From: a virus
Length of the DNA: 64,000 nucleotides
Direction: 5' to 3' (one strand)
IMG/VR virus record: IMGVR_UViG_3300014050_000003
Location: 32,001 to 96,000 of that record
Made by a program: the position numbers and the translations under genes. Below the pieces are notes generated by a model. That model saw only the letters and a list, made by a program, of their open reading frames with translations, searched no databases and was not told the DNA's origin. Shown piece after piece: positions 1-64,000 of this stretch. Positions within the stretch are counted from its first letter, which is position 1; every line of letters begins with the position of its first letter.

Positions 1-603
1 AGTGTATGAATCATAATAATTTTGTTTTCTGTTATCATCTTTTGATTCTTTATCATGTCTAAATATTAATCCTTTAAATTCCATTATAGGAACATTATTT
101 TCTTTAAAAAAATTAATTGCTTCATGTGCGCGTTCCCAATATTTTGGGTCCATTAATATTCCAATTTTTACTATAGATTGTTTTTCTATACCAAGTTTAA
201 CAATTTCTAATACATGTTTAAAATTGGCGTATCTTGGGTGAACGCTAAGATTTGTCATATTTATTTTGCTTAAATTTTTTTCCCAAAAATCCATTTTTGC
301 ACTTCCATTTGTATCTAAACCTATATAAAAATTATTTTCTTTAAAAAAGTCAATAAGATCATCTATGCCTTCATATATTGTAGGTTCTCCTCCAGTAAGA
401 CCTACGAATCTTTTTTGATATTGCATTATTTCTGGATTATCTAATAATAAATTTTTAAAAAAATTAATATAAGTTTGAATAGATATTAATGGTGTGGATC
501 CACTATTTAATTTTGGCGGACAATAAACGCATTGATAGTTGCATTTATTTAATATAGTAAATTGTATATTAAATTCATCATTTTCTATTGCTTTAATCTT
601 CAT
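1..603 (-). CDS. Radical SAM protein, runs off the window's left edge (not in ORF track)
   Basis: Manual translation from ATG at 603: MKIKAIENDEFNIQFTILNKCNYQCVYCPPK (CxxxCxxC), later LTGGEPT. Confidence 0.8.
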   Translation of the reverse strand, partial: MKIKAIENDEFNIQFTILNKCNYQCVYCPPKLNSGSTPLISIQTYINFFKNLLLDNPEIMQYQKRFVGLTGGEPTIYEGIDDLIDFFKENNFYIGLDTNGSAKMDFWEKNLSKINMTNLSVHPRYANFKHVLEIVKLGIEKQSIVKIGILMDPKYWERAHEAINFFKENNVPIMEFKGLIFRHDKESKDDNRKQNYYDSYT

Positions 604-1597
604 TGTTTTTAATAATTTTTGGAACTAAACATGTTTGTAACCTATATGATATAGAAAATATATGATTATTTTCATTTTCTATTTTTTGTTCGTTTTCTTT
701 TCTAGAATAAAAATATTCTTTTATAAGTGGTTCTAATCTTTTCCCATGTTGAGTAAATTTAAGAACTCCATAATTATCATATTCGATGTCATTGTCTGGA
801 TTATAATTTTCATTAATTAAAATATTGTGCCTTTCGTTATACTGCCTATTTTCCATGCTTCCATGCCAATAATGAATTATTAATCCATTTACATAATTGA
901 ATTTAACTCCTTCAAATTTTTTTTGATATGATAACCATTTATTCTTACTTGAAGTTGTTATTTTTTTATTAAACACATTTTCATAAGTTTCATCTTTCAA
1001 TATACAAAAATTAGATATCATTGAATCTGCTCCACCAATAATTTCTATATCATTTATTTTTTCAATTTTATTATAAAATAATTTATTTATTGCCCAAATT
1101 TGGCCAGTAGATGCACCAAATTTATTACGATTATTAAAATTAATTGCATTATACATTACGCTTTTATTAGACATGCATAGCATGCCATCTTTTCTAGCTA
1201 TCATTTGTAATTCATTATTTGAATTTAAATGTATAATTTCTGACCAAGGTTGTACTATATCGTATACTTTTAATTTTTCAATAGTTTCTTCGACCCACGA
1301 TGGATTTAAAAAATAAATATCTCTATCTGACCAAGCTATATATTCAGCTTCGTTTGGAAGATGTTTTATTGCAAGATTAATTAAATTTTCCTTAACCCAT
1401 AAAATATTATTAAGTTTAAATTTTAAATGTTTATATATTATATTAGAATAATCAGATAGTTCTTCATTATATATTCCTTCGCATAAAATAATTTTAAGAT
1501 TATCTCTTTTTGAATAATTTTGTATAAATAAATCTAAGTTTTTTTTGGCAAAAATTGATTTAGTAAAATCAAAATATGGCAATATTAAATATAACAT
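593..1597 (-). CDS. GT-A-fold glycosyltransferase-like protein
   Basis: WVKENLINLA, WSDRD (DxD), IIGGAD, HYWHGS motifs. Confidence 0.6.
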   Translation of the reverse strand: MLYLILPYFDFTKSIFAKKNLDLFIQNYSKRDNLKIILCEGIYNEELSDYSNIIYKHLKFKLNNILWVKENLINLAIKHLPNEAEYIAWSDRDIYFLNPSWVEETIEKLKVYDIVQPWSEIIHLNSNNELQMIARKDGMLCMSNKSVMYNAINFNNRNKFGASTGQIWAINKLFYNKIEKINDIEIIGGADSMISNFCILKDETYENVFNKKITTSSKNKWLSYQKKFEGVKFNYVNGLIIHYWHGSMENRQYNERHNILINENYNPDNDIEYDNYGVLKFTQHGKRLEPLIKEYFYSRKENEQKIENENNHIFSISYRLQTCLVPKIIKNNED

Positions 1598-1637
1598 ATA
1601 TCTTCTATATTAAATTATAATATAGATATTATTAAAG

Positions 1638-1865
1638 TCAATCAAAAATACTTTTATTTTTTTCTGGTATAAACTGAACTAATGCTTGATCACCATATAT
1701 TTGAAAAGAATACATTTTATATTTTTTATGTATTAACATATCTTTAAGTTGATTCATATACTGACTTTCCATATAAACTACAATCGTTTCGCCATCATGA
1801 ATATCAACGCCATATTCTTCTGCAAATTCAGAACAAATTGCTAGAGCTTCGTTTTGATCGCTCAT
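1638..1865 (-). CDS. Hypothetical protein (75 aa)
   Basis: ORF track; GTGTAA motif 8 nt upstream. Confidence 0.7.
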   Translation of the reverse strand: MSDQNEALAICSEFAEEYGVDIHDGETIVVYMESQYMNQLKDMLIHKKYKMYSFQIYGDQALVQFIPEKNKSIFD

Positions 1866-1873
1866 ATAATTAA

Positions 1874-1879
1874 TTACAC
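1874..1879 (-). promoter_or_regulatory. GTGTAA motif (candidate phage late promoter)
   Basis: 8 nt upstream of ATG at 1865. Confidence 0.55.
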
Positions 1880-1885
1880 GATAAT

Positions 1886-1972
1886 CGGGGCGAGTAGGAT
1901 TCGAACCTACGAATGTATTTCTACATCGGCAGTTTAGTAAACTGCTGTTTTAAACCGCTCAACCATCGCCCC
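1886..1972 (-). tRNA. tRNA-Ser, anticodon ACT, long variable arm, CCA not encoded
   Basis: Acceptor GGGGCGA/TCGCCCC, discriminator G; anticodon arm GCAGT-TTACTAA-ACTGC; variable arm GATGTA-GAAA-TACATT; T arm GTAGG-TTCGAAT-CCTAC. Confidence 0.9.
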
Positions 1973-1975
1973 CAT

Positions 1976-2047
1976 CTCCCAAACTAGGATTTGAACCTAG
2001 AACACCCTCGTTAACAGCGAGGCGCTCTACCATTGAGCTATTTGGGA
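1976..2047 (-). tRNA. tRNA-Asn(GTT), CCA not encoded
   Basis: Acceptor TCCCAAA/TTTGGGA; anticodon arm CCTCG-CTGTTAA-CGAGG; T arm CTAGG-TTCAAAT-CCTAG. Confidence 0.93.
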
Positions 2048-2052
2048 ATAAA

Positions 2053-2229
2053 TCAAATTATTTTAAAAACTTTAAGCATTATTATGCCAGACATAATAAT
2101 ACCAACAAATCCAGTAATTGTTCTAATAAGTTCCATTTTATGGTTATGCTTGTCTACCCATATCTCAAACTTATCTCTGAGTTTACCAGCTTTTTCTAAT
2201 TTCTTGAGTTTCTTTTTACTTATTTTCAT
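2053..2229 (-). CDS. Small membrane protein (58 aa, below ORF-track cutoff)
   Basis: MKISKKKLKKLEKAGKLRDKFEIWVDKHNHKMELIRTITGFVGIIMSGIIMLKVFKII; C-terminal hydrophobic helix; ATGA overlap with upstream ORF. Confidence 0.65.
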   Translation of the reverse strand: MKISKKKLKKLEKAGKLRDKFEIWVDKHNHKMELIRTITGFVGIIMSGIIMLKVFKII

Positions 2230-2390
2230 TTTTTTGAAATATAAAAATTATTTTTACCTTTTGGACATAATTTAATTATATATTCTTTTGCGGATTTATA
2301 ACCTTCTTTTGTTAAAGGAAATACTCCATGAAGAAAATTATCATTTTTAGAATGAATAGCGTAATATTTTTGTTTTTTAGTTTTAGGCAT
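2226..2390 (-). CDS. Small basic hypothetical protein (54 aa)
   Basis: MPKTKKQKYYAIHSKNDNFLHGVFPLTKEGYKSAKEY...; overlaps both neighbours in operon-like fashion. Confidence 0.6.
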   Translation of the reverse strand: MPKTKKQKYYAIHSKNDNFLHGVFPLTKEGYKSAKEYIIKLCPKGKNNFYISKK

Positions 2391-2556
2391 TTTTTTGTCT
2401 TTCATATTCTTGTATTAAATCTCTTAATAATTTAAGATGATGTACATCCCAACTATCTCCTGTGTCAGTTTTTTCTTTGTTTAAAAGGTCATAATATACG
2501 TTTTTTTCTATTATTTGATTCAATAGTGTTAGTATTTTATCATATAAATTATTCAT
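2383..2556 (-). CDS. Small hypothetical protein (57 aa)
   Basis: MNNLYDKILTLLNQIIEKNVYYDLLNKEKTDTGDSWDVHHLKLLRDLIQEYERQKNA; starts 6 nt after a -10 box. Confidence 0.6.
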   Translation of the reverse strand: MNNLYDKILTLLNQIIEKNVYYDLLNKEKTDTGDSWDVHHLKLLRDLIQEYERQKNA

Positions 2557-2562
2557 TAATAT

Positions 2563-2591
2563 ATTATATTAGAATATTTGCAAAAAGTCAA
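2563..2591 (-). promoter_or_regulatory. Sigma70-type promoter for the small-ORF/tRNA operon
   Basis: TTGACT-N17-TATAAT, ATG 6 nt downstream. Confidence 0.7.
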
Positions 2592-2605
2592 AAATCGTGT
2601 ATAAT
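2578..2605 (+). promoter_or_regulatory. Probable tmRNA promoter, divergent and overlapping the previous one
   Basis: TTGCAA-N16-TATAAT, 21 nt before the tmRNA 5' end. Confidence 0.45.
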
Positions 2606-2626
2606 CTTATATAGTTCTTTTACATT

Positions 2627-3014
2627 GGGCCCGAATTGGTTTCGATTTTATAGATCGAAATTAAAATGCAAGTGGAGGTTGAATCGAGGACTCCTTAAAA
2701 AGTTTCAATTATATTAACTGCCAAAACAGCTAAATATAAAGGTCATATCTCTGCTAGAGTTTCTCTAGTCGAGGAGACCGCTTCTGTAGCTTAAGTTCTA
2801 CAGCGTGACTACCTTGACACATCTATTGGATAGTTGCGTAATTAGATGTCTTATTATTAATAGTTTTTTTATTCTATTAATATTAAGTATTAAAAATAAA
2901 ATCGCTAAGTATGTTTGTTCTTTATCTATATGAAGCTAAAAACAAAAAGAACTAAACTTGTAGTATTTTAATTTAAATCTTTAAAAGACCGCAGTTCAAC
3001 TCTGCGCGGGTCCA
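2627..3014 (+). ncRNA. ssrA: tmRNA; tag ORF 2720-2794 AKTAKYKGHISARVSLVEETASVA*
   Basis: 5' GGGCCCG...GGTTTCGA; 3' GACCGCAGTTCAACTCTGCG-CGGGTCCA; G3:U70 alanine identity pair; TTAACT-GCC resume context. Confidence 0.9.
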
Positions 3015-3030
3015 AGTTTATTAAAAATAA

Positions 3031-3036
3031 GTGTAA
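3031..3036 (+). promoter_or_regulatory. GTGTAA motif
   Basis: 9 nt upstream of ATG at 3046. Confidence 0.55.
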
Positions 3037-3045
3037 TATATCAAT

Positions 3046-3387
3046 ATGCAAACAATTAATGTAAAAATAATAATAAATTCAATTCCTAAAACAATTCAAT
3101 CCGAGAATACTCGTCCTTGCCCAAGAGTTAATTGTTTTAAATATCCGCAAATTCCAGTTGATTTAAATAAAAAAGGTGAATATTATTTTAATTATGAAGT
3201 AAAAACTAAAAAGGGCGAGAGATGTGGTATAGATATATTTAGTTGGACAAATAATGATGTACAAATAATAAGCAATCCAAGATTACCAATAGAACAGCAA
3301 CCAGCTGGAGATAATTTAGATCAAATAAAAAGGACTATAAATATATTAAAACCTGGAGATTATAGTTTTATAATAGATATTACATAA
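3046..3387 (+). CDS. Hypothetical protein
   Basis: ORF track; GTGTAA motif upstream. Confidence 0.65.
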   Translation: MQTINVKIIINSIPKTIQSENTRPCPRVNCFKYPQIPVDLNKKGEYYFNYEVKTKKGERCGIDIFSWTNNDVQIISNPRLPIEQQPAGDNLDQIKRTINILKPGDYSFIIDIT

Positions 3388-3391
3388 ATTA

Positions 3392-4156
3392 TTATTTATT
3401 AATAATTTCTTCTAATAAGGCGATTAATTTATTTTGTTTTGATAATTCTCCAGCGATATTATGTTTATCAATATTAAATGGATAGTAAATAATATTTTTA
3501 AATTTTTTAATTCTTTTTATTCTTGCTTGTTCTTTTATATTTTTAGAATGAACAATATAAATTTCTAACTTATAATTTTTATCGTATTTATAATTAGATA
3601 CAATTGTTTCAATATCTTTATATTCTTTTTTCAAATTTAATAATAATTCTAAAGACTTTTCATATGTTATTCCTCTTTGTTGTGCATAAAAAATTTTATC
3701 AATTCCATATCTTTTAACCATATTTAAAATAATTCTTTTACTTATATATGTAATTGGATTAAATACTATAACTTTGATTTTATTAACATTCTGTAGTGAA
3801 TTCATATTCAAGCTATGGGCTATTGCCCCAAATCCACCCATACTAGTTCCAATAAAAAAAATTTCTTTATATTGATGAAAATTTATTAATTGTTCTAATT
3901 TAGAACATGTTTCTTTTATATTAGAAGAATATTTAGGAATACCATTAATATAATGGCTGCCTTGAATGTCACAAAAAAATAAACTGCTAAAATTAAATTT
4001 GTTTTTAGGGCCAAATGTTTTATAAAAATCAAATTTTATAAAAGAAGTAGCTCCAGTAAATATTACTGCTAATTTATTGGTTTTTTCATTTTTAAAAAAA
4101 AGATAACTTTCTTTTGTGCTATTTTTTAAAAAATAAGTTTCATCATAATCTTGCAT
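3392..4156 (-). CDS. Alpha/beta-hydrolase-fold protein
   Basis: GTSMGG nucleophile elbow; C-terminal His (DKHN). Confidence 0.6.
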   Translation of the reverse strand: MQDYDETYFLKNSTKESYLFFKNEKTNKLAVIFTGATSFIKFDFYKTFGPKNKFNFSSLFFCDIQGSHYINGIPKYSSNIKETCSKLEQLINFHQYKEIFFIGTSMGGFGAIAHSLNMNSLQNVNKIKVIVFNPITYISKRIILNMVKRYGIDKIFYAQQRGITYEKSLELLLNLKKEYKDIETIVSNYKYDKNYKLEIYIVHSKNIKEQARIKRIKKFKNIIYYPFNIDKHNIAGELSKQNKLIALLEEIINK

Positions 4157-4170
4157 AATTTTGCATAATT

Positions 4171-5163
4171 TTAAATGATATTTTTGTTTCCAGAAAAAAT
4201 AATTTCAACATATTCATCAATATTATTACTAATATAAGATTTTATAAAAGATTGCATTGCTTTTAAAGTATTAAATTTATATAGATTATTATTTTGAAAT
4301 AATTTGTATGTATTTATTTGTTCAAGAATATCACATTTATTTATAATTAATTTTGTAACACCAGATATTTTTATAGCATCAATTAATTTATTTAAATTAA
4401 GCCAATTAACAATTCTACGTCTTCCAGTAGTTGACCCAAATTCTTTTCCAATTTCTATTACCATATTCAATACTTCATCATTCCATAAGCTTTCTGGAAA
4501 TAAAGGATCTACGCCACTTTTTGTATCATAAATTTTAGCTACTCCAATTATATCTCTTATTTTTTTAGGACTAAAACCTAAAGAGCAAGCATTATAAGGT
4601 AAAGTTTCGCTACTTGTTACATATGGATAATCTCCATAATTTATATCTAACCAAAAACTCTGCGCACCTTCACAAAGAATATTCCCTTTAAGTTCTCCAT
4701 CCCAAATATATTTTTTATCAATATAATCTTTTGCTAATTTTCCAATTCGTAGCATTTTGTCTGCATATGCTGGAGCAATTCCTTGTCCAGTTGTGCCAAG
4801 TTTTGGTTTTAAGAATTTAAGATCATACTGAATATGTCTTTCAGTAATGATATGAGCTTTAGGACTAACTTTAATTAAAGAAGTGTCGAAGCCTTCTTTT
4901 TGTAAATATTCTATTTCATCAAAAAATTTATCAATATTGATAACGCAATTTGGACCGATAATACTAAGTTTATCTTGAAAAACTCCACAAGGAATAATAT
5001 GAGTTTTATATTTTTTATCATTAAGATAAACTGTATGACCTGCGTTTGGACCGCCATTCCAACGACAAACAATATCATAATTTTTAGCAATAGCATTACT
5101 TATCTTGCCTTTGCCTTCATCTCCCCAAGCTAAACCGAAAATAATATCAACTGCTTTGACCAT
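4171..5163 (-). CDS. purA: Adenylosuccinate synthetase (short form)
   Basis: WGDEGKGK, GGPNAGHT, GTTGQGIAPAY, EGAQ, YPYVTSS, TTGRRR, NKCD; start refined to MVKAVD at 5163. Confidence 0.93.
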   Translation of the reverse strand: MVKAVDIIFGLAWGDEGKGKISNAIAKNYDIVCRWNGGPNAGHTVYLNDKKYKTHIIPCGVFQDKLSIIGPNCVINIDKFFDEIEYLQKEGFDTSLIKVSPKAHIITERHIQYDLKFLKPKLGTTGQGIAPAYADKMLRIGKLAKDYIDKKYIWDGELKGNILCEGAQSFWLDINYGDYPYVTSSETLPYNACSLGFSPKKIRDIIGVAKIYDTKSGVDPLFPESLWNDEVLNMVIEIGKEFGSTTGRRRIVNWLNLNKLIDAIKISGVTKLIINKCDILEQINTYKLFQNNNLYKFNTLKAMQSFIKSYISNNIDEYVEIIFSGNKNII

Positions 5164-5404
5164 TTTGTTTTTTAGCAATTTCTTCTAAATAATTAACAAG
5201 CATTTTTTTACAAAAATCATATCCTTCCTTACCACAACAATGCTTAAATTTCTTTCCTTCCAAGGCGCATAAATCATTTCTGCCCATTTTAGGCGCTACT
5301 CTATGAATTGGTGCTCCACCATAAGCTCTAATATATGGAGTATCTACATGACTAAAATCAATTTTTTGATTAGATGAGCTAGAGCTATTATTTTCTGTTT
5401 CCAT
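5147..5404 (-). CDS. SEC-C motif metal-binding protein
   Basis: KMGRNDLC...GKKFKHCCG. Confidence 0.75.
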   Translation of the reverse strand: METENNSSSSSNQKIDFSHVDTPYIRAYGGAPIHRVAPKMGRNDLCALEGKKFKHCCGKEGYDFCKKMLVNYLEEIAKKQNGQSS

Positions 5405-5405
5405 T

Positions 5406-5618
5406 TTATGGATACTCTACTGATGGAGATCTTAAATCAAAGATAGAAACTTTTTCAGTTTCTCCAGACAATCTTTTTACAATTACATTGGCTTCATCAA
5501 TAACAGAATCTACCTGTCCATAATAATAATCATTCTTTACATAATCTTTAATTATTACCATTTTTCTTCCAATAATCTTTTTTAAGATATTTAGTTTTAT
5601 GTTATTTTTAATACTCAT
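5406..5618 (-). CDS. Small hypothetical protein (possible SH3/Sm-like barrel)
   Basis: ORF track; beta-rich pattern; TTGACG-N17-TAATAT upstream. Confidence 0.55.
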   Translation of the reverse strand: MSIKNNIKLNILKKIIGRKMVIIKDYVKNDYYYGQVDSVIDEANVIVKRLSGETEKVSIFDLRSPSVEYP

Positions 5619-5642
5619 TATATTAATATATTACTTTATATT

Positions 5643-6335
5643 TTATATTTCGTCAATATCATTTATTTGTATTAATTTAATTTTATTATTTTTATTAATT
5701 AAAATATAAGATGCTTGTTTTTCACAAAAACTTCCAGTATTAATGTATTTTTCGGTTTGTTCTGGTAAATGAGTATGACCACAAATTATAGTATTATAAC
5801 CATTCATATCAATATATTTGATAGCGTTTTGTTTGATATCGGAGCTTTTTTCAACAAAATCATTTGTATGATGTTTAAATATTCTAAAAAAATCATCTGC
5901 AAATGGAGTATAATGTCTAACAAAATAATATGCTTTTATAATAAAATTAGTAATCCACTTATATTTTGTGAAATAAATATCAAAAATATCGCCATGAACT
6001 ACTAATATTTTTTTATCTTTTAATTCTATGATATGTTCGTCCTTACAATTAAATCCAAGAAGAATACTCATAAACTCTGCTTTAAGAAAACAATGATTGC
6101 CAATCAAATAAATTATTTTAGATTTTTTAGAAAGCTTGCGTAATTTAGACAATACTTTCCAATGAGTTTTATTTAGTCTGTGTAAATTGTGGTGGTCAAA
6201 AAGATCCCCAGCAATTATAATAGTTTTCGCTTTGTTTTGTTTTAAAACTTTTAATAATAATTCAGCTTTACAATCTTTATCTCCAAGATGAATATCTGAT
6301 ATTATTAAATATTTATTTTGTTTCCTGTGAGCCAT
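5643..6335 (-). CDS. Calcineurin-like metallophosphoesterase, LpxH/YbbF-like
   Basis: SDIHLG, GDLFD, GNH, HGD, GHTH, NTGS. Confidence 0.8.
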   Translation of the reverse strand: MAHRKQNKYLIISDIHLGDKDCKAELLLKVLKQNKAKTIIIAGDLFDHHNLHRLNKTHWKVLSKLRKLSKKSKIIYLIGNHCFLKAEFMSILLGFNCKDEHIIELKDKKILVVHGDIFDIYFTKYKWITNFIIKAYYFVRHYTPFADDFFRIFKHHTNDFVEKSSDIKQNAIKYIDMNGYNTIICGHTHLPEQTEKYINTGSFCEKQASYILINKNNKIKLIQINDIDEI

Positions 6336-6750
6336 TATTTTTAGTTCTTAAATAGTTAATTACAACTAACAAATTTAAAATATCTTTTTCTTTAATGTTT
6401 TTAGGATCGCAAAAATCAGTTGTAGTCTTAAATTCGTGACAATAAAAATTTATTGTCTCAGCTATTTTTGATGCTAAAGAATAAGATATTTCTATATTTT
6501 GACTAACATTAGATAATGGTTTAAATAAAGCCCAAATTTGATTTTTTTTATTTATAAGTGATGATCTGACGATATCATTTTTTTCTAATTCTTGTAAAGC
6601 AAGTAAAACCATCGCTTTTTCTTCTTCTGGTTCTTTACCTGTTATTCCTAATAAATCTCTATATTTAGAAAGTTCAAATATAGAATTATTTTCGAAATAA
6701 TTTAATAATAACACTACATATTCTACAATAGTTTTATTTTCCATGAGCAA
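6313..6750 (-). CDS. Hypothetical protein (possible winged helix)
   Basis: ORF track; operon position. Confidence 0.6.
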   Translation of the reverse strand: MLMENKTIVEYVVLLLNYFENNSIFELSKYRDLLGITGKEPEEEKAMVLLALQELEKNDIVRSSLINKKNQIWALFKPLSNVSQNIEISYSLASKIAETINFYCHEFKTTTDFCDPKNIKEKDILNLLVVINYLRTKNNGSQETK

Positions 6751-7840
6751 AACTTTCGTACATATTATTTGCTGTTGTTCTGACGGCTATTATTTTACCT
6801 GTCCATAATCCACCACGCATCTCTTCTATAGTTCTAAAACCAAGATAACTCATAGTACTTCTAAGTCCATTAGCAAAATCATAAACTACATCTTCTATTG
6901 ATTTATCTTGAATAAGAGGAATCATTGTTTTATCTCCTTCTACAAAAAGATTTTTCTTACTACCATCGTATAGTTCATAATCCTCTACTACATCTTTACT
7001 TGCCATTCCTCTGTATACTGCAAATAATTTACCATCTTTTTCTACAATATTTTCTTCATCAACAACATCACTCAATCCAGCAAATATTCTTCCGCAAATT
7101 ACTCCATCTGCTCCACTTGCAATAGCTTTAGCTAAATCTCTTGGATTTCTAATTCCACCATCTGCAAGAATACTTGGTCTATTTTCTTCTTTAGGATTTT
7201 CTTGTCTAAAATGATCCAAATTAGATAATTGATAATTTCTAATTGCAGTCCAAGCATAAGATAATCCAGTAACACTTGGACAACCAATTCCAGTTTTAAT
7301 TTGAGTTAAACACATACTTCCTGGACCAATCAAATGTCTAAATCCGTCAGCTTTCAAATTCGCTAATCTATAAACGCTTGCTTTGGTAAGTGTATTTCCA
7401 ACAATAATATCTTGTTTATATTGAGACTGCTTATACCATATTAAGAAATCTTCGACACTTTTAGCCAAACCATTAGCAGTATCTAAAAAGAATATATCTG
7501 TATATTTAGATAGTCCTTGAATCCTTTCTAAGGCATCTTTTAAACCAATAGCACATATTGATCTTCCACTTTCATCTTTAATTTTTTTAGCTTTAAGCGA
7601 TTGTTCCTCAACAGGCATGAACCTATGAAGAACTCCAGCACAACCAATTTTATTAGCCTTGATACACGACTTAACAGAAGAAACTGTATCCATCGGTGAT
7701 AATACTATCGGAATATCAATATAGTTGTTTTTAGAAATTTTCGTTCTTGTACTTACTTCTTTTCTTGAAACTATATCTGAAAAATTAGGTAAAAGTGAAA
7801 TATCATCATATCCGATAGCTTCTTTAAAAATTACTTGCAT
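6734..7840 (-). CDS. IMP dehydrogenase/GMP reductase family oxidoreductase, no CBS domains
   Basis: YDDISLLP, SPMDTV, GVLHRF, IGPGSMCLT, LADGGIR, YRGMAS, VEG, GLRSTMSYLG. Confidence 0.88.
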   Translation of the reverse strand: MQVIFKEAIGYDDISLLPNFSDIVSRKEVSTRTKISKNNYIDIPIVLSPMDTVSSVKSCIKANKIGCAGVLHRFMPVEEQSLKAKKIKDESGRSICAIGLKDALERIQGLSKYTDIFFLDTANGLAKSVEDFLIWYKQSQYKQDIIVGNTLTKASVYRLANLKADGFRHLIGPGSMCLTQIKTGIGCPSVTGLSYAWTAIRNYQLSNLDHFRQENPKEENRPSILADGGIRNPRDLAKAIASGADGVICGRIFAGLSDVVDEENIVEKDGKLFAVYRGMASKDVVEDYELYDGSKKNLFVEGDKTMIPLIQDKSIEDVVYDFANGLRSTMSYLGFRTIEEMRGGLWTGKIIAVRTTANNMYESFAHGK

Positions 7841-7846
7841 TGTAAA

Positions 7847-7875
7847 ATAATAATATAAATATATTAATTAGTCAA
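7847..7875 (-). promoter_or_regulatory. Sigma70-type promoter
   Basis: TTGACT-N17-TATTAT, ATG 6 nt downstream. Confidence 0.6.
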
Positions 7876-8655
7876 GATATTTTTACCATATTCTAAAAGA
7901 GCATTTTTACTTCTCATTCCATGAACAATAGCGGGATTTATAATAAATTTTTCCATAGTCATATAAGATACCCATTCCCATGTTTTATCTTTTGGTAAAA
8001 TTCCACTAAAATTAGTTGTCCAATCAGAAGCCCAATAGTTAAAATATTTTTCTGCAAATCTATTTCTTATATCCTTACTTGACATGTGAGATATATATCC
8101 TATTGATACTTCTTCTGGAACAGTATGATTTTTAAGTTTTAAATAATTATGAGATTTAAAAGCTAAATCAAAAGCTTGGTTTGCGAAATCTTTTTTGCAA
8201 ATCCAAAAACCACCATTTGTGTTTCTTATTTCGTTAGATACAACTCCTAATTCTTGAAAATATTTAACTAGATCTTGATTTTTTATACCCCACCAATCCT
8301 GTCTTTGAGTTTTAATTGAATTTACTGGACTTTCTAGAAATGAATGCCAAGGATCTCCATTTAAAATTTCTTCTATACCTATATCTGGCTTTCTAACAAA
8401 AAAATGATCTGCATCAATAAAAACAAATATATCATAGTCTAATTTTGCTATTTCTTTTAAGTAATGAAATTTAAAAAATTGTAATTGATCTAATTGTATT
8501 GTGTCGATTAAATTATGATTTTTAGCATATTTTAATTCTCTATCAGAAAAAATATGAAAATCTTCTGTCATACCTACATCTTTAAATGATTTTAACAAAG
8601 ATTGTAATATATAAGAATATTGCCCCCAAGCTATTGACCAATAACATATCTTCAT
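7864..8655 (-). CDS. GT-A glycosyltransferase
   Basis: FVFIDADHFF (DxD), NGGFW, VPEE. Confidence 0.65.
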   Translation of the reverse strand: MKICYWSIAWGQYSYILQSLLKSFKDVGMTEDFHIFSDRELKYAKNHNLIDTIQLDQLQFFKFHYLKEIAKLDYDIFVFIDADHFFVRKPDIGIEEILNGDPWHSFLESPVNSIKTQRQDWWGIKNQDLVKYFQELGVVSNEIRNTNGGFWICKKDFANQAFDLAFKSHNYLKLKNHTVPEEVSIGYISHMSSKDIRNRFAEKYFNYWASDWTTNFSGILPKDKTWEWVSYMTMEKFIINPAIVHGMRSKNALLEYGKNILTN

Positions 8656-9707
8656 ATCATTTTTAAAAATGCAAAATTTTTATTTTGATGTAAATTAAAT
8701 TGACCTACTAAAACTTTATTTTTTTCAAAAAGTTTTTTACTTGTTCTAAAATAAGAAGTCATTTGCCGATCTTTATTAAGAATAATAAGAATATCATCTT
8801 TAATTTTCCAAAAACTTTCGTTTTCATTGCAGCTTTTTATGGAAAAATCTTCATTTAAAATAAAATTTTCACAAAATAAAGTACATTTTTTTAAATTATT
8901 TAATTCAAAAAATTTAAATTTTTTGCCTATTATATATTCTCTTATAAAATCTGAATTAATTAAATTTTTATAATTTTCATCTTTTAAATAATGAATATGG
9001 TAGTATTTCCCTCCATTTAAAGAAAATTGATCAATAAGATTTGCAAAATGAATAAATTTACATGGAATAACAGGAATTTTATTTATAAATGCCATAAGGC
9101 TCAATCCATGATCGCTGGGTACATTTTCATTTATTAAAGATGTTAAAATATCTATATTTTCTAATATTTTTTTAAAAAACCCATGACTTTGAATACTACA
9201 TTCCCATTCATGAACCCAATAAGTAGGAATAAATTCTAAATTATTTGATTGTTTTTCAATAATAATGTTATTATTTAATAATACTTCTTTAATTTTTGGA
9301 TGAAAATCGTGCAATTCTCCGCAAGTAAGATGCATTGGTATATTGTAATCATAAATTGAATCTAATCTATCCACTAATCCACTTATATCAGTAGATGAAT
9401 CATCGTCTACTTGGATATGCCATCTAGTAGAATTGCTAATATAAGTTGAATTATTAACATAAAATGAATATATTTTTTCTCCTATAGTGTCTTTTTCAAA
9501 ATAAAAAAAATTTACTGGATAAGGAAATTTTATATTCTCGAATGCTTTCTTGTCTCTTTCGCATACAAGAGCATTTAAAATAATTTTTTTATTTTTTATA
9601 TTCAAAAGGCCATATTTTAAAAAATTTTGAAAAGCTTTTATATATTTATCTTTAGATAAAGAAAACATGCAGGTAATCATTAAATCATATTTCATTAAAA
9701 ATATCAA
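8652..9707 (-). CDS. Glycosyltransferase-like protein (GT31/Fringe-like DDD motif)
   Basis: WHIQVDDDS, PSDH, YYHIH. Confidence 0.5.
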   Translation of the reverse strand: MIFLMKYDLMITCMFSLSKDKYIKAFQNFLKYGLLNIKNKKIILNALVCERDKKAFENIKFPYPVNFFYFEKDTIGEKIYSFYVNNSTYISNSTRWHIQVDDDSSTDISGLVDRLDSIYDYNIPMHLTCGELHDFHPKIKEVLLNNNIIIEKQSNNLEFIPTYWVHEWECSIQSHGFFKKILENIDILTSLINENVPSDHGLSLMAFINKIPVIPCKFIHFANLIDQFSLNGGKYYHIHYLKDENYKNLINSDFIREYIIGKKFKFFELNNLKKCTLFCENFILNEDFSIKSCNENESFWKIKDDILIILNKDRQMTSYFRTSKKLFEKNKVLVGQFNLHQNKNFAFLKMI

Positions 9708-10707
9708 TCCATTCTTTTAAATGTTTTTCTTTATTGCACCAAATTTCTTTACATATTTGATGAGCTTTTAAACCCATTTGTTTTCTAAGCATGAAATTTT
9801 TTTCAAGTTCTTGTGCTTGATATTTACATTCTTCATAAGAATTCCAAAGAAATCCAGTTTCTTTATCTATTATTTGATTAGGAAAATTATATTTGTTAGG
9901 TGCAATAATTGGTAATCCATTCAAAGCTGCTTCTATAATTGCTCTACTTTGATTTTCTATAAACATTTGATGACTATTATAAACATAAACATCTAATGAA
10001 TTTAAAAAATTAGATGTAATTTCTTGATTTGGTTTCAAAAGATCCCATTTAGAATCGAATTTATACCATAAAAATCTTGTTTTAAAATTATCAGAAATGC
10101 CCATTACCCTATATTTTGGATTTTTTAAATCTAAATTATGATAAAATAAAGGGAAATCATCTGAAAATTTTAAATTATCTGGTCTGCTATGTTTGCCTAT
10201 GGTAAAAATATTTTTAAATTTTCTTTCATAATAACAATATGAATTTGCATCAAAATAGTTTGGAATAATAAATTCTTTTGAGTTTTCTGTAAATTCATTT
10301 TTCATTTTTTCTTTATGAAATTTACTTGTATACAAGTAAGCATCTATCATTTTATTTTTTAAAGCTTCTTCTTCGTGTTCTGTATGCCACATCATATCAT
10401 TCGACCATATAAATTTTAATCCAGAATTTTTAATTTGGTCAAGTCTCCATTTTTCGGAAAATAATCTAAAATTACAAAAAGATAAGGCAATCCCATTAAG
10501 TTTTTTAGGAAGTGATTTATATGTCTCTATATCTATATTGTTGTCTAATAAAAAATCAATATTATGTTTTTCTAAAACTCTAAAGTCATCATTTGGAATA
10601 CATGTAACTTTAAAATCTTTAATACTACCAAAAAGTTTTAATAAATCTTTTAATCTTGTATCTGCTCCGCCAAGTTCAGATATCCATTGAAATATATAAA
10701 TATTCAT
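9685..10707 (-). CDS. GT-B (GT4-like) glycosyltransferase
   Basis: GGAD near N-terminus; ENQSRAIIEAALNGLPIIA (E-x7-E); ETGFL. Confidence 0.75.
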   Translation of the reverse strand: MNIYIFQWISELGGADTRLKDLLKLFGSIKDFKVTCIPNDDFRVLEKHNIDFLLDNNIDIETYKSLPKKLNGIALSFCNFRLFSEKWRLDQIKNSGLKFIWSNDMMWHTEHEEEALKNKMIDAYLYTSKFHKEKMKNEFTENSKEFIIPNYFDANSYCYYERKFKNIFTIGKHSRPDNLKFSDDFPLFYHNLDLKNPKYRVMGISDNFKTRFLWYKFDSKWDLLKPNQEITSNFLNSLDVYVYNSHQMFIENQSRAIIEAALNGLPIIAPNKYNFPNQIIDKETGFLWNSYEECKYQAQELEKNFMLRKQMGLKAHQICKEIWCNKEKHLKEWIDIFNEI

Positions 10708-11000
10708 TAAACATCAAATAAGAGATTATTTTCATGAAAAAATGAAATTTTATTAGCTTGCAAAGCGTTTTTTAATTCAAAAATAACTTCTGGATTAACT
10801 TTTTCATTTAATGTTTTATAAAAAAATAAAGCTTTATCTTCATTTTCTTTTCTTTTACACGAGCATCCATGATAAGCTGCATCTAAATAGTCTTTAATTA
10901 TTGCAAGATTTGAGTCTTTAAAAATTATTTCTTCATTATTATGAAGAACATCGTAAAATACTCTTAATGATGGGATTATTATATCTTTTTTATCTTCCAT
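10707..11000 (-). CDS. Hypothetical protein
   Basis: ORF track; GCSC motif. Confidence 0.6.
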   Translation of the reverse strand: MEDKKDIIIPSLRVFYDVLHNNEEIIFKDSNLAIIKDYLDAAYHGCSCKRKENEDKALFFYKTLNEKVNPEVIFELKNALQANKISFFHENNLLFDV

Positions 11001-11343
11001 AAATATATTTGTCTAGGATAAGATATACTACAATTGAAATCATATAATATAAAGCAAAAAATATAATATTAGAAAATAATATACATGAAAATAAAGTAAT
11101 CCAAAAATTTAAACAATATGGGCAAGTAACTAATTTTGTCAAAAAGTTAGGATTTTTTATGGTTAAAAATGTTATATAATTGATGTCTGGATTAATTTTT
11201 TTATAGTCTAAATATTTATCTATTCTAAAAAATTTACTTAATTTAAATAATTTGAAATATTCAACAATAGCTTCTGTTTTAAACCATACTAATAGTATAA
11301 AATTTATTAGACAAATTTGATTTATAAAGTCCTTGACTTCCAT
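10990..11343 (-). CDS. Membrane protein with CPYC motif (DUF1360-like)
   Basis: KLVTCPYCLNFW flanked by hydrophobic helices. Confidence 0.55.
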   Translation of the reverse strand: MEVKDFINQICLINFILLVWFKTEAIVEYFKLFKLSKFFRIDKYLDYKKINPDINYITFLTIKNPNFLTKLVTCPYCLNFWITLFSCILFSNIIFFALYYMISIVVYLILDKYIYGR

Positions 11344-11385
11344 ATATATTTATTATATTATATAAACACAGAATATTCTATATTA

Positions 11386-11796
11386 ATGAACGATAAATTT
11401 ATATTAATGGCTAAAAAAATTGCCAGTGAAATATCTAATTTCTCTGAAGATCCATATGCAAAAGTTGGTTCTGTAGTCTTAAATAAAGATGGTAGAATAT
11501 TATCTGTTGGGTATAATGGTCTAGCACCAAAAAAGAATGTAAGTGGCAAATTTTGGTTAGATAGAGATCATAGAAGAAACTTTATGATACATGCAGAAAT
11601 GAATGCTTTATCTTGTATTTCAAGATACGACAATCCATATAGTATATATATAAATCTTTCACCATGTACGTATTGTGCTAATTTAATAGCTTCTTATGGT
11701 TTAAAAGAAGTATATTATACTGAAGAATATTCTTATGGAACTAAAGCTAAAGAAGTTTTTGAATTTTATAATATAAAATACAGGAGAATAAATTAA
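11386..11796 (+). CDS. dCMP deaminase
   Basis: SEDPYAKVG, GYNG, HAEMNA, SPCTYC; start refined to ATG 11386. Confidence 0.88.
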   Translation: MNDKFILMAKKIASEISNFSEDPYAKVGSVVLNKDGRILSVGYNGLAPKKNVSGKFWLDRDHRRNFMIHAEMNALSCISRYDNPYSIYINLSPCTYCANLIASYGLKEVYYTEEYSYGTKAKEVFEFYNIKYRRIN

Positions 11797-12377
11797 TGAA
11801 AATCATTGGAATTTCTGGCGTAGCAACTTCTGGTAAAGATACTTTATGCAATCTTATATCTAGATATTTAGCTCAAAAAAATATAGAAACAAAAAGGGTT
11901 GCTTTAGCCGATAAATTAAAAGAAGACTTAAAAGATTTTTTAATTGAAAAATTTAATGTAGATATTACAAAACCTACTATAGAAGAAAAAACTTTAGTAA
12001 GACCAATATTAGTATCTTATGGTAAGGTTAAGCGTAACTTAACTAAAGGCACTTACTGGACTAATAAAATTAATTCAGATATAGATGATTTATTGAATAA
12101 TAATATATTGCCAATAATTACTGATATAAGATATATGGAATATCCAGAAGATGAATTTTCATGGCTTAAGAAAAAAAGTGGAGTGCTAATTCATATATCT
12201 AGATTAGATTCTAATGATAAATTAATTCCACCAGCTAATTCTGAGGAGAAAGAAAATGATAAAATGATAAAAGAGAATGCAGATTTATCTTGTACTTGGA
12301 AAACTCAAGAAGATTTGGACTCTCTATATTATGAACATATTAAATTTTTGGAGAAAATATATGAAACAATTAAATGA
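11796..12377 (+). CDS. Deoxynucleotide monophosphate kinase-like P-loop kinase
   Basis: GISGVATSGKDT, ALADKLK, ITDIRY. Confidence 0.75.
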   Translation: MKIIGISGVATSGKDTLCNLISRYLAQKNIETKRVALADKLKEDLKDFLIEKFNVDITKPTIEEKTLVRPILVSYGKVKRNLTKGTYWTNKINSDIDDLLNNNILPIITDIRYMEYPEDEFSWLKKKSGVLIHISRLDSNDKLIPPANSEEKENDKMIKENADLSCTWKTQEDLDSLYYEHIKFLEKIYETIK

Positions 12378-12975
12378 ACTTGAATACTTAACTGATGCTC
12401 AACTTATAGAAAATGTAAAATGCAATAATTGCAGTGATTCTATGAAAGAGCTAGAAGATAGACATAGCGGTATTTGTTATACTATGATTAAAAAATATTA
12501 TAACAGTATGTCTTCTATTGGTGTTGATCCTGTAGAAATAGCTAAAGAAAAAGATTATGTAATATACAAATCTGCTCTTAATTTTGATATTTCAAAAAAT
12601 ATAAAATTTTCTACTTGGTTAGGTAATCAAATGCGATTTCATTGTCTAAATTGTATGAATAAAAACAATAGTACTATTTCAATGGAAAATGAATCTATTA
12701 AAAATATTATGGAAAAAAATCAAATGCTTTATTCTAGCTCTGTTTTGAATAAAGATAATTGCGAATATATTTTTAATTTATTAGATCAATTAAAAGATAA
12801 AAGAATTATTGAAATTTTTAAAATGCGTTATTTTTCAGATAAAAAAACTGTATCTTGGAGTAAAATTGGAAAGAAACTTAAAATTAGTACCCAGACGGTA
12901 ATTAATTTGCATAATAAAACATTAAAGTTTCTTAAAAATAAATTAGAAAGTAATAGTTTTCAAGATACTATCTAA
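12361..12975 (+). CDS. Phage RNA polymerase sigma factor (sigma70 family, regions 2 and 4)
   Basis: FDISKNIKFSTW (region 2); C-terminal HTH WSKIGKKLKISTQTVINLH; start refined to 12361. Confidence 0.78.
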   Translation: MKQLNELEYLTDAQLIENVKCNNCSDSMKELEDRHSGICYTMIKKYYNSMSSIGVDPVEIAKEKDYVIYKSALNFDISKNIKFSTWLGNQMRFHCLNCMNKNNSTISMENESIKNIMEKNQMLYSSSVLNKDNCEYIFNLLDQLKDKRIIEIFKMRYFSDKKTVSWSKIGKKLKISTQTVINLHNKTLKFLKNKLESNSFQDTI

Positions 12976-12988
12976 TAAGGAGAAACAA

Positions 12989-13297
12989 ATGAGCGAACAA
13001 AATAATGATTGGGCAAAGAGAGATATCGGAGCCCTTTGGAAAAGAGAAGGTAAGAATCAAAAATATCTTTCTGGATATTTTAAAGATGAACTTGGTGAGC
13101 AAGTAGAAATTGTAATTTTTGCTAATAAATTCAAAAAAGACAATCCAAAAGCTCCAGATTATAGAGTTTATCTATCTAAATCTGATAATAAACCAGCAGC
13201 TAAAACTTCTGCACCTGTAAAAAATGCAGTTCAAAAAGTTCCAGTTAAAGCAGTTGCTAAAGTAGCTGTTGAAGAGGAATCAGAAGATTTGTTGTGA
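12989..13297 (+). CDS. DUF736-like, probable ssDNA-binding protein
   Basis: IGALW, YLSG, NPKAPDYRV, acidic tail EEESEDLL; AAGGAG RBS. Confidence 0.55.
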   Translation: MSEQNNDWAKRDIGALWKREGKNQKYLSGYFKDELGEQVEIVIFANKFKKDNPKAPDYRVYLSKSDNKPAAKTSAPVKNAVQKVPVKAVAKVAVEEESEDLL

Positions 13298-14388
13298 AGC
13301 TTTGTTTACATGTTCCAGTAAATCAAGTTAGTTTTGGACAGCTATCTACATTATTGCTTAGAGAAATATACAATTCTAATAAATTAGACACAAGTATCTT
13401 TCTTATAGGCAATAGTGTAGACTTAGCTTCTCAAAAAGATTTAGATCAAAATTTCTTAAATTGGTTGCAAGATCAAATAAAAGATACATTATCTACTCAT
13501 ACTAGAAATACTGATACATTTAAACTTTGGCATCTTAATGGTTCATTAGAGAGTATATCTAATAATCAAACTTTATTATCTTTTTATGAGTTAGACCAAC
13601 CAACTAAAGAAGAATTAAATATTGCAAGAAATCAAAAAAATACTATCTTTACATCTACATATACAAACAATATATTTAAAGAGCATGGATGTAAAAATAC
13701 TCATTTTATTCCTCTTCCATTTGATAAATACAATTTTAAAGTAACTAATAAAACTTATCATACTGATGATAGAATAGTTTTCAATCTTTGTGGTAAATTA
13801 GAAAAAAGAAAACATCATAAGAAAATTATTAGAGCTTGGTTGAAGAAATATGGAAATAACTCTAAATATTTTTTACAATGTTCTATTTATAATCCATTTT
13901 TAAAACCAGAAGATCAACAAAAATTAATATACGATATTTTAGAAGGTAAAAATTATTTTAATATATCATTTTTAGGAATGATGCAAAAAAATGAAGTATA
14001 TAATGACTATCTTAATAGTGCAGATATTATTATTGGAATGAGTGGTGGAGAAGGTTGGGGATTACCAGAGTTTCAATCTGTAGCTATGGGTAAACATGGA
14101 GTTATTTTAAATGCTCATGCCTATAAAGATTGGGCTGATAAAGATAATTCCACAATGGTTGAACCTTCTGGTAAAATTGAAGCATATGATAATATGTTCT
14201 TTCAAAAGGGTTCTATATTTAATCAAGGAAATATATATGATTTTAATGAAGATGACTTTATATCAGCTTGTGAACAAGCTTGTGAAAAAGTAAGATTAAA
14301 TAAAGTAAATAAAAATGGTTTAAAATTACAAGAAAAATTTACTACAGAAAAATTTTTAGAAGATATTCTTAATGTAATTAAAAAATAA
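13294..14388 (+). CDS. GT4-family glycosyltransferase
   Basis: GKLEKRKH, SGGEGWGLPEFQSVAMGK. Confidence 0.8.
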   Translation: MKLCLHVPVNQVSFGQLSTLLLREIYNSNKLDTSIFLIGNSVDLASQKDLDQNFLNWLQDQIKDTLSTHTRNTDTFKLWHLNGSLESISNNQTLLSFYELDQPTKEELNIARNQKNTIFTSTYTNNIFKEHGCKNTHFIPLPFDKYNFKVTNKTYHTDDRIVFNLCGKLEKRKHHKKIIRAWLKKYGNNSKYFLQCSIYNPFLKPEDQQKLIYDILEGKNYFNISFLGMMQKNEVYNDYLNSADIIIGMSGGEGWGLPEFQSVAMGKHGVILNAHAYKDWADKDNSTMVEPSGKIEAYDNMFFQKGSIFNQGNIYDFNEDDFISACEQACEKVRLNKVNKNGLKLQEKFTTEKFLEDILNVIKK

Positions 14389-14389
14389 T

Positions 14390-14740
14390 ATGCCAGAATA
14401 TTTATACGAGCATCCTAAAACTGGTAAAATTATCAGTATAGTTCAAAGTATTCATGAAAAGCATGAATATATTGATGATAAGAATATAAAATGGAATAGA
14501 GTATTTACTGCTCCAGAGTTAAACACAGAAGGTACATTAAAAGCTGATTGCACTCCTCAACAATTTAGCGAATATACTGGAAAAAGAAAAGGTACAATTG
14601 GTGATTTATTTGATCGCAGTGCTGAATTATCAGAAAAAAGAAAAAAGATTATTGGAAAAGACCCTTTAAAGGAAAAATATTTTCAAAATTGGAGTAAAAA
14701 ACGTAAAGGTAAAAAACATCCATTATCTGGTCAAGATTAA
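14390..14740 (+). CDS. FmdB-like phage protein lacking the zinc Cys residues
   Basis: N-terminal MPEYLYEHP; basic C-terminus. Confidence 0.5.
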   Translation: MPEYLYEHPKTGKIISIVQSIHEKHEYIDDKNIKWNRVFTAPELNTEGTLKADCTPQQFSEYTGKRKGTIGDLFDRSAELSEKRKKIIGKDPLKEKYFQNWSKKRKGKKHPLSGQD

Positions 14741-15252
14741 AACCAGACTTCGTTGTGTATTATTCTTAATACTTTAATCCAATCTTGTAGATGTTCTGAT
14801 ACTTGTATCTTATCTGAATTTTCAAAACCATTTTTTGCTATATTATAATAAATTTTTTCAGATGGATAAGCTCTCCTAGCTTTATTTAAATTCTTATAAA
14901 AGAAACCTAAAAATACTAAAAGTGATTTAGCTGTATCTTCATCATGTTTAAATTCTAATATAGATTTTTTAATTATAGGTTCTCCAATTAAATCATAAAA
15001 TTTTAAACCAACTGCTTCTGAAACGTATTCTTTTTCTTCAAATGAATATTTTAAATCTTTACTATATTTTATAATTGTAATTTCTGCAAATACTGGAAAA
15101 CTTATATCAACAATTCCATCTACAGATTCTTCTGAAATTTTATTTAATATTTCTGGCAAACATTGTGGATCTTGAATAAGTAAGAAAGTCTTTTCTGCTG
15201 ACAATCCTAATTTCTTTGCGAAAAAATCAATATCTCTATCAGATACAATCAC
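14737..15252 (-). CDS. Hypothetical protein
   Basis: ORF track; CTGTAA variant motif 8 nt upstream of GTG. Confidence 0.65.
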   Translation of the reverse strand: MIVSDRDIDFFAKKLGLSAEKTFLLIQDPQCLPEILNKISEESVDGIVDISFPVFAEITIIKYSKDLKYSFEEKEYVSEAVGLKFYDLIGEPIIKKSILEFKHDEDTAKSLLVFLGFFYKNLNKARRAYPSEKIYYNIAKNGFENSDKIQVSEHLQDWIKVLRIIHNEVWF

Positions 15253-15276
15253 ATTAACTATTACAGTTAATTTAAC

Positions 15277-15606
15277 TTATTTTCTATTTAAATGATTTTG
15301 AATAATATCAAAATTACGATCTAATTTAGCTTCAATCCTATCGAAATAGGCTTCAAATGATTCTTTAGTAACATAAGTTGTACTAATTTTTAATGCCAAA
15401 TCTGATATTTCTTGTTGATGTTTTCTGCTTTCAACTTCCATTTCTTTTCTTAAAGTAATAAAATCACTAAAGGTTTTATCATTAATTTCTTTCATTAAAT
15501 TCTCTTGTTTATCAAAAAGAGAAAATAATCTAGTAAATAGCCATCCTCCAAGGAAAGAGGCTCCTCCCATAACTAAGTTAAATATCATTGAAATATCTAA
15601 ATTCAC
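15277..15606 (-). CDS. Single-TM coiled-coil phage protein (holin-like candidate)
   Basis: N-terminal TM helix; YVTKESF...RIEAKLDR; GTGTAA at 15615-15620. Confidence 0.55.
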   Translation of the reverse strand: MNLDISMIFNLVMGGASFLGGWLFTRLFSLFDKQENLMKEINDKTFSDFITLRKEMEVESRKHQQEISDLALKISTTYVTKESFEAYFDRIEAKLDRNFDIIQNHLNRK

Positions 15607-15614
15607 ATAGATAT

Positions 15615-15620
15615 TTACAC
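15615..15620 (-). promoter_or_regulatory. GTGTAA motif
   Basis: 8 nt upstream of GTG at 15606. Confidence 0.55.
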
Positions 15621-15635
15621 ATTATTTAATAAATA

Positions 15636-16700
15636 TTATAGCTTTAAATCACCAAAATCTTCGTCTTCTATATCAGTCTTTCTTGCACCAACTTTATAAC
15701 TAGAAATCTCTGTTTCTTGAGGTGCGACTTGGACTTTACTACTATCTAGATAACTATCTAACCATCCAGAAATAGGATTATCTTTTTGATTAAATATCTT
15801 TTTATAGCCAAGACTTCTGAGCCTAGAATCACATAACCATTTAGAATATCCATCTAAAACTTCAGCATTTAAACCTAATAAACTACCTTTACTAAATAGA
15901 TATTTAGACCATTCGCTTTCATTTTTTGCAGCTTGCTCATAAAAAGCGTATATTTTATCTTCACTTTTTTTAACTATATTAGTGAAACCTTCTTTGTCTT
16001 CATCTCTTAAAATTTTAAGTAAATTTTGGCTTACTGCAAAATGCAAAGCCTCATCTCTTTGAATAAATTTTATGATCTTAGAATTACCTTCCATCTTTCC
16101 ACGATATCCAAAATAGAAAGAACAGGCAAAAGAAACGTAAAACACAAGACCTTCCATTACATTAATAGAAAGAATAGCATCAAAAATCTTTTGTTTAGGA
16201 TCTTTCTTTTCATCATCACCAAGAATTTTATCAAAATTATTTCTAATTAATTCTGCACGGCTTGTAATTTCTTTATCTTCCATAATACTATCAAAAAATT
16301 TAGTTGCATCTGGATATACGTTATTTAAAAGATAAGAGTAAGAATAACTATGAATACCCTCAAATTGTGCCCAAGTATTCATACAAATTTCAAGTTCTGG
16401 ATTAGTAACATAATCTTTAAGACTATGAATACTTCTAGAAAGCATACTATCTCCAAGAGTTTGAAATCTAAGATTGCTATCAAAAACAAATCTTTCTGTA
16501 TCTGTTAAATTTTTATAATCACTACGATCTTTTCCTAAAGCTATTTCATGAGGCCACCAAAAATTTTCATTTTGTTTTTTAAACAATTCAAAAAATATAG
16601 GATATTTAAACCGATCATATCTTTGAAGATTCAAATCTTCTCCAAGAAATAATGGTTGTTTAGTAGTATCTATATTTTTAAAATTTAAAACTGTTTTCAT
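15636..16700 (-). CDS. nrdB: Ribonucleotide reductase class Ia, beta subunit
   Basis: FWWPHE, EGIHSYSY, EGLVFYVSFA, RDEALH, QVAPQETEISSY. Confidence 0.95.
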   Translation of the reverse strand: MKTVLNFKNIDTTKQPLFLGEDLNLQRYDRFKYPIFFELFKKQNENFWWPHEIALGKDRSDYKNLTDTERFVFDSNLRFQTLGDSMLSRSIHSLKDYVTNPELEICMNTWAQFEGIHSYSYSYLLNNVYPDATKFFDSIMEDKEITSRAELIRNNFDKILGDDEKKDPKQKIFDAILSINVMEGLVFYVSFACSFYFGYRGKMEGNSKIIKFIQRDEALHFAVSQNLLKILRDEDKEGFTNIVKKSEDKIYAFYEQAAKNESEWSKYLFSKGSLLGLNAEVLDGYSKWLCDSRLRSLGYKKIFNQKDNPISGWLDSYLDSSKVQVAPQETEISSYKVGARKTDIEDEDFGDLKL

Positions 16701-18949
16701 AATTTACATGCTCCACTTGAACAATCTCTATCTTCTTTTTGATTAAGAGACTGCTCTTTATCTCCATCGTCTGTATTATTGTAATAAAGACTAATTAATC
16801 CAAGGCTATATGCGTACATAATTTCTTTCATTACTTTAGCGTCTGGTAATATATTATTTTCATAATGACTATAGTTATAGTATACATTAGTTGATATAGC
16901 CATGTCAATATATTTTTGAATAACTGCATTAATTTTTAACAATCCAGTATTATCTTTAAGATCATAAGCTAATTCATAATTATCATCATATTTTCCAATT
17001 CCTGGAACCATAACTGGAAGTTTACCCATTTTACTAGTTTTATAAGTAATAAGACTACGAATAGGCTCAACTCCATTTGTTGAGCATTGAATAACTGAAC
17101 TACTTTCACAAGGCATACAAGAAGATAATGTAGAATGTCTTAATCCAAATTCTTTAATATCTTTCCTTAATTTTTCCCAATCAAGTGATAATTTTCTTTT
17201 AACTAACTCATCTACTTTATCTTTATATGTATCAATCGGAAGTATACCTTTAGAGTATTTAGTTTTATCAAATTTTTCACATTTGCCTTTTTCTTTAGCT
17301 AATTCAAGGCTACTTTTTAATAGATAGTATTGAAAATGTTCCATCCATTCATCAACAACAGATAATGACTTATCTGAACTGTATTTTAATTCATTTTTAG
17401 CGAGAAAAGCCGCAAGATTAGTTATACCAACTCCAAGACTTCTACGCTTTTTTGCAAAATTTTCAGCAGCAATATTAAAGTAATCTTGCAGATCTATGAT
17501 TTCATCAAGAAATCTTACGATAAGATCGCAGGTCTTTTCAAGATCTTGCCAGCTCTTTATTTCTAACATATTTACTGCCGAAAGTATACACATTCCAATC
17601 TCCCCATTTTTATCATGATAATCATTCAATGGAATAGTTGGATGAATAACTTCAGTGCAAAGATTACTCATTGTAACTTTATCTAACCAAGCTCCATGAT
17701 TATTTGCATGATCAACATTTAATATATAAATACGACCAGTTTCAACTCTCTCTTTAACTATTAGAGAAAATAGTTTACGAGCAGATATTTTCTTTTTAAT
17801 TTTTAATTTTTTAGATTCACACTCTTTATAAATTTTATCAAAATCTTTTGTTCCCCATGCTTCATAAAGTTCTGGAACTTCTGCATTATTGAATAAAGTG
17901 ATATCTTCATCTTTTAAAACTCTATCATAAAACAACTTACTCATTCCAACAGTATAATCTAATTTACGAACACGATTGTCATCTGTGCCAGCATTATTTT
18001 TTAATACTACAATATCTTCAATTTCATAATGCCACCATTGAATATTACAAGTTGCACTTCCACCTCTTAATCCGTTTTGTTGCCATGCTTTGACACTACT
18101 TTCATAAATTTTTAAGAATGGAATTAAACCTGTATGAACAACTTCACCATTTTTAATTGGTGAACCTATAGCTCTAATTTTACTAACATCAATACCAATA
18201 CCGCATCTATTAGCAGTAGCCATACTAACAGCCGTAGCACTAGCAGTAATACTTTCTCTAGTATCATCTACTCCAATTAAACAACAACTAGCATAATTTT
18301 TACTAGAAGTCCTAACTCCTGCCATTACTGGTGTTGGAAGATTAATTTTATGTTTACTAATAGCATCATAAAATTTTCTTACATAAGATAGTCTTGTTTC
18401 TATTGGATAGCGTGCAAAAGCATATGCTGCAATTAAAATATAAGCAAATTGTGGAGTTTCATAAATTTTACCATTAGTTCTATTTTTTATCAAATATTTA
18501 TCGCAAAGTTGTTTGATTCCAGCGTATGTAAAAATATAATCTCTATCATGGTCAATAAATTCACCAATTTTATTAATTTCATCTTCGGAATAATGATTTA
18601 ATATAGATTCATCATAAATTTTATTTTTTATACTTTCTTTTAGAAATTCTAATAATCTTGGAGCATGTTTACCTTTCCAGACATCTTTTCTTAATTGATA
18701 ATTCAAAAGTCTAGCAGCAACAAATTGATAGTTTGGTTTATCAAAAGAAATTAAGTTAGCTGCACTTTCAATCAACAGATTGTGTATTTCTTTTGTTGTT
18801 ATACCATCTGTAATATTTATTTTAGCATTGATTTCGATATCTGTAAGACTTACTCCTGAGTATCCATCTATTGCCCAATTGATTACTTTGTTAATTTTTT
18901 CTATGTTAAATTTTTCTGTAGTATTATTTCTTTTTTTTACATGTATCAT
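16697..18949 (-). CDS. nrdA: Ribonucleotide reductase class Ia, alpha subunit with ATP cone
   Basis: VKKRN ATP cone, ETPQ, PTP, SCC, SNLCTE, C-terminal LYY...CSSGAC. Confidence 0.95.
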   Translation of the reverse strand: MIHVKKRNNTTEKFNIEKINKVINWAIDGYSGVSLTDIEINAKINITDGITTKEIHNLLIESAANLISFDKPNYQFVAARLLNYQLRKDVWKGKHAPRLLEFLKESIKNKIYDESILNHYSEDEINKIGEFIDHDRDYIFTYAGIKQLCDKYLIKNRTNGKIYETPQFAYILIAAYAFARYPIETRLSYVRKFYDAISKHKINLPTPVMAGVRTSSKNYASCCLIGVDDTRESITASATAVSMATANRCGIGIDVSKIRAIGSPIKNGEVVHTGLIPFLKIYESSVKAWQQNGLRGGSATCNIQWWHYEIEDIVVLKNNAGTDDNRVRKLDYTVGMSKLFYDRVLKDEDITLFNNAEVPELYEAWGTKDFDKIYKECESKKLKIKKKISARKLFSLIVKERVETGRIYILNVDHANNHGAWLDKVTMSNLCTEVIHPTIPLNDYHDKNGEIGMCILSAVNMLEIKSWQDLEKTCDLIVRFLDEIIDLQDYFNIAAENFAKKRRSLGVGITNLAAFLAKNELKYSSDKSLSVVDEWMEHFQYYLLKSSLELAKEKGKCEKFDKTKYSKGILPIDTYKDKVDELVKRKLSLDWEKLRKDIKEFGLRHSTLSSCMPCESSSVIQCSTNGVEPIRSLITYKTSKMGKLPVMVPGIGKYDDNYELAYDLKDNTGLLKINAVIQKYIDMAISTNVYYNYSHYENNILPDAKVMKEIMYAYSLGLISLYYNNTDDGDKEQSLNQKEDRDCSSGACKL

Positions 18950-19099
18950 TTATAAAATCCTTTTATTAGAGATGTAAGTAATGTTACAGTATTTTTAACT
19001 TTTAAAAAAGAAAAAAAATAAAAGTTATCAACATTAAATATAAAACTTTAAATTAAGTGTACTGATTTAATATCTTATAAAAAATAATAACTTTTCTTT

Positions 19100-19405
19100 G
19101 ATATCCTAATAGGCTTTACCTCGCAAAGATATATTTTGCAAGGTTGTTTATAGATCTTCGCCAACTTTTCTTTTGACTCCTTTTTCTTTAGCGTTTCTTC
19201 CAAAGAATGGCTACGGCATTTATAGGAACGCGGTTGGTTATTCCTGTGCATTTTGCCGTACCTTACACCTACATTTCGTTGTAAGCTTTTTAAACAAACA
19301 ACATTTTAATGGTCGTCAGCCTATGGGACGTTGCCATCGCAAAGCTAAGATACTAGAGGATTTATTTGACTATCCACAAAACTGCTTTATTAGGAAGCTA
19401 TGTAA
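19100..19405 (-). ncRNA. Unidentified structured noncoding element (candidate ncRNA or cis-regulatory leader)
   Basis: GC-richer than flanks; closing helix 19104-19111/19388-19395 enclosing several hairpins; sigma70 promoter at 19412-19440 points into it. Confidence 0.55.
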
Positions 19406-19411
19406 TGATAT

Positions 19412-19440
19412 ATAATATATTTTTATTATTGATTTGTCAA
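19412..19440 (-). promoter_or_regulatory. Sigma70-type promoter reading into the structured element and toward nrdA
   Basis: TTGACA-N17-TATTAT. Confidence 0.65.
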
Positions 19441-19447
19441 ATAAAAA

Positions 19448-19453
19448 GTGTAA
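19448..19453 (+). promoter_or_regulatory. GTGTAA motif
   Basis: 14 nt upstream of ATG at 19468. Confidence 0.5.
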
Positions 19454-19467
19454 TTTTATACAATAAT

Positions 19468-20457
19468 ATGGAAATTGATTTTACAAGCGATATTCAAGCA
19501 GCAAAAAAAGGTAAAGCACCTTTAAATAAACCTTTTAGATTACCTTCTGGAAGTAAAAAGAAATTTGGTGTTTATGTAAAAAACGATAAAGGTAATACTG
19601 TAATGGTAAAATTTGGTGATCCAAATATGTCTATTAAAAGAGATAATCCAGCTAGACGTAAAGCTTATAGAGCAAGACATGGTTGCAGTAATCCAGGTCC
19701 AAAATGGAAAGCTAATTACTGGAGTTGCAAAATGTGGAGTAAAAAACCAGTTAGTAAAATTACTGGAAGTGAAGAAGAAATTACTTTAGAAGCAGATATT
19801 CAAGCTAAAAATAAAGGTCTTTGGTATAATATTCAACAAAAGAAAAAAAGAATGGGTAAAAATTATCGTCCAGCAAAACCAGGATCACCAGATCGTCCAA
19901 CACAAGAAGCTCTTAAAAAAGCTCAAGCTGAAGAATACGAATGGGATGGTGAAACAGAATTTGATCAAGCCGAACTTTTAAAACTTGATCCATCTCTTGC
20001 TCAAGTTCCAGAAATGCCAGAATCTCCAGAAGAAGAACTACAAGAATATAAAGATGATTTTTATGGTATGATTGTTGGCTCTATTAATTCTATACAAGTT
20101 CATGCTCAAAATATTTTAAATAAATTAGAAGATCCAATCGTAAAAGAAAATCTTACAGAACCATTCCTACAACAAATGGCAGCTCTTGCTGAAGATTATA
20201 TGATTACGATTCATAATTTTGTAATGTTTAATAAAGAAGATGAAAGTATAGCTTCAACAATGTTTAAAGTTGGAGATAAAGTTCAAAACATTAATCCAGC
20301 TTGCATGCATTATGGTAGCGAAGGAATTGTAAAAGAAATTAGAGAACTTCCAGAAAATATGGGATATGCAGTAATTTATGAATGCACAAATAATGGTCCA
20401 ACTTGGAAAATGGGCGATGTGATTGGCAAAACTGAAATTCAATTAAGAAAAATATAA
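19468..20457 (+). CDS. Modular phage protein: basic RARH-C/YWSC module (DUF6321-like), GLWxNI module, acidic helical region, KOW/SH3-like C-terminus
   Basis: VKFGDPNMSIKRDNPARRKAYRARHGC...ANYWSCKMW; GLWYNIQQKKKR; FKVGDKV; start refined to MEIDFT. Confidence 0.7.
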   Translation: MEIDFTSDIQAAKKGKAPLNKPFRLPSGSKKKFGVYVKNDKGNTVMVKFGDPNMSIKRDNPARRKAYRARHGCSNPGPKWKANYWSCKMWSKKPVSKITGSEEEITLEADIQAKNKGLWYNIQQKKKRMGKNYRPAKPGSPDRPTQEALKKAQAEEYEWDGETEFDQAELLKLDPSLAQVPEMPESPEEELQEYKDDFYGMIVGSINSIQVHAQNILNKLEDPIVKENLTEPFLQQMAALAEDYMITIHNFVMFNKEDESIASTMFKVGDKVQNINPACMHYGSEGIVKEIRELPENMGYAVIYECTNNGPTWKMGDVIGKTEIQLRKI

Positions 20458-20461
20458 TTTT

Positions 20462-20842
20462 ATGGCAAATGAAGGGCTTATCTTTCCAAAACTTAATGAA
20501 AGACAAAAAGATCTTTATCTTAAAATAATTACTAATTTACAAACTTATGGTTATTTTGATAGAGGGATTGGATCAAATGGAATTCAATATTTAAGTGCAG
20601 AACAAAATCCTTTTAAAAAACAAAATCTTGAATGTGAATATTGCGTATTCTATTATTTAGAAGGCGATAAACCAAGATGTGAATTGATTCAAGGAGATAT
20701 AGATAACGAAGGATGGTGCAAATTTTGGATAATTTCTGATGAAGATATCAAAAAAGAATCTCAAGCAGCTTTTAAAGTTTTAAATAAAAAGAATAAAATT
20801 ATTGAAATTACATACAGATTGGATGATAAACAAACTAAATAA
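20462..20842 (+). CDS. HiPIP-like 4-Cys iron-sulfur domain protein
   Basis: CEYCVFY...CELIQGDIDNEGWCKFW. Confidence 0.6.
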   Translation: MANEGLIFPKLNERQKDLYLKIITNLQTYGYFDRGIGSNGIQYLSAEQNPFKKQNLECEYCVFYYLEGDKPRCELIQGDIDNEGWCKFWIISDEDIKKESQAAFKVLNKKNKIIEITYRLDDKQTK

Positions 20843-21353
20843 ATTTTGGAATTGGAAATCGAAAACATTATTAGTTGGGCTCGTATTAATCGTATCTTGG
20901 ATCGCTTGTTTAAAAATTGGTTTTGAACTTAAAAAATATAGCAATATAACAAATCTTCCAAATTCCTGTTTTGTAGATGCAATGATTTATGCTTCTCAAT
21001 GCAATCTTCTTTTAACTACAAATACTGAAATATGGAATAGTGTTTATGGTTTTACTTTTCATTATAAGGATGATAAAGAAAATATGCTTGGTCATGCTAT
21101 CTGTGTTTTTGAGTATAAGAATAATTTATGGGTATATGATCCTAATTGGGGTACATCGCCAATATGTCAAACTGGAGATAAAAAACAATATAGAGAAAAA
21201 ATAAGATTGTATATTAATGAACATTACCCTATAATAGTAATAGAGGATTTTATGCTAAATGATTGGACATATGTTCAAAAAATAAAGAAAAATAAAATGA
21301 ACAAATCTTATCAAGAGGTGTCTATACATTTAGATGAATACAAAAAGGAGTAA
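20823..21353 (+). CDS. Membrane-anchored protein with possible Cys-His-Asp (transglutaminase/papain-like) triad
   Basis: N-terminal TM; NSCFVDA, GHAIC, YDPN. Confidence 0.5.
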   Translation: MINKLNKFWNWKSKTLLVGLVLIVSWIACLKIGFELKKYSNITNLPNSCFVDAMIYASQCNLLLTTNTEIWNSVYGFTFHYKDDKENMLGHAICVFEYKNNLWVYDPNWGTSPICQTGDKKQYREKIRLYINEHYPIIVIEDFMLNDWTYVQKIKKNKMNKSYQEVSIHLDEYKKE

Positions 21354-21359
21354 GGAATT

Positions 21360-23294
21360 ATGAAAATAAACCTATTAAAAAGGTTATTAAAAAATACAAC
21401 CGCAAGTTTAGTTGCGGTTTTTTTATGCTCAAATGCCAAAGCTGCAACATTATATTGGGATACTAATGGTACAACTTCTGGAGTTGGTGGTACTGGAAAT
21501 TGGACCACTACAGGAACAACATGGTCTACAGATCCTAATGGAACAACTACAACCGTATCTGGAGGGTGGACAAGTGCGGGAACAGGACCAACTAATATAG
21601 CCGTATTCCAAGGAACAGCTGGTCAAGTTACTTTAAGTAGCAGTACTGTATACGCAAATAATGTTCAAGTAAATTCTTCTGGTTATACTTTTTGGAATAG
21701 CGGAACAACATCTTCTCAAAATAGATATATCAGAAGCACAAATGGTATTACTTTGGGTGCAGGAGTAAATTTAAACTGGGGATCAGCTGGTGCAGTTTTG
21801 GGACTAACTGGTCCTATAAATGGTGGGACAGGTTCACTATTAACTATTGTTGGTAGTACGGATGCTTCTACTGGTGTTAATTCAAAAATTGGGCTTTCTT
21901 CTAACGCTATAGCAACAGTTATCAATGTACCTATGACTGTAGCTACTACAGGTACAGGATATGCAGTAGTATCTGTAACTGATTCTTCTACTACAAATAG
22001 AATTAACGGAAATATTACCATTAATAATGGATCAAGACTTATTCTTGGCACAGGATCATCTACTAGCAGAGCATTAATTGTTTCTGGTGATATTACATCA
22101 TCTGCAGATGGCGCACTATCTATTAATGAGAGTGGTAATACTGGTCTTGTAGAATTAAGAGGAAGCAATACTATAACTGGAGATATTAATGTATATGGCC
22201 AATTAGGATATGCTAATAAAAATGCATTTGGTACAGCGAGATTAATTCTTAACCAAGGTGCAACTTTAGGTCAAAGCCAAACTATTGGTGATAATAGTGA
22301 TGCAGCAAGAATGATTAATAATAATATTCTACTAAATGGAGATGTTACTATTGGCGGATTAAGTTGGGCAAATATTCTTGGTGGTAATATAGATTTAAAT
22401 AATGCTACTAGATCTATTAAAGTAGACAACTCTACTACTATTTATGGAGGATTTGTTAATAGCACTACAGGTTTAATATTTACAAATAGTTCAAGTTCTG
22501 TAGGAGGTAGAACAATGGCATTTAATGGCGCTAGTGCATATTCTGGTAATACATATTTTAATTCTAGTGGAACAGGTTGGAATATTAGCGTTAATAATAC
22601 TAATGGATCTGCTTTTGGAACTGGAAATGTTTATGTATATAAAGGAACTTCTCTAAGCGCAAATAATACAGGCACAACATTAAATGGAAATGGAATTATT
22701 GCTGGAACAATTGGTGGAGATGCTATTGTAAGTCCAGGAAATAGTCCAGGATTATTAACTGTAGGAGCAGTAGATCCAAGTGGAGGAATGAGCTTTGCAT
22801 TTGAAATTACTAGTAATTTATTACATAATGGTACATCATATAATAATGATGTATTGAAAATAACAAATAGTCAACCATTTACTGTAGCATTAACATCTGC
22901 AAATGTTGTTAATCTATATCTAAATTCAAATGCATATAATTTAATGTATAATAATTTACTCAATAGTTTAAATTCTACATTTCAAGCTGGATTTTTTAAT
23001 GCTAATGATTTTAATACTGATATAGCAAATGCAACTTATAATATGTATTTTCAAAGTGGCTTTGGAACATTAACATTCAATGGTTTAACATACGAAACAT
23101 ATAATGAGTTTTTAACAAGAACAGGCTCTCAAGACGTTTCTTATTCTATAAATACAAGTCAAACTACATTGACTGACTCTACTCTTGGATATATTTCAAC
23201 TGTTAATATAATACCAGAACCTTCTCCGTTTAGTCTTTTAGCATTTGGTTCCGCAGCTTTATTAGTAGCTAGGAGATTGAGAAGAAATGGATAA
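21360..23294 (+). CDS. PEP-CTERM surface protein with autotransporter-associated beta-strand repeats
   Basis: Signal peptide ending AKA-A; LYWDTNGTTSGVGGTGNW; VSPGNSPGLLT; C-terminal IPEPS + TM + RRLRR; AAGGAG RBS. Confidence 0.88.
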   Translation: MKINLLKRLLKNTTASLVAVFLCSNAKAATLYWDTNGTTSGVGGTGNWTTTGTTWSTDPNGTTTTVSGGWTSAGTGPTNIAVFQGTAGQVTLSSSTVYANNVQVNSSGYTFWNSGTTSSQNRYIRSTNGITLGAGVNLNWGSAGAVLGLTGPINGGTGSLLTIVGSTDASTGVNSKIGLSSNAIATVINVPMTVATTGTGYAVVSVTDSSTTNRINGNITINNGSRLILGTGSSTSRALIVSGDITSSADGALSINESGNTGLVELRGSNTITGDINVYGQLGYANKNAFGTARLILNQGATLGQSQTIGDNSDAARMINNNILLNGDVTIGGLSWANILGGNIDLNNATRSIKVDNSTTIYGGFVNSTTGLIFTNSSSSVGGRTMAFNGASAYSGNTYFNSSGTGWNISVNNTNGSAFGTGNVYVYKGTSLSANNTGTTLNGNGIIAGTIGGDAIVSPGNSPGLLTVGAVDPSGGMSFAFEITSNLLHNGTSYNNDVLKITNSQPFTVALTSANVVNLYLNSNAYNLMYNNLLNSLNSTFQAGFFNANDFNTDIANATYNMYFQSGFGTLTFNGLTYETYNEFLTRTGSQDVSYSINTSQTTLTDSTLGYISTVNIIPEPSPFSLLAFGSAALLVARRLRRNG

Positions 23295-23526
23295 TAGATT
23301 GAAAACTTTATTAAAAGAAAATTATTATACTCCGACTTCAGAACAAACAGAAAAATTTATAAATAATTTTCATCAATATAGAGCTAAAAAGAAAGCTGAA
23401 GAAAAAACATATTATTCTTTAGGATTAATAATTTTATTAATTATTACTTTATTAGGATCAATCGCTATAAAAGAAACAACAAATAAATTAGATATTCAAA
23501 CTTCTGCAGGAGAAGTTAAAAAATGA
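23287..23526 (+). CDS. Small single-TM protein (anti-sigma-like layout)
   Basis: Cytoplasmic helix, TM, LDIQTSAG; overlaps the PEP-CTERM stop. Confidence 0.55.
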   Translation: MDNRLKTLLKENYYTPTSEQTEKFINNFHQYRAKKKAEEKTYYSLGLIILLIITLLGSIAIKETTNKLDIQTSAGEVKK

Positions 23527-23855
23527 AAAAGATATTATTAATTATATTAGCAGCAATAGCTTTAACTACTTATTGTTATACAGAAAATCAAATTAAGGTA
23601 AGTATTAAAAGAAATAATAAGGGCGAAATTTTATTAAATATAACTGGGCATACTTCTCCAATTATTATAGAAATGGATGGAAAATTTACTACATTTAATG
23701 TTGGGGATAAAGAATTAAATCTTGATGAGGCTATAAGCGTTGAAGTTCCATCGCTTGATACATCAAGTGGAGTTGAAAAATCTAATACTGATGCTCAATC
23801 TCCTGTACCACCAGTTAATATGAATGCTTATCCAGAAGCGGCTACTCCATTTTAA
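23523..23855 (+). CDS. Secreted hypothetical protein
   Basis: Signal peptide MKKILLIILAAIAL; LDTSSG; ATGA overlap. Confidence 0.6.
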   Translation: MKKILLIILAAIALTTYCYTENQIKVSIKRNNKGEILLNITGHTSPIIIEMDGKFTTFNVGDKELNLDEAISVEVPSLDTSSGVEKSNTDAQSPVPPVNMNAYPEAATPF

Positions 23856-23859
23856 TATG

Positions 23860-23865
23860 GTGTAA
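23860..23865 (+). promoter_or_regulatory. GTGTAA motif
   Basis: 10 nt upstream of ATG at 23876. Confidence 0.5.
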
Positions 23866-23875
23866 GCTTTATGTT

Positions 23876-24142
23876 ATGTTATCTAAGATTAAAAATTGGT
23901 GGAAAGATTTAAAATATTACGATAAAGTTTTCTTTATTACATTTATTCCAGCTATGCTTTTTACTCTTTGGGGTATGAGCGATCTTTATATTAATTATTT
24001 TGATGAATTAACAAAGCAAGATCATATGCAGTTTTTTTTAAGAATATTTTTTCCTATATCATTAGCGACTTTAATAACAGTATTAGAACGCAATAAAAGA
24101 CAAAAGTTAATAAAAGATATTAAAAACTATCTCAGCGAATAG
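23876..24142 (+). CDS. Two-TM membrane protein
   Basis: Two hydrophobic helices; basic C-terminus. Confidence 0.65.
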   Translation: MLSKIKNWWKDLKYYDKVFFITFIPAMLFTLWGMSDLYINYFDELTKQDHMQFFLRIFFPISLATLITVLERNKRQKLIKDIKNYLSE

Positions 24143-24147
24143 TGTAA
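24142..24147 (+). promoter_or_regulatory. GTGTAA motif
   Basis: 9 nt upstream of ATG at 24157. Confidence 0.55.
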
Positions 24148-24156
24148 TTTGATTAT

Positions 24157-24870
24157 ATGAGTTTAATTATAAATTCAACTTTCATAGTTAAAAAATCTAA
24201 AATTAAAAATGGTTTAACTCAACAAACTGCTGGTGATAGCGCTTATCAAATCAAAACAGATTTTCCAAGCAGCGCAGATGGTCTTTATTGGATTAAAAAT
24301 AATAATATAAATGGAGCAAACCCATTTCAAATTTATGCTGATATGACAACTGATGGTGGAGGATGGACATTAATAATGTTAAATAATTATAGTTCTGGAT
24401 GGACTTATGAAAATACAATTTTAAGAAATGAATCTAATCCACCAGCTTCTCCAGATGATAGACCAAGACAAGGCGAAGGATCAGATGGTTCAGATAATTA
24501 TAGTATAATAAGTTATGCAGATTATATTAAAAAATCTTCTAGCGGATTTCAATATATGATTGATGCATATCAAAGAGGACATTGGGGAGGAATTTGGACA
24601 GCAAATGATAATTATAGTTTCATAGCAACAAATAATACTCAAACAAATATAACTTTAAATACAAAATTTGACAATTGGGAGTATTCTCAAGGCGGAGGCA
24701 TCGATCAAAGAATGCCTTGGTATGTAAATTCTCAAGCTTTTATTACTACAGATGACGAGGGGCATACATATTGGTGGGGAACACTAATACCTGCAGGAGG
24801 ATGGTCTCCAACCCCATGGATTGAAAATTTAATGCCACATCCTGGAATTATTTGGTATTGGGTTAGATAA
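24157..24870 (+). CDS. Fibrinogen-related/intelectin-like domain protein
   Basis: ADGLYWI, QIYADMTTDGGGWTLI; Trp-rich, ends WYWVR. Confidence 0.72.
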   Translation: MSLIINSTFIVKKSKIKNGLTQQTAGDSAYQIKTDFPSSADGLYWIKNNNINGANPFQIYADMTTDGGGWTLIMLNNYSSGWTYENTILRNESNPPASPDDRPRQGEGSDGSDNYSIISYADYIKKSSSGFQYMIDAYQRGHWGGIWTANDNYSFIATNNTQTNITLNTKFDNWEYSQGGGIDQRMPWYVNSQAFITTDDEGHTYWWGTLIPAGGWSPTPWIENLMPHPGIIWYWVR

Positions 24871-24872
24871 TT

Positions 24873-24947
24873 TTATTTTAATCTTTCAATAAGATAAAAT
24901 ACATATATAAAAACAGCAAAACAAATTAATATAGAAGAAAAGGTCAT
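24873..24947 (-). CDS. 24-aa hydrophobic peptide (not in ORF track)
   Basis: MTFSSILICFAVFIYVFYLIERLK*; GTGTAA at 24957-24962, 9 nt upstream. Confidence 0.5.
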   Translation of the reverse strand: MTFSSILICFAVFIYVFYLIERLK

Positions 24948-25000
24948 TTGAAAGTATTACACTTTTAATATTATTTAATTTTTTTATTAAATAAAAATAA

Positions 25001-25006
25001 GTGTAA
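25001..25006 (+). promoter_or_regulatory. GTGTAA motif
   Basis: 12 nt upstream of ATG at 25019. Confidence 0.5.
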
Positions 25007-25018
25007 TAATATAATAAT

Positions 25019-27850
25019 ATGTCATTAGAATTAACGACAGCGACAGATCAGCAGTTATCAGGAATAAGGCAAACTCTAAAAACGGTAAGTTTAATTGGAG
25101 ACGAGAGCATTAGTGGAGTTAAAATTTTTGAAGGTGATGGCGTAAGTGATGGCGATCCGATTAAATCAAAAATATTAATAAATCCTATTGGATTATATAA
25201 TTTTGATTTTCCTACAACATATAATGTACCAACAATTAGTGGTTATCCATTATTAGATTTAAGAGGAGGATATGGGAATAGTAATGCTTATATACAAATA
25301 TTTGATGGAGTAATATATGCTTATTCTCCAGATTATTTAAAAATAGAAGGCGCACCAGTCGCAATAAATGATCAAAGTATATATGGAGTAGGAATAGGAA
25401 CAGATAATCCAAGTGAAAAATTACATGTAGTTGGTAATATAAAAGCTTCTAATAATATTTATGCTAATAATTTAGTTTATATTACTGGAAATCAAACAAT
25501 AGATGGTCAAAAAACTTTTAATTCTTTAATATATTTTTCTGGCGGAGCAAATATTAATATGCTTAGCGGAGCAGATGGGCGCGGAGGTTCAATTGATCTT
25601 TCAAATAATAATGCAGCAAATTTTTCAATTCAAACAGGAAATTTACCAACCCAAAACGATGGTTCAATTTATAATAAAATAAATGACTCATTATATCTTA
25701 GAAAAAATTCAGTTTGGGAAAAAGTAATAACAAATAAAGATAATCCTATTTATGCTACTGGGGATCAAAATATTAGTGGTTTAAAAACTTTTAATTCTGA
25801 ATTTTTTACATCAATGTGGGATGATGATGAAGTTATCTTATCAAATCCAGCTGTTCAAATTAAAAATAGTTTAAAAATAGCATCATATGATACTAGTAAT
25901 TATTTTGATCAACCAAAAATAATTTTGAGTGATGCTGGACTACTAAAATCTACTGGCCCTAAAGCAGGTTTAGAATATAGATCAATAACTCTTGGAGTAA
26001 ACATAATAGATGATTTAAATGGTGCAGATATTAGAAAAATATATTCTGGACAAAATGCTCCAATAGTAAGTCTAAATGCTGGTCCAGCAAGTTACTCTGC
26101 AAGAGATGGAATTTTAATATCAAATAATAAAAGTGCAACCTTTAACAATCAAAATGATTATATTTTATTTATTGATACTGATACGGGATCTAATACATAT
26201 GGTGGAGTTAAAATAGGAGGACTAGATAATTCTAATATTAGAAAAAATGTAACAAATCCAATAGCTCCTGGTTTTCTATTAGATGTAAACGGAAATATTA
26301 AAGCAAATAATTTAATTTATAATACTGGCGATCAAACTATAAGTGGAGTTAAAACTTTTAATAGCGGATTAAGTACAACATATATTTCTGGAGTATCAGG
26401 AAGTAGTTTAAATATATTAGGATGCTCTGATTCAATATCAGCACAAACTTTACGCAATATAAATATAACAGCGGGTTCAGGAACATCTACGATAGATGCA
26501 GGAGATATAATTTTAATAGGTGGCAATTTAAGTGGATTTGCGCCAAGTATATTAAAAACTGGCGCAAGTATTACTATTGGCGGCGCAAAGACTTCTTCAT
26601 ATACTGCAGATATAACTATAAAACCTTCAATTGATCAGAATGGGGCTGCTGGAAATATTGTTATTCAAGCAGGAGCAACTCCAACTTACAATGGTAAAAT
26701 TAATATGTTTGGTGATATAAATATTAATGGCACAAATGATATGGGGTCACCATTATCATCAAAAAATATAAACATATACAGAAGAGGCGATCTTCTTGGC
26801 TTTCCATCTCAAAGACTTGCTATTTCAATAGATAATAATAATGTTAATTTTCAAAATGAAATGGGACTACAAGTAAGTGGCGTACAAGTAACTCCAAGTC
26901 TTTATGTTCGTACAATTGGAGATCAAAGTATTAGTGGAGCAAAAACATTCTTTTCTGGATTAAATATAGCCAATGGCACTTTAAATTTAAATAATTCATA
27001 TTTATCTGGCGAAAATATTAAACCATCTACTGGAATATCTTTATACAATAGATCAACGACAGCAAGAAATATTTTAACTCAAGTAGATAGTGAAGGAAGA
27101 AGTTTGGCTTTCCAGCCTAATTTAGCAACAAATAGAATAATTAATTTCCAATCAAGATCTAATTCTACTTCAAGTACAAATGCGGGTTTTGGTATCAATT
27201 TAGCTACAAGCGGCATATTAGCTCGACCAGTTTATATGAAAGTCGGAGATGTATTAGGATCATTACCAAGGATTGGGTTTCAACACACGGGAGGATTAAA
27301 TGAAGCAGGAGTTACCAATAATGTTGATCAAAATATTTTTAGAGGCACAGGAGGACTTGGTGGATTTTTCTTTCAAGCAAGATTTGGAATAAGTGAAAAT
27401 AATATAAGTACAAGTGGTCGAGGATTTTTTGGATTATGGGATAAACAAACCGTACTTGTAACAAATTCTACATTTGATCCATATTCCTCTAATCGTCAAA
27501 ATCTTATTGGAGTAGGATTTAATAGCGGAGACTCAAATTTAAGTTTTATTCATTCAGATTCTACTTCTCCAGGTACAGATAATGTTAATAGAAAAAAAAT
27601 ATCATTAGGATCAAATTTCCCAATTAGAAGTGGAAATGTATATGAATTAAGTATATATGGATTGCCAGATAAATCTTATGTAGATATGAATATTTCTATA
27701 TTAAGAAGCGGAATATCAACAGGATACAGAGCAACCACAGCTCTTCCTGCCGCAGATTATGCATTAGCTCCAAATTTTTCAGTAAATGGACCAATTGCAT
27801 CAGGAAATATTGCTTTTGATTTATCTAATTTTTATATAGACACTCAATAA
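25019..27850 (+). CDS. Tail fibre-like protein
   Basis: Five (T/I)G(D/N)xxIxGxKxF repeats; VGIGTDNPSEKLHVVGNI; Gly/Ser/Asn-rich. Confidence 0.72.
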   Translation: MSLELTTATDQQLSGIRQTLKTVSLIGDESISGVKIFEGDGVSDGDPIKSKILINPIGLYNFDFPTTYNVPTISGYPLLDLRGGYGNSNAYIQIFDGVIYAYSPDYLKIEGAPVAINDQSIYGVGIGTDNPSEKLHVVGNIKASNNIYANNLVYITGNQTIDGQKTFNSLIYFSGGANINMLSGADGRGGSIDLSNNNAANFSIQTGNLPTQNDGSIYNKINDSLYLRKNSVWEKVITNKDNPIYATGDQNISGLKTFNSEFFTSMWDDDEVILSNPAVQIKNSLKIASYDTSNYFDQPKIILSDAGLLKSTGPKAGLEYRSITLGVNIIDDLNGADIRKIYSGQNAPIVSLNAGPASYSARDGILISNNKSATFNNQNDYILFIDTDTGSNTYGGVKIGGLDNSNIRKNVTNPIAPGFLLDVNGNIKANNLIYNTGDQTISGVKTFNSGLSTTYISGVSGSSLNILGCSDSISAQTLRNINITAGSGTSTIDAGDIILIGGNLSGFAPSILKTGASITIGGAKTSSYTADITIKPSIDQNGAAGNIVIQAGATPTYNGKINMFGDININGTNDMGSPLSSKNINIYRRGDLLGFPSQRLAISIDNNNVNFQNEMGLQVSGVQVTPSLYVRTIGDQSISGAKTFFSGLNIANGTLNLNNSYLSGENIKPSTGISLYNRSTTARNILTQVDSEGRSLAFQPNLATNRIINFQSRSNSTSSTNAGFGINLATSGILARPVYMKVGDVLGSLPRIGFQHTGGLNEAGVTNNVDQNIFRGTGGLGGFFFQARFGISENNISTSGRGFFGLWDKQTVLVTNSTFDPYSSNRQNLIGVGFNSGDSNLSFIHSDSTSPGTDNVNRKKISLGSNFPIRSGNVYELSIYGLPDKSYVDMNISILRSGISTGYRATTALPAADYALAPNFSVNGPIASGNIAFDLSNFYIDTQ

Positions 27851-27863
27851 TTTTTAAATTAAT

Positions 27864-27896
27864 TCTTAGCGCCAAGGATTGAACTTGACGCTAAGA
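27864..27896. terminator. Stem-loop between convergent genes, probable terminator
   Basis: TCTTAGCG-CCAAG...CTTGA-CGCTAAGA inverted repeat. Confidence 0.55.
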
Positions 27897-27902
27897 TTAC
27901 TA

Positions 27903-28259
27903 TTAGTCTATTTTAATTTTATTTTGTAGTTTTTTATTTTCTTTACCAAAAGTAATTGTGAGCAAACCATCTTCATGTTTTGCTTTTACTTCTGAAAGAT
28001 CTACTTTTCTAGGCAAGTAAAAGGATTTTTGGTATTTTACTTTGCCTTCTTTTCTAGTAGCGTTAATATTTAGATATTCTTGATTTGTAGTAATATCAAT
28101 ATTTTCTTTTTTAAATCCTGCAAGAGGAATTTCAAGAGAATATTGATCATTTTCTAATACAAAATCAGAATATTCCTTGTCCCAACCAAATATAGAATCA
28201 TTAAATATATTTTCAAATACATCTAATGGTCTATGTCCATTTCTTAGTGTTAATAGCAT
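27903..28259 (-). CDS. Hsp20/alpha-crystallin small heat-shock protein
   Basis: LAGFKKENIDI, F-x-LP...VD, AKHEDGLLTIT; strong AGGAGG RBS. Confidence 0.88.
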   Translation of the reverse strand: MLLTLRNGHRPLDVFENIFNDSIFGWDKEYSDFVLENDQYSLEIPLAGFKKENIDITTNQEYLNINATRKEGKVKYQKSFYLPRKVDLSEVKAKHEDGLLTITFGKENKKLQNKIKID

Positions 28260-28293
28260 ATTTAATATGCCTCCTTTCTCCTTTTAATATTAA

Positions 28294-28310
28294 TGCAGTT
28301 TTTATGCCAA
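28294..28310 (-). promoter_or_regulatory. Sigma54 (-24/-12) promoter of hsp20
   Basis: TTGGCATAAAAACTGCA, exact GG-N10-GC spacing. Confidence 0.7.
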
Positions 28311-28339
28311 CTTTTTATAGAGTAAAGTATTATGTATAG

Positions 28340-28384
28340 AGTCAAAATGACACAATGTGAATTATTTAAATTGTCAAAATGTCA
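28340..28384. promoter_or_regulatory. Two TGTCA-N3-TGACA-like boxes (candidate enhancer-binding-protein sites)
   Basis: AGTCAAAATGACA 28340-28352 and TGTCAAAATGTCA 28372-28384, 32 bp apart. Confidence 0.5.
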
Positions 28385-28408
28385 CATTTCTAGTTATATT
28401 TATTTTAT

Positions 28409-28414
28409 GTGTAA
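28409..28414 (+). promoter_or_regulatory. GTGTAA motif
   Basis: 8 nt upstream of ATG at 28423. Confidence 0.55.
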
Positions 28415-28422
28415 TAGCTAAT

Positions 28423-29166
28423 ATGCCAATACCCCAAAAAAAAGATAACGAATCACAAAATGATTATATGGGACGCTGTATGCATAAATTAAAAGACGAA
28501 AAACGTCCTCAAGATCAAAAAGTCGCAATTTGTTTAAATACTTATCGTAATCCTAAGAAAAAAGCTAAAGCAGAAATTGAGATAGACTTTACAGAAGATA
28601 TTAAAAACATGAATAAACCGCAAGAAATAATACCAACAGAAGCACCAAAAGTTGAAGCTAAAGTAGAAGAAGTAGCCAACACGGCAGTAACCGCACCAGC
28701 TCCAGAAGTTAAAATTCAAGAAAATACAGCTTCTTGTGGTAAACCAAATTGTGGATCGGTTCAAAAAGTAGAAGAAGTTAGAGCTGAAAATGATGGTAAA
28801 GGCGAATTAATTCAAACAACTCTTCTTCAAATGCAACATCAATATAAAATTTTACATTGGCAAACTACTTCATTTTCTCAACATAAAAGTTTTGATGAAA
28901 TTGTAAGTAGCTTGAGCGAAAATATTGATGAATTTATTGAAACTTACATGGGTAAATATGGTAGAGTAATTGCTGCTAATACTTTTAATATTACTCTCGC
29001 TAATTATAAAGATGCAGATTTCATGACTCTTACAAATAATTATATTACATTTTTAATTGGATTAAATGATATGCTAGATAAAGCTCAAGATTCAGATTTA
29101 TTAAATATAAGAGATGAGATTTTAGGATCTTTAAATCAATTAAAGTATTTATTTAGTTTAGTTTAA
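28423..29166 (+). CDS. Phage protein with N-terminal MPIP...RCM...AIC module and C-terminal ferritin/Dps-like (DUF5856-like) domain
   Basis: LHWQT..F.QHKSFD, DEFIETYMG, DLLNIRDEIL...LKYL; start refined to 28423. Confidence 0.72.
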   Translation: MPIPQKKDNESQNDYMGRCMHKLKDEKRPQDQKVAICLNTYRNPKKKAKAEIEIDFTEDIKNMNKPQEIIPTEAPKVEAKVEEVANTAVTAPAPEVKIQENTASCGKPNCGSVQKVEEVRAENDGKGELIQTTLLQMQHQYKILHWQTTSFSQHKSFDEIVSSLSENIDEFIETYMGKYGRVIAANTFNITLANYKDADFMTLTNNYITFLIGLNDMLDKAQDSDLLNIRDEILGSLNQLKYLFSLV

Positions 29167-30119
29167 TCTTTAAGAACTATATCTTTACAGTCGTACATCC
29201 AATGAGGTTGATTACCTTCAACAAAATCAACTTCTATTTCCTCAAGAGCATCAACACCATATATTAATTGCTTATCAATTACTGGACTGTAAATTTTTGC
29301 AACAGGCGATAAACAAGCTGCCCACCAACTAAATGATGAATTAGCGCGAAATATACTTCTTGCAAAATATAGTTTTAAAAAATCATCTAACCAATCAAAT
29401 CCTATTTTATCTAAAAAATCAGACCCTCTTGGATAACTCCATCCAGCTCTTATAGTTTTTGGTCTATCTTTATGCCAAGCCCCAGTATAATCATCTGAAA
29501 CCCATTCAATTTTGTCTTTATCAAAATCAAATTTTTTAAAAGCTCTAAAATATGAATCTTTAGAAATAACAGAGTACCCTTGATGATTCTTTTTATTATA
29601 TGACGGATTAGATATATCATCTCGTCTTAAATGAGCTATATCATAAGATCCTTGTCGATCTTCATTTCTTTTATATATATCTAACGATTTTATTTCATCA
29701 CTAAATTCAAATATTTGTTTTATTTCTTTTAAAGACATTGGATAAAATATCTTTGGATTATAAGCACAAACGTTATCAATAAACATATGATCTGAAGTGA
29801 CTTTATATGGTTCATCTTTTGGCATTCTATCATCGACTATAATTCTTTGCATTTTTGGAGAAAATTGTTTAAGAGCGTAAGTTCTAAAATGAATATTATC
29901 TAAAACTTTTTGAGTTTGATTTAATCTTAATCTTAAAATATCATCTTCAATTATTTTATGATATTGATTTTTAAATAATTTAGTACCTTCCCAATCGCTA
30001 GGTAAATAAAATTCGTGACCATTTATTTTTTGATAATAATATCCATATATATATTGATGTACTCTATTACCAAATCTTCCATTCCAATGGCATAAAACCA
30101 ATAACTTTTTATCAAGCAT
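29163..30119 (-). CDS. GT11 alpha-1,2-fucosyltransferase-like
   Basis: GRFGNRVHQY, AHLRRDD, ANSSFSWWAA. Confidence 0.78.
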   Translation of the reverse strand: MLDKKLLVLCHWNGRFGNRVHQYIYGYYYQKINGHEFYLPSDWEGTKLFKNQYHKIIEDDILRLRLNQTQKVLDNIHFRTYALKQFSPKMQRIIVDDRMPKDEPYKVTSDHMFIDNVCAYNPKIFYPMSLKEIKQIFEFSDEIKSLDIYKRNEDRQGSYDIAHLRRDDISNPSYNKKNHQGYSVISKDSYFRAFKKFDFDKDKIEWVSDDYTGAWHKDRPKTIRAGWSYPRGSDFLDKIGFDWLDDFLKLYFARSIFRANSSFSWWAACLSPVAKIYSPVIDKQLIYGVDALEEIEVDFVEGNQPHWMYDCKDIVLKD

Positions 30120-30124
30120 AGTAA

Positions 30125-30153
30125 ATTATATTATATAAAAATATAAATATCAA
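30125..30153 (-). promoter_or_regulatory. Sigma70-type promoter
   Basis: TTGATA-N17-TATAAT, ATG 5 nt downstream. Confidence 0.6.
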
Positions 30154-30159
30154 TAAAAA

Positions 30160-31626
30160 TTAAATTTGCCAAGGATAAAAAGAACTGGAATTAAAAAAGT
30201 TTTGACATCCTCCGCCAGCTATTCTAAATCTACTAAAATCTATTTTATATGTAAATATCCAAGGCCCTATTTTAGGAAGAATTAAAGGATTTTGTAATAG
30301 TCCTCCAGTGGGATCAATAAAATATTGATAATTAACATCCCATGGCCCAGTTCCAATATCATAAGCAGGATAAAGATAATTATTATTCGCTATACCATCT
30401 CCTGCGTCAACCTTAAAACTTCCATCAGGATTTCGCCAAATATTATTTATCAAAAAAGCATTTGGATGATTTACATCAGGTACACAAGGATCGTATAGTG
30501 AAGCTGTCCCACTGCCAACACATCCTACTCTAGGTAAAGTAAATGGAGCAGAATAATAATTAGTAAAAGTATAATTTTGAGGATATTCACCATCACAAAA
30601 TTCTGATCTTGCGCTTGGATTAAAATCTAATGGTACTGGGCAATTTAAAGAGCATTCCGTACCAAAATCACCCCCCATTTTTTGATTCATTTTATATGTT
30701 TGTACGCCAGTAAGTACCCCGCTCCAAGGAACATCAATTAATAAACCATTAACCACGGCTACATCATATTCAATATAATCTTTATACATTGCGACAAAAG
30801 CTCCAACAAAAGCTTTGCCAAATGGATGAGTTGGAAAAGAGTATTGACTAATGCTACATTGAGCAGCTCCTAGCCATGCTACTCCATTTCCAGGACCATA
30901 AATAGCATCATTATACGCAAGCTCTGGTAATACAAGCCCAGCTTGCTCTTCAAAAGAGCTATATTGAGTATTGAATGTTGGATCAAACATTAAAATTTCT
31001 ACATTTTCTATTACCCTTGTTAAATTTCCAGCCGCTTTTTGAATAGCACTTTTAAGATATGGAGGCAATAATGATACCGTTTGGTTTCCTTCGCAACTGC
31101 AATTTGGTTGAAGATTGTCCCACCATTTTGACCAAGTATTATATGTTTTAGCGATTCTATTTCCCATATCGAAACTCACGCCAACAGCATAATTTTCATT
31201 CTTTTTTGATTCTGGAGCAGGGATTCTATTCGCACAAGATCGCGCCCACGGACTATCTACAATAATTACTGCGTCTTTATAATTATAAGGCCCAAGCTCA
31301 TTACTTCCTCTTGTTAAATTATATAATGTATTGCTTTGTATTTTAATATTAGATGGAAATTGTAAAAAACTATTTGCGTCTCCAATAGGATTATTAGCAT
31401 TATTATATCTAGTACTTTTATTTGTATAATCATTATATATATGCCATTTATATTCATTAGCGTTAGCTTTTGTAGCACTTAATCCATTCGTAACAACGCT
31501 ACCATATGGATAAGCAAAAACCCAAAATAATAATGGTATACCATCGCCCCAATAAGTTATATAATTCCAATCAAAACCAGTTAAATTTCCTGGTGAATTA
31601 TTATCTTTAGGGAAAAAATTAATCAT
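30160..31626 (-). CDS. Orphan Gly/Pro/Trp/Cys-rich protein, possibly virion-associated
   Basis: 488-aa ORF; composition resembles the fibre genes. Confidence 0.65.
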   Translation of the reverse strand: MINFFPKDNNSPGNLTGFDWNYITYWGDGIPLLFWVFAYPYGSVVTNGLSATKANANEYKWHIYNDYTNKSTRYNNANNPIGDANSFLQFPSNIKIQSNTLYNLTRGSNELGPYNYKDAVIIVDSPWARSCANRIPAPESKKNENYAVGVSFDMGNRIAKTYNTWSKWWDNLQPNCSCEGNQTVSLLPPYLKSAIQKAAGNLTRVIENVEILMFDPTFNTQYSSFEEQAGLVLPELAYNDAIYGPGNGVAWLGAAQCSISQYSFPTHPFGKAFVGAFVAMYKDYIEYDVAVVNGLLIDVPWSGVLTGVQTYKMNQKMGGDFGTECSLNCPVPLDFNPSARSEFCDGEYPQNYTFTNYYSAPFTLPRVGCVGSGTASLYDPCVPDVNHPNAFLINNIWRNPDGSFKVDAGDGIANNNYLYPAYDIGTGPWDVNYQYFIDPTGGLLQNPLILPKIGPWIFTYKIDFSRFRIAGGGCQNFFNSSSFYPWQI

Positions 31627-31668
31627 AATATATTATATATTAATACAGCAATTAGTTATAATATAAGA

Positions 31669-32406
31669 ATGTTACACTATAAAATATCTTCATTTTGCTC
31701 GTTCTTTAAAGCTGAAAAATATATAAAAGGATATATAGAAGATGTATTAGATCAATCAATATTTAAAGATATTGAATTTGTATTTTTAAATTGTAATTCT
31801 CCAGAAAATGAAGAGCAATATATATTACCATTAACTAAAAAATTTAATAATATTAAATATCATAGATTAGATAAAGACCCTGGATTATTCCAAGGTTGGA
31901 ATTATGCTATAAAAAATTTATGTTCAGCGAATTTAATAAGCAATTGGAATGCGGACGACAGAAAATCTAATAATAGTTTCGAAATATTATATAAACAATT
32001 TGAAAAAAATCCAGAGTTAGATGTAGTTTATGGTCAAACTTATATATCTAAAAAATTAAATGAAAAATATATAGACAATGATTTTAGCGAAATGTATCCT
32101 TGTTTGCCTCATTCTTTTGATAATTTAATTAAAAATAATTCTCCACATTGTATGCCGCTTTGGAAAAAATCAGTACATGATAGATTTGGTTATTTTGATG
32201 AAAAATATCCTGTTGCTGCAGATGGAGATATGTGGCTAAAAGCCTCTGTAGGTGGAGCAAAATTTAAAATGGTAAATCATCCAATTGGTTTATATTACAT
32301 GAATCCAGAAGGTAATTCGACAAAACAAGACAAGCTAAAAGAAGCAGTTAACGAAGTTCATAATATGCGAAGCAAATACTTAATATATAAAGGATATGTA
32401 AATTAA
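31669..32406 (+). CDS. GT2-family glycosyltransferase
   Basis: NCNSPE, GWNYAI, NWNADD, ADGDMWL. Confidence 0.8.
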   Translation: MLHYKISSFCSFFKAEKYIKGYIEDVLDQSIFKDIEFVFLNCNSPENEEQYILPLTKKFNNIKYHRLDKDPGLFQGWNYAIKNLCSANLISNWNADDRKSNNSFEILYKQFEKNPELDVVYGQTYISKKLNEKYIDNDFSEMYPCLPHSFDNLIKNNSPHCMPLWKKSVHDRFGYFDEKYPVAADGDMWLKASVGGAKFKMVNHPIGLYYMNPEGNSTKQDKLKEAVNEVHNMRSKYLIYKGYVN

Positions 32407-33077
32407 TGAAAATTATAACATTTTCTCTTTGGGGAGATAATCCAAAATATAATATAGGAGCAATAAAAAATTGTGAATTAGCAAAGATACATTATCCAGA
32501 TTGGATTTGTAGATTTTATGTGGCTCAAAATACTCCAAAAGAAACAATAAAAATTTTAAAATCAAAAGAAAATATTGAAATTATAGAAACTGAAGAAGCT
32601 GGAGATTGGAAATTTACATTAAAAAGATTTCTTCCTTTTTCTGAGCCTAATGTAGAAGCTTTTATAAGTAGAGATTGTGATTCTAGAATTTCTACAAGAG
32701 AAGCATTTGCAGTAAACTTGTGGTTAAATTCTAATAAAAAATTTCATATTATGCGAGACCATCCATTTCATGGAAGTTTTCCTATTTTAGCAGGAATGTT
32801 TGGAGCAAAAAAAGAAATTATAAAAGATATAAATCAATTAATAAAACAATATCAAATTGAAAATTTAAACGAACAATATCATTTTGATCAAATATTTCTT
32901 TTAAAATATATTTGGCCAAAAATTAAAGATGATAGTTTAATTCATGATGAATTTTTTGATAAGAAGCCATTTCCTACAATGAGATTAAACAACCAATTCG
33001 TTGGTGCAATTTTTGACGAAAATGATAATCAAGACCCAATTGGCAAACAAGCACTTATTGAATATTTAAATAAATGA
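32406..33077 (+). CDS. GT-A-like protein
   Basis: ITFSLWG, RFLP, SRDCDSR, HIMRDHPFH, ILAGMFG, DQIFL. Confidence 0.6.
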   Translation: MKIITFSLWGDNPKYNIGAIKNCELAKIHYPDWICRFYVAQNTPKETIKILKSKENIEIIETEEAGDWKFTLKRFLPFSEPNVEAFISRDCDSRISTREAFAVNLWLNSNKKFHIMRDHPFHGSFPILAGMFGAKKEIIKDINQLIKQYQIENLNEQYHFDQIFLLKYIWPKIKDDSLIHDEFFDKKPFPTMRLNNQFVGAIFDENDNQDPIGKQALIEYLNK

Positions 33078-35320
33078 ACGTTTACGCTACTTTATTTTAT
33101 ACATCAAAAGATAAAGATTATCAAAAAAACTTATATAGCTTTTTAAATAATTATAAGAACATTGGCATTAAAGACGTTTTTCTTTATACAGACGAATGCC
33201 TACCAAATGAATTTGAATGGTTATATAAAGATTTTTTTAAAAAGCATAGAAGAGGTTATGGGTATTGGGCTTGGAAACCTTTAATTATATATGATAGTAT
33301 GAAAAAAATTAATGATGGAGATTTTATTCTTTATCATGACGTAGGAAGAAGTTGCTATAATTTTGATATTCATTATAACATAGCGCCACTAGTAAAAGAT
33401 ATCAAAGAAAATTATGAAGGAATAGGAATAGCGAGAGGACCATTTAGACATAAACAATATTGCAAAAGAGATGCATTTTATTATATGGGATGCGATGAAA
33501 AAACTTGTTGGGATTTACCTCAACTTAGTGCTACTTGGAATTTTTGGGAAAAAGCTGAATTACCTAAAAAATTTATAATAGATTGGATAAAATGGTCTTT
33601 TCATGAAAAAGAAATAATTACAGATCTTCCTAATAAATGTGGACTACCAAATCTTCCTGAATTTGATGATCATAGACATGACCAAGCGCTATTAACAAAT
33701 TTAATGTATTTATATAATAAAAATAATCTTAAAATTAAACCTTTAATGCCCCATGGTTGGGAAAAACCAATGGATAATTGTTTAAGAAAGTATTATCATG
33801 TAGACCCAGATAGCGTTTTATTCGTGATAAAAAGTTGTGAAAAATACGAATCAAGAATAGATGCCCTTAGATCTACTTGGTTAAAAGATAAGAATAATTA
33901 TATAGTTTGTTCAGATCATGAAAATAAATTAAAAAATATAATTAAAGTAACTGATAAAAAAGAATATGTAGAACTAGAAGATAAAACCATCGGAATTTTT
34001 AATTATCTTAAAAGCAATAAAATTTTAACAAATAAATATAGATGGATATTTTTCTGCGATGATGATACTTATGTAAATTTAAACTCCTTAAGACAAATAA
34101 TAAAAGAAAATAATAGATCAATAAAACAGGCTTTTGGATTTGTTTGGGATTGTTTTAAAGATAAAGAAAATTATTTATGTAACACTCTAGATTTTGATAA
34201 ATCCACAAGATGGTTTGATGGTGGCGCAGGAATTCTTTTTAGTTCTAAAGATTTAGATAATCTTAATATTCAAAAACATAACACGCCATTTGATGATTTA
34301 AGCTTAAGTTTAAATTTTAAAAACTCTGGTATAAATTTAATACATGATAAAAGATTTCATTTTCATGCTGGAATAGATAATAAAAGCTTATTTAATGAAA
34401 AAAATAAATTATCAGAACAAATAAGTTTTCATGCAAAAAATAAAAAAGCCGATATTTTAAATTTAATGAATAAAATTAAAGATGCCGTTGAAATAAAAAA
34501 GCCATCACTTGTTATCGGATTCTTTCAAAATTACAATTTTGATAAACTTAAGCCTTGGATAAATTCTTTAAATTCTTGTGGGTTTAAAGGAGATAAAGTT
34601 TTAATAGGATCAGATATCAGCGACGATTTAGTTAATAAAATAAATAATTCTGGAGTAAAATGTTTTAGAGTAACAAATCTCCATAGGAAACCTAATATTC
34701 AAAGATTTAAGCACATAGAAAATTTCCTTAATTATTTTGGACCAAACTACGAATATGTTATTACTACCGATGTCGCAGACGTTATTTTTCAAAAAAATCC
34801 AGAAGAGTGGATTAAAAATAATATAAAAGATAAAAAAATTATAGCCTCCGAAGAATCAATAAAATTTAAACATGAATGGTGGAATACAATGGCTTTTGAA
34901 AATACTTATAATAAAGAAATTTATAAAAAAATAGAAGAAGAGGAAATTTTAAATTCTGGCATTATCGCAGGAGAGACACAAGAAGTTCTAAAACTTTCAA
35001 AAGAAATATATGACACGACGGTTGATTTAGATAAAAAATTTGATATACCAGATCAACCTGCTTTAAATTTAATAATAAGAGAAAAATTTAATAATATTAC
35101 TCTATTTGCAGATCTCGATATAGAATGGGCTACAAATTTATGCGTAACTCATTCTCCTTTTGAAGCGCATAAATGTAAACCACATCTTTTAAATAATCCA
35201 CCATACATGGATGAAGATGGAATTATAAAAAATTCTATGGGTAAACCAGTTTATATCGTTCATCAATATAATAGAAATGATATATTAAATAAAAGAATAT
35301 TGAAGAAATATGGAAATTAA
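33074..35320 (+). CDS. Three-domain glycosyltransferase fusion
   Basis: Domain 1 GYWAWKP/YHDVG/HRHDQ; domain 2 Fringe/GT31-like CDDDTYV, GGAG; domain 3 TDVADVIFQ, NSGIIAG, DQ, VHQYNR. Confidence 0.72.
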   Translation: MNVYATLFYTSKDKDYQKNLYSFLNNYKNIGIKDVFLYTDECLPNEFEWLYKDFFKKHRRGYGYWAWKPLIIYDSMKKINDGDFILYHDVGRSCYNFDIHYNIAPLVKDIKENYEGIGIARGPFRHKQYCKRDAFYYMGCDEKTCWDLPQLSATWNFWEKAELPKKFIIDWIKWSFHEKEIITDLPNKCGLPNLPEFDDHRHDQALLTNLMYLYNKNNLKIKPLMPHGWEKPMDNCLRKYYHVDPDSVLFVIKSCEKYESRIDALRSTWLKDKNNYIVCSDHENKLKNIIKVTDKKEYVELEDKTIGIFNYLKSNKILTNKYRWIFFCDDDTYVNLNSLRQIIKENNRSIKQAFGFVWDCFKDKENYLCNTLDFDKSTRWFDGGAGILFSSKDLDNLNIQKHNTPFDDLSLSLNFKNSGINLIHDKRFHFHAGIDNKSLFNEKNKLSEQISFHAKNKKADILNLMNKIKDAVEIKKPSLVIGFFQNYNFDKLKPWINSLNSCGFKGDKVLIGSDISDDLVNKINNSGVKCFRVTNLHRKPNIQRFKHIENFLNYFGPNYEYVITTDVADVIFQKNPEEWIKNNIKDKKIIASEESIKFKHEWWNTMAFENTYNKEIYKKIEEEEILNSGIIAGETQEVLKLSKEIYDTTVDLDKKFDIPDQPALNLIIREKFNNITLFADLDIEWATNLCVTHSPFEAHKCKPHLLNNPPYMDEDGIIKNSMGKPVYIVHQYNRNDILNKRILKKYGN

Positions 35321-36113
35321 AAAACTTGCATTTTTATTTTTAATTTATGACGAGATTCTTCAAGAAGAACTTTGGTATGAGTTTTTTAAAAATATAAATC
35401 CAAATAAATATTCTATCTATATACATTATAAAAATAATAAAAAACTTAAATTTTTTGATGATTTTAAATTAAAACAATGCGTCCAAACAAATTACGCAGA
35501 TATATCATTGATCTATGCTCATAATGCATTAATCTCTGAAGCCTTAAAAGATCAAAATAATTATAAATTTATAAACCTAAGTCAGTCTTGTATTCCTTTA
35601 AAAAACTTTAATTATATTTACGATAGTCTAACTTATAATGACTACTCTATTTTTAATGAAGCCCCAAAACAACAATGTTTTCCTAGATGCAATAATGTTT
35701 TGAATTTTTTAAAGCAAGACCAAATACACAAATCATCTAATTGGTTCATTTTAAATAGAAAATATGCCGAGTTAGTAGTATCAAACAAAGAATATATAGA
35801 ATATTTTAAAAATACAACATCTCCAGAAGAGCATTACTATATTAGTATTATAAAAGATAAAGGATCAAATAAAGATTTAGTATGCACACCAAATCTCGCA
35901 GAAGGGGCATCTACTTTTACTAATTGGCATGATATGCATTATCCAAATGAATTTAAACTAAAAAATGGTCCAAAAACTTATTCAGAAATATCAGAAAAAG
36001 AACTTAATCTTTTATTAAATTCTCCCTGTTTATTTGGACGAAAATTTACAAAAGACTGTAAGATAAATGATATAGATCTTAAAAGTTATTTAAAATATAA
36101 AATATATGAATAA
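35310..36113 (+). CDS. GT14 (core-2/I-branching) family glycosyltransferase
   Basis: LAFLFL, IYIH, LSQSCIPL, SNWFILNR, PEEHY, LFGRKF. Confidence 0.8.
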   Translation: MEIKKLAFLFLIYDEILQEELWYEFFKNINPNKYSIYIHYKNNKKLKFFDDFKLKQCVQTNYADISLIYAHNALISEALKDQNNYKFINLSQSCIPLKNFNYIYDSLTYNDYSIFNEAPKQQCFPRCNNVLNFLKQDQIHKSSNWFILNRKYAELVVSNKEYIEYFKNTTSPEEHYYISIIKDKGSNKDLVCTPNLAEGASTFTNWHDMHYPNEFKLKNGPKTYSEISEKELNLLLNSPCLFGRKFTKDCKINDIDLKSYLKYKIYE

Positions 36114-36885
36114 TTTAACATTAATAACTACAACTTGGAATGGTGAAGACGCTTTCCCTATAGAAAAAACTTTTCTATTTAAATCTTTTAAAAAATTTAA
36201 TCCAAATATAGATTTTATTTATTTTCACTATAATAAAAATAATTATAAAGAATTAGAATATAATTATAAAAAATATGGCATTGAAGGTGAGTATCTCCTC
36301 TATAAGATATATTTCTTATTAGAAGAAATTAAATGTATAGATTCAAAATATTTATTGTTTGCAGATGCAAATGATATTACATGTTTAAAACCTTTAGATG
36401 GAATACTTGAGCTATTTGATTTGAATAACTTTATTATCATGGGGCATGAGAAAAATATGATGCCGTCTGAATTTGAAAAGAGTAATTGGCCTAATTATAA
36501 AGGTTATTCTGAATTAGAAAAAAATAGAAAGATTTTTCTTAATTCTGGTTTGATTTTAGCTAGGAAAGATCTTTTTATAAAAATGCTAGAAAATATTATT
36601 AAAAATATATTTCCACTTAATATCAATACATTTAAAAACGATCAAGGAGTTTATACATATTATTATAACAATAATATAAAACCAGAGATAAAATTAGACA
36701 CAGAAAATAAGCTAGTAGTAAATACATATACAAGAAGCACCGATGAATTTTATAAAAATGAAAAAAATCAACTAGTTGATAAATCAAATGGCAATATTCC
36801 ATATTTTGTGCATGATAATGGGTGGAATTATGGTAGTCCAAAGTATAATCATTTTTTTGAACTTAAAAGGGCATATTCAATATAA
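36106..36885 (+). CDS. PLOD-type glycosyltransferase-domain protein
   Basis: LFADANDI, EKNMMP, FLNSG, NDQ, HDNG. Confidence 0.62.
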   Translation: MNNLTLITTTWNGEDAFPIEKTFLFKSFKKFNPNIDFIYFHYNKNNYKELEYNYKKYGIEGEYLLYKIYFLLEEIKCIDSKYLLFADANDITCLKPLDGILELFDLNNFIIMGHEKNMMPSEFEKSNWPNYKGYSELEKNRKIFLNSGLILARKDLFIKMLENIIKNIFPLNINTFKNDQGVYTYYYNNNIKPEIKLDTENKLVVNTYTRSTDEFYKNEKNQLVDKSNGNIPYFVHDNGWNYGSPKYNHFFELKRAYSI

Positions 36886-37006
36886 TATTGGGGCAAAATT
36901 AGTAGACGAATCCATACCTATTATTGAAAAAATTGGATTTAAATTAGTTACTCCAAGATTTTCTTCTAATGGCTCAGACGCAGACTATCACTTTATTAAA
37001 ATATAA
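36868..37006 (+). pseudogene. Orphan C-terminal fragment, probably of an FkbM-type methyltransferase
   Basis: HIQYNIGAKLVDESIPIIEKIGFKL...NGSDADYHF without a credible start. Confidence 0.4.
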
Positions 37007-37019
37007 TCTAAAAAAAATA

Positions 37020-37048
37020 TTGTCTATTCTATTTTTTATTATTATAAT
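37020..37048 (+). promoter_or_regulatory. Sigma70-type promoter
   Basis: TTGTCT-N17-TATAAT, ATG 5 nt downstream. Confidence 0.55.
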
Positions 37049-37053
37049 TTATT

Positions 37054-38043
37054 ATGAATATTAAAAAAATGGCTGTAGTATGTGGTGCTGGAGGTTTTAT
37101 TGGCTCCCATCTAGTTAAAAGATTAAAAAATGAAGGCTTTTGGGTTAGAGGAGTAGATTTAAAATATCCTCAGTATTCATCAATAGAGGCAGATGATTTT
37201 CTTATTGGAGATTTGACTTGTCCATATTTTACTCGTAGAGCCATACCAGACGATACAGATGAACTTTATCAATTAGCAGCTGATATGGGTGGCGCAGGAT
37301 ATATTTTTACTGGAGAAAACGATGCAAATGTAATGCATAATTCAGCTTTAATTAATTTAAATATAGCTCATATAGCTGTATCAAAAAGAACTAAGAATTT
37401 ATTTTATAGTTCCTCTGCTTGTATTTATCCAGAATATAATCAATTAGATCCAAATAATCCAAAATGCTCAGAAGAATCAGCTTATCCAGCTGCACCAGAT
37501 AGTGAGTATGGATGGGAAAAGCTTTTTAGTGAAAGACTTTATTTAGCTTATAAAAGAAACCACAAACTAAATGTTCATGTTGCAAGATATCATAATATTT
37601 TTGGTCCAGAAGGAACATATAAGGGTGGAAAAGAAAAATCTCCAGCTGCGCTTTGCAGAAAAGTAATAGAAGCTCAAGATGGAGGAGAAATTGAAATTTG
37701 GGGCGATGGACAACAAACCAGATCATTCTTATATATAGATGAATGTATAGAGGGCACGATTAAATTGATGAGATCAGATTTTGAAGGTCCAGTAAATATT
37801 GGATCAGAAGAAATGATTTCAATTAATGATTTTGCAAAAATGATTATTGAGTTAAGTGGCAAAAATTTAAAAATAAAGAATATTCCAGGTCCACTTGGAG
37901 TTAGAGGCAGAAAATCAGACAATAAGCTAATAAGAGAAAAACTTTTTTGGGCTCCTTCTCAACAATTAAAAGACGGAATACAAAAAACATATGAGTGGAT
38001 AAAATCCCAGCTAGAGGAAAATAAAATTGAGCCAAAATCTTAA
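37054..38043 (+). CDS. GDP-mannose 3,5-epimerase-like extended SDR
   Basis: GAGGFIG, LAADMGG, SSACIYP, YGWEK, GVRGR. Confidence 0.82.
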   Translation: MNIKKMAVVCGAGGFIGSHLVKRLKNEGFWVRGVDLKYPQYSSIEADDFLIGDLTCPYFTRRAIPDDTDELYQLAADMGGAGYIFTGENDANVMHNSALINLNIAHIAVSKRTKNLFYSSSACIYPEYNQLDPNNPKCSEESAYPAAPDSEYGWEKLFSERLYLAYKRNHKLNVHVARYHNIFGPEGTYKGGKEKSPAALCRKVIEAQDGGEIEIWGDGQQTRSFLYIDECIEGTIKLMRSDFEGPVNIGSEEMISINDFAKMIIELSGKNLKIKNIPGPLGVRGRKSDNKLIREKLFWAPSQQLKDGIQKTYEWIKSQLEENKIEPKS

Positions 38044-39166
38044 AGATACATATCATGGCAAAAAAATTGATACAGCAAACATTCTAAACATAGAAGATGC
38101 TGCAAAATTAATCAATGGCAGGAAAACTTGTATAATAACTGGAGTAACTGGTCAAGACGGCAGCTTCATGGTAGAGTATTTATTAAAAAATACAAATTTA
38201 TTAATTTTTGGCGGAGTTAGAAGACTTAGTGTTTATAATCACGAAAATATTAGACAAATTAAAAGCGATAGATTTCATTTAATTAATTTTGATTTAACTG
38301 ATGCTCATTCAATCAGCAGGACAATAGAAAAATTAAAACCAGATTATTTTATGAATTTTGCAGCTCAAAGCTTTGTGGCTAGTAGTTGGGATTTTGCTCG
38401 TCAAACTTGGGAAACAAATTCTACTGCAATATTAGATATACTAGAAGGAATTAGGCTTTATAATCCATCTTGCAGATTATATCAAGCTGGCTCTAGCGAA
38501 GAATTTGGTAATGTAGTTTATAGTCCTCAAGATGAAAATCATCCACTTCGGCCAAGAAGTCCATATGGTGCTTCAAAATGCGCCTCTAGACAACTTATAA
38601 AAGTTTATAGAGAATCGTATAATCTTTATGCGATACAAGGATGGTTATTTAATCATGAAGGAACTAGAAGAGGAGAAGAATTTGTTACAAGAAAAATTAC
38701 AAAAAATGTAGCTAGGATTTATCACGCAATTAAAAATAGCCGAGAATTTGAACCTTTGGAATTAGGAAATATAGAAGCTCAAAGAGATTGGAGTGATGCA
38801 GAAGATTTTGTAGAAGGTATTTGGATGATGTTAAATCAAGACAAGTATAATAAAGACTATAATGGATTCCCATTAGATTATGTATTTTCCTCTAATGAAA
38901 CTCATACAATTAAAGAATTTGTAGAAAAAGCTTTTGATATAGCTGGAATAAAAGGAAATTGGATTGGCGAAGGTGAACATACTATGTATATTTCAGAAGA
39001 TAAAAAAGTATTAATGCAAATTAATTCTAAATTCTATAGACCAGCTGAAGTTAGTCTTTTATGTGGTAAATCCGATAAAGCAAGAAATGATTTAGGATGG
39101 AAACCCAAAACTTCATTTAATGATTTAATTAAAAAAATGGTCGAATTTGATATTCAAAATATATGA
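38027..39166 (+). CDS. gmd: GDP-mannose 4,6-dehydratase
   Basis: ITGVTGQDG, AAQSFV, SSEEFG, SPYGASK, FNHE, FVTRKIT, RDWS, YRPAEV. Confidence 0.92.
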   Translation: MSQNLKDTYHGKKIDTANILNIEDAAKLINGRKTCIITGVTGQDGSFMVEYLLKNTNLLIFGGVRRLSVYNHENIRQIKSDRFHLINFDLTDAHSISRTIEKLKPDYFMNFAAQSFVASSWDFARQTWETNSTAILDILEGIRLYNPSCRLYQAGSSEEFGNVVYSPQDENHPLRPRSPYGASKCASRQLIKVYRESYNLYAIQGWLFNHEGTRRGEEFVTRKITKNVARIYHAIKNSREFEPLELGNIEAQRDWSDAEDFVEGIWMMLNQDKYNKDYNGFPLDYVFSSNETHTIKEFVEKAFDIAGIKGNWIGEGEHTMYISEDKKVLMQINSKFYRPAEVSLLCGKSDKARNDLGWKPKTSFNDLIKKMVEFDIQNI

Positions 39167-39888
39167 ATATAGATTATGTCGTAATTGGTTCAGATGAAAA
39201 TCCATTATATTTAGATTTTTGGCCAATCGTTTCAAAAATGTGGAAAGAAAAAATAAATGTTACTCCTGTATTAGGTTTAATCTGTGAAGAAGAATCTGAT
39301 CTTATAAAAAGCGAACATGGATTTATAAAAAAATTTAAAAAAATAAATGATATTAATTCTGGTCTGCAAAGCCAAATAGTTAGACTTTTTTTAACAAAAT
39401 TTTTAAATGGATATTCTTTAATTTCAGATATAGATATGCTTCCATTATCAAAAAAATATTTTTTTGAAAATGCCCAAAAAATAAGTAAAGAAAATATTAT
39501 AATATATTCATCTGATAATTTAGAATGTATGCAAAATGAAATGTACCCAATGTGCTATATTTTAGCACATACTGATATATATAAAAAAATTTTTGATTTA
39601 GATTTAAATTGGGAAAATTTTTGTAGTTTATTAAATAATAGAAATCAAGGTTGGTATACCGATCAAAAATATTTATATGAAAAAATAAATAAATTTCAAA
39701 AAGATGGAAATGAAGTTATAGCTCTAAGTAGAGGATGGAAAAATGGAATGGCTTTAAAAAGAATAGATCGAGCGTTTTGGAGTTACTATCCAGATAAATT
39801 AAAAGAAGAATATTACATAGACTCTCATTTATTAAGACCTTTATCTGAGTATAAAGAAAATATAGATCTTATTATAAACAATATTTAA
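39163..39888 (+). CDS. GT-A-like protein
   Basis: SQIVRL, SDIDMLP (DxD), YPMCY, WYTDQ. Confidence 0.55.
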   Translation: MNIDYVVIGSDENPLYLDFWPIVSKMWKEKINVTPVLGLICEEESDLIKSEHGFIKKFKKINDINSGLQSQIVRLFLTKFLNGYSLISDIDMLPLSKKYFFENAQKISKENIIIYSSDNLECMQNEMYPMCYILAHTDIYKKIFDLDLNWENFCSLLNNRNQGWYTDQKYLYEKINKFQKDGNEVIALSRGWKNGMALKRIDRAFWSYYPDKLKEEYYIDSHLLRPLSEYKENIDLIINNI

Positions 39889-39892
39889 ATAA

Positions 39893-40558
39893 ATGAAAAT
39901 TTTAGTATTAGTTTTATCTTTTCATGATAATGGGTTATATTCTTATTTATATAAAACTCAAAAAGAGACATGGGATTCAATTAATAATAAAGATGTAGAT
40001 GTTTTTTATTATTTTGGAAGTTCAGATAAAAATTATATAAAAGATAAAGAAATATATGTTACAACAAAAGATCATAATTATACATTTAATCATCTTGGAC
40101 GAAAATTTTTAGAAGCATTATCTTTAGTCGCAAATTATGAATTTGATTATATTTTTAAAACCAACTCTTCCTCTTATATAGACAAGCAAAAACTATTAGA
40201 GTTTATTGAAGATAAACCAAAAAATAATTTATATTGCGGTATTATGTCAAATTTTAATAATATAAATTATATCTCTGGCGCAGGGACTTATCTTAGTAAA
40301 GATTTAGTTCATTATATATTAAATAATCAACATCAATGGAACCATAATTTAATTGAAGATGTAGCGATTGGAGAAATTTTAAGTAAAAATAATATAATTT
40401 TATCTCCAGGGAAAAGATTTGATTTAACAGAAGCAACATATACTCCTTTTCAAGAAATTGATTCAAGCCATTATCATTATAGATGCAAAATGGCATCTAA
40501 TAGATCTTTAGATATATTAAATATGCACAAGATTTTTAATATTAAAAATAGAAATTAA
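39893..40558 (+). CDS. GT31-like galactosyltransferase-fold protein
   Basis: FDYIFKTNSSSY, SGAGTYLSKD, EDVAIG. Confidence 0.62.
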   Translation: MKILVLVLSFHDNGLYSYLYKTQKETWDSINNKDVDVFYYFGSSDKNYIKDKEIYVTTKDHNYTFNHLGRKFLEALSLVANYEFDYIFKTNSSSYIDKQKLLEFIEDKPKNNLYCGIMSNFNNINYISGAGTYLSKDLVHYILNNQHQWNHNLIEDVAIGEILSKNNIILSPGKRFDLTEATYTPFQEIDSSHYHYRCKMASNRSLDILNMHKIFNIKNRN

Positions 40559-40584
40559 TATATATAAAAATTATAATTAATGGA

Positions 40585-41439
40585 ATGATATTATTAATTG
40601 GATCTTCTGGATATATAGGTTCTGAATTTAAAAGACAATTAGAATTAAATAACTTAAAATATAAAGTATTATCTCATATAGATTGTCAAAAAAATTTAAT
40701 ATCAAATATTATTAAAGAAAATAAAATAAAATATTTAATAAACTGTGCCGCTTTTGTAGGTAAACCAAACATAGAAGCTTGTGAAAATCAAAAAGATAAA
40801 TGCATAAAAGGTAATATTTTATTACCGATTTTATTAAAAGATATTTGTGAAAGTTTTGAAATAATATATGGTCATATATCTACTGGATGCTTATATAACG
40901 GATCATCAAAACAAACCAGTGGTTTTTCTGAAGAAGAAGAACCTAATTGTAAATTTGAAAATAATAACTGCAGCTTTTATACTGGCACAAAAGTCTTAGC
41001 TGAAGAAATTGTAAAAACTTATCCTAAAAATTATATATGGAGAATAAGATTACCTTTTGAAAATATACATAATGATAGAAATTATATATCTAAAATATTA
41101 AAATATGATACGCTTATAACAGAAAAAAATTCTTTATCAAATAAAATAGAATTTGTAAACGCTTGTGTACAATCGATAATAAAAGAAATTCCATTTGGAA
41201 TATATAATATAACTAATACAGGAAGTATATCTGCTATAGAAGTTGTATCTAAAATTAAAAAATATATAATGTCAGAGAAAAAATCTAAATTTATAACTAT
41301 GGACCAATTTTATAAAACTATAAGTTCTATGCCCAGATCAAATTGCATAACAGATAATAAAAAAATATTATCTTGCGGAATAAAAATGTCAGAAGTCAAT
41401 GAATCTATAGAGAAATGCCTAAAAGAATGGAGTTGGTAA
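40585..41439 (+). CDS. RmlD-like NDP-4-keto-6-deoxysugar reductase (NRS/ER-like)
   Basis: GSSGYIG, GKPNIEACE, STGC, YTGTK, RIRLPF, PRSNC. Confidence 0.78.
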   Translation: MILLIGSSGYIGSEFKRQLELNNLKYKVLSHIDCQKNLISNIIKENKIKYLINCAAFVGKPNIEACENQKDKCIKGNILLPILLKDICESFEIIYGHISTGCLYNGSSKQTSGFSEEEEPNCKFENNNCSFYTGTKVLAEEIVKTYPKNYIWRIRLPFENIHNDRNYISKILKYDTLITEKNSLSNKIEFVNACVQSIIKEIPFGIYNITNTGSISAIEVVSKIKKYIMSEKKSKFITMDQFYKTISSMPRSNCITDNKKILSCGIKMSEVNESIEKCLKEWSW

Positions 41440-42575
41440 TGAAATCTATTATTAATTTGGGAAATATACCTTTAGTTAATAATCTATTTGATAAACAACA
41501 AGACTCTTTAAAAGCTAAAAAATTTCCATTAGAAATTGTTGAATTAAATGAGCTTTTAATGAAACTGACTGTTGATATAGATTCAAAAGAAATGTTTTCA
41601 AATTATTTATATAAATCTTCAATTAATTTACCTTATGTAAAACATTGTGAAAAAATGTGGGAAGATTTAAAACTTTTTAAACCAAAAAATATAGCTGATA
41701 TAGGAGGAAACGATGGTGCGCTTTTAAAAGCTTTTAAAAGAAAGTCGCAATATAAAATAAATTTAACTAATATAGACGCAAGCGCATCTTTTAAAAAAGA
41801 TAATCAAACAGATGGAATTATTTTTTACAATGAATATTGGGGTGATAGAATTTTTAAAGATAAATTTGATTTAATAACATCAACGAATGTTTTTCAGCAT
41901 AACCCATTTTATGAAAAATTTGTAAAAGGAATAAGCTTAAATTTGAATGGCATATGGGTTTTAGAGTTTCCTTATTTTTTAGAAACAGTAAAAAGTAATC
42001 AATTTGATCAAATTTACCATGAACATGTTTATTATTGGCTTGTGACGCCACTTTATCATATATTTAAAAAATATAAATTAAAGATAATAGATATCATACC
42101 TCAAGATATACATGGAGGAAGTTTACGATTAATTATATCTAATAAAACTAAATATAAAGAAAATTCTAAAAAAATAAAAAAATATATAAATTTAGAAAAA
42201 AAATACAATTTTTCTAAATGGCATAAAAAAATAAATAATAAAATATTAAAAGATAGAACTTTCTTAAAAAATTTAAAAGGAACGATTGCTTGTTTTGGTG
42301 CCGCAGCAAAAGGATGCGTATATCTTAATTGTATAAATATTAATAATAGATTTAAATATGTTATAGATGATACAATTAAAAAACAAAATAAATATATTCC
42401 AGGAACACCATTAAAAATAGTCTCAAGAAAAATCTTGAAAAAAAATAAACCAGATTATATTTTAATTCTCGCCCATAATTTTAAAGATTATATAATCAAA
42501 TCGCTAAAAGAATATGGATATAATGGCAAATTTATTGTTATGCTTCCTAAAATAAAAATTATTAATAAACAATGA
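41439..42575 (+). CDS. NDP-sugar C-methyltransferase (NovU/TcaB9-like)
   Basis: DIGGNDG, FDQIYHEH, IHGGSLR, GAAAKG, ILAHNF; start refined to 41439. Confidence 0.8.
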   Translation: MKSIINLGNIPLVNNLFDKQQDSLKAKKFPLEIVELNELLMKLTVDIDSKEMFSNYLYKSSINLPYVKHCEKMWEDLKLFKPKNIADIGGNDGALLKAFKRKSQYKINLTNIDASASFKKDNQTDGIIFYNEYWGDRIFKDKFDLITSTNVFQHNPFYEKFVKGISLNLNGIWVLEFPYFLETVKSNQFDQIYHEHVYYWLVTPLYHIFKKYKLKIIDIIPQDIHGGSLRLIISNKTKYKENSKKIKKYINLEKKYNFSKWHKKINNKILKDRTFLKNLKGTIACFGAAAKGCVYLNCININNRFKYVIDDTIKKQNKYIPGTPLKIVSRKILKKNKPDYILILAHNFKDYIIKSLKEYGYNGKFIVMLPKIKIINKQ

Positions 42576-43363
42576 AATATAATTTTTTTGAATTTAATAA
42601 ATTGTCGCATCTGCATAATGGGAAAGATATATTTTTTTGTAAAATAGATTACTTATTAGAAGATTTTAAAATTATAAATGAGTTAAAAAATGAAGTTATA
42701 TTAATTACTGGGAATGGGGATTATCCTGTGGTAGATCATATAATGCAAATAGCTCCAAAAAATATTAAAAAATGGTATGCAACAAATTGTTTATCTAATA
42801 ACGATATTTTAATTCCTATACCCCTTGGCCTAGAAAATGAAGAAAAATCAATCAGAGAAAATCATGGAATTGGCCATGGAGAACATGCAGCTTTAAAGAA
42901 GGAATTATTAAATAGGAATAAAAACATTTTGCCAAATAAATACATTTATGCAAATTTTAGATTGCATTCAAATTGGATTTATAGAAATTTATGCAAAGAT
43001 ATATGCCAAAAAATAAGTCATATTGATTTTGAAGATAACGACTTAACTTTAGAAGATTTTTTTAATAAGATCCTTGAATATAAAATGGTATTTTGCCCAA
43101 TTGGAAATGGGGTTGATACACATAGACTATGGGAGACGCTTTATTCTAATAGAATACCGATTACTATTAAAATAGATAATTTTAAGATTTATGAACTTTA
43201 TGAAAAATTACCAATTGTTGTTTTAGATAAAATAGAAGATTTAAATAATAAAAATTTAATAGATCATAAAATTTCAAAACTTAACTATAATAATTTAAAT
43301 ATGCTTGATATAAATTATTGGATAAATGAAATATTGACAGAACAAAAAAAATTGATATACTGA
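42572..43363 (+). CDS. Exostosin/GT47-like protein
   Basis: PIPLGL, CPIGNGVDTHRLWE, LPIV. Confidence 0.6.
   Translation: MKYNFFEFNKLSHLHNGKDIFFCKIDYLLEDFKIINELKNEVILITGNGDYPVVDHIMQIAPKNIKKWYATNCLSNNDILIPIPLGLENEEKSIRENHGIGHGEHAALKKELLNRNKNILPNKYIYANFRLHSNWIYRNLCKDICQKISHIDFEDNDLTLEDFFNKILEYKMVFCPIGNGVDTHRLWETLYSNRIPITIKIDNFKIYELYEKLPIVVLDKIEDLNNKNLIDHKISKLNYNNLNMLDINYWINEILTEQKKLIY
43334..43361 (+). promoter_or_regulatory. Sigma70-type promoter of the recombination/replication block
   Basis: TTGACA-N16-TATACT, GTG 6 nt downstream. Confidence 0.6.
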
Positions 43364-43367
43364 TATA

Positions 43368-43706
43368 GTGAGCAATCATAAACTTTGCCAAATGATAATT
43401 AAAAAATATGTAAAAGGAAATATTAACTGGCCGCGAGAAATCAAAATCGCGCAAAGATTAATTAAAAAATTTAAATCTTTTGATTTTTGGGATAATTTAC
43501 AAGAATTAGGATCACCACCGCCTTCATTAGCTTGGTTTTTAAAAGCTGAAGGTAAAGCTTTCTTATTAAAAGAATATGAATCATTTAATATGAATTTAAA
43601 TAAGCAAAAAATATCTCTTAATAAAAATAAAATAGGAGAAGATAAAAAAGTTTGCCAAAAACCTAAAACTCTGTTAGAATTTATAAGATATGGGAAGAAA
43701 ACCTAA
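43368..43706 (+). CDS. Hypothetical protein
   Basis: ORF track; promoter directly upstream. Confidence 0.6.
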   Translation: MSNHKLCQMIIKKYVKGNINWPREIKIAQRLIKKFKSFDFWDNLQELGSPPPSLAWFLKAEGKAFLLKEYESFNMNLNKQKISLNKNKIGEDKKVCQKPKTLLEFIRYGKKT

Positions 43707-44832
43707 AGAAGAAGTCGTTGAATCATCTGGCCCAAGCGCATCAGATAGATTATTATCATTTTTAAAAGATAATAAAGAAGATCATTATAATTTTGAAGAT
43801 GAAGTTTATTATAAAGTATCTACTGGTAGTTTAAACTTAGATATAGCTACAGGTGGTGGTTTATGCCCAGGTTTACATAGATTTATTGGAATGAATGAAG
43901 GTGGAAAAACTTCTGAAGCACTAGAAGTAACAAAAAATTTCCTTAAATCAGTAGAAAATTCTAGAGCTTTACTTTTTAAAGCAGAAGGAAGATTAAGTAA
44001 AGAGATTAAAGAACGCTCTGGAATTAAGTTTGTAACTGATCCTAAAGAATGGGTTGATGGAACTTGTTTTGTATTTGAATGTAATATTTTTGAAACAGTT
44101 TCAGAATTAATGAAAGACCTTATTCAATCAAATGATGAAAATAAGAGATATATATTCATTCTTGATTCGGTTGATGGTTTAATGACCAAAGGTGATGCCC
44201 AAAAAAGCATGACAGAAGCTACGAAAGTCGCAGGAGGAGCTGTTATCTCATCAATGTTAATGAAGAAAATTTCTCTCGCACTTTCTAAGCGTGGACATAT
44301 GGCTATTTTCATTAGTCAAGTTAGATCTGATATTAAACTTGATCCTTATGCTGCAAATAAAGATATTCGTCAAACTACTGCCACTGGTGGAAATGCTTTG
44401 TTGCATTTTGCAAATTGGATTCTTGAATTTGAACCAAAGTTTAATAAAGATCTTATTCTTGAAAAGCCAAATGATAAGTATGATCCAGTAAAGAATAAAA
44501 TCATTGGACATAACGTTAAAATTGCAATTAAAAAATCAACCAATGAATCTACAAACTCAAAAGTCCAATATCCAATTAAATATGGTCGCAAAGATGGTTC
44601 GTCAGTATGGAAAGAATATGAAGTTATCGATCAAATTCTTGCTTGGGAATTTGCAGTATCAAAAGGAGCATGGGTAACATTTTCTGACGATATTATCGAA
44701 GAACTTAAGAAGCAAAATCTGGATCTTAAAAAACAACATCAAGGAGTTGATAATCTTAGGTCTTATTTAGAAGAAAATAAACCAATCGTTGATTATTTTT
44801 ACAATAAATTTATTAATACTCTTACGTCATGA
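43690..44832 (+). CDS. RecA/UvsX-like recombinase
   Basis: STGSLNLDIATGGG, GMNEGGKT, ILDSV, IFISQVR, TGGNALLHFA. Confidence 0.85.
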   Translation: MGRKPKEEVVESSGPSASDRLLSFLKDNKEDHYNFEDEVYYKVSTGSLNLDIATGGGLCPGLHRFIGMNEGGKTSEALEVTKNFLKSVENSRALLFKAEGRLSKEIKERSGIKFVTDPKEWVDGTCFVFECNIFETVSELMKDLIQSNDENKRYIFILDSVDGLMTKGDAQKSMTEATKVAGGAVISSMLMKKISLALSKRGHMAIFISQVRSDIKLDPYAANKDIRQTTATGGNALLHFANWILEFEPKFNKDLILEKPNDKYDPVKNKIIGHNVKIAIKKSTNESTNSKVQYPIKYGRKDGSSVWKEYEVIDQILAWEFAVSKGAWVTFSDDIIEELKKQNLDLKKQHQGVDNLRSYLEENKPIVDYFYNKFINTLTS

Positions 44833-45248
44833 GATTATTAAATATTAACGGCAAGCTCGTTAATAAAAATGTAAGAAACTATCTAATAAATTGGGAAGGC
44901 AAAAGCCGCAGCAAATTACAATTTAAATTTAAAGACTTTTTTCGCCCTTATTGGAAGAACCATATAGTTTATGAAGAGTTTCCAGTTTATGGAAGTATGC
45001 TTAAAGTAGATATATTAAATGCAACAAAAAAGATAGCAGTTGAGATACAAGGTAACCAGCATGAGTCCTTTAATAAGTTCTTCCACGATAACTCACGATT
45101 AAAATACCTTCAAAGCATAAAAAGAGATGTCAAAAAAGAAAAATGGCTCGAAATGAATGAATTTAAATTCCTTGAACTTTACGAAGATGATCTTAAAAAT
45201 TTATCACCACAATATATAGAAGAAAAATGCGGAATTTTAATTATTTAA
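44829..45248 (+). CDS. PD-(D/E)XK nuclease (Vsr/DUF559-like)
   Basis: EEFPV, VD, AVEIQGNQH, RD..K. Confidence 0.65.
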   Translation: MRLLNINGKLVNKNVRNYLINWEGKSRSKLQFKFKDFFRPYWKNHIVYEEFPVYGSMLKVDILNATKKIAVEIQGNQHESFNKFFHDNSRLKYLQSIKRDVKKEKWLEMNEFKFLELYEDDLKNLSPQYIEEKCGILII

Positions 45249-45254
45249 GTGTAA
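45249..45254 (+). promoter_or_regulatory. GTGTAA motif
   Basis: 6 or 9 nt upstream of GTG at 45261/45264. Confidence 0.45.
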
Positions 45255-45260
45255 AATCTG

Positions 45261-45539
45261 GTGGTGACAAATAAGAAAAAATTTAATTTTCCAGACTCTC
45301 TGTTAAAGCAAATTGATGAATGCAGTTTTGGTGGATATATAATGTTTAATTTTTCAAATAAAGGCGAACCTCAAGTTTTTACAAAGTTTGATAATCAAAT
45401 AAATGCCATGGCTCTTTTATATTACGTTAATACTTGGAGCCAAAGCGTAGACCAATTGAATCTAGAAGCAACGACAGATCAAATAGCAAGAAAAAATCAA
45501 GAAGATGATGATTTTGATGATTCAGAAGAAAAAGATTAA
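45261..45539 (+). CDS. Hypothetical protein with acidic tail
   Basis: ORF track. Confidence 0.65.
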   Translation: MVTNKKKFNFPDSLLKQIDECSFGGYIMFNFSNKGEPQVFTKFDNQINAMALLYYVNTWSQSVDQLNLEATTDQIARKNQEDDDFDDSEEKD

Positions 45540-45544
45540 AACAC

Positions 45545-45573
45545 TTGACTTTTAATTTTTACTTTGGTATCAT
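45545..45573 (+). promoter_or_regulatory. Sigma70-type promoter of dnaB
   Basis: TTGACT-N17-TATCAT, ATG 10 nt downstream. Confidence 0.6.
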
Positions 45574-45583
45574 ATAAAACTGG

Positions 45584-47068
45584 ATGATTTATTCATTACA
45601 AGTAGAAAGACATGTATTAAGTGGGTTATTAAGGCATCAAGACCTTTTTGCGGATATTGATGTTTTTTTAACTGAAAATGACTTTTTTAACGATGTACAT
45701 TCCACAATATATACAGTATTTAAAAATATAAAACACAAAGGCGAAAATGTAGATAAAGTACTTCTTGCAGAAAAGATTAAAAATTTAGGTATATCTTTTA
45801 AAGACGAAATTAACATATTTGATTATATTGACAATTTAAGTTTCTCTCAAATTACAGAGCAAGCTACGATGGAGGCTTGTAGAGAGTTAATTAAACTTAG
45901 GGTTAGAAGAGAGATTGCTCAAACAGCAGATAAATTAAAAGAATATGTAGTTAAAAATTCAGATGATAATTTAGATCAAATTATTGGTAATATAGACCAA
46001 ATTTATAATAAAAAGATTTCATCTTATGACGAAAATGATGTGCCAATTAATATTTTTGCAGAAGTCGAAGATCTTGTTGAGGAAATAGGTAATTCACCTA
46101 AAGAAGATAGTGGATTAATTACTCCTTATTCTGAATTTAATAGAATGTATGGTGGTTTAAAAAATGGAAATATTTATGCAATAGCTAGTAGACCTGGCCA
46201 AGGTAAATCAACTTGGTTAAATGATATTTGTTTTAAAACAGCGATTAATGTTAAGAATAAAACTAAAACTCTTATTCTTGATACCGAAATGCAAACAGTA
46301 GATATTCAATTAAGAATGGTTGCATCTTTAACAGATGTTCCAGTATGGTATCTTGAAACTGGTAATTGGCGTAAAAATGAAGAGATGACAAAGAAAGTAA
46401 GATCAGCTTGGGCAAAAGTAAAACAGTATGAATATTTTCATTATCATGTTGGAAATAAAAACATAGACCAAATTTGTTCTATTATCCGTAGATGGTATTT
46501 ATCTAAAGTTGGACGAGGAAATCAAGCGATGATTGCTTATGATTATATTAAATTAACTGGAGAAAAAGTTGGTCAAAATTGGGCAGAACATCAAGCGATT
46601 GGAGACAAGATCGATAAACTTAAAAGAATTTCGGAAGAAATTCATTGCCCAATTATTACTGCAATGCAATTGAATAGAACTGGAGAAAGTTTTAATAGAA
46701 AAGGTTCTGAAGTAGTAGATGATAGCTCTGTTATTTCACTTTCAGATAGACTACAATGGTTTGCTTCTTTCGTAGCGATCTTTAGAAGAAAGACTCTGGA
46801 TGAACTTACTTTAGATGGTCAACAATTTGGTACTCATAAATTAATTCCAACTAAAACAAGATTCCAAGGAAAAGATGCCGCAGGTCATCAAGACTTAGTT
46901 AGAAGACTAGATAGTTGCGGTAAAGAAGTTTGGGCACAAAATTATCTTAATTATCAAGTTAATAATTTTAATATTGAAGAAAGAGGATCATTAAGAGATG
47001 TAGCCGATAGGCAAAGAGAGCAGTATCAATTAAATGATGAAAATCAAACAGATGGAGAATTATTATGA
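45584..47068 (+). CDS. dnaB: Replicative DNA helicase, DnaB family
   Basis: ASRPGQGKST, DTEM, YDYIKL, QLNR, KTRFQG. Confidence 0.9.
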   Translation: MIYSLQVERHVLSGLLRHQDLFADIDVFLTENDFFNDVHSTIYTVFKNIKHKGENVDKVLLAEKIKNLGISFKDEINIFDYIDNLSFSQITEQATMEACRELIKLRVRREIAQTADKLKEYVVKNSDDNLDQIIGNIDQIYNKKISSYDENDVPINIFAEVEDLVEEIGNSPKEDSGLITPYSEFNRMYGGLKNGNIYAIASRPGQGKSTWLNDICFKTAINVKNKTKTLILDTEMQTVDIQLRMVASLTDVPVWYLETGNWRKNEEMTKKVRSAWAKVKQYEYFHYHVGNKNIDQICSIIRRWYLSKVGRGNQAMIAYDYIKLTGEKVGQNWAEHQAIGDKIDKLKRISEEIHCPIITAMQLNRTGESFNRKGSEVVDDSSVISLSDRLQWFASFVAIFRRKTLDELTLDGQQFGTHKLIPTKTRFQGKDAAGHQDLVRRLDSCGKEVWAQNYLNYQVNNFNIEERGSLRDVADRQREQYQLNDENQTDGELL

Positions 47069-47721
47069 ATGTTGAATTAATATCAATTACAAAACCAGAA
47101 ATTAAAGGTATAAAAAACGCAGAAGATTTAGTCGCATTTTGTGCTAGAGTTAGTAATCCATCTAACCAAATGAATGTAGAAACCGCGCCCAAACTTTTGA
47201 AATTTTTAATCAATCATAAACATTGGAGTCCATTTGAATTAGTTGATATGTGCGTTGAGATTAAAACCAGTCGCGGGATTGCAGCGCAAATTCTTAGACA
47301 TAGATCATTTAGTTTTCAAGAATTTAGTCAAAGATATAGTGTTGCAAATGAATTTGAAGATATTGAATTGCGATTACAAGGAGACAAAAATAGACAAGTA
47401 GGAGAAAATCTGATGCCAACAAATACAGATGCATACGAGAAAGTTAATGAACTTCTTATAGAATCCTTATCGCTTTCTCAGCATTGTTATGATACAATGA
47501 TAGAAAATGGAGTAGCTAAAGAAGTAGCAAGAATGATATTACCATTAACAACTCAAACAACTATGTATATGAAAGGCTCTTTAAGAAGTTGGATTCATTA
47601 TATTCAATTAAGGACGGAGCAAAATACTCAAAAAGAACATAGAATTATAGCTGAAAAATGCAAAAAGATTTTTGTAAAAGAATTCCCAACTATAAGCGAG
47701 GCATTAGAATGGAAGAAATAA
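47065..47721 (+). CDS. thyX: Flavin-dependent thymidylate synthase
   Basis: HWSPFE, QILRHRSFSFQEFSQRY, RSWIHY, TQKEH. Confidence 0.95.
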   Translation: MNVELISITKPEIKGIKNAEDLVAFCARVSNPSNQMNVETAPKLLKFLINHKHWSPFELVDMCVEIKTSRGIAAQILRHRSFSFQEFSQRYSVANEFEDIELRLQGDKNRQVGENLMPTNTDAYEKVNELLIESLSLSQHCYDTMIENGVAKEVARMILPLTTQTTMYMKGSLRSWIHYIQLRTEQNTQKEHRIIAEKCKKIFVKEFPTISEALEWKK

Positions 47722-48614
47722 GCGTATACCAAGTCCTTACAGACCTTGGTTATCAGTTAAAAGATTGCGGTAAAGAATTTAGAGCTAAACCTCTTTATAG
47801 AGATAGTGATAATGATACAGTTTTAAGAATCTATAAAGATACAGGTAATTGGGTGGATTTTAAAGAAAACATAAGCGGAGATATTAATTCATTAGTTAAT
47901 TTAACATTAAAATTAGAAAGCCCAATTAAAGCTCAAGAATGGTTAAAGAATAAAAATTTTGTAATTACTCCTTCAATTCAAAATCAAAAACCTGTAATAA
48001 AATCAACCAAAAAATTTGATCCATCGCTATTATTAAAACTAGAAAACGATCAATCATATTGGGTTAAAAGAAAAATAAACAAAGACACTTTATATGAATT
48101 TAAAGGTGGAGTAGCCAAAGCTGGCAAAATGAAGAATAGATATGTATTCCCTATATTTGACATCAATAATAATATTATAGGATTTTCTGGCAGAGACGTT
48201 ACCAACAAATCTAAAATTAAATGGAAACATTTGGGAGAAAAAAACGATTTCCTTTATCCATTATTTCTTAATTCAAAAAATATCCAAGATCAAAAAGAAG
48301 TTATTCTAGTAGAAAGTATTGGAGACATGTTGAGTTTATGGCAAGCTGGAATTAAAAATGTTTTGGTGACTTTTGGAACAAACTTAAGTTTAGGTATTTT
48401 AAATTATTGTTTAAAAACAGATATGAAAAAAATATTTATCAGTTTAAATAATGATTCAGCAAAAAATATGGCTGGAAATATAGGAGCAGAAAAAGCCGAA
48501 GCTAGATTATCTAGATACTTCGATAAAAATCAATTAATTATTGCTTTGCCAAATAAAAAAGATTTTGGTGAAATGTCAATAGAAGAAATTTTACAATGGA
48601 AACAAAACCTTTAA
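47709..48614 (+). CDS. DNA primase (DnaG-type TOPRIM)
   Basis: RYVFPI, GFSGR, LVESIGD, NND, KDFGEM; start refined to 47709. Confidence 0.82.
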   Translation: MEEISVYQVLTDLGYQLKDCGKEFRAKPLYRDSDNDTVLRIYKDTGNWVDFKENISGDINSLVNLTLKLESPIKAQEWLKNKNFVITPSIQNQKPVIKSTKKFDPSLLLKLENDQSYWVKRKINKDTLYEFKGGVAKAGKMKNRYVFPIFDINNNIIGFSGRDVTNKSKIKWKHLGEKNDFLYPLFLNSKNIQDQKEVILVESIGDMLSLWQAGIKNVLVTFGTNLSLGILNYCLKTDMKKIFISLNNDSAKNMAGNIGAEKAEARLSRYFDKNQLIIALPNKKDFGEMSIEEILQWKQNL

Positions 48615-49576
48615 AAACATTATCCGCTTCTAGAATTAAAACTCTTGAGACTTGCTCTTGGGTTTATTGGAATAATTATCATACTAAAGTTCCACAAAGT
48701 CAAAATGATGGGGCTTTAAGAGGAACAATATGTCATACAGTTTTTGAATTATTATTAAATAAAAGACATCTTAAAAACTATAAAAAGATAATAAAAAAGA
48801 ATGCCATTAGTGGTGATAAAGCAATAAATAGATTAGTTAAAAAATTATCAGTAAAAGTTGGGCTTGATGAAAGTAATTATAAATTATTAAATGATATGAT
48901 TTTAGTTGGTCTTAAAAATGACTTCTTTGGAGAAGGCGGAGAAATAGTAAAACCAGAATATGACTTTGATATTATAAATGAAGAGCCCAAATATCATATC
49001 AAGGGGTTTATAGATAAGCCTATTAAAATCAAAAAAGAAATGCATATAATTGACTACAAAAGCTCTAAATATAAGTTTAGAGGTGATGACCTTGAAGCCA
49101 ATATCCAAGCCATGATGTATAGTCTAGCTAGTAAAAAGTTATGGCCAAAATTAAAGCCTATTGTTAAATTCTTATTTTTAAGATTTCCAAAACAACCAAT
49201 ACAAGAATTATCTTTTGATGATAATGAAATTAAAGGATTTGAACATTATTTAGAGCATATTAATCAATATGTTGATAATTTTGATGAAAATTCAGCCCAA
49301 GCAAATTTCGCAATAGATAATCCAAAAAATAAATGGATGTGTCAAGTTGGTGGATGGAAATGCCCATATAAAGATCCTTATGAATATTACGTTAAATTAA
49401 ATGATAAAAATGAAATAATAGAGTCAAGTTTAAATGGAAAATTCAAAAATATTGAAGGATTTAAAGTGGAAAAAAGAGTTTATCAAGGATGCCCAAAATT
49501 TAATAATAGTAATAATCAAAAAGATGATTTTTTAGAAGAAAATACTACTAAAGCAAAGGACGATTTTTTAGGTTGA
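48596..49576 (+). CDS. PD-(D/E)XK exonuclease (RecB/AddB/Cas4-like)
   Basis: LSASRI...C, GTICH, GFIDK, IIDYKSS, Q...Y, C-terminal Cys residues. Confidence 0.78.
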   Translation: METKPLKTLSASRIKTLETCSWVYWNNYHTKVPQSQNDGALRGTICHTVFELLLNKRHLKNYKKIIKKNAISGDKAINRLVKKLSVKVGLDESNYKLLNDMILVGLKNDFFGEGGEIVKPEYDFDIINEEPKYHIKGFIDKPIKIKKEMHIIDYKSSKYKFRGDDLEANIQAMMYSLASKKLWPKLKPIVKFLFLRFPKQPIQELSFDDNEIKGFEHYLEHINQYVDNFDENSAQANFAIDNPKNKWMCQVGGWKCPYKDPYEYYVKLNDKNEIIESSLNGKFKNIEGFKVEKRVYQGCPKFNNSNNQKDDFLEENTTKAKDDFLG

Positions 49577-49601
49577 TTTTAAATTAAAAGTTTGTTATAT
49601 T
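49573..49601 (+). promoter_or_regulatory. Sigma70-type promoter
   Basis: TTGATT-N17-TATATT, ATG 7 nt downstream. Confidence 0.5.
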
Positions 49602-49608
49602 ACTGTTA

Positions 49609-50364
49609 ATGATTCCGTTATTTAAATCTCATTATTCTCTAGGAAGGTCTATTTTAACTCTAGAAGATAAATCAGAAGTTGACGATTATCCAGATTCAAT
49701 TATTCAAATAGCCAAAGAAAATAAACTTAAAGAATTATTCTTAGTAGAAGATAACATGTCTTCATTTTTGGAAGCCTATACAAATACAAGAAATAATAAT
49801 ATTAAACTTAATTATGGCTTAAGAATTACTATAACAGAATCAATTGAAGATAAAAGTGAAGAATCTAGATCAAAAAATTCTAAAGTTATTATATTTTTTA
49901 AAAATAACGAAGGATATAGCCTTTTAACTAAACTTTATAGCAAAGCCTCAAAAGAAGGTTTTTATTATGAACCTAGGCTTGATTATAAGATATTAGCAGA
50001 AAATTGGACTAATGATCTTTTATTATGCATACCATTTTATGATTCATTTATTTATAATAATACTTTAAAGAACTTTATTTGTGTACCTAATTTCTCATTT
50101 ACAAAACCAATAGTATTTATAGAAAATAATGATTTACCATTTGATCTTATAGTAAAAAACAAAATGCTTAACTTCATAAAAGAAAACAACTTAGAAGTTT
50201 TTAATGTTAAGAGTATTTATTATAAAAATAAAAAGGATTTTAAATCTTATTTAACTTTTAGATGCATCAATAATAGAACGACTTTAAATAAACCAGAAAT
50301 AGAACATATGTCTAGCGATTCGTTTTCTTTTGAAGAATGGAAAAATTTATGCAAACTCAAATAA
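49609..50364 (+). CDS. Stand-alone PHP domain (N-terminal part of DNA polymerase III alpha)
   Basis: SHYSLGRSIL, KNNEGYSLLTKLYS, GFYYEPRLD. Confidence 0.75.
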   Translation: MIPLFKSHYSLGRSILTLEDKSEVDDYPDSIIQIAKENKLKELFLVEDNMSSFLEAYTNTRNNNIKLNYGLRITITESIEDKSEESRSKNSKVIIFFKNNEGYSLLTKLYSKASKEGFYYEPRLDYKILAENWTNDLLLCIPFYDSFIYNNTLKNFICVPNFSFTKPIVFIENNDLPFDLIVKNKMLNFIKENNLEVFNVKSIYYKNKKDFKSYLTFRCINNRTTLNKPEIEHMSSDSFSFEEWKNLCKLK

Positions 50365-50831
50365 ATAAAATTGTTTTATCTAAAGAAGAAGCTCTTGAAG
50401 CTGCTATCATGGGTGTTAAAAGAAGAATGACTAACGTTTTTAGAGAACTAAATGATTTGTCTCACCATGGGTCACCAATAGGTGGTAATTGGTGGTCAAA
50501 TGATATTGAAGCAGCTGGAGCAGAATTAGCTTTCGCAAAATTTATTGGTGAAGATTGGGTAGGAGCAGTAAATACTTTTAATGCTCCAGACGTAGGCCAA
50601 GATTGGCAAGTTAGATATACAAATATAGATTATGGATCTTTGATCTTAAGAAAAAAAGATAAAGTTAAATTAAAACAAAAATTTGTATTAGTAACTGGAT
50701 CAATGCCGATTTATAATATAAAAGGTTACATCATAGGAACAGATGGAATTCAAGAAAGATTTTTGAAAAATCCTAATAACGGAGAACCAGCATGGTTTAT
50801 ACCTCAAAGAGAATTATTGAAATTTAATTAA
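50349..50831 (+). CDS. Hypothetical phage protein (possible restriction-endonuclease fold)
   Basis: GAELAFAK...PDVG..WQVR; start refined to 50349. Confidence 0.5.
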   Translation: MQTQINKIVLSKEEALEAAIMGVKRRMTNVFRELNDLSHHGSPIGGNWWSNDIEAAGAELAFAKFIGEDWVGAVNTFNAPDVGQDWQVRYTNIDYGSLILRKKDKVKLKQKFVLVTGSMPIYNIKGYIIGTDGIQERFLKNPNNGEPAWFIPQRELLKFN

Positions 50832-50832
50832 T

Positions 50833-51471
50833 ATGGACGAACACTTACTTAGATATAATAAAAATAAAACCTTAGTATTTATTGATTGCGAGACGTTAAA
50901 TCTCTGCCTTAATTTTTGTCATAATTTACCTTGGCAAATTGCTATGATTAAAGTTAAAGGCGACCAAAAAGTTGATGAAAAAAACTTTTATATAAAATGG
51001 GATACAAATTTAAAAATAAGTGATGCTGCGGCTTATGTAACTAGATATGATCATAAGAAAATTTTAAGAGATGGCCTAGATCCAAAAGAAGTTTTCCCAA
51101 CAATCAAAGATTGGCTCGATAATGCAGATTATATTGTTGGGCATAATATTTTAGGTTTTGATGTTTATATTATTAAAGAATACTATAAATACATGGGATG
51201 CAATTGGCAACATCTTATACCAAAGTTTATAGATACAAATACTTTAGCAAGAGGTATAAAATATAATATGCCTTTTTCTAATAAAGATAATTTAACAGAA
51301 TATCAATATAAAATTTTTCATACAAGAAAAAAGAATGTTAAAAGTTCTTTAACTTTCTTAGGCAAAGAGAATGGAATAGATCATGATTATGATCAACTTC
51401 ACGATGCAATAAATGATCTTGACTTAAATTTAAAAGTATGGAATAAATTGAAATGGCAAGTAGAGGTATAA
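50833..51471 (+). CDS. DEDDh 3'-5' exonuclease (DnaQ/epsilon-like)
   Basis: IDCET, GHNILGFD, IDT, HDAIND. Confidence 0.85.
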   Translation: MDEHLLRYNKNKTLVFIDCETLNLCLNFCHNLPWQIAMIKVKGDQKVDEKNFYIKWDTNLKISDAAAYVTRYDHKKILRDGLDPKEVFPTIKDWLDNADYIVGHNILGFDVYIIKEYYKYMGCNWQHLIPKFIDTNTLARGIKYNMPFSNKDNLTEYQYKIFHTRKKNVKSSLTFLGKENGIDHDYDQLHDAINDLDLNLKVWNKLKWQVEV

Positions 51472-51474
51472 TAT

Positions 51475-51693
51475 ATGGCTTCAATGGATGATATTTATGA
51501 TATGGTACAAAAATTAGATGATTCTAATACAGAATATCTTTTAATAACAATCCAAAAGGGAAAAAAGAATGGTAAAGCTGATGTTTTTTATTCTTTAAAA
51601 GATAGAAAATCAATGAAGATTTTGGCAAGCGGTTTAGACATTTTTAATCAAGAAATTGATAAAATTAATGATGAAATGGATGAAAATGATTAA
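51475..51693 (+). CDS. Small acidic hypothetical protein
   Basis: ORF track; operon position. Confidence 0.6.
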   Translation: MASMDDIYDMVQKLDDSNTEYLLITIQKGKKNGKADVFYSLKDRKSMKILASGLDIFNQEIDKINDEMDEND

Positions 51694-54265
51694 TTTTCTA
51701 GAAGACAAACAGTTTTCCTCAAAGTTTGATAATGTGGATTTAGGTCTGCATGGAGTTAGATTGCCAGAATTTTTAATTGATTCAGCAGCAAAAAGACATT
51801 TAAATATAAGTGAAGACTCTTCAAATTACGACTTTTTAAGGGCTTTATCTTTAAATGGATTTAAAAATTTAAAGATAGATAAAAATTCTCCAGAATATAA
51901 AAAATATGTAGATCGAGCTAAATATGAATTGGATACATTAAAAGAACTGGGTTTTATTGATTATATTTTATTGGTTTGGGACGTTATTAATTTTTGTAAA
52001 ACAAATAATATTCCAGTTGGTCTTGGTAGAGGCTCTGCGGCTGGATCTCTTATTCTTTATCTTGTAGGAGTAACTAGAATTGATCCAGTTAAATATGATC
52101 TTTATTTTGAAAGATTTATATCTAAGATTCGCGCTAAAAAGCAAGTTATTGATGGAATAACATATTTGGATGGCAGTTTAATGTGTGATGTTGATTTGGA
52201 TATTTGTTATTATAATCGTCATAAAGTTCTAGAATATCTTGAAGGGAAATTTAAAGGTAAAACGAGTAAAATTTTAACTCTTAATACTCTTAGTGGAAAA
52301 TTACTTATTAAAGAATGCGGTAAAATCATAAGTGAAAAAACAGAAGAAGAAATGACTAATACTTCTTCACTTATACCTAAATTGTACGGACAAGTAAAAG
52401 ATATCACTAGCGCATATGAGGAAGTTCCCAAATTTAAAGAATGGTGTGACGAAAATAAAGAAGTTTATGAAATAGCTTTGAAACTAAGAGATCTTATTAA
52501 AAATAAAGGCGTTCATCCTTCTGGAGTTTTATTATCATACCATGATTTAGATAAAGTTTGTCCAACTGAGTTTTCAAGTGATAAAGAAGCAGTTTCAAGT
52601 TTTGATATGAATTGGGTTAGTTTATTTAATATTAAACTTGATATTTTAGGTTTAAGAAGCGTATCCGTAGTACATGACGTATGCAAAAGCATTGGTATTA
52701 ATATTGAAGATATTGATTTAAATCATGAATCTATTTATAGAACTTTACAAGATTTGAAGTCTCCGCACGGATTATTTCAAATTGAAGCAGATACTAATTT
52801 TAGAGTTTGTCAAAAAGTTAAGCCTAAGAATTTAGAAGAGCTGAGTGGAGTTTTGGCGCTAGCCCGACCTGGGGCTTTGCAGTTTGTTGATAAATATGCA
52901 GCTCATACTAATTTCCAACAGTCCGAAAGTATCCATCCATTATTTGATGATATTTTAAAAGAAACTGGTGGAGTAGCGTTATATCAAGAGCAATTAATGA
53001 AAATGGCTCATAAAATTGGGTTTACTCTAGATGAAGCAGAAATTTTGAGAAGAATTGTGGGTAAAAAGAAAACTGAAGAGATCAAAACTTGGAAAAAGAA
53101 AATTGAATCTAAAATAAAAGAAAATAAACTTCCAAAAGAAGTAGGAGAAATTTTATGGAAGATTCTAGAAGACTCGGCTAATTATTCATTCAATAAATCA
53201 CATTCAATTGCTTATGCTGCTTTGGCCGCTATTACAGTTTATTTAAAATTCAATCATCCTCAACAATTCTTTTTGTCTTTGCTGAAGATGACAAGAAATG
53301 AACCAGATCCAATTGGAGAAATATCTAAGATTCAAAAGGAGATGGGACACTTTAATATTAAATTATTAAAACCTCATATCATTAAATCTGAAATGGATTT
53401 CTCTCTAGAAGGAGATGATATTAGATTCGGATTGCTTTCTGTAAAAGGTATTTCGGATAAATCTATTGAAAAACTAAATAGCTTTAGAAATAAATATTCT
53501 AATAAATTTGAAATATTTCAAGCCGCAGAAGAAGCGGATTTAAATATTGGAGTATTATGTTCATTAATTCAAGCTGGAGCGTTAACTGGATTTAAACAAA
53601 GCAGAAGCAAGATTGTCTTAGAAGCTCAATTATGGAACATCTTAACTGCAAAAGAAAAGAAATATGTAATATCTTTTGCTGAAAAATTTGATTTTGATTT
53701 AATACGAATTATCAAACATCTTAATAAATTCACAGATGAAAAGAATAAAGTTATTATAAAGTCCACTAGATTAGAAACAATTAAAAAGAAATATGAACCA
53801 TACTTAAAAATATATAATCAAAATAATAAAAGTGAAAGTTTTGCTAATTGGTATTATGAGAAAAAGCTTTTGGGTTATAGTTATGAAAGAACATTAAAAG
53901 ATATCTTTTCAGAAAAAAGAGAAGATTTAGAATATATTAATACTATTCAAGATTTATCACTTAATCAAAAAGCTGTATTAATTGGCCAAGTAGAGGAAAC
54001 CTATTCTGGAACATCTAAAAATGAAAAGAAAACTAAATATTTTAGGCTAAAGGTGGCGGATGAAACTGGATTAGCTACAGTGCTTTTATTTAATGATAAA
54101 ATTGAAAATTGTAAAAATCTTAATGGTGGTAAAAATCCAGAAGAAGGAAATATTGTAATAGTTAAAGGCATTAAAAAAGAAGATTGTATATTTGCTGATT
54201 TAGTAGCTATTCAAGACCATGAAATATATATGAAATTAAGTGAAATAAAAAAGGTTGACATTTAA
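51686..54265 (+). CDS. dnaE: DNA polymerase III alpha core lacking the PHP domain
   Basis: GRGSAAGSL, FERF, DVDLD, HPSGV, KLDILGL, RPG, YQEQ, YSFNKSHS, C-terminal OB fold; start refined to 51686. Confidence 0.92.
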   Translation: MINFLEDKQFSSKFDNVDLGLHGVRLPEFLIDSAAKRHLNISEDSSNYDFLRALSLNGFKNLKIDKNSPEYKKYVDRAKYELDTLKELGFIDYILLVWDVINFCKTNNIPVGLGRGSAAGSLILYLVGVTRIDPVKYDLYFERFISKIRAKKQVIDGITYLDGSLMCDVDLDICYYNRHKVLEYLEGKFKGKTSKILTLNTLSGKLLIKECGKIISEKTEEEMTNTSSLIPKLYGQVKDITSAYEEVPKFKEWCDENKEVYEIALKLRDLIKNKGVHPSGVLLSYHDLDKVCPTEFSSDKEAVSSFDMNWVSLFNIKLDILGLRSVSVVHDVCKSIGINIEDIDLNHESIYRTLQDLKSPHGLFQIEADTNFRVCQKVKPKNLEELSGVLALARPGALQFVDKYAAHTNFQQSESIHPLFDDILKETGGVALYQEQLMKMAHKIGFTLDEAEILRRIVGKKKTEEIKTWKKKIESKIKENKLPKEVGEILWKILEDSANYSFNKSHSIAYAALAAITVYLKFNHPQQFFLSLLKMTRNEPDPIGEISKIQKEMGHFNIKLLKPHIIKSEMDFSLEGDDIRFGLLSVKGISDKSIEKLNSFRNKYSNKFEIFQAAEEADLNIGVLCSLIQAGALTGFKQSRSKIVLEAQLWNILTAKEKKYVISFAEKFDFDLIRIIKHLNKFTDEKNKVIIKSTRLETIKKKYEPYLKIYNQNNKSESFANWYYEKKLLGYSYERTLKDIFSEKREDLEYINTIQDLSLNQKAVLIGQVEETYSGTSKNEKKTKYFRLKVADETGLATVLLFNDKIENCKNLNGGKNPEEGNIVIVKGIKKEDCIFADLVAIQDHEIYMKLSEIKKVDI

Positions 54266-54283
54266 TTAAATATAATATATCAT
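54255..54283 (+). promoter_or_regulatory. Sigma70-type promoter
   Basis: TTGACA-N17-TATCAT, ATG 7 nt downstream. Confidence 0.65.
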
Positions 54284-54290
54284 TCATAAT

Positions 54291-54833
54291 ATGATTACAT
54301 ATTATAAACCAAACAGTAAAAATACAGGTACAGCTTGTAGCTTCTCGGTAAATGCAAAAGATAGCTCGATTTGGAGTTCATTAATTAAACAAAGTTCTTG
54401 GAATGAGTCAAAGAAGATAGGCTCATTTTCAGACAACCAAAATAATCCTAATAAAAGCGTAAAAATTAAATTTTCATTAACAGAAGCGGCTGGAATTCTA
54501 GACGCAATTGAAAGAAATGCAGAGTTTTCAGCTTATCATACCTCAGAAAAACAAACTACCCAAATTAAATTCGCTCCCTATATTAGAGATGAAAAGCAAG
54601 TAGGATTTTCATATATGGTATCAAAATCAGATAAGCAAAATAGCGAAAATAAGCAATCTTATCTAATTGGACTATATTTTAGTGAAGCAAGACTATTAAA
54701 ACAATTCTTAGGTTATGCCTTAGATTCGGTTTTTGAATCTCAAAGAATTGAAATGATTAAAAAATTAAAAAATAATCCTAAAGAAACCAAAGAAAAAGAA
54801 ACAACTACAGAAGAAGACAGCGAACTTTGGTAG
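54291..54833 (+). CDS. Hypothetical protein, possible Whirly/PC4-like ssDNA-binding protein
   Basis: Two beta-beta-beta-helix-like halves (FSLTEA, FSEA); acidic tail EEDSELW; follows dnaE. Confidence 0.45.
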   Translation: MITYYKPNSKNTGTACSFSVNAKDSSIWSSLIKQSSWNESKKIGSFSDNQNNPNKSVKIKFSLTEAAGILDAIERNAEFSAYHTSEKQTTQIKFAPYIRDEKQVGFSYMVSKSDKQNSENKQSYLIGLYFSEARLLKQFLGYALDSVFESQRIEMIKKLKNNPKETKEKETTTEEDSELW

Positions 54834-54837
54834 TTGA

Positions 54838-56748
54838 ATGAAGAAAAAAAAGATATTGTATCAATCTGATTTTGCTTTAGCGAAAACTGGATTCGCTAAA
54901 ATTGCTAAAAATTTACTAACATATTTATATAATACTGGTAAATATGATATTGTACAATATTGTTGTGGATTACAATATTCTAATCCAGAGCTCAAAAGAA
55001 CTCCCTGGAAATGCATAGGAACTCTGCCAGATAATCAACAAGAAATACAAGAATTAAATAAAGATCCTAATAACGCTAGATCTGCCAGTTATGGCGCTTA
55101 TCTCTTAGATAGAGTTATTAATGAAGAAAAACCAGATGTATATATTGCAGCGCAAGATATTTGGGGAATAGATTTTGCAATAGAAAAGAAATGGTTTGAT
55201 AAAATTGGATCAGTTTTATGGACCACATTAGATTCTTTACCTATTTTACCTACGGCGCTTCAAAAGGCTCCTAGAATTAAAAATTATTGGATTTGGAGTG
55301 ATTTTGCCACAAAAGAATTACATAGATTAGGACATCCTCATGTAAAAACTGTTCACGGTCCTCTTGATACAACTAACTTTTTTAAACTTGATGACTTTAA
55401 AAGAAAAGAACTTAGAAAAAAATTTAATATAGAAGAAGACGCATTTATAATTGGGTTCGTATTCAGAAATCAATTAAGGAAAAGCGTTCCAAATTTATTA
55501 GAAGGTTACGCTTTATGGAAAAAAGAAAATCCGCAAGTTAAAAGTTATTTACTTTTACATACTCATTGGGGCGAAGGATGGAATATACATAAATTAGCAG
55601 ACGAATATGGGATAGATAAAAGAGAAATTTTAACAACATATATTTGCAAAAATTGTTTGCAATATGAAATAAAACCTTTTTATGGACATGATTTAAATTG
55701 TAGATTTTGTGGTTCTGAAAAATCTCAGATAACTTCAAATGTATCAATTGGGGTCGATGAAAATCAACTTAATGAAATATATAATTTAATGGACGTATAT
55801 TGTCATCCTTTTACTAGCGGTGGACAAGAAATTCCTATTCAAGAAGCTAAACTTGCAGAATTAATTACATTAGTAACAAATTATAGTTGTGGAGAAGATA
55901 TGTGCGTAGATGGAGCCGCAACTCTTCCATTAGAATGGTTTGAATATAGAGAACATGGAACAGAATTTAAAAAAGCTTCAACAAATCCAAAATCAATTGC
56001 AGAAAATTTAAATAAAGTTTTCAAAATGAGCTCACAAGAAAAAATTGACTTTGGCAAACAAGCAAGAGAATGGACTATCAAAAATTACTCTATAGAAAAC
56101 ATAGGTAAAATTTTTGAATCATTTATAGATAATACTCCAGAGGCTAATTTTAATTCAATAGAAAACGAAGAACTTAGAGATCCATTTTGTCAAATACCAA
56201 TTATAGAAGATAATGCTGAATGGTTGATTTTTATGTATCATAATATTTTAAAAATGAAAAATGTTGATCGAAATGATAGTGGACATCAATACTGGATGCA
56301 AGAGTTAGAAAAAGGAATGAAAAGAGAAGATATAGAAAACTATTTTAGACAAGTTGCTATCAAAGAAAACCAACAAATGAAAAAAGTAGATTTTCAAGAT
56401 ATTTTAGACAAAGACGATGAAGGTAAAAGAATGATTTATGTAATTCCAGAGTCAGCAGAAGATGTATTTTTATCTACAAGCCTTTTCAAGAATATTAAAA
56501 AACAATATCCAGATTATAAATTATACGTTGCAACAAAAGAAGAGTATTTTTCTATATTAAAAGGTAATAAATATGTTGATAAAATCATTCAATATTTTCC
56601 TCAAATGGATCAATTATTTTGGCTAGAAGGGATTGGCGATCATAAAGGGTTTTTTGAAATAGCATTTTTACCTTATTTAGGTACGCAAAGAATGATAGAT
56701 TATACTCATAATGGTAAAACAAAAATAGAATTTGCTTTAAATAATTAA
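54838..56748 (+). CDS. GT4 glycosyltransferase with Zn-ribbon insert, DUF4214-like region and GT9-like N-domain
   Basis: TGFAK, RNQLRK, CKNC...CRFC, GQEIPIQEA; YHNIL...DSGHQYW; EDVFLSTSL...YPD. Confidence 0.75.
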   Translation: MKKKKILYQSDFALAKTGFAKIAKNLLTYLYNTGKYDIVQYCCGLQYSNPELKRTPWKCIGTLPDNQQEIQELNKDPNNARSASYGAYLLDRVINEEKPDVYIAAQDIWGIDFAIEKKWFDKIGSVLWTTLDSLPILPTALQKAPRIKNYWIWSDFATKELHRLGHPHVKTVHGPLDTTNFFKLDDFKRKELRKKFNIEEDAFIIGFVFRNQLRKSVPNLLEGYALWKKENPQVKSYLLLHTHWGEGWNIHKLADEYGIDKREILTTYICKNCLQYEIKPFYGHDLNCRFCGSEKSQITSNVSIGVDENQLNEIYNLMDVYCHPFTSGGQEIPIQEAKLAELITLVTNYSCGEDMCVDGAATLPLEWFEYREHGTEFKKASTNPKSIAENLNKVFKMSSQEKIDFGKQAREWTIKNYSIENIGKIFESFIDNTPEANFNSIENEELRDPFCQIPIIEDNAEWLIFMYHNILKMKNVDRNDSGHQYWMQELEKGMKREDIENYFRQVAIKENQQMKKVDFQDILDKDDEGKRMIYVIPESAEDVFLSTSLFKNIKKQYPDYKLYVATKEEYFSILKGNKYVDKIIQYFPQMDQLFWLEGIGDHKGFFEIAFLPYLGTQRMIDYTHNGKTKIEFALNN

Positions 56749-56759
56749 TAATATTCATT

Positions 56760-57914
56760 ATGCATCTAGTAGAAAAATATGCCACTTCGTGCGGAATTAA
56801 AATAAATAAGCCAGAAATTTATCAAAAATATTCACCAATTCCTTATGATAAATATATCATTTTTTACCCTCAAAATATAAAAAGTGGAGCAGAATATGAT
56901 CATTGGCAAATAGTTATTAATGCTATTTTTCAATTCTTAGCTCCAGAAAATATCTATATAATTCAAATTGGTAATAAAGATTCTAGAAAATATACTAATT
57001 GCGCTTTTATAGATGAAGCTTCAATTGATTTTCAAAATTTAGGTTATATTATTAAAAATGCAGAACTAGTTTTAGGTGTTGATGGAATTAATAATCATAT
57101 AGCTTCTTCTTTCAATAAAAAAATAGTAGCTCTTTATTATAATATTAATTTAGAAAATGTAAAACCATATTGGGGAGATAAATCTAATCAAAGATTATTG
57201 TATCCTAAAATTTCTACAAAACCATTTTATGGCGCGAATAAAACTCATAAATCTATTAATTCTATAAATCCAGAAGAAGTAGGTAGAAGCGTTTTAGATT
57301 TATTGAATATAAAATATCCTCAAATGATTAATACTCTTTTTATTGGTAATAATTTTAATAATAGAACATTAGATGTTATTCCAGACGGCCCAATTAATAT
57401 CGAGGTTTTAAATACTCCCAACTTAATAGTAAGAATGGACCTGCATTTTGATGAAGCTGTATTGAATAACCTTTTATCTCATAAAAAATGTATAATAATA
57501 ACTAAAAAATCAATAAATTCAGAATTAATAATTAATCATAAGAAAAATATATTGCAAATAGTATACATATTAGATCAAGATAATGATCCAAATTTTATTA
57601 AATTTATCAAAAATAATAATATTCAATATACCTTATTATCAGAAGAAACAGAAGAAATTATTAATACTTTTAAATTCAAATATATGGATTATGGTTTAAT
57701 TTTTAAAAAGAATAAAAATGAAAAAAGTTTTGAGCTTCCCAAGAATAAGCAAATCTTTTTTAGATGTGCTAAAATATATTTTTCATCAAAAGGCGCTTTT
57801 AATGGAAAATACGCATGGTTAAATAATTTGCAAAATTCGCAAGAAGTAACTGATAATGAATTATTTTGGGAAGATCTTCAAGATTTGCATATTTTCACTA
57901 TTGACAATTTTTAA
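56760..57914 (+). CDS. GT9 (heptosyltransferase-like) C-terminal domain protein
   Basis: HLVEKYA, YDHW, IIQIG, LGVDG..NHIASSFNKKIVALY. Confidence 0.62.
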   Translation: MHLVEKYATSCGIKINKPEIYQKYSPIPYDKYIIFYPQNIKSGAEYDHWQIVINAIFQFLAPENIYIIQIGNKDSRKYTNCAFIDEASIDFQNLGYIIKNAELVLGVDGINNHIASSFNKKIVALYYNINLENVKPYWGDKSNQRLLYPKISTKPFYGANKTHKSINSINPEEVGRSVLDLLNIKYPQMINTLFIGNNFNNRTLDVIPDGPINIEVLNTPNLIVRMDLHFDEAVLNNLLSHKKCIIITKKSINSELIINHKKNILQIVYILDQDNDPNFIKFIKNNNIQYTLLSEETEEIINTFKFKYMDYGLIFKKNKNEKSFELPKNKQIFFRCAKIYFSSKGAFNGKYAWLNNLQNSQEVTDNELFWEDLQDLHIFTIDNF

Positions 57915-57929
57915 TATAAGTGATATACT
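57901..57929 (+). promoter_or_regulatory. Sigma70-type promoter
   Basis: TTGACA-N17-TATACT, ATG 6 nt downstream. Confidence 0.65.
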
Positions 57930-57935
57930 CATAAG

Positions 57936-58733
57936 ATGAGTCCAAAAATTAAAGATAATCAACAAACAATCTCTATCGGTAGTCAAGAACTTGAAAATAT
58001 TAATATTGCATTAGATTTAAATGCTCCAAAAGTAGTTCCACCAAATATTATCACAAGAAATAAATATGGTCTTATTGATGATACAAATTTAAATTATATT
58101 TTTAATGATGATGGTACAATAAATTGGCGTAAGATGGTTAAAATCGAACATCTTGTGCCTAATAGACAAAAAACTCAAGAGACAGATGTATCAAAACTTC
58201 AAGATAAAGATCTTCTTATCCTTTTAGGAGGAATTAAAGAATTGGCTCAAATTCGTGGTTATACAAAAGTAGAATATAATGTAGTTTCTGCAACAGAAAA
58301 TTATTTTGCAACAAGTTGTCGTATAACTTGGATTCCAAATTATGAAACAGATGGCAGGGAAATTATATTTGAAGCTCTTGCAGATGCTACATCTAATAAT
58401 ACAAAATCTTTTGCTAGGTTTTTCTTAGCTGCAATTGCAGAAAATAGAGCTTTTGTTCGTTGTGTGCGTAATTTTCTTAAAATTAATATTGTATCCCAAG
58501 AAGAATTAGGAGATGCTAAATTACTTGATGAAGCGTCAACTATTCAAGATAATCCCACTTCTCCACATGTTCTTTTAGAAAAAGTTATGAAAGATAGAGG
58601 TGTAACTTTTGAAAATTTAAAAAATAAATTAATAAAAGAAAAATTTGATAATGCTGAAAATTTAAATACTATAAATGATATTCCAAAAGTAAAAATCTTT
58701 GAACTTATAGATAGAATTAAAAAAGCTAAATAA
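57936..58733 (+). CDS. Hypothetical protein, possible Rad52/Sak-like annealing protein
   Basis: AIAENRAFVRCVR...SQEE resembles the SSAP helix motif. Confidence 0.4.
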   Translation: MSPKIKDNQQTISIGSQELENINIALDLNAPKVVPPNIITRNKYGLIDDTNLNYIFNDDGTINWRKMVKIEHLVPNRQKTQETDVSKLQDKDLLILLGGIKELAQIRGYTKVEYNVVSATENYFATSCRITWIPNYETDGREIIFEALADATSNNTKSFARFFLAAIAENRAFVRCVRNFLKINIVSQEELGDAKLLDEASTIQDNPTSPHVLLEKVMKDRGVTFENLKNKLIKEKFDNAENLNTINDIPKVKIFELIDRIKKAK

Positions 58734-60125
58734 TTAAGGAACTACTAGACCTGGCCCAGATCCATATACTGGATTATTGGTAGTATCATTCTTATTATAA
58801 GGATTTAAAAATCCAGTTAAACCAACAACAGAAATTCTTTGAGCATTTGGTGCGTAAGTAATATCGCCAAATCCAATATATTTTGAAATTCCCTCAAGAT
58901 AACCAATCGATCCACCCCCTCCACCCGCTCCTCCACTACCACCCCCTTTTGATGCATCTTCACCTTTATCGCCACCGCCTCCGCCTCCTCCTCTGCCTCC
59001 CCCTTGTCCTGGACTTCCTGGAATATTAACATATGGTCCTGGATCCAAGGGTCCTTTTTGTCCAGCTGATCCACCCCTAGCATCAGAATATGGTCGAGTT
59101 TCACCCTTAACTCCTCCATTTCCTGGAGCTAAGCCTGGATTAGGCGCAGGACCTCTAGGACCTTGGCTTCCTCCTATAGAAATTCCTCCAAATCCATCAG
59201 ATCCTTTGTCAGAAAACCCCCCCTGTCCGTTGCCTCCATCAATTCCTTTAACAGTTTGGCCTTCTATACCATTAAATCCAATTATTGTAGATGGACTTCC
59301 ACTTGATCCACCGCCACCATCAGATCCTCTTTCACTAATACCATCTCCATTTGACCCATCCACGCCTTTTAATGTTATTCCATCAATTCCATTAGTTCCC
59401 CCGTCTCCTTTAAGAAGAGCCCCATCTGGTCCTGATGGCCCATCACCAATATACATAGGACCATCAATACCTATGTTTCCAGCTGATCCAAAAGCTGTTG
59501 GTCCTCCTATGCCTATTGAACCTCCACCTCCGCCTCCTCCTCCACCACCTGCTCCACCTTCACCCCCACCCCCACCTTCAAATCCAATTTCTCCTTGACC
59601 ACAACATTTTAAAATGATTTCTTTTGTTGATAATATTTTTATACAAGTTTGTTCTGTTTCATTTGGATTAAATTTTATGCATCTAAATTTAGCTTCTTTT
59701 TCATTTGGTATATCTGATGTATCTATAGATATATTTTTTGTACGAGAATTTAAAAAGTTTATATTACTTTTATTTGTATCAATATACAAATTTATTTCAT
59801 TAAATACTTTTTTATCAGTATTTAATAAATCACCAATTTTAAAATTTCCAGATTGATTAGAAGTATTTAAATTAATAGAAAATTGATGTTCTTTACTGCT
59901 TGTTTTTTGAAGAAAATAATTATTTTCATAATCAGTAAATATTTTTGTATTAAAATATCCATCTATTCCAGTTTGTATTGGAAAACTAGAATTAAAATTT
60001 ATTTGTTTTACTGAGCATCCATCTATTGTTTTATTTATATATAAAGCATTTAATTCAGAACCACTTACATACTTATCCCAACATACATTTCCAAGATCTT
60101 GAATTTGCTTTAAAACATTTGGCAT
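58734..60125 (-). CDS. Gly-rich, collagen-like fibre protein
   Basis: Poly-Gly and interrupted G-X-Y runs; N-terminus paralogous to the next gene. Confidence 0.7.
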   Translation of the reverse strand: MPNVLKQIQDLGNVCWDKYVSGSELNALYINKTIDGCSVKQINFNSSFPIQTGIDGYFNTKIFTDYENNYFLQKTSSKEHQFSINLNTSNQSGNFKIGDLLNTDKKVFNEINLYIDTNKSNINFLNSRTKNISIDTSDIPNEKEAKFRCIKFNPNETEQTCIKILSTKEIILKCCGQGEIGFEGGGGGEGGAGGGGGGGGGGSIGIGGPTAFGSAGNIGIDGPMYIGDGPSGPDGALLKGDGGTNGIDGITLKGVDGSNGDGISERGSDGGGGSSGSPSTIIGFNGIEGQTVKGIDGGNGQGGFSDKGSDGFGGISIGGSQGPRGPAPNPGLAPGNGGVKGETRPYSDARGGSAGQKGPLDPGPYVNIPGSPGQGGGRGGGGGGGDKGEDASKGGGSGGAGGGGGSIGYLEGISKYIGFGDITYAPNAQRISVVGLTGFLNPYNKNDTTNNPVYGSGPGLVVP

Positions 60126-61520
60126 TTATTGTACTCCTTGTACTCCTGCAAATATATAAATATATCTCATTTGTCCTCCTATGCAAACATACATTCTTCT
60201 AGGTCTAAATAAAATTCCTCCATAAGTAAAACTACCCCCAATTATATATCCAGTTGCTCCAGTCGCTCCAGTAGATCCAGTGGCTCCAGCTCCAGTTGCA
60301 CCAGTAGATCCAGTTGCACCAGTAGCGCCTTTTGGCCCAGTTGCTCCAGTCGCTCCAGTTGCGCCAGTACTCCCTTGTATAGTTAGCGTATCTCCTTTCG
60401 CTCCAGTCGCTCCAGTAGCTCCAGTTGCACCAGTAGATCCAGTCGCACCAGTAGAACCAGTAGAACCTATTATTAAAGGTCCCATTGGCCCAGTTAATCC
60501 AGTTGCACCAGTAGATCCAGTTGCACCAGTAGATCCAGTCGCACCAGTAGATCCAGTTGAACCCGTAGCTCCTCTTGATCCAGTCGCTCCAGTTGCACCA
60601 GTAGATCCAGTTGAACCCGTAGCTCCTCTTGATCCAGTCGCTCCAGTTGCACCAGTAGATCCAGTTGAACCCGTAGCTCCTCTTGATCCAGTCGCTCCAG
60701 TTGCACCAGTAGATCCAGTGGCTCCTTTTGATCCAGTAGCTCCAGTTGCACCAGTAGCTCCAGTTGCACCAGTAGATCCAGTTGATCCAGTTGAACCCGT
60801 AGCGCCTTTTGGTCCAGTTGCACCAGTAGATCCAGTAGCTCCAGTTGCACCAGTAGCTCCACTTGATCCAGTTGCGCCAGTTGAGCCAGTAGCTCCAGAT
60901 CCAGTTGCTCCAGTCGCTCCGACTGGACCTGTAGCGCCAGTAGCTCCAATTGCTCCAGTAGCTCCCCTTGGTCCAGTTGCACCAGTGGCACCAAAACAAT
61001 CAGAATTTGCTGGTGCTCCTACCGCTTCAAATAAACTACTTATTTCAGCGCTTACTGGATTAAAATTATTATTAGCATTTCCAACAGTAAATGGTTTTGT
61101 GCACATTACATAAGGTGGATCTGAAGTACCATCATTAATTTCTCTAAATTTTGCTTCATTTTCAGCAGAACTTAAATCATTTGTATTTATTGAAATTGTT
61201 TTAGTATTTTTATTTATTAAAATATAAGACCCATTTTGTTCTGTTAATATTTGAATTCCTTGGTCATTTGAATTTAAAAGTTCAAAGTATGATGCTTGTG
61301 CGTCTGTTCCTAGTCCTGCAGTATAATTTGATGTATTTAATGATGCAAAATTTGTACCTGAATCTGTGTATAATTGTATACTATTGGGACTATTTTTATA
61401 TTGTAATTCCAATAAATTCACTGGGCATGTAGTTGTTCCTAAATTTAAAACATTTCCATTTTGTTGGTAATTCGCCCAACATTCATTACTAAGATCTTGG
61501 ATAAATTTTATTATAGCCAT
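60126..61520 (-). CDS. Collagen-like (G-X-T) fibre protein
   Basis: Long GAT/GST triplet run. Confidence 0.85.
60547..60708. repeat. Three exact 54-bp tandem repeats within the collagen region (9-bp periodicity over ~60250-60990)
   Basis: gtagatccagttgaacccgtagctcctcttgatccagtcgctccagttgcacca x3. Confidence 0.9.
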
Positions 61521-61536
61521 AATTTTCTATTAAATT

Positions 61537-64000
61537 TTATGTTAAAGTAGGAGTAGGCGTTGGAGTATATGAACATCCACAATTATATATTCCATATACT
61601 CCTGCTGGAGGCCTTATATTATATTGGCCTCCCCAAGTGCTTAGTGCAGATCCTCCAATATCATTTGCTAAAATAATTCCATATACTTGATTTTCATTAT
61701 CTGAAGGAAAACCAAAATTGAAGCCACCACATGCATCACTAACATTATATGAATCAAAATCTGGCGTAACACATTTTACTAACATAACTGTTCCTACATA
61801 ATAACAACCCCCATAAGATGGACCATAAAAATACGGCGAAATCGGTACGGCCGAGATTAAACCGCTTTGATCTCCAGAGTTTAAATCTACATTAAATTTA
61901 TATCTAAACCATGCAACATTACAAGGCCCATAAGATATAACGCGAGAATCATAAGATTCATATTCAGGTCCAAAAATTTCTACCACCATACCATTAAAAG
62001 ATACTACCCAACTTTGTTCAGATCCAATACTAGAATTATAACTTGTTAATTGAACCCAAAGTTCTAATGGAACAATAGATGTTGGCGTAGGAGTTGGTGT
62101 AGGAGTCGGAGTTGGTGTAGGAGTCGGAGTTGGCGTAGGAATTGGTGGCAAAGTTGGCGTAAAAGGATATGGACATGCGCAATTATAAGTGCAAGAAAAT
62201 GGTAGAGCAGGATATTGACCCCATATTGTACGACCTCCATCTAATGAAACACCGAAGAATCCTCCTGGCCAATATGCAAGTTGTCCATTACATTCATCAA
62301 TAAAAGCCCCAGGATCTTCTTCAACAACGCATTTTACTATAGATGCTTGTCCTACATAATTACAAAGTCCATAAGATTCACCATAAACAAAAGGACTAAT
62401 CGGAGTGATTTCAATTAAACCGCTTTGATCTCCAGAGTTTAAATCTACATAAAATTTATATCTCAAATACGCTGAAGAACATCCACCAGGAGACATTGTT
62501 AATGAATCATGATCCCCGTTTCCAACATTTTTTATTGGGATACCGTTAAAAGATATACTCCATCCTTGTTGAACCGATTCATAACTAGCTATACGAACCC
62601 AAAGCTCTAATGGAACAATGGAAGATATTAACGTAGGCGTAGGAGTTGGCGTAGGAGTTGGAGTTGGAGTTGGCGTAGGAGTTGGCGTAGGAGTTGGAGT
62701 TGGAGTTGGAGTTGGAGTAAAAGTTGGCGTAGGAGTTGGAGTCAAAGTTTGCGTAGAAGTAAATGTTGGCGTAGGAGTTGGCGTACAAATCGCCTCTTCA
62801 GCACAAGTAATATTATTATTTGAATTTAAAATATTAAGACTTATCCAACCAGAATAAGGGAATGAAACATCATTAGCTAAATTAAAAGATACAAGAGTTG
62901 GACTTTGTAATAAATCATCTTTAAAATATAAAAACCATCCTTTATCTGGAACATTTTGATTAAAAAATCTTTTTGCTCCAATGTCAAAATATTTTAAATA
63001 ATATCTTTTACAATTTATTTTGCAAGATCTCCATAATTTTTGATTTATTTTTGAAAAATAAAATTGTCCATGAATAGGAGGAGTTGGTACAGGATATATT
63101 GGAGTTGGAGTAGATGTAGGAGTTGGAGTAGATGTAGGAGCAGATGTAGGAGTAGGAGTAGGAACAATAATATTGGGATCTATAATTTCTCCTGTTGCAG
63201 TTACCATATCAGTTCTAAAGTTTCCTCTAAAATAAGAATATATATTAGTATCTGTCCCATCTACTTTGCGATATCCATTTTGTCCAGGAGCATAAGATGC
63301 TACTAAACGAAAACCAAATTTAGAATTATTATTTACCCCAGATATAGAACTTAAATCTGCTTTTCTTTGATAACTCCAAGTATCAGCGCTAGTTTGTTTA
63401 TATAAACCTTGTTCTATTGAATCTGCATCGCCAACTTGAGCTACATAATCTATCCAAACTGGATTGGTTGCAGTAATATCCAATGTATATTGAGCTTTTA
63501 TGTATCTTGTACAAGTTCTATTCAAATAATTATCCCAATAAATAATAATATTTCTTCTATTGAATGTGCTTATAGAAAATTGTAATCCAGAAGAATTATT
63601 TAATATTGGTTGAGATGATCCATAATAATTTAAAGATTTATTATTAGAATTGTAATTTGGTCCTAATGGGTCAGTTAAAGAGCCAGCAATAAAACCATAA
63701 TCAGTATTAATTCCTATTACTTGAACTACTCCTTCTCCAGTAGACGGATTTAAATCTGAGGAATTAAAGTTCCATTGAGTAATAATATTATTAAAAATAC
63801 CAAAAGGTTTAGCTTTTATTATTTTACCTGTACTGCTAACATTTAAATTATCATTTACTGCAATATCTGCATTTTGAGCTACTACAAAAATTTTAAAATA
63901 ATAAGTTTGACGATTTGTTAATCCTGTAACTTTAAAATTAATTGGAGTAAATGCAGTTTTTACTTTTTCATTATATACAACATATGCTGAACCTAATTGA
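61537..64000 (-). CDS. Large Pro-Thr-linker multidomain protein, start lies beyond the window
   Basis: Frame stays open from 63999 through the track's TTG at 63525; FN3-like VTGLTNRQTYYFKI; ITQWNFN domain; PT repeats; duplicated Cys-rich domain. Confidence 0.8.
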   Translation of the reverse strand, partial: QLGSAYVVYNEKVKTAFTPINFKVTGLTNRQTYYFKIFVVAQNADIAVNDNLNVSSTGKIIKAKPFGIFNNIITQWNFNSSDLNPSTGEGVVQVIGINTDYGFIAGSLTDPLGPNYNSNNKSLNYYGSSQPILNNSSGLQFSISTFNRRNIIIYWDNYLNRTCTRYIKAQYTLDITATNPVWIDYVAQVGDADSIEQGLYKQTSADTWSYQRKADLSSISGVNNNSKFGFRLVASYAPGQNGYRKVDGTDTNIYSYFRGNFRTDMVTATGEIIDPNIIVPTPTPTSAPTSTPTPTSTPTPIYPVPTPPIHGQFYFSKINQKLWRSCKINCKRYYLKYFDIGAKRFFNQNVPDKGWFLYFKDDLLQSPTLVSFNLANDVSFPYSGWISLNILNSNNNITCAEEAICTPTPTPTFTSTQTLTPTPTPTFTPTPTPTPTPTPTPTPTPTPTPTPTPTPTLISSIVPLELWVRIASYESVQQGWSISFNGIPIKNVGNGDHDSLTMSPGGCSSAYLRYKFYVDLNSGDQSGLIEITPISPFVYGESYGLCNYVGQASIVKCVVEEDPGAFIDECNGQLAYWPGGFFGVSLDGGRTIWGQYPALPFSCTYNCACPYPFTPTLPPIPTPTPTPTPTPTPTPTPTPTSIVPLELWVQLTSYNSSIGSEQSWVVSFNGMVVEIFGPEYESYDSRVISYGPCNVAWFRYKFNVDLNSGDQSGLISAVPISPYFYGPSYGGCYYVGTVMLVKCVTPDFDSYNVSDACGGFNFGFPSDNENQVYGIILANDIGGSALSTWGGQYNIRPPAGVYGIYNCGCSYTPTPTPTLT
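62632..62785. repeat. 6-bp-period Pro-Thr coding repeat (also at ~62080-62140 and ~63095-63165)
   Basis: ggagtt/ggcgta units. Confidence 0.85.

What the first reader, a model, noticed from the sequence alone, without database searches (positions are those of the whole stretch)
19100..19440. Orphan ~300-nt structured noncoding element with its own promoter, upstream of nrdA
Seen: the longest intergenic gap in the window is GC-richer than its flanks and packed with nested inverted repeats. These include a closing helix (19104-19111/19388-19395), ACCTCGCAAA/TTTGCAAGGT (19118-19144), TACGGCA/TGCCGTA enclosing AGGAA/TTCCT (19212-19260), ACCTACA/TGTAAGC (19267-19286), ATGG-CGTC/GACG-CCAT (19309-19337) and a long-range GTTGTTT/AAACAAC pair. 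A TTGACA-N17-TATTAT promoter would start a minus-strand transcript about 10 nt before the closing helix. Most wobble positions are G:U on the minus strand, though one stem favours plus. I do not recognise it as a tRNA, tmRNA, RNase P, 6S, SRP or riboswitch. Inference: a new phage ncRNA, an nrdAB leader, or a replication-origin primer RNA at this strand switch.
Basis: partly seen in the sequence, partly recalled or inferred. Interest (0 to 1): 0.78.

Follow-up and report, generated by a model that had tools for sequence, protein, structure and literature searches.

The report
New knotted phage RNA, twin tracts
The gene-free gap before nrdA in this uncultured lake phage is a separate gene for a roughly 313-base, triply knotted non-coding RNA of no catalogued family, which shows the same 12-letter single-stranded tract twice; its job is still unknown.

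Summary
Window 19090-19402 (minus strand) is a real RNA gene of about 313 nt. It has an 11-of-12 sigma-70-type promoter and no terminator hairpin. Homologues occur in 47 of 81 sources searched around nrdA. On a structure-blind alignment, 97.7% of pair cells are paired and 23 of 47 pairs change on both sides.

The fold has nine helices and three pseudoknots.

It is not an nrdA leader. In 25 of 47 copies it lies downstream of nrdAB on the opposite strand, and nrdA keeps its own upstream motifs. No Rfam family matches, including RNase P, tmRNA, cobalamin and Polynucleobacter-1, in the window or in relatives.

Two single-stranded tracts (19176-19164 and 19101-19090) are identical at all 12 shared positions in 51 of 51 distinct RNAs, across 8 tract variants. 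I found no complementary partner in the RNA, the tmRNA, the tRNAs or the phage contigs.

My best reading is an early, trans-acting scaffold that offers two identical tracts to one sequence-specific reader. This is inferred.

This scan found the same family before on other phage DNA (e1-5953483, e1-5964537, e1-5728418, e1-5728431). I found nothing on it in the papers I searched.

The parts
19412..19440 (-). Sigma-70-type promoter: TTGACA (19440-19435), 17-nt spacer, TATTAT (19417-19412). The predicted start lies about 7-10 nt downstream, near 19402-19405.
   Evidence: 11 of 12 positions. TTGAC[AT]-N16-18-TAnnnT is present in 31 of 36 distinct upstream regions of homologues. The same promoter type occurs 27 times in the 121-kb record against about 11 in shuffles, mostly before early-looking small genes.
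19090..19402 (-). The RNA gene, about 313 nt. The 5' end is inferred from the promoter. The 3' end is inferred from where conservation stops.
   Evidence: The covariance model scores 387.7 bits here and finds 47 hits in 81 sources.
19384..19398 (-). H1 hairpin (RNA 5-8/16-19). Its loop CCUA (19394-19391) is the 5' strand of pseudoknot PK1.
   Evidence: helix 1: 100% paired, 3 of 4 pairs change on both sides..
19356..19377 (-). H2 hairpin (RNA 26-31/42-47).
   Evidence: helix 2: 97% paired, 6 of 6 pairs change on both sides (alignment fitted to the model).
19344..19351 (-). LR1 5' strand (RNA 52-59). This long-range helix closes the central domain.
   Evidence: helices 3 and 4: 89-100% paired, 7 of 7 pairs covary. 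Checked by eye in clades A-D.
19154..19161 (-). LR1 3' strand (RNA 242-249).
   Evidence: As for the 5' strand.
19309..19337 (-). H3 two-part hairpin (RNA 66-69, 73-76 / 86-89, 91-94). Its loop AUAGGCU (19324-19318) is the 5' strand of pseudoknot PK2'.
   Evidence: helices 3 and 4 (structure-blind alignment)..
19277..19303 (-). H4 hairpin (RNA 100-105/121-126).
   Evidence: helix 7: 94% paired, 5 of 6 pairs covary.
19213..19268 (-). H5/H6 stacked hairpin (RNA 144-149/185-190 and 158-162/175-179), with pseudoknot PK3 (RNA 135-139 with 153-157).
   Evidence: helices 6-8 (93-100% paired). PK3 is supported in clades A-C and uncertain in clade D.
19184..19207 (-). H7 hairpin (RNA 196-203/212-219).
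   Evidence: helix 9: 100% paired, 6 of 7 pairs change on both sides.
19164..19176 (-). Twin tract copy 1, UCAAAAGAAAAGU (RNA 227-239). It carries one extra base compared with copy 2.
19119..19143 (-). H8 hairpin (RNA 260-268/276-284), followed by UAAAG.
   Evidence: helix 11: 92% paired, 7 of 9 pairs covary.
19105..19115 (-). 3' strands of PK2' (AGCCUAU, 19115-19109, pairs with the H3 loop) and of PK1 (UAGG, 19108-19105, pairs with the H1 loop).
   Evidence: PK2': 6-8 bp in 15 of 16 distinct loop/tail combinations by script. The 16th was mis-picked by my pattern and reads 6 bp by eye. Nine different helix sequences occur. PK1: helix 2, 99% paired.
19090..19101 (-). Twin tract copy 2, UCAAAGAAAAGU (RNA 302-313), at the 3' end of the conserved RNA.

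Best explanation
Shown: window 19402-19090 (minus strand) is an independent gene for a non-coding RNA of about 313 nt. It is read from a host-type (sigma-70-like) promoter of the class that also precedes this phage's early-looking genes. The RNA folds into nine helices tied together by three pseudoknots.

Inferred: this rigid body works in trans. Its role is to hold out two identical single-stranded tracts of 12-13 nt, one inside the central multiloop and one at the 3' end. The tracts would go to one sequence-specific reader, either two copies of one host or phage nucleic acid, or a two-fold symmetric protein. The RNA would therefore act as a bivalent decoy, clamp or guide early in infection.

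My odds are about 0.95 that it is a real, separately transcribed structured ncRNA of a new family, and about 0.35 for the bivalent-reader mechanism.
For: Gene and strand:
- Promoter match of 11 of 12 positions, kept in 31 of 36 distinct homologue upstream regions.
- Minus-strand fold z = -2.86 against -0.76 for the plus strand.
- No conserved ORF.
- One copy in the 121-kb record.

Fold:
- Structure-blind MAFFT alignment of 24 sequences: 47 pairs, 97.7% of cells paired, 23 pairs change on both sides, covariation 0.444 against 0.07-0.10 for slid partners.
- Model-fitted alignment of 43 distinct rows: 59 pairs, 94.1% paired, 49 pairs covary.
- PK2' is kept through nine different 6-8-bp helix sequences.

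Independence from nrdA: 22 of 47 copies lie upstream of nrdA on the same strand, and 25 of 47 lie downstream on the opposite strand. In L045 and L008 the RNA lies back to back with a tmRNA gene.

Twin tracts: 51 of 51 distinct RNAs that hold both tracts have them identical at all 12 shared positions, across 8 tract variants. Single-lineage changes appear in both copies, for example in L050, L070 and L051. No conserved pairing partner exists inside the RNA.

Expression hint: metatranscriptome contigs from two further studies (X17, X19) cover 19163-19356 and 19138-19356 from a relative that differs at about 1 base in 20.
Against: - No reader was found. There is no complement of the tract with 2 or fewer mismatches elsewhere in five partial relatives' contigs and no second exact site in this record. 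There is no site in the tmRNA or tRNAs that tracks the tract.
- A fixed partner that tolerates wobble pairs would not by itself force the two copies to stay identical, so the concerted changes are not fully explained.
- In clade D, thermodynamic folding gives the tracts only average unpaired probability, 0.32-0.79.
- The ends and strand of the RNA are not measured. The RNA-library evidence is contigs only, and runs X3 and X4 of the source study cover the flanks as well.
- No terminator was found, so in clades A and D transcription may run on into nrdA.
Confidence: 0.4

Rival explanations
1. Self-assembling 'ornate' RNA. Like ROOL and GOLLD, the RNA works as a homo-oligomer, and the twin tracts and loops are contacts between subunits.
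For: It is phage-encoded, large for an sRNA, intricately folded, sometimes next to tmRNA and of unknown function. In clade D, tract 1 is nearly self-complementary, 10 bp with G-U pairs. ROOL and GOLLD form RNA-only assemblies according to the abstract of PMC12286853, which I saw in the listing.
Against: The self-complementarity is absent in clades A-C and is broken in L050. No loop is complementary to the tracts in all clades. At about 313 nt it is roughly half the size of ROOL (size recalled). There is no Rfam match.
Confidence: 0.12
2. Processing signals. The twin tracts are two identical cleavage (or cleavage-and-joining) sites, so the transcript is cut into two pieces held together by LR1 and PK2', or a segment of about 75 nt is released.
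For: Copy 2 marks exactly where conservation ends, and there is no terminator. One RNA-library contig (X17) starts at 19163, one base past the 3' end of tract 1. Two-piece tmRNAs exist in related marine phages (PMC9004378, passages read).
Against: Contig ends are not RNA ends, and the X19 contig runs across the same place, 19138-19356. A fixed nuclease would not explain eight co-varying tract variants.
Confidence: 0.08
3. Replication-origin or primer RNA. The transcript, with its purine-rich tracts, pairs back onto phage DNA as an R-loop to start DNA synthesis.
For: The tracts are purine-rich. The locus sits at a divergent strand switch where cumulative GC skew turns. An earlier agent proposed this for a different twin-box phage RNA (e1-5882383); I did not test that claim.
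Against: The skew turn coincides with the change of coding strand. The locus moves relative to its neighbours between clades. A primer does not need three covarying pseudoknots or two identical tracts. No AT-rich iterons or repeats of the tract lie nearby.
Confidence: 0.07
4. Cis-acting leader or riboswitch of nrdAB.
For: In 22 of 47 copies, including the window, it lies upstream of nrdA on the same strand. No terminator and no strong sigma-70 promoter lie between them in the window.
Against: In 25 of 47 copies it lies downstream of nrdAB on the opposite strand. The nrdA upstream motifs are kept without the RNA. There is no match to cobalamin or any other riboswitch model.
Confidence: 0.04
5. 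A highly diverged or rearranged RNase P-type ribozyme.
For: A hairpin (H8) is followed by GAGG(U/G)AAAG(C/U)C, and this strand pairs with a distant strand ending GGCU. This recalls P3, CR-I and P4 of RNase P RNA. The RNase P motifs themselves are recalled, not taken from a call. The phage also carries tRNA and tmRNA genes.
Against: No RNase P model scores at E <= 10 on the window or on two clade-D copies. The partner strand sits in a hairpin loop. The order of elements does not fit RNase P or a simple circular permutation of it. I did not recognise CR-II to CR-V.
Confidence: 0.03

Closest known systems
ROOL (RF03087) and GOLLD (RF01998) large ornate RNAs of phages and prophages
   Same: They are phage-borne, far more intricately folded than a typical sRNA and separately transcribed. 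They are often near tRNA-type genes, and here the RNA lies next to tmRNA in some relatives. Their function is unknown.
   Different: There is no sequence or structure match in Rfam. This RNA is about 313 nt, against roughly 580 and 800 nt (sizes recalled). Twin identical single-stranded tracts are not a described feature of either. Oligomerisation was not tested here.
The other 'twin-box' knotted RNAs of aquatic T4-like phages noted by this scan (for example e1-6080283, e1-5595933), said there to be distant siblings of Polynucleobacter-1 (RF01718)
   Same: They come from uncultured aquatic myophage-like phages, are pseudoknotted and 345-520 nt long, and carry a short word twice. Their reader is unknown.
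   Different: Those notes describe a 7-letter word and a place beside nuclease genes. RF01718 finds nothing in this 121-kb record at E <= 10 and nothing on the element. I did not compare the sequences directly.
Bacterial RNase P RNA (RF00010 and RF00011)
   Same: Both have a hairpin followed by a GAGGnAAAGyC strand that forms a long-range helix, and both have a pseudoknotted core. The comparison rests on recalled RNase P motifs.
   Different: No model match, a different order of elements, and no recognisable specificity domain.
Immunity RNAs of phages P4 (CI RNA with seqA/seqC) and P1/P7 (c4 RNA).
   Same: Short sequence elements present twice co-evolve with a complementary RNA element and set specificity between related phages.
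   Different: In those systems the complementary element lies in the same operon. Here no complement was found in the RNA or in the available phage contigs.

Membership tests
Any Rfam 15 family | Covariance-model score at or above the family's gathering score | tested here: not met
   (whole window): only the tmRNA and two tRNAs, elsewhere in the window. (18900-19520, E <= 10): best is RybB at 17.7 bits against a gathering score of 40. (clade-D copies): nothing above noise. (8 relatives' loci): nothing at the RNA.
RNase P RNA | Match to the RNase P models; conserved regions CR-I to CR-V in the canonical order | tested here: not met
   No RNase P hit at E <= 10. Only a CR-I/P4-like strand after H8 was seen. 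The order of elements differs.
RNase P RNA | Cleaves pre-tRNA 5' leaders | not testable with these tools
   Needs an in vitro assay.
nrd leader or cobalamin-type riboswitch | Constant position in the 5' leader of the regulated gene | tested here: not met
   25 of 47 copies lie downstream of nrdAB on the opposite strand.
nrd leader or cobalamin-type riboswitch | Match to a riboswitch aptamer model | tested here: not met
tmRNA (one-piece or permuted) | tRNA-like domain and tag reading frame detectable by ARAGORN or Rfam | tested here: not met
   ARAGORN on 37 loci that hold the RNA or relatives found tmRNAs only at other places, in L008, L114 and L118. Rfam finds the window's tmRNA at 2627-3015, not here.
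ROOL / GOLLD | Match to RF03087 or RF01998 | tested here: not met
ROOL / GOLLD | Homo-oligomeric RNA-only assembly | not testable with these tools
   Needs biophysics or cryo-EM.
Polynucleobacter-1 (RF01718) | Match to the model | tested here: not met
   0 matches at E <= 10 in the 121-kb record..
Group I intron | Match to RF00028 and insertion in a host gene | tested here: not met
   No hit at the element. nrdA is intact at 750 aa. A true group I intron was detected in relative L036 at 7666-7897, so the model does work on these phages.
Small protein gene | An ORF conserved across relatives | tested here: not met
   The longest complete ORFs are 19-67 codons and differ between clades. Indels are not multiples of three.

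The most novel reading that the evidence does not exclude
The RNA is a natural bivalent guide or decoy. Its pseudoknotted body positions two identical, freely re-codable 12-nt tracts that base-pair with two copies of one host nucleic acid, or that hold two molecules together. The tract sequence, with 8 variants seen, would then set which host or host defence a given phage lineage can handle. A still odder reading that the data also allow is that the two tracts pair with each other in a parallel duplex of like-with-like bases, which would by itself force them to stay identical.
Probability: 0.2. Interest if true: 0.85.

Novelty: categorically new. Interest (0 to 1): 0.72.

Why it matters
Large, intricately folded RNAs of unknown function are rare, and each one has so far opened new biology.

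This family is abundant in uncultured lake phages related to pelagimyophages. It is probably made early in infection. It also carries a built-in experimental handle: two tracts that evolution keeps letter-for-letter identical while their sequence drifts between lineages. That gives a direct design for finding the partner, using tract-swap mutants, tract-dependent pull-downs and matching tract variants to host genomes.

If the tracts are programmable recognition elements, the RNA would be a new way for phages to target or evade host components.

For annotation, it also shows that the 'leader' of nrdA in these phages is a separate gene.

Tried and rejected
1. Similarity search of the gap against 50,697 phage records (blastn, E <= 0.01): no match.

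2. Complement of the twin tract as a phage-encoded target.
- The exact 10-mer occurs four times in the 121-kb record, two of them being the RNA itself.
- There are 38 near-copies with 2 or fewer mismatches on both strands, against about 14 in mononucleotide shuffles. These are ordinary A-rich coding sequence, and there is no second exact site.
- In five partial clade-D records (31-54% complete) the only matches with 0-1 mismatch were the RNA genes themselves. One further site had 2 mismatches.
- A degenerate 8-mer hit 9-25 places per strand in each record and told nothing. That was a wasted call.

3. Pairing with the phage tmRNA or tRNAs. The best duplexes (-7 to -15 kcal/mol) involve different places in different phages and do not track the tract.

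4. A partner inside the RNA. No place is complementary to the tract in all clades. The H1 loop matches the NGG just before both tracts in clades A-C and part of the tract in clade D, but L050 breaks this.

5. Bacterial homologues. One pattern scan of genome contigs gave 24 stretches, and 0 were confirmed by the covariance model at the pattern's place. There were two weak hits elsewhere, E 0.012 and 0.21. This tested a single pattern that fits clades A and D only.

6. The 4-bp pairing of the H3 loop with AGCC after H5, which RNAalifold chose. I dropped it in favour of the 7-bp pairing with the tail, because clade D cannot form the former.

7. Read laying.
- All four runs are contigs, so they give no strand, no ends and no expression level.
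- X3 and X4, from the same study as the likely source sample, cover the flanks too.
- Uncovered flanks in X17 and X19 are not evidence.
- A contig of X19 joins 19023 to 19835 with 12 other letters between. I read this as a relative with another arrangement.

8. Literature. Searches found no description of this RNA.

9. Thermodynamic accessibility of the tracts is only soft evidence and is mixed in clade D.

Full report
**Where the window lies.** The window is bases 32001-96000 of a 121,058-base virus record that is estimated to be 77% complete. It is AT-rich, at 28% GC. It carries a one-piece tmRNA at 2627-3015 and two tRNAs at 1886-2047. The ORF at 16697-18949 (minus strand) is a full class Ia NrdA, and 15636-16700 (minus) is NrdB. 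The closest cultured phages by NrdA are Pelagibacter phages Mosig (53.4%) and HTVC008M (52.2%). The gene to the right, 19468-20457 (plus strand), encodes a 329-aa protein with no Pfam family.

- GC rises to 0.34-0.41 in 19100-19399, between flanks of 0.12-0.24.
- The minus strand folds better than every one of 100 dinucleotide shuffles (z = -2.86). The plus strand does not (z = -0.76).
- TTGACA-N17-TATTAT on the minus strand at 19440-19412 matches 11 of 12 consensus positions. No intrinsic terminator was found.
- The same promoter type occurs 27 times in the record against about 11 in shuffles. Most of them lie directly before small genes in what looks like the early region.

**Relatives.**
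- NrdA pulled in 80 loci from viral contigs. These were the best 80 of 195 confirmed stretches, out of 198 that matched a pattern.
- blastn found the element in 42 of the 80 loci.
- I aligned five close copies, wrote a nested structure of 59 pairs and built a covariance model.
- The model found one hit in each of 47 of 81 sources, the window included, at E <= 0.01.
- These hits include a distant, GC-richer clade D of about 280 nt (46-80 bits) that blastn had mostly missed.
- The model also confirmed 5 of 9 further viral loci and 18 of 61 metagenome loci that one conserved pattern had fetched.
- The same pattern gave 24 stretches in bacterial and archaeal genomes, and none was confirmed.

**Not an nrdA leader.**
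- In 22 of the 47 hits the RNA lies upstream of nrdA on the same strand. These are the window, clade A and clade D, mostly about 130-150 nt before the start codon; in L066 the distance is 1.3 kb.
- In 25 of 47 (clades B and C) it lies 1-2.5 kb downstream of nrdAB on the opposite strand, converging on the end of a 171-aa gene.
- In L045 and L008 it lies back to back with the phage tmRNA gene, about 300 nt apart.
- The nrdA upstream region keeps its own conserved motifs (GTACAC and a TGTAAT-type element) in most of the 17 regions I printed, whether or not the RNA is next door.
- What stays constant is the RNA's own promoter. TTGAC[AT]-N16-18-TAnnnT is present in 31 of 36 distinct upstream regions, and it places the start at the conserved CAUAG/CAUAC.

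**The fold.**
- The first test used a MAFFT alignment of 24 distinct copies, made without any structure. I counted ten helices whose columns were aligned. Of the cells, 97.7% are paired. 23 of 47 pairs change on both sides, and the covariation score is 0.444. Partners slid by 1-3 columns give 34-48% paired and scores of 0.07-0.10.
- The second test used the model-fitted alignment of 43 distinct rows, which leans towards the model. It gives 94.1% paired, and 49 of 59 pairs covary.
- Mapped on the window, the nested helices are:

| Helix | RNA positions |
|---|---|
| H1 | 5-8 / 16-19 |
| H2 | 26-31 / 42-47 |
| LR1 (long-range) | 52-59 / 242-249 |
| H3 | 66-94 |
| H4 | 100-126 |
| H5/H6 | 144-190 |
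| H7 | 196-219 |
| H8 | 260-284 |

- There are three pseudoknots.
- PK1 joins the H1 loop to UAGG in the tail.
  - PK3 joins the strand before H5 to the internal loop of H5.
  - PK2' joins the 7-nt H3 loop (AUAGGCU) to AGCCUAU just after H8.
It is kept at 6-8 bp in all 16 distinct loop/tail combinations, through nine different helix sequences (AUAGGCU, GAAGGCU, CAGGCU, AAGGGCU, GAAGACU, CGGAGCU, CGAAGCU, CAAAGCU, CAGAGCU). One of the 16 was mis-picked by my script and checked by eye. Loops paired with other RNAs' tails reach 7 bp in only 8% of cases.
- No ORF is conserved.

**Known families.**
- No Rfam 15 family matches the window element, two clade-D copies or eight relatives' loci. Polynucleobacter-1 finds nothing in the record.
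- ARAGORN sees no tRNA or tmRNA at the RNA in 37 loci.
- I looked hard at RNase P. H8 followed by GAGG(U/G)AAAG(C/U)C, pairing with a distant strand, recalls P3, CR-I and P4. The RNase P motifs are recalled, not taken from a call.
- The RNase P idea fails on three points. The models give nothing at E <= 10. The partner strand sits in a hairpin loop. The order of elements fits neither RNase P nor a simple circular permutation of it.

**The twin tracts.**
- Between H7 and LR1 lies UCAAAAGAAAAGU (19176-19164). At the 3' end of the conserved RNA lies UCAAAGAAAAGU (19101-19090).
- The 65 model hits collapse to 54 distinct sequences, and 51 of these hold both tracts. In 51 of 51 the two copies are identical at all 12 shared positions. 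Copy 1 always has one extra base after UC.
- The shared tract exists in 8 variants:

| Variant | Shared tract |
|---|---|
| 1 | UCAAAGAAAAGU |
| 2 | UUAAAGAAAAGU |
| 3 | UCAUUGGGAAGU |
| 4 | UCAUUGGAAAGU |
| 5 | UCACUGGGAAGU |
| 6 | UCAUUGGGAAGA |
| 7 | UCAUUGGGAAAU |
| 8 | UCAUUGGGAAAA |

- Several variants are changes private to one lineage, and each appears in both copies.
- I found no partner.
  - Nothing inside the RNA is complementary to the tract in all clades.
  - Nothing in the tmRNA or tRNAs tracks the tract.
  - There is no complement in the window's record or in five partial clade-D records.
- Predicted accessibility is high in clades A-C and average in clade D.

**Expression.**
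- Metatranscriptome contigs of the source study (X3, X4) cover the whole region, so they prove little.
- Contigs from two other studies (X17, X19) cover 19163-19356 and 19138-19356 from a relative that differs at about 1 base in 20.
- These are contigs only, so they give no strand, no ends and no level. I treat this as a weak hint that the RNA is made.

**How it most likely works.**
- Shown: this is a separately promoted, conserved, triply pseudoknotted non-coding RNA whose two tracts are locked to identity.
- Inferred:
  - It is made early from a host-type promoter.
  - It acts in trans.
  - It uses its rigid body to present two identical tracts to one sequence-specific reader, as a bivalent decoy, clamp or guide.
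- The many small concerted changes argue for recognition by base pairing rather than by a protein. The missing complement in the phage contigs points to a host partner.
- Neither of these last two points is shown, and strict identity is not fully explained by simple pairing.
- The rivals are a self-assembling ornate RNA, twin processing sites, an origin primer, an nrdA leader and a rearranged RNase P. They are listed with their odds in the rival explanations.

**Novelty.**
- I found no description in Rfam 15 or in four literature searches.
- Earlier agents of this scan reported the same family on other phage DNA and reached the same main conclusions. The scan also holds notes on other 'twin-box' phage RNAs.
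- I add four points.
  - The clade-D members lie upstream of nrdA.
  - The PK2' pairing is new.
  - The tract identity count is 51 of 51.
  - The searches for a partner were negative.

Noticed in passing
window 2627-3015 (+) and 1886-2047 (-): The phage encodes a one-piece tmRNA (108.9 bits) and two tRNAs. Relatives' tmRNAs carry an unusual long tag such as AKTAKYKGHISARVSLVEETVSVA.
   Followed up: partly
window 4171-5178 (-), with 5643-6335 (-): A 335-aa protein matches the PHROG annotated '2-aminooxy adenylosuccinate synthetase' (phrog_1211, E 4e-66). From recall this looks PurZ-like. A metallophosphoesterase gene lies nearby. Together they hint at 2-aminoadenine (Z) DNA or a plain PurA-type auxiliary gene.
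   Followed up: no
window 12277-12975 (+): A 232-aa protein gives a weak match to an RNA polymerase sigma factor PHROG (E 1.9e-7). It sits beside dCMP deaminase and dNMP kinase genes.
   Followed up: no
window about 18978-19062 (minus strand), and the same place in relatives' loci at about 2840-3000: Conserved motifs lie before nrdA: GTACAC, TTGTTAATAAC-like (partly palindromic) and a TGTAAT-type element that looks like an extended -10. They occur whether or not the RNA is upstream. They may be nrdA's own promoter and operator, possibly like an NrdR box (recalled).
   Followed up: partly
L036:7666-7897 (+): A group I intron (RF00028, 57.5 bits) lies about 650 nt from the RNA gene in one relative.
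   Followed up: no
G000 bases 1-30000 (left of the window). In the window, for example 54255-54283 (+) and 57901-57929 (+).: TTGACA-N17-TAnnnT promoters are followed within about 6-9 nt by ATG. Many early-looking genes would therefore give leaderless or nearly leaderless mRNAs.
   Followed up: no
G000 bases about 500-561 (-), outside the window: One such promoter is followed by a very GC-rich run (GGGGGCGGGGCCCCCGCGCGCGC) in this 28%-GC genome.
   Followed up: no
window 19023 joined to 19835 in a contig of run X19: An RNA-library contig of a relative joins these two places with 12 other letters between. This suggests a lineage that lacks the RNA gene and the start of the 329-aa gene at this spot (table 5c).
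   Followed up: no
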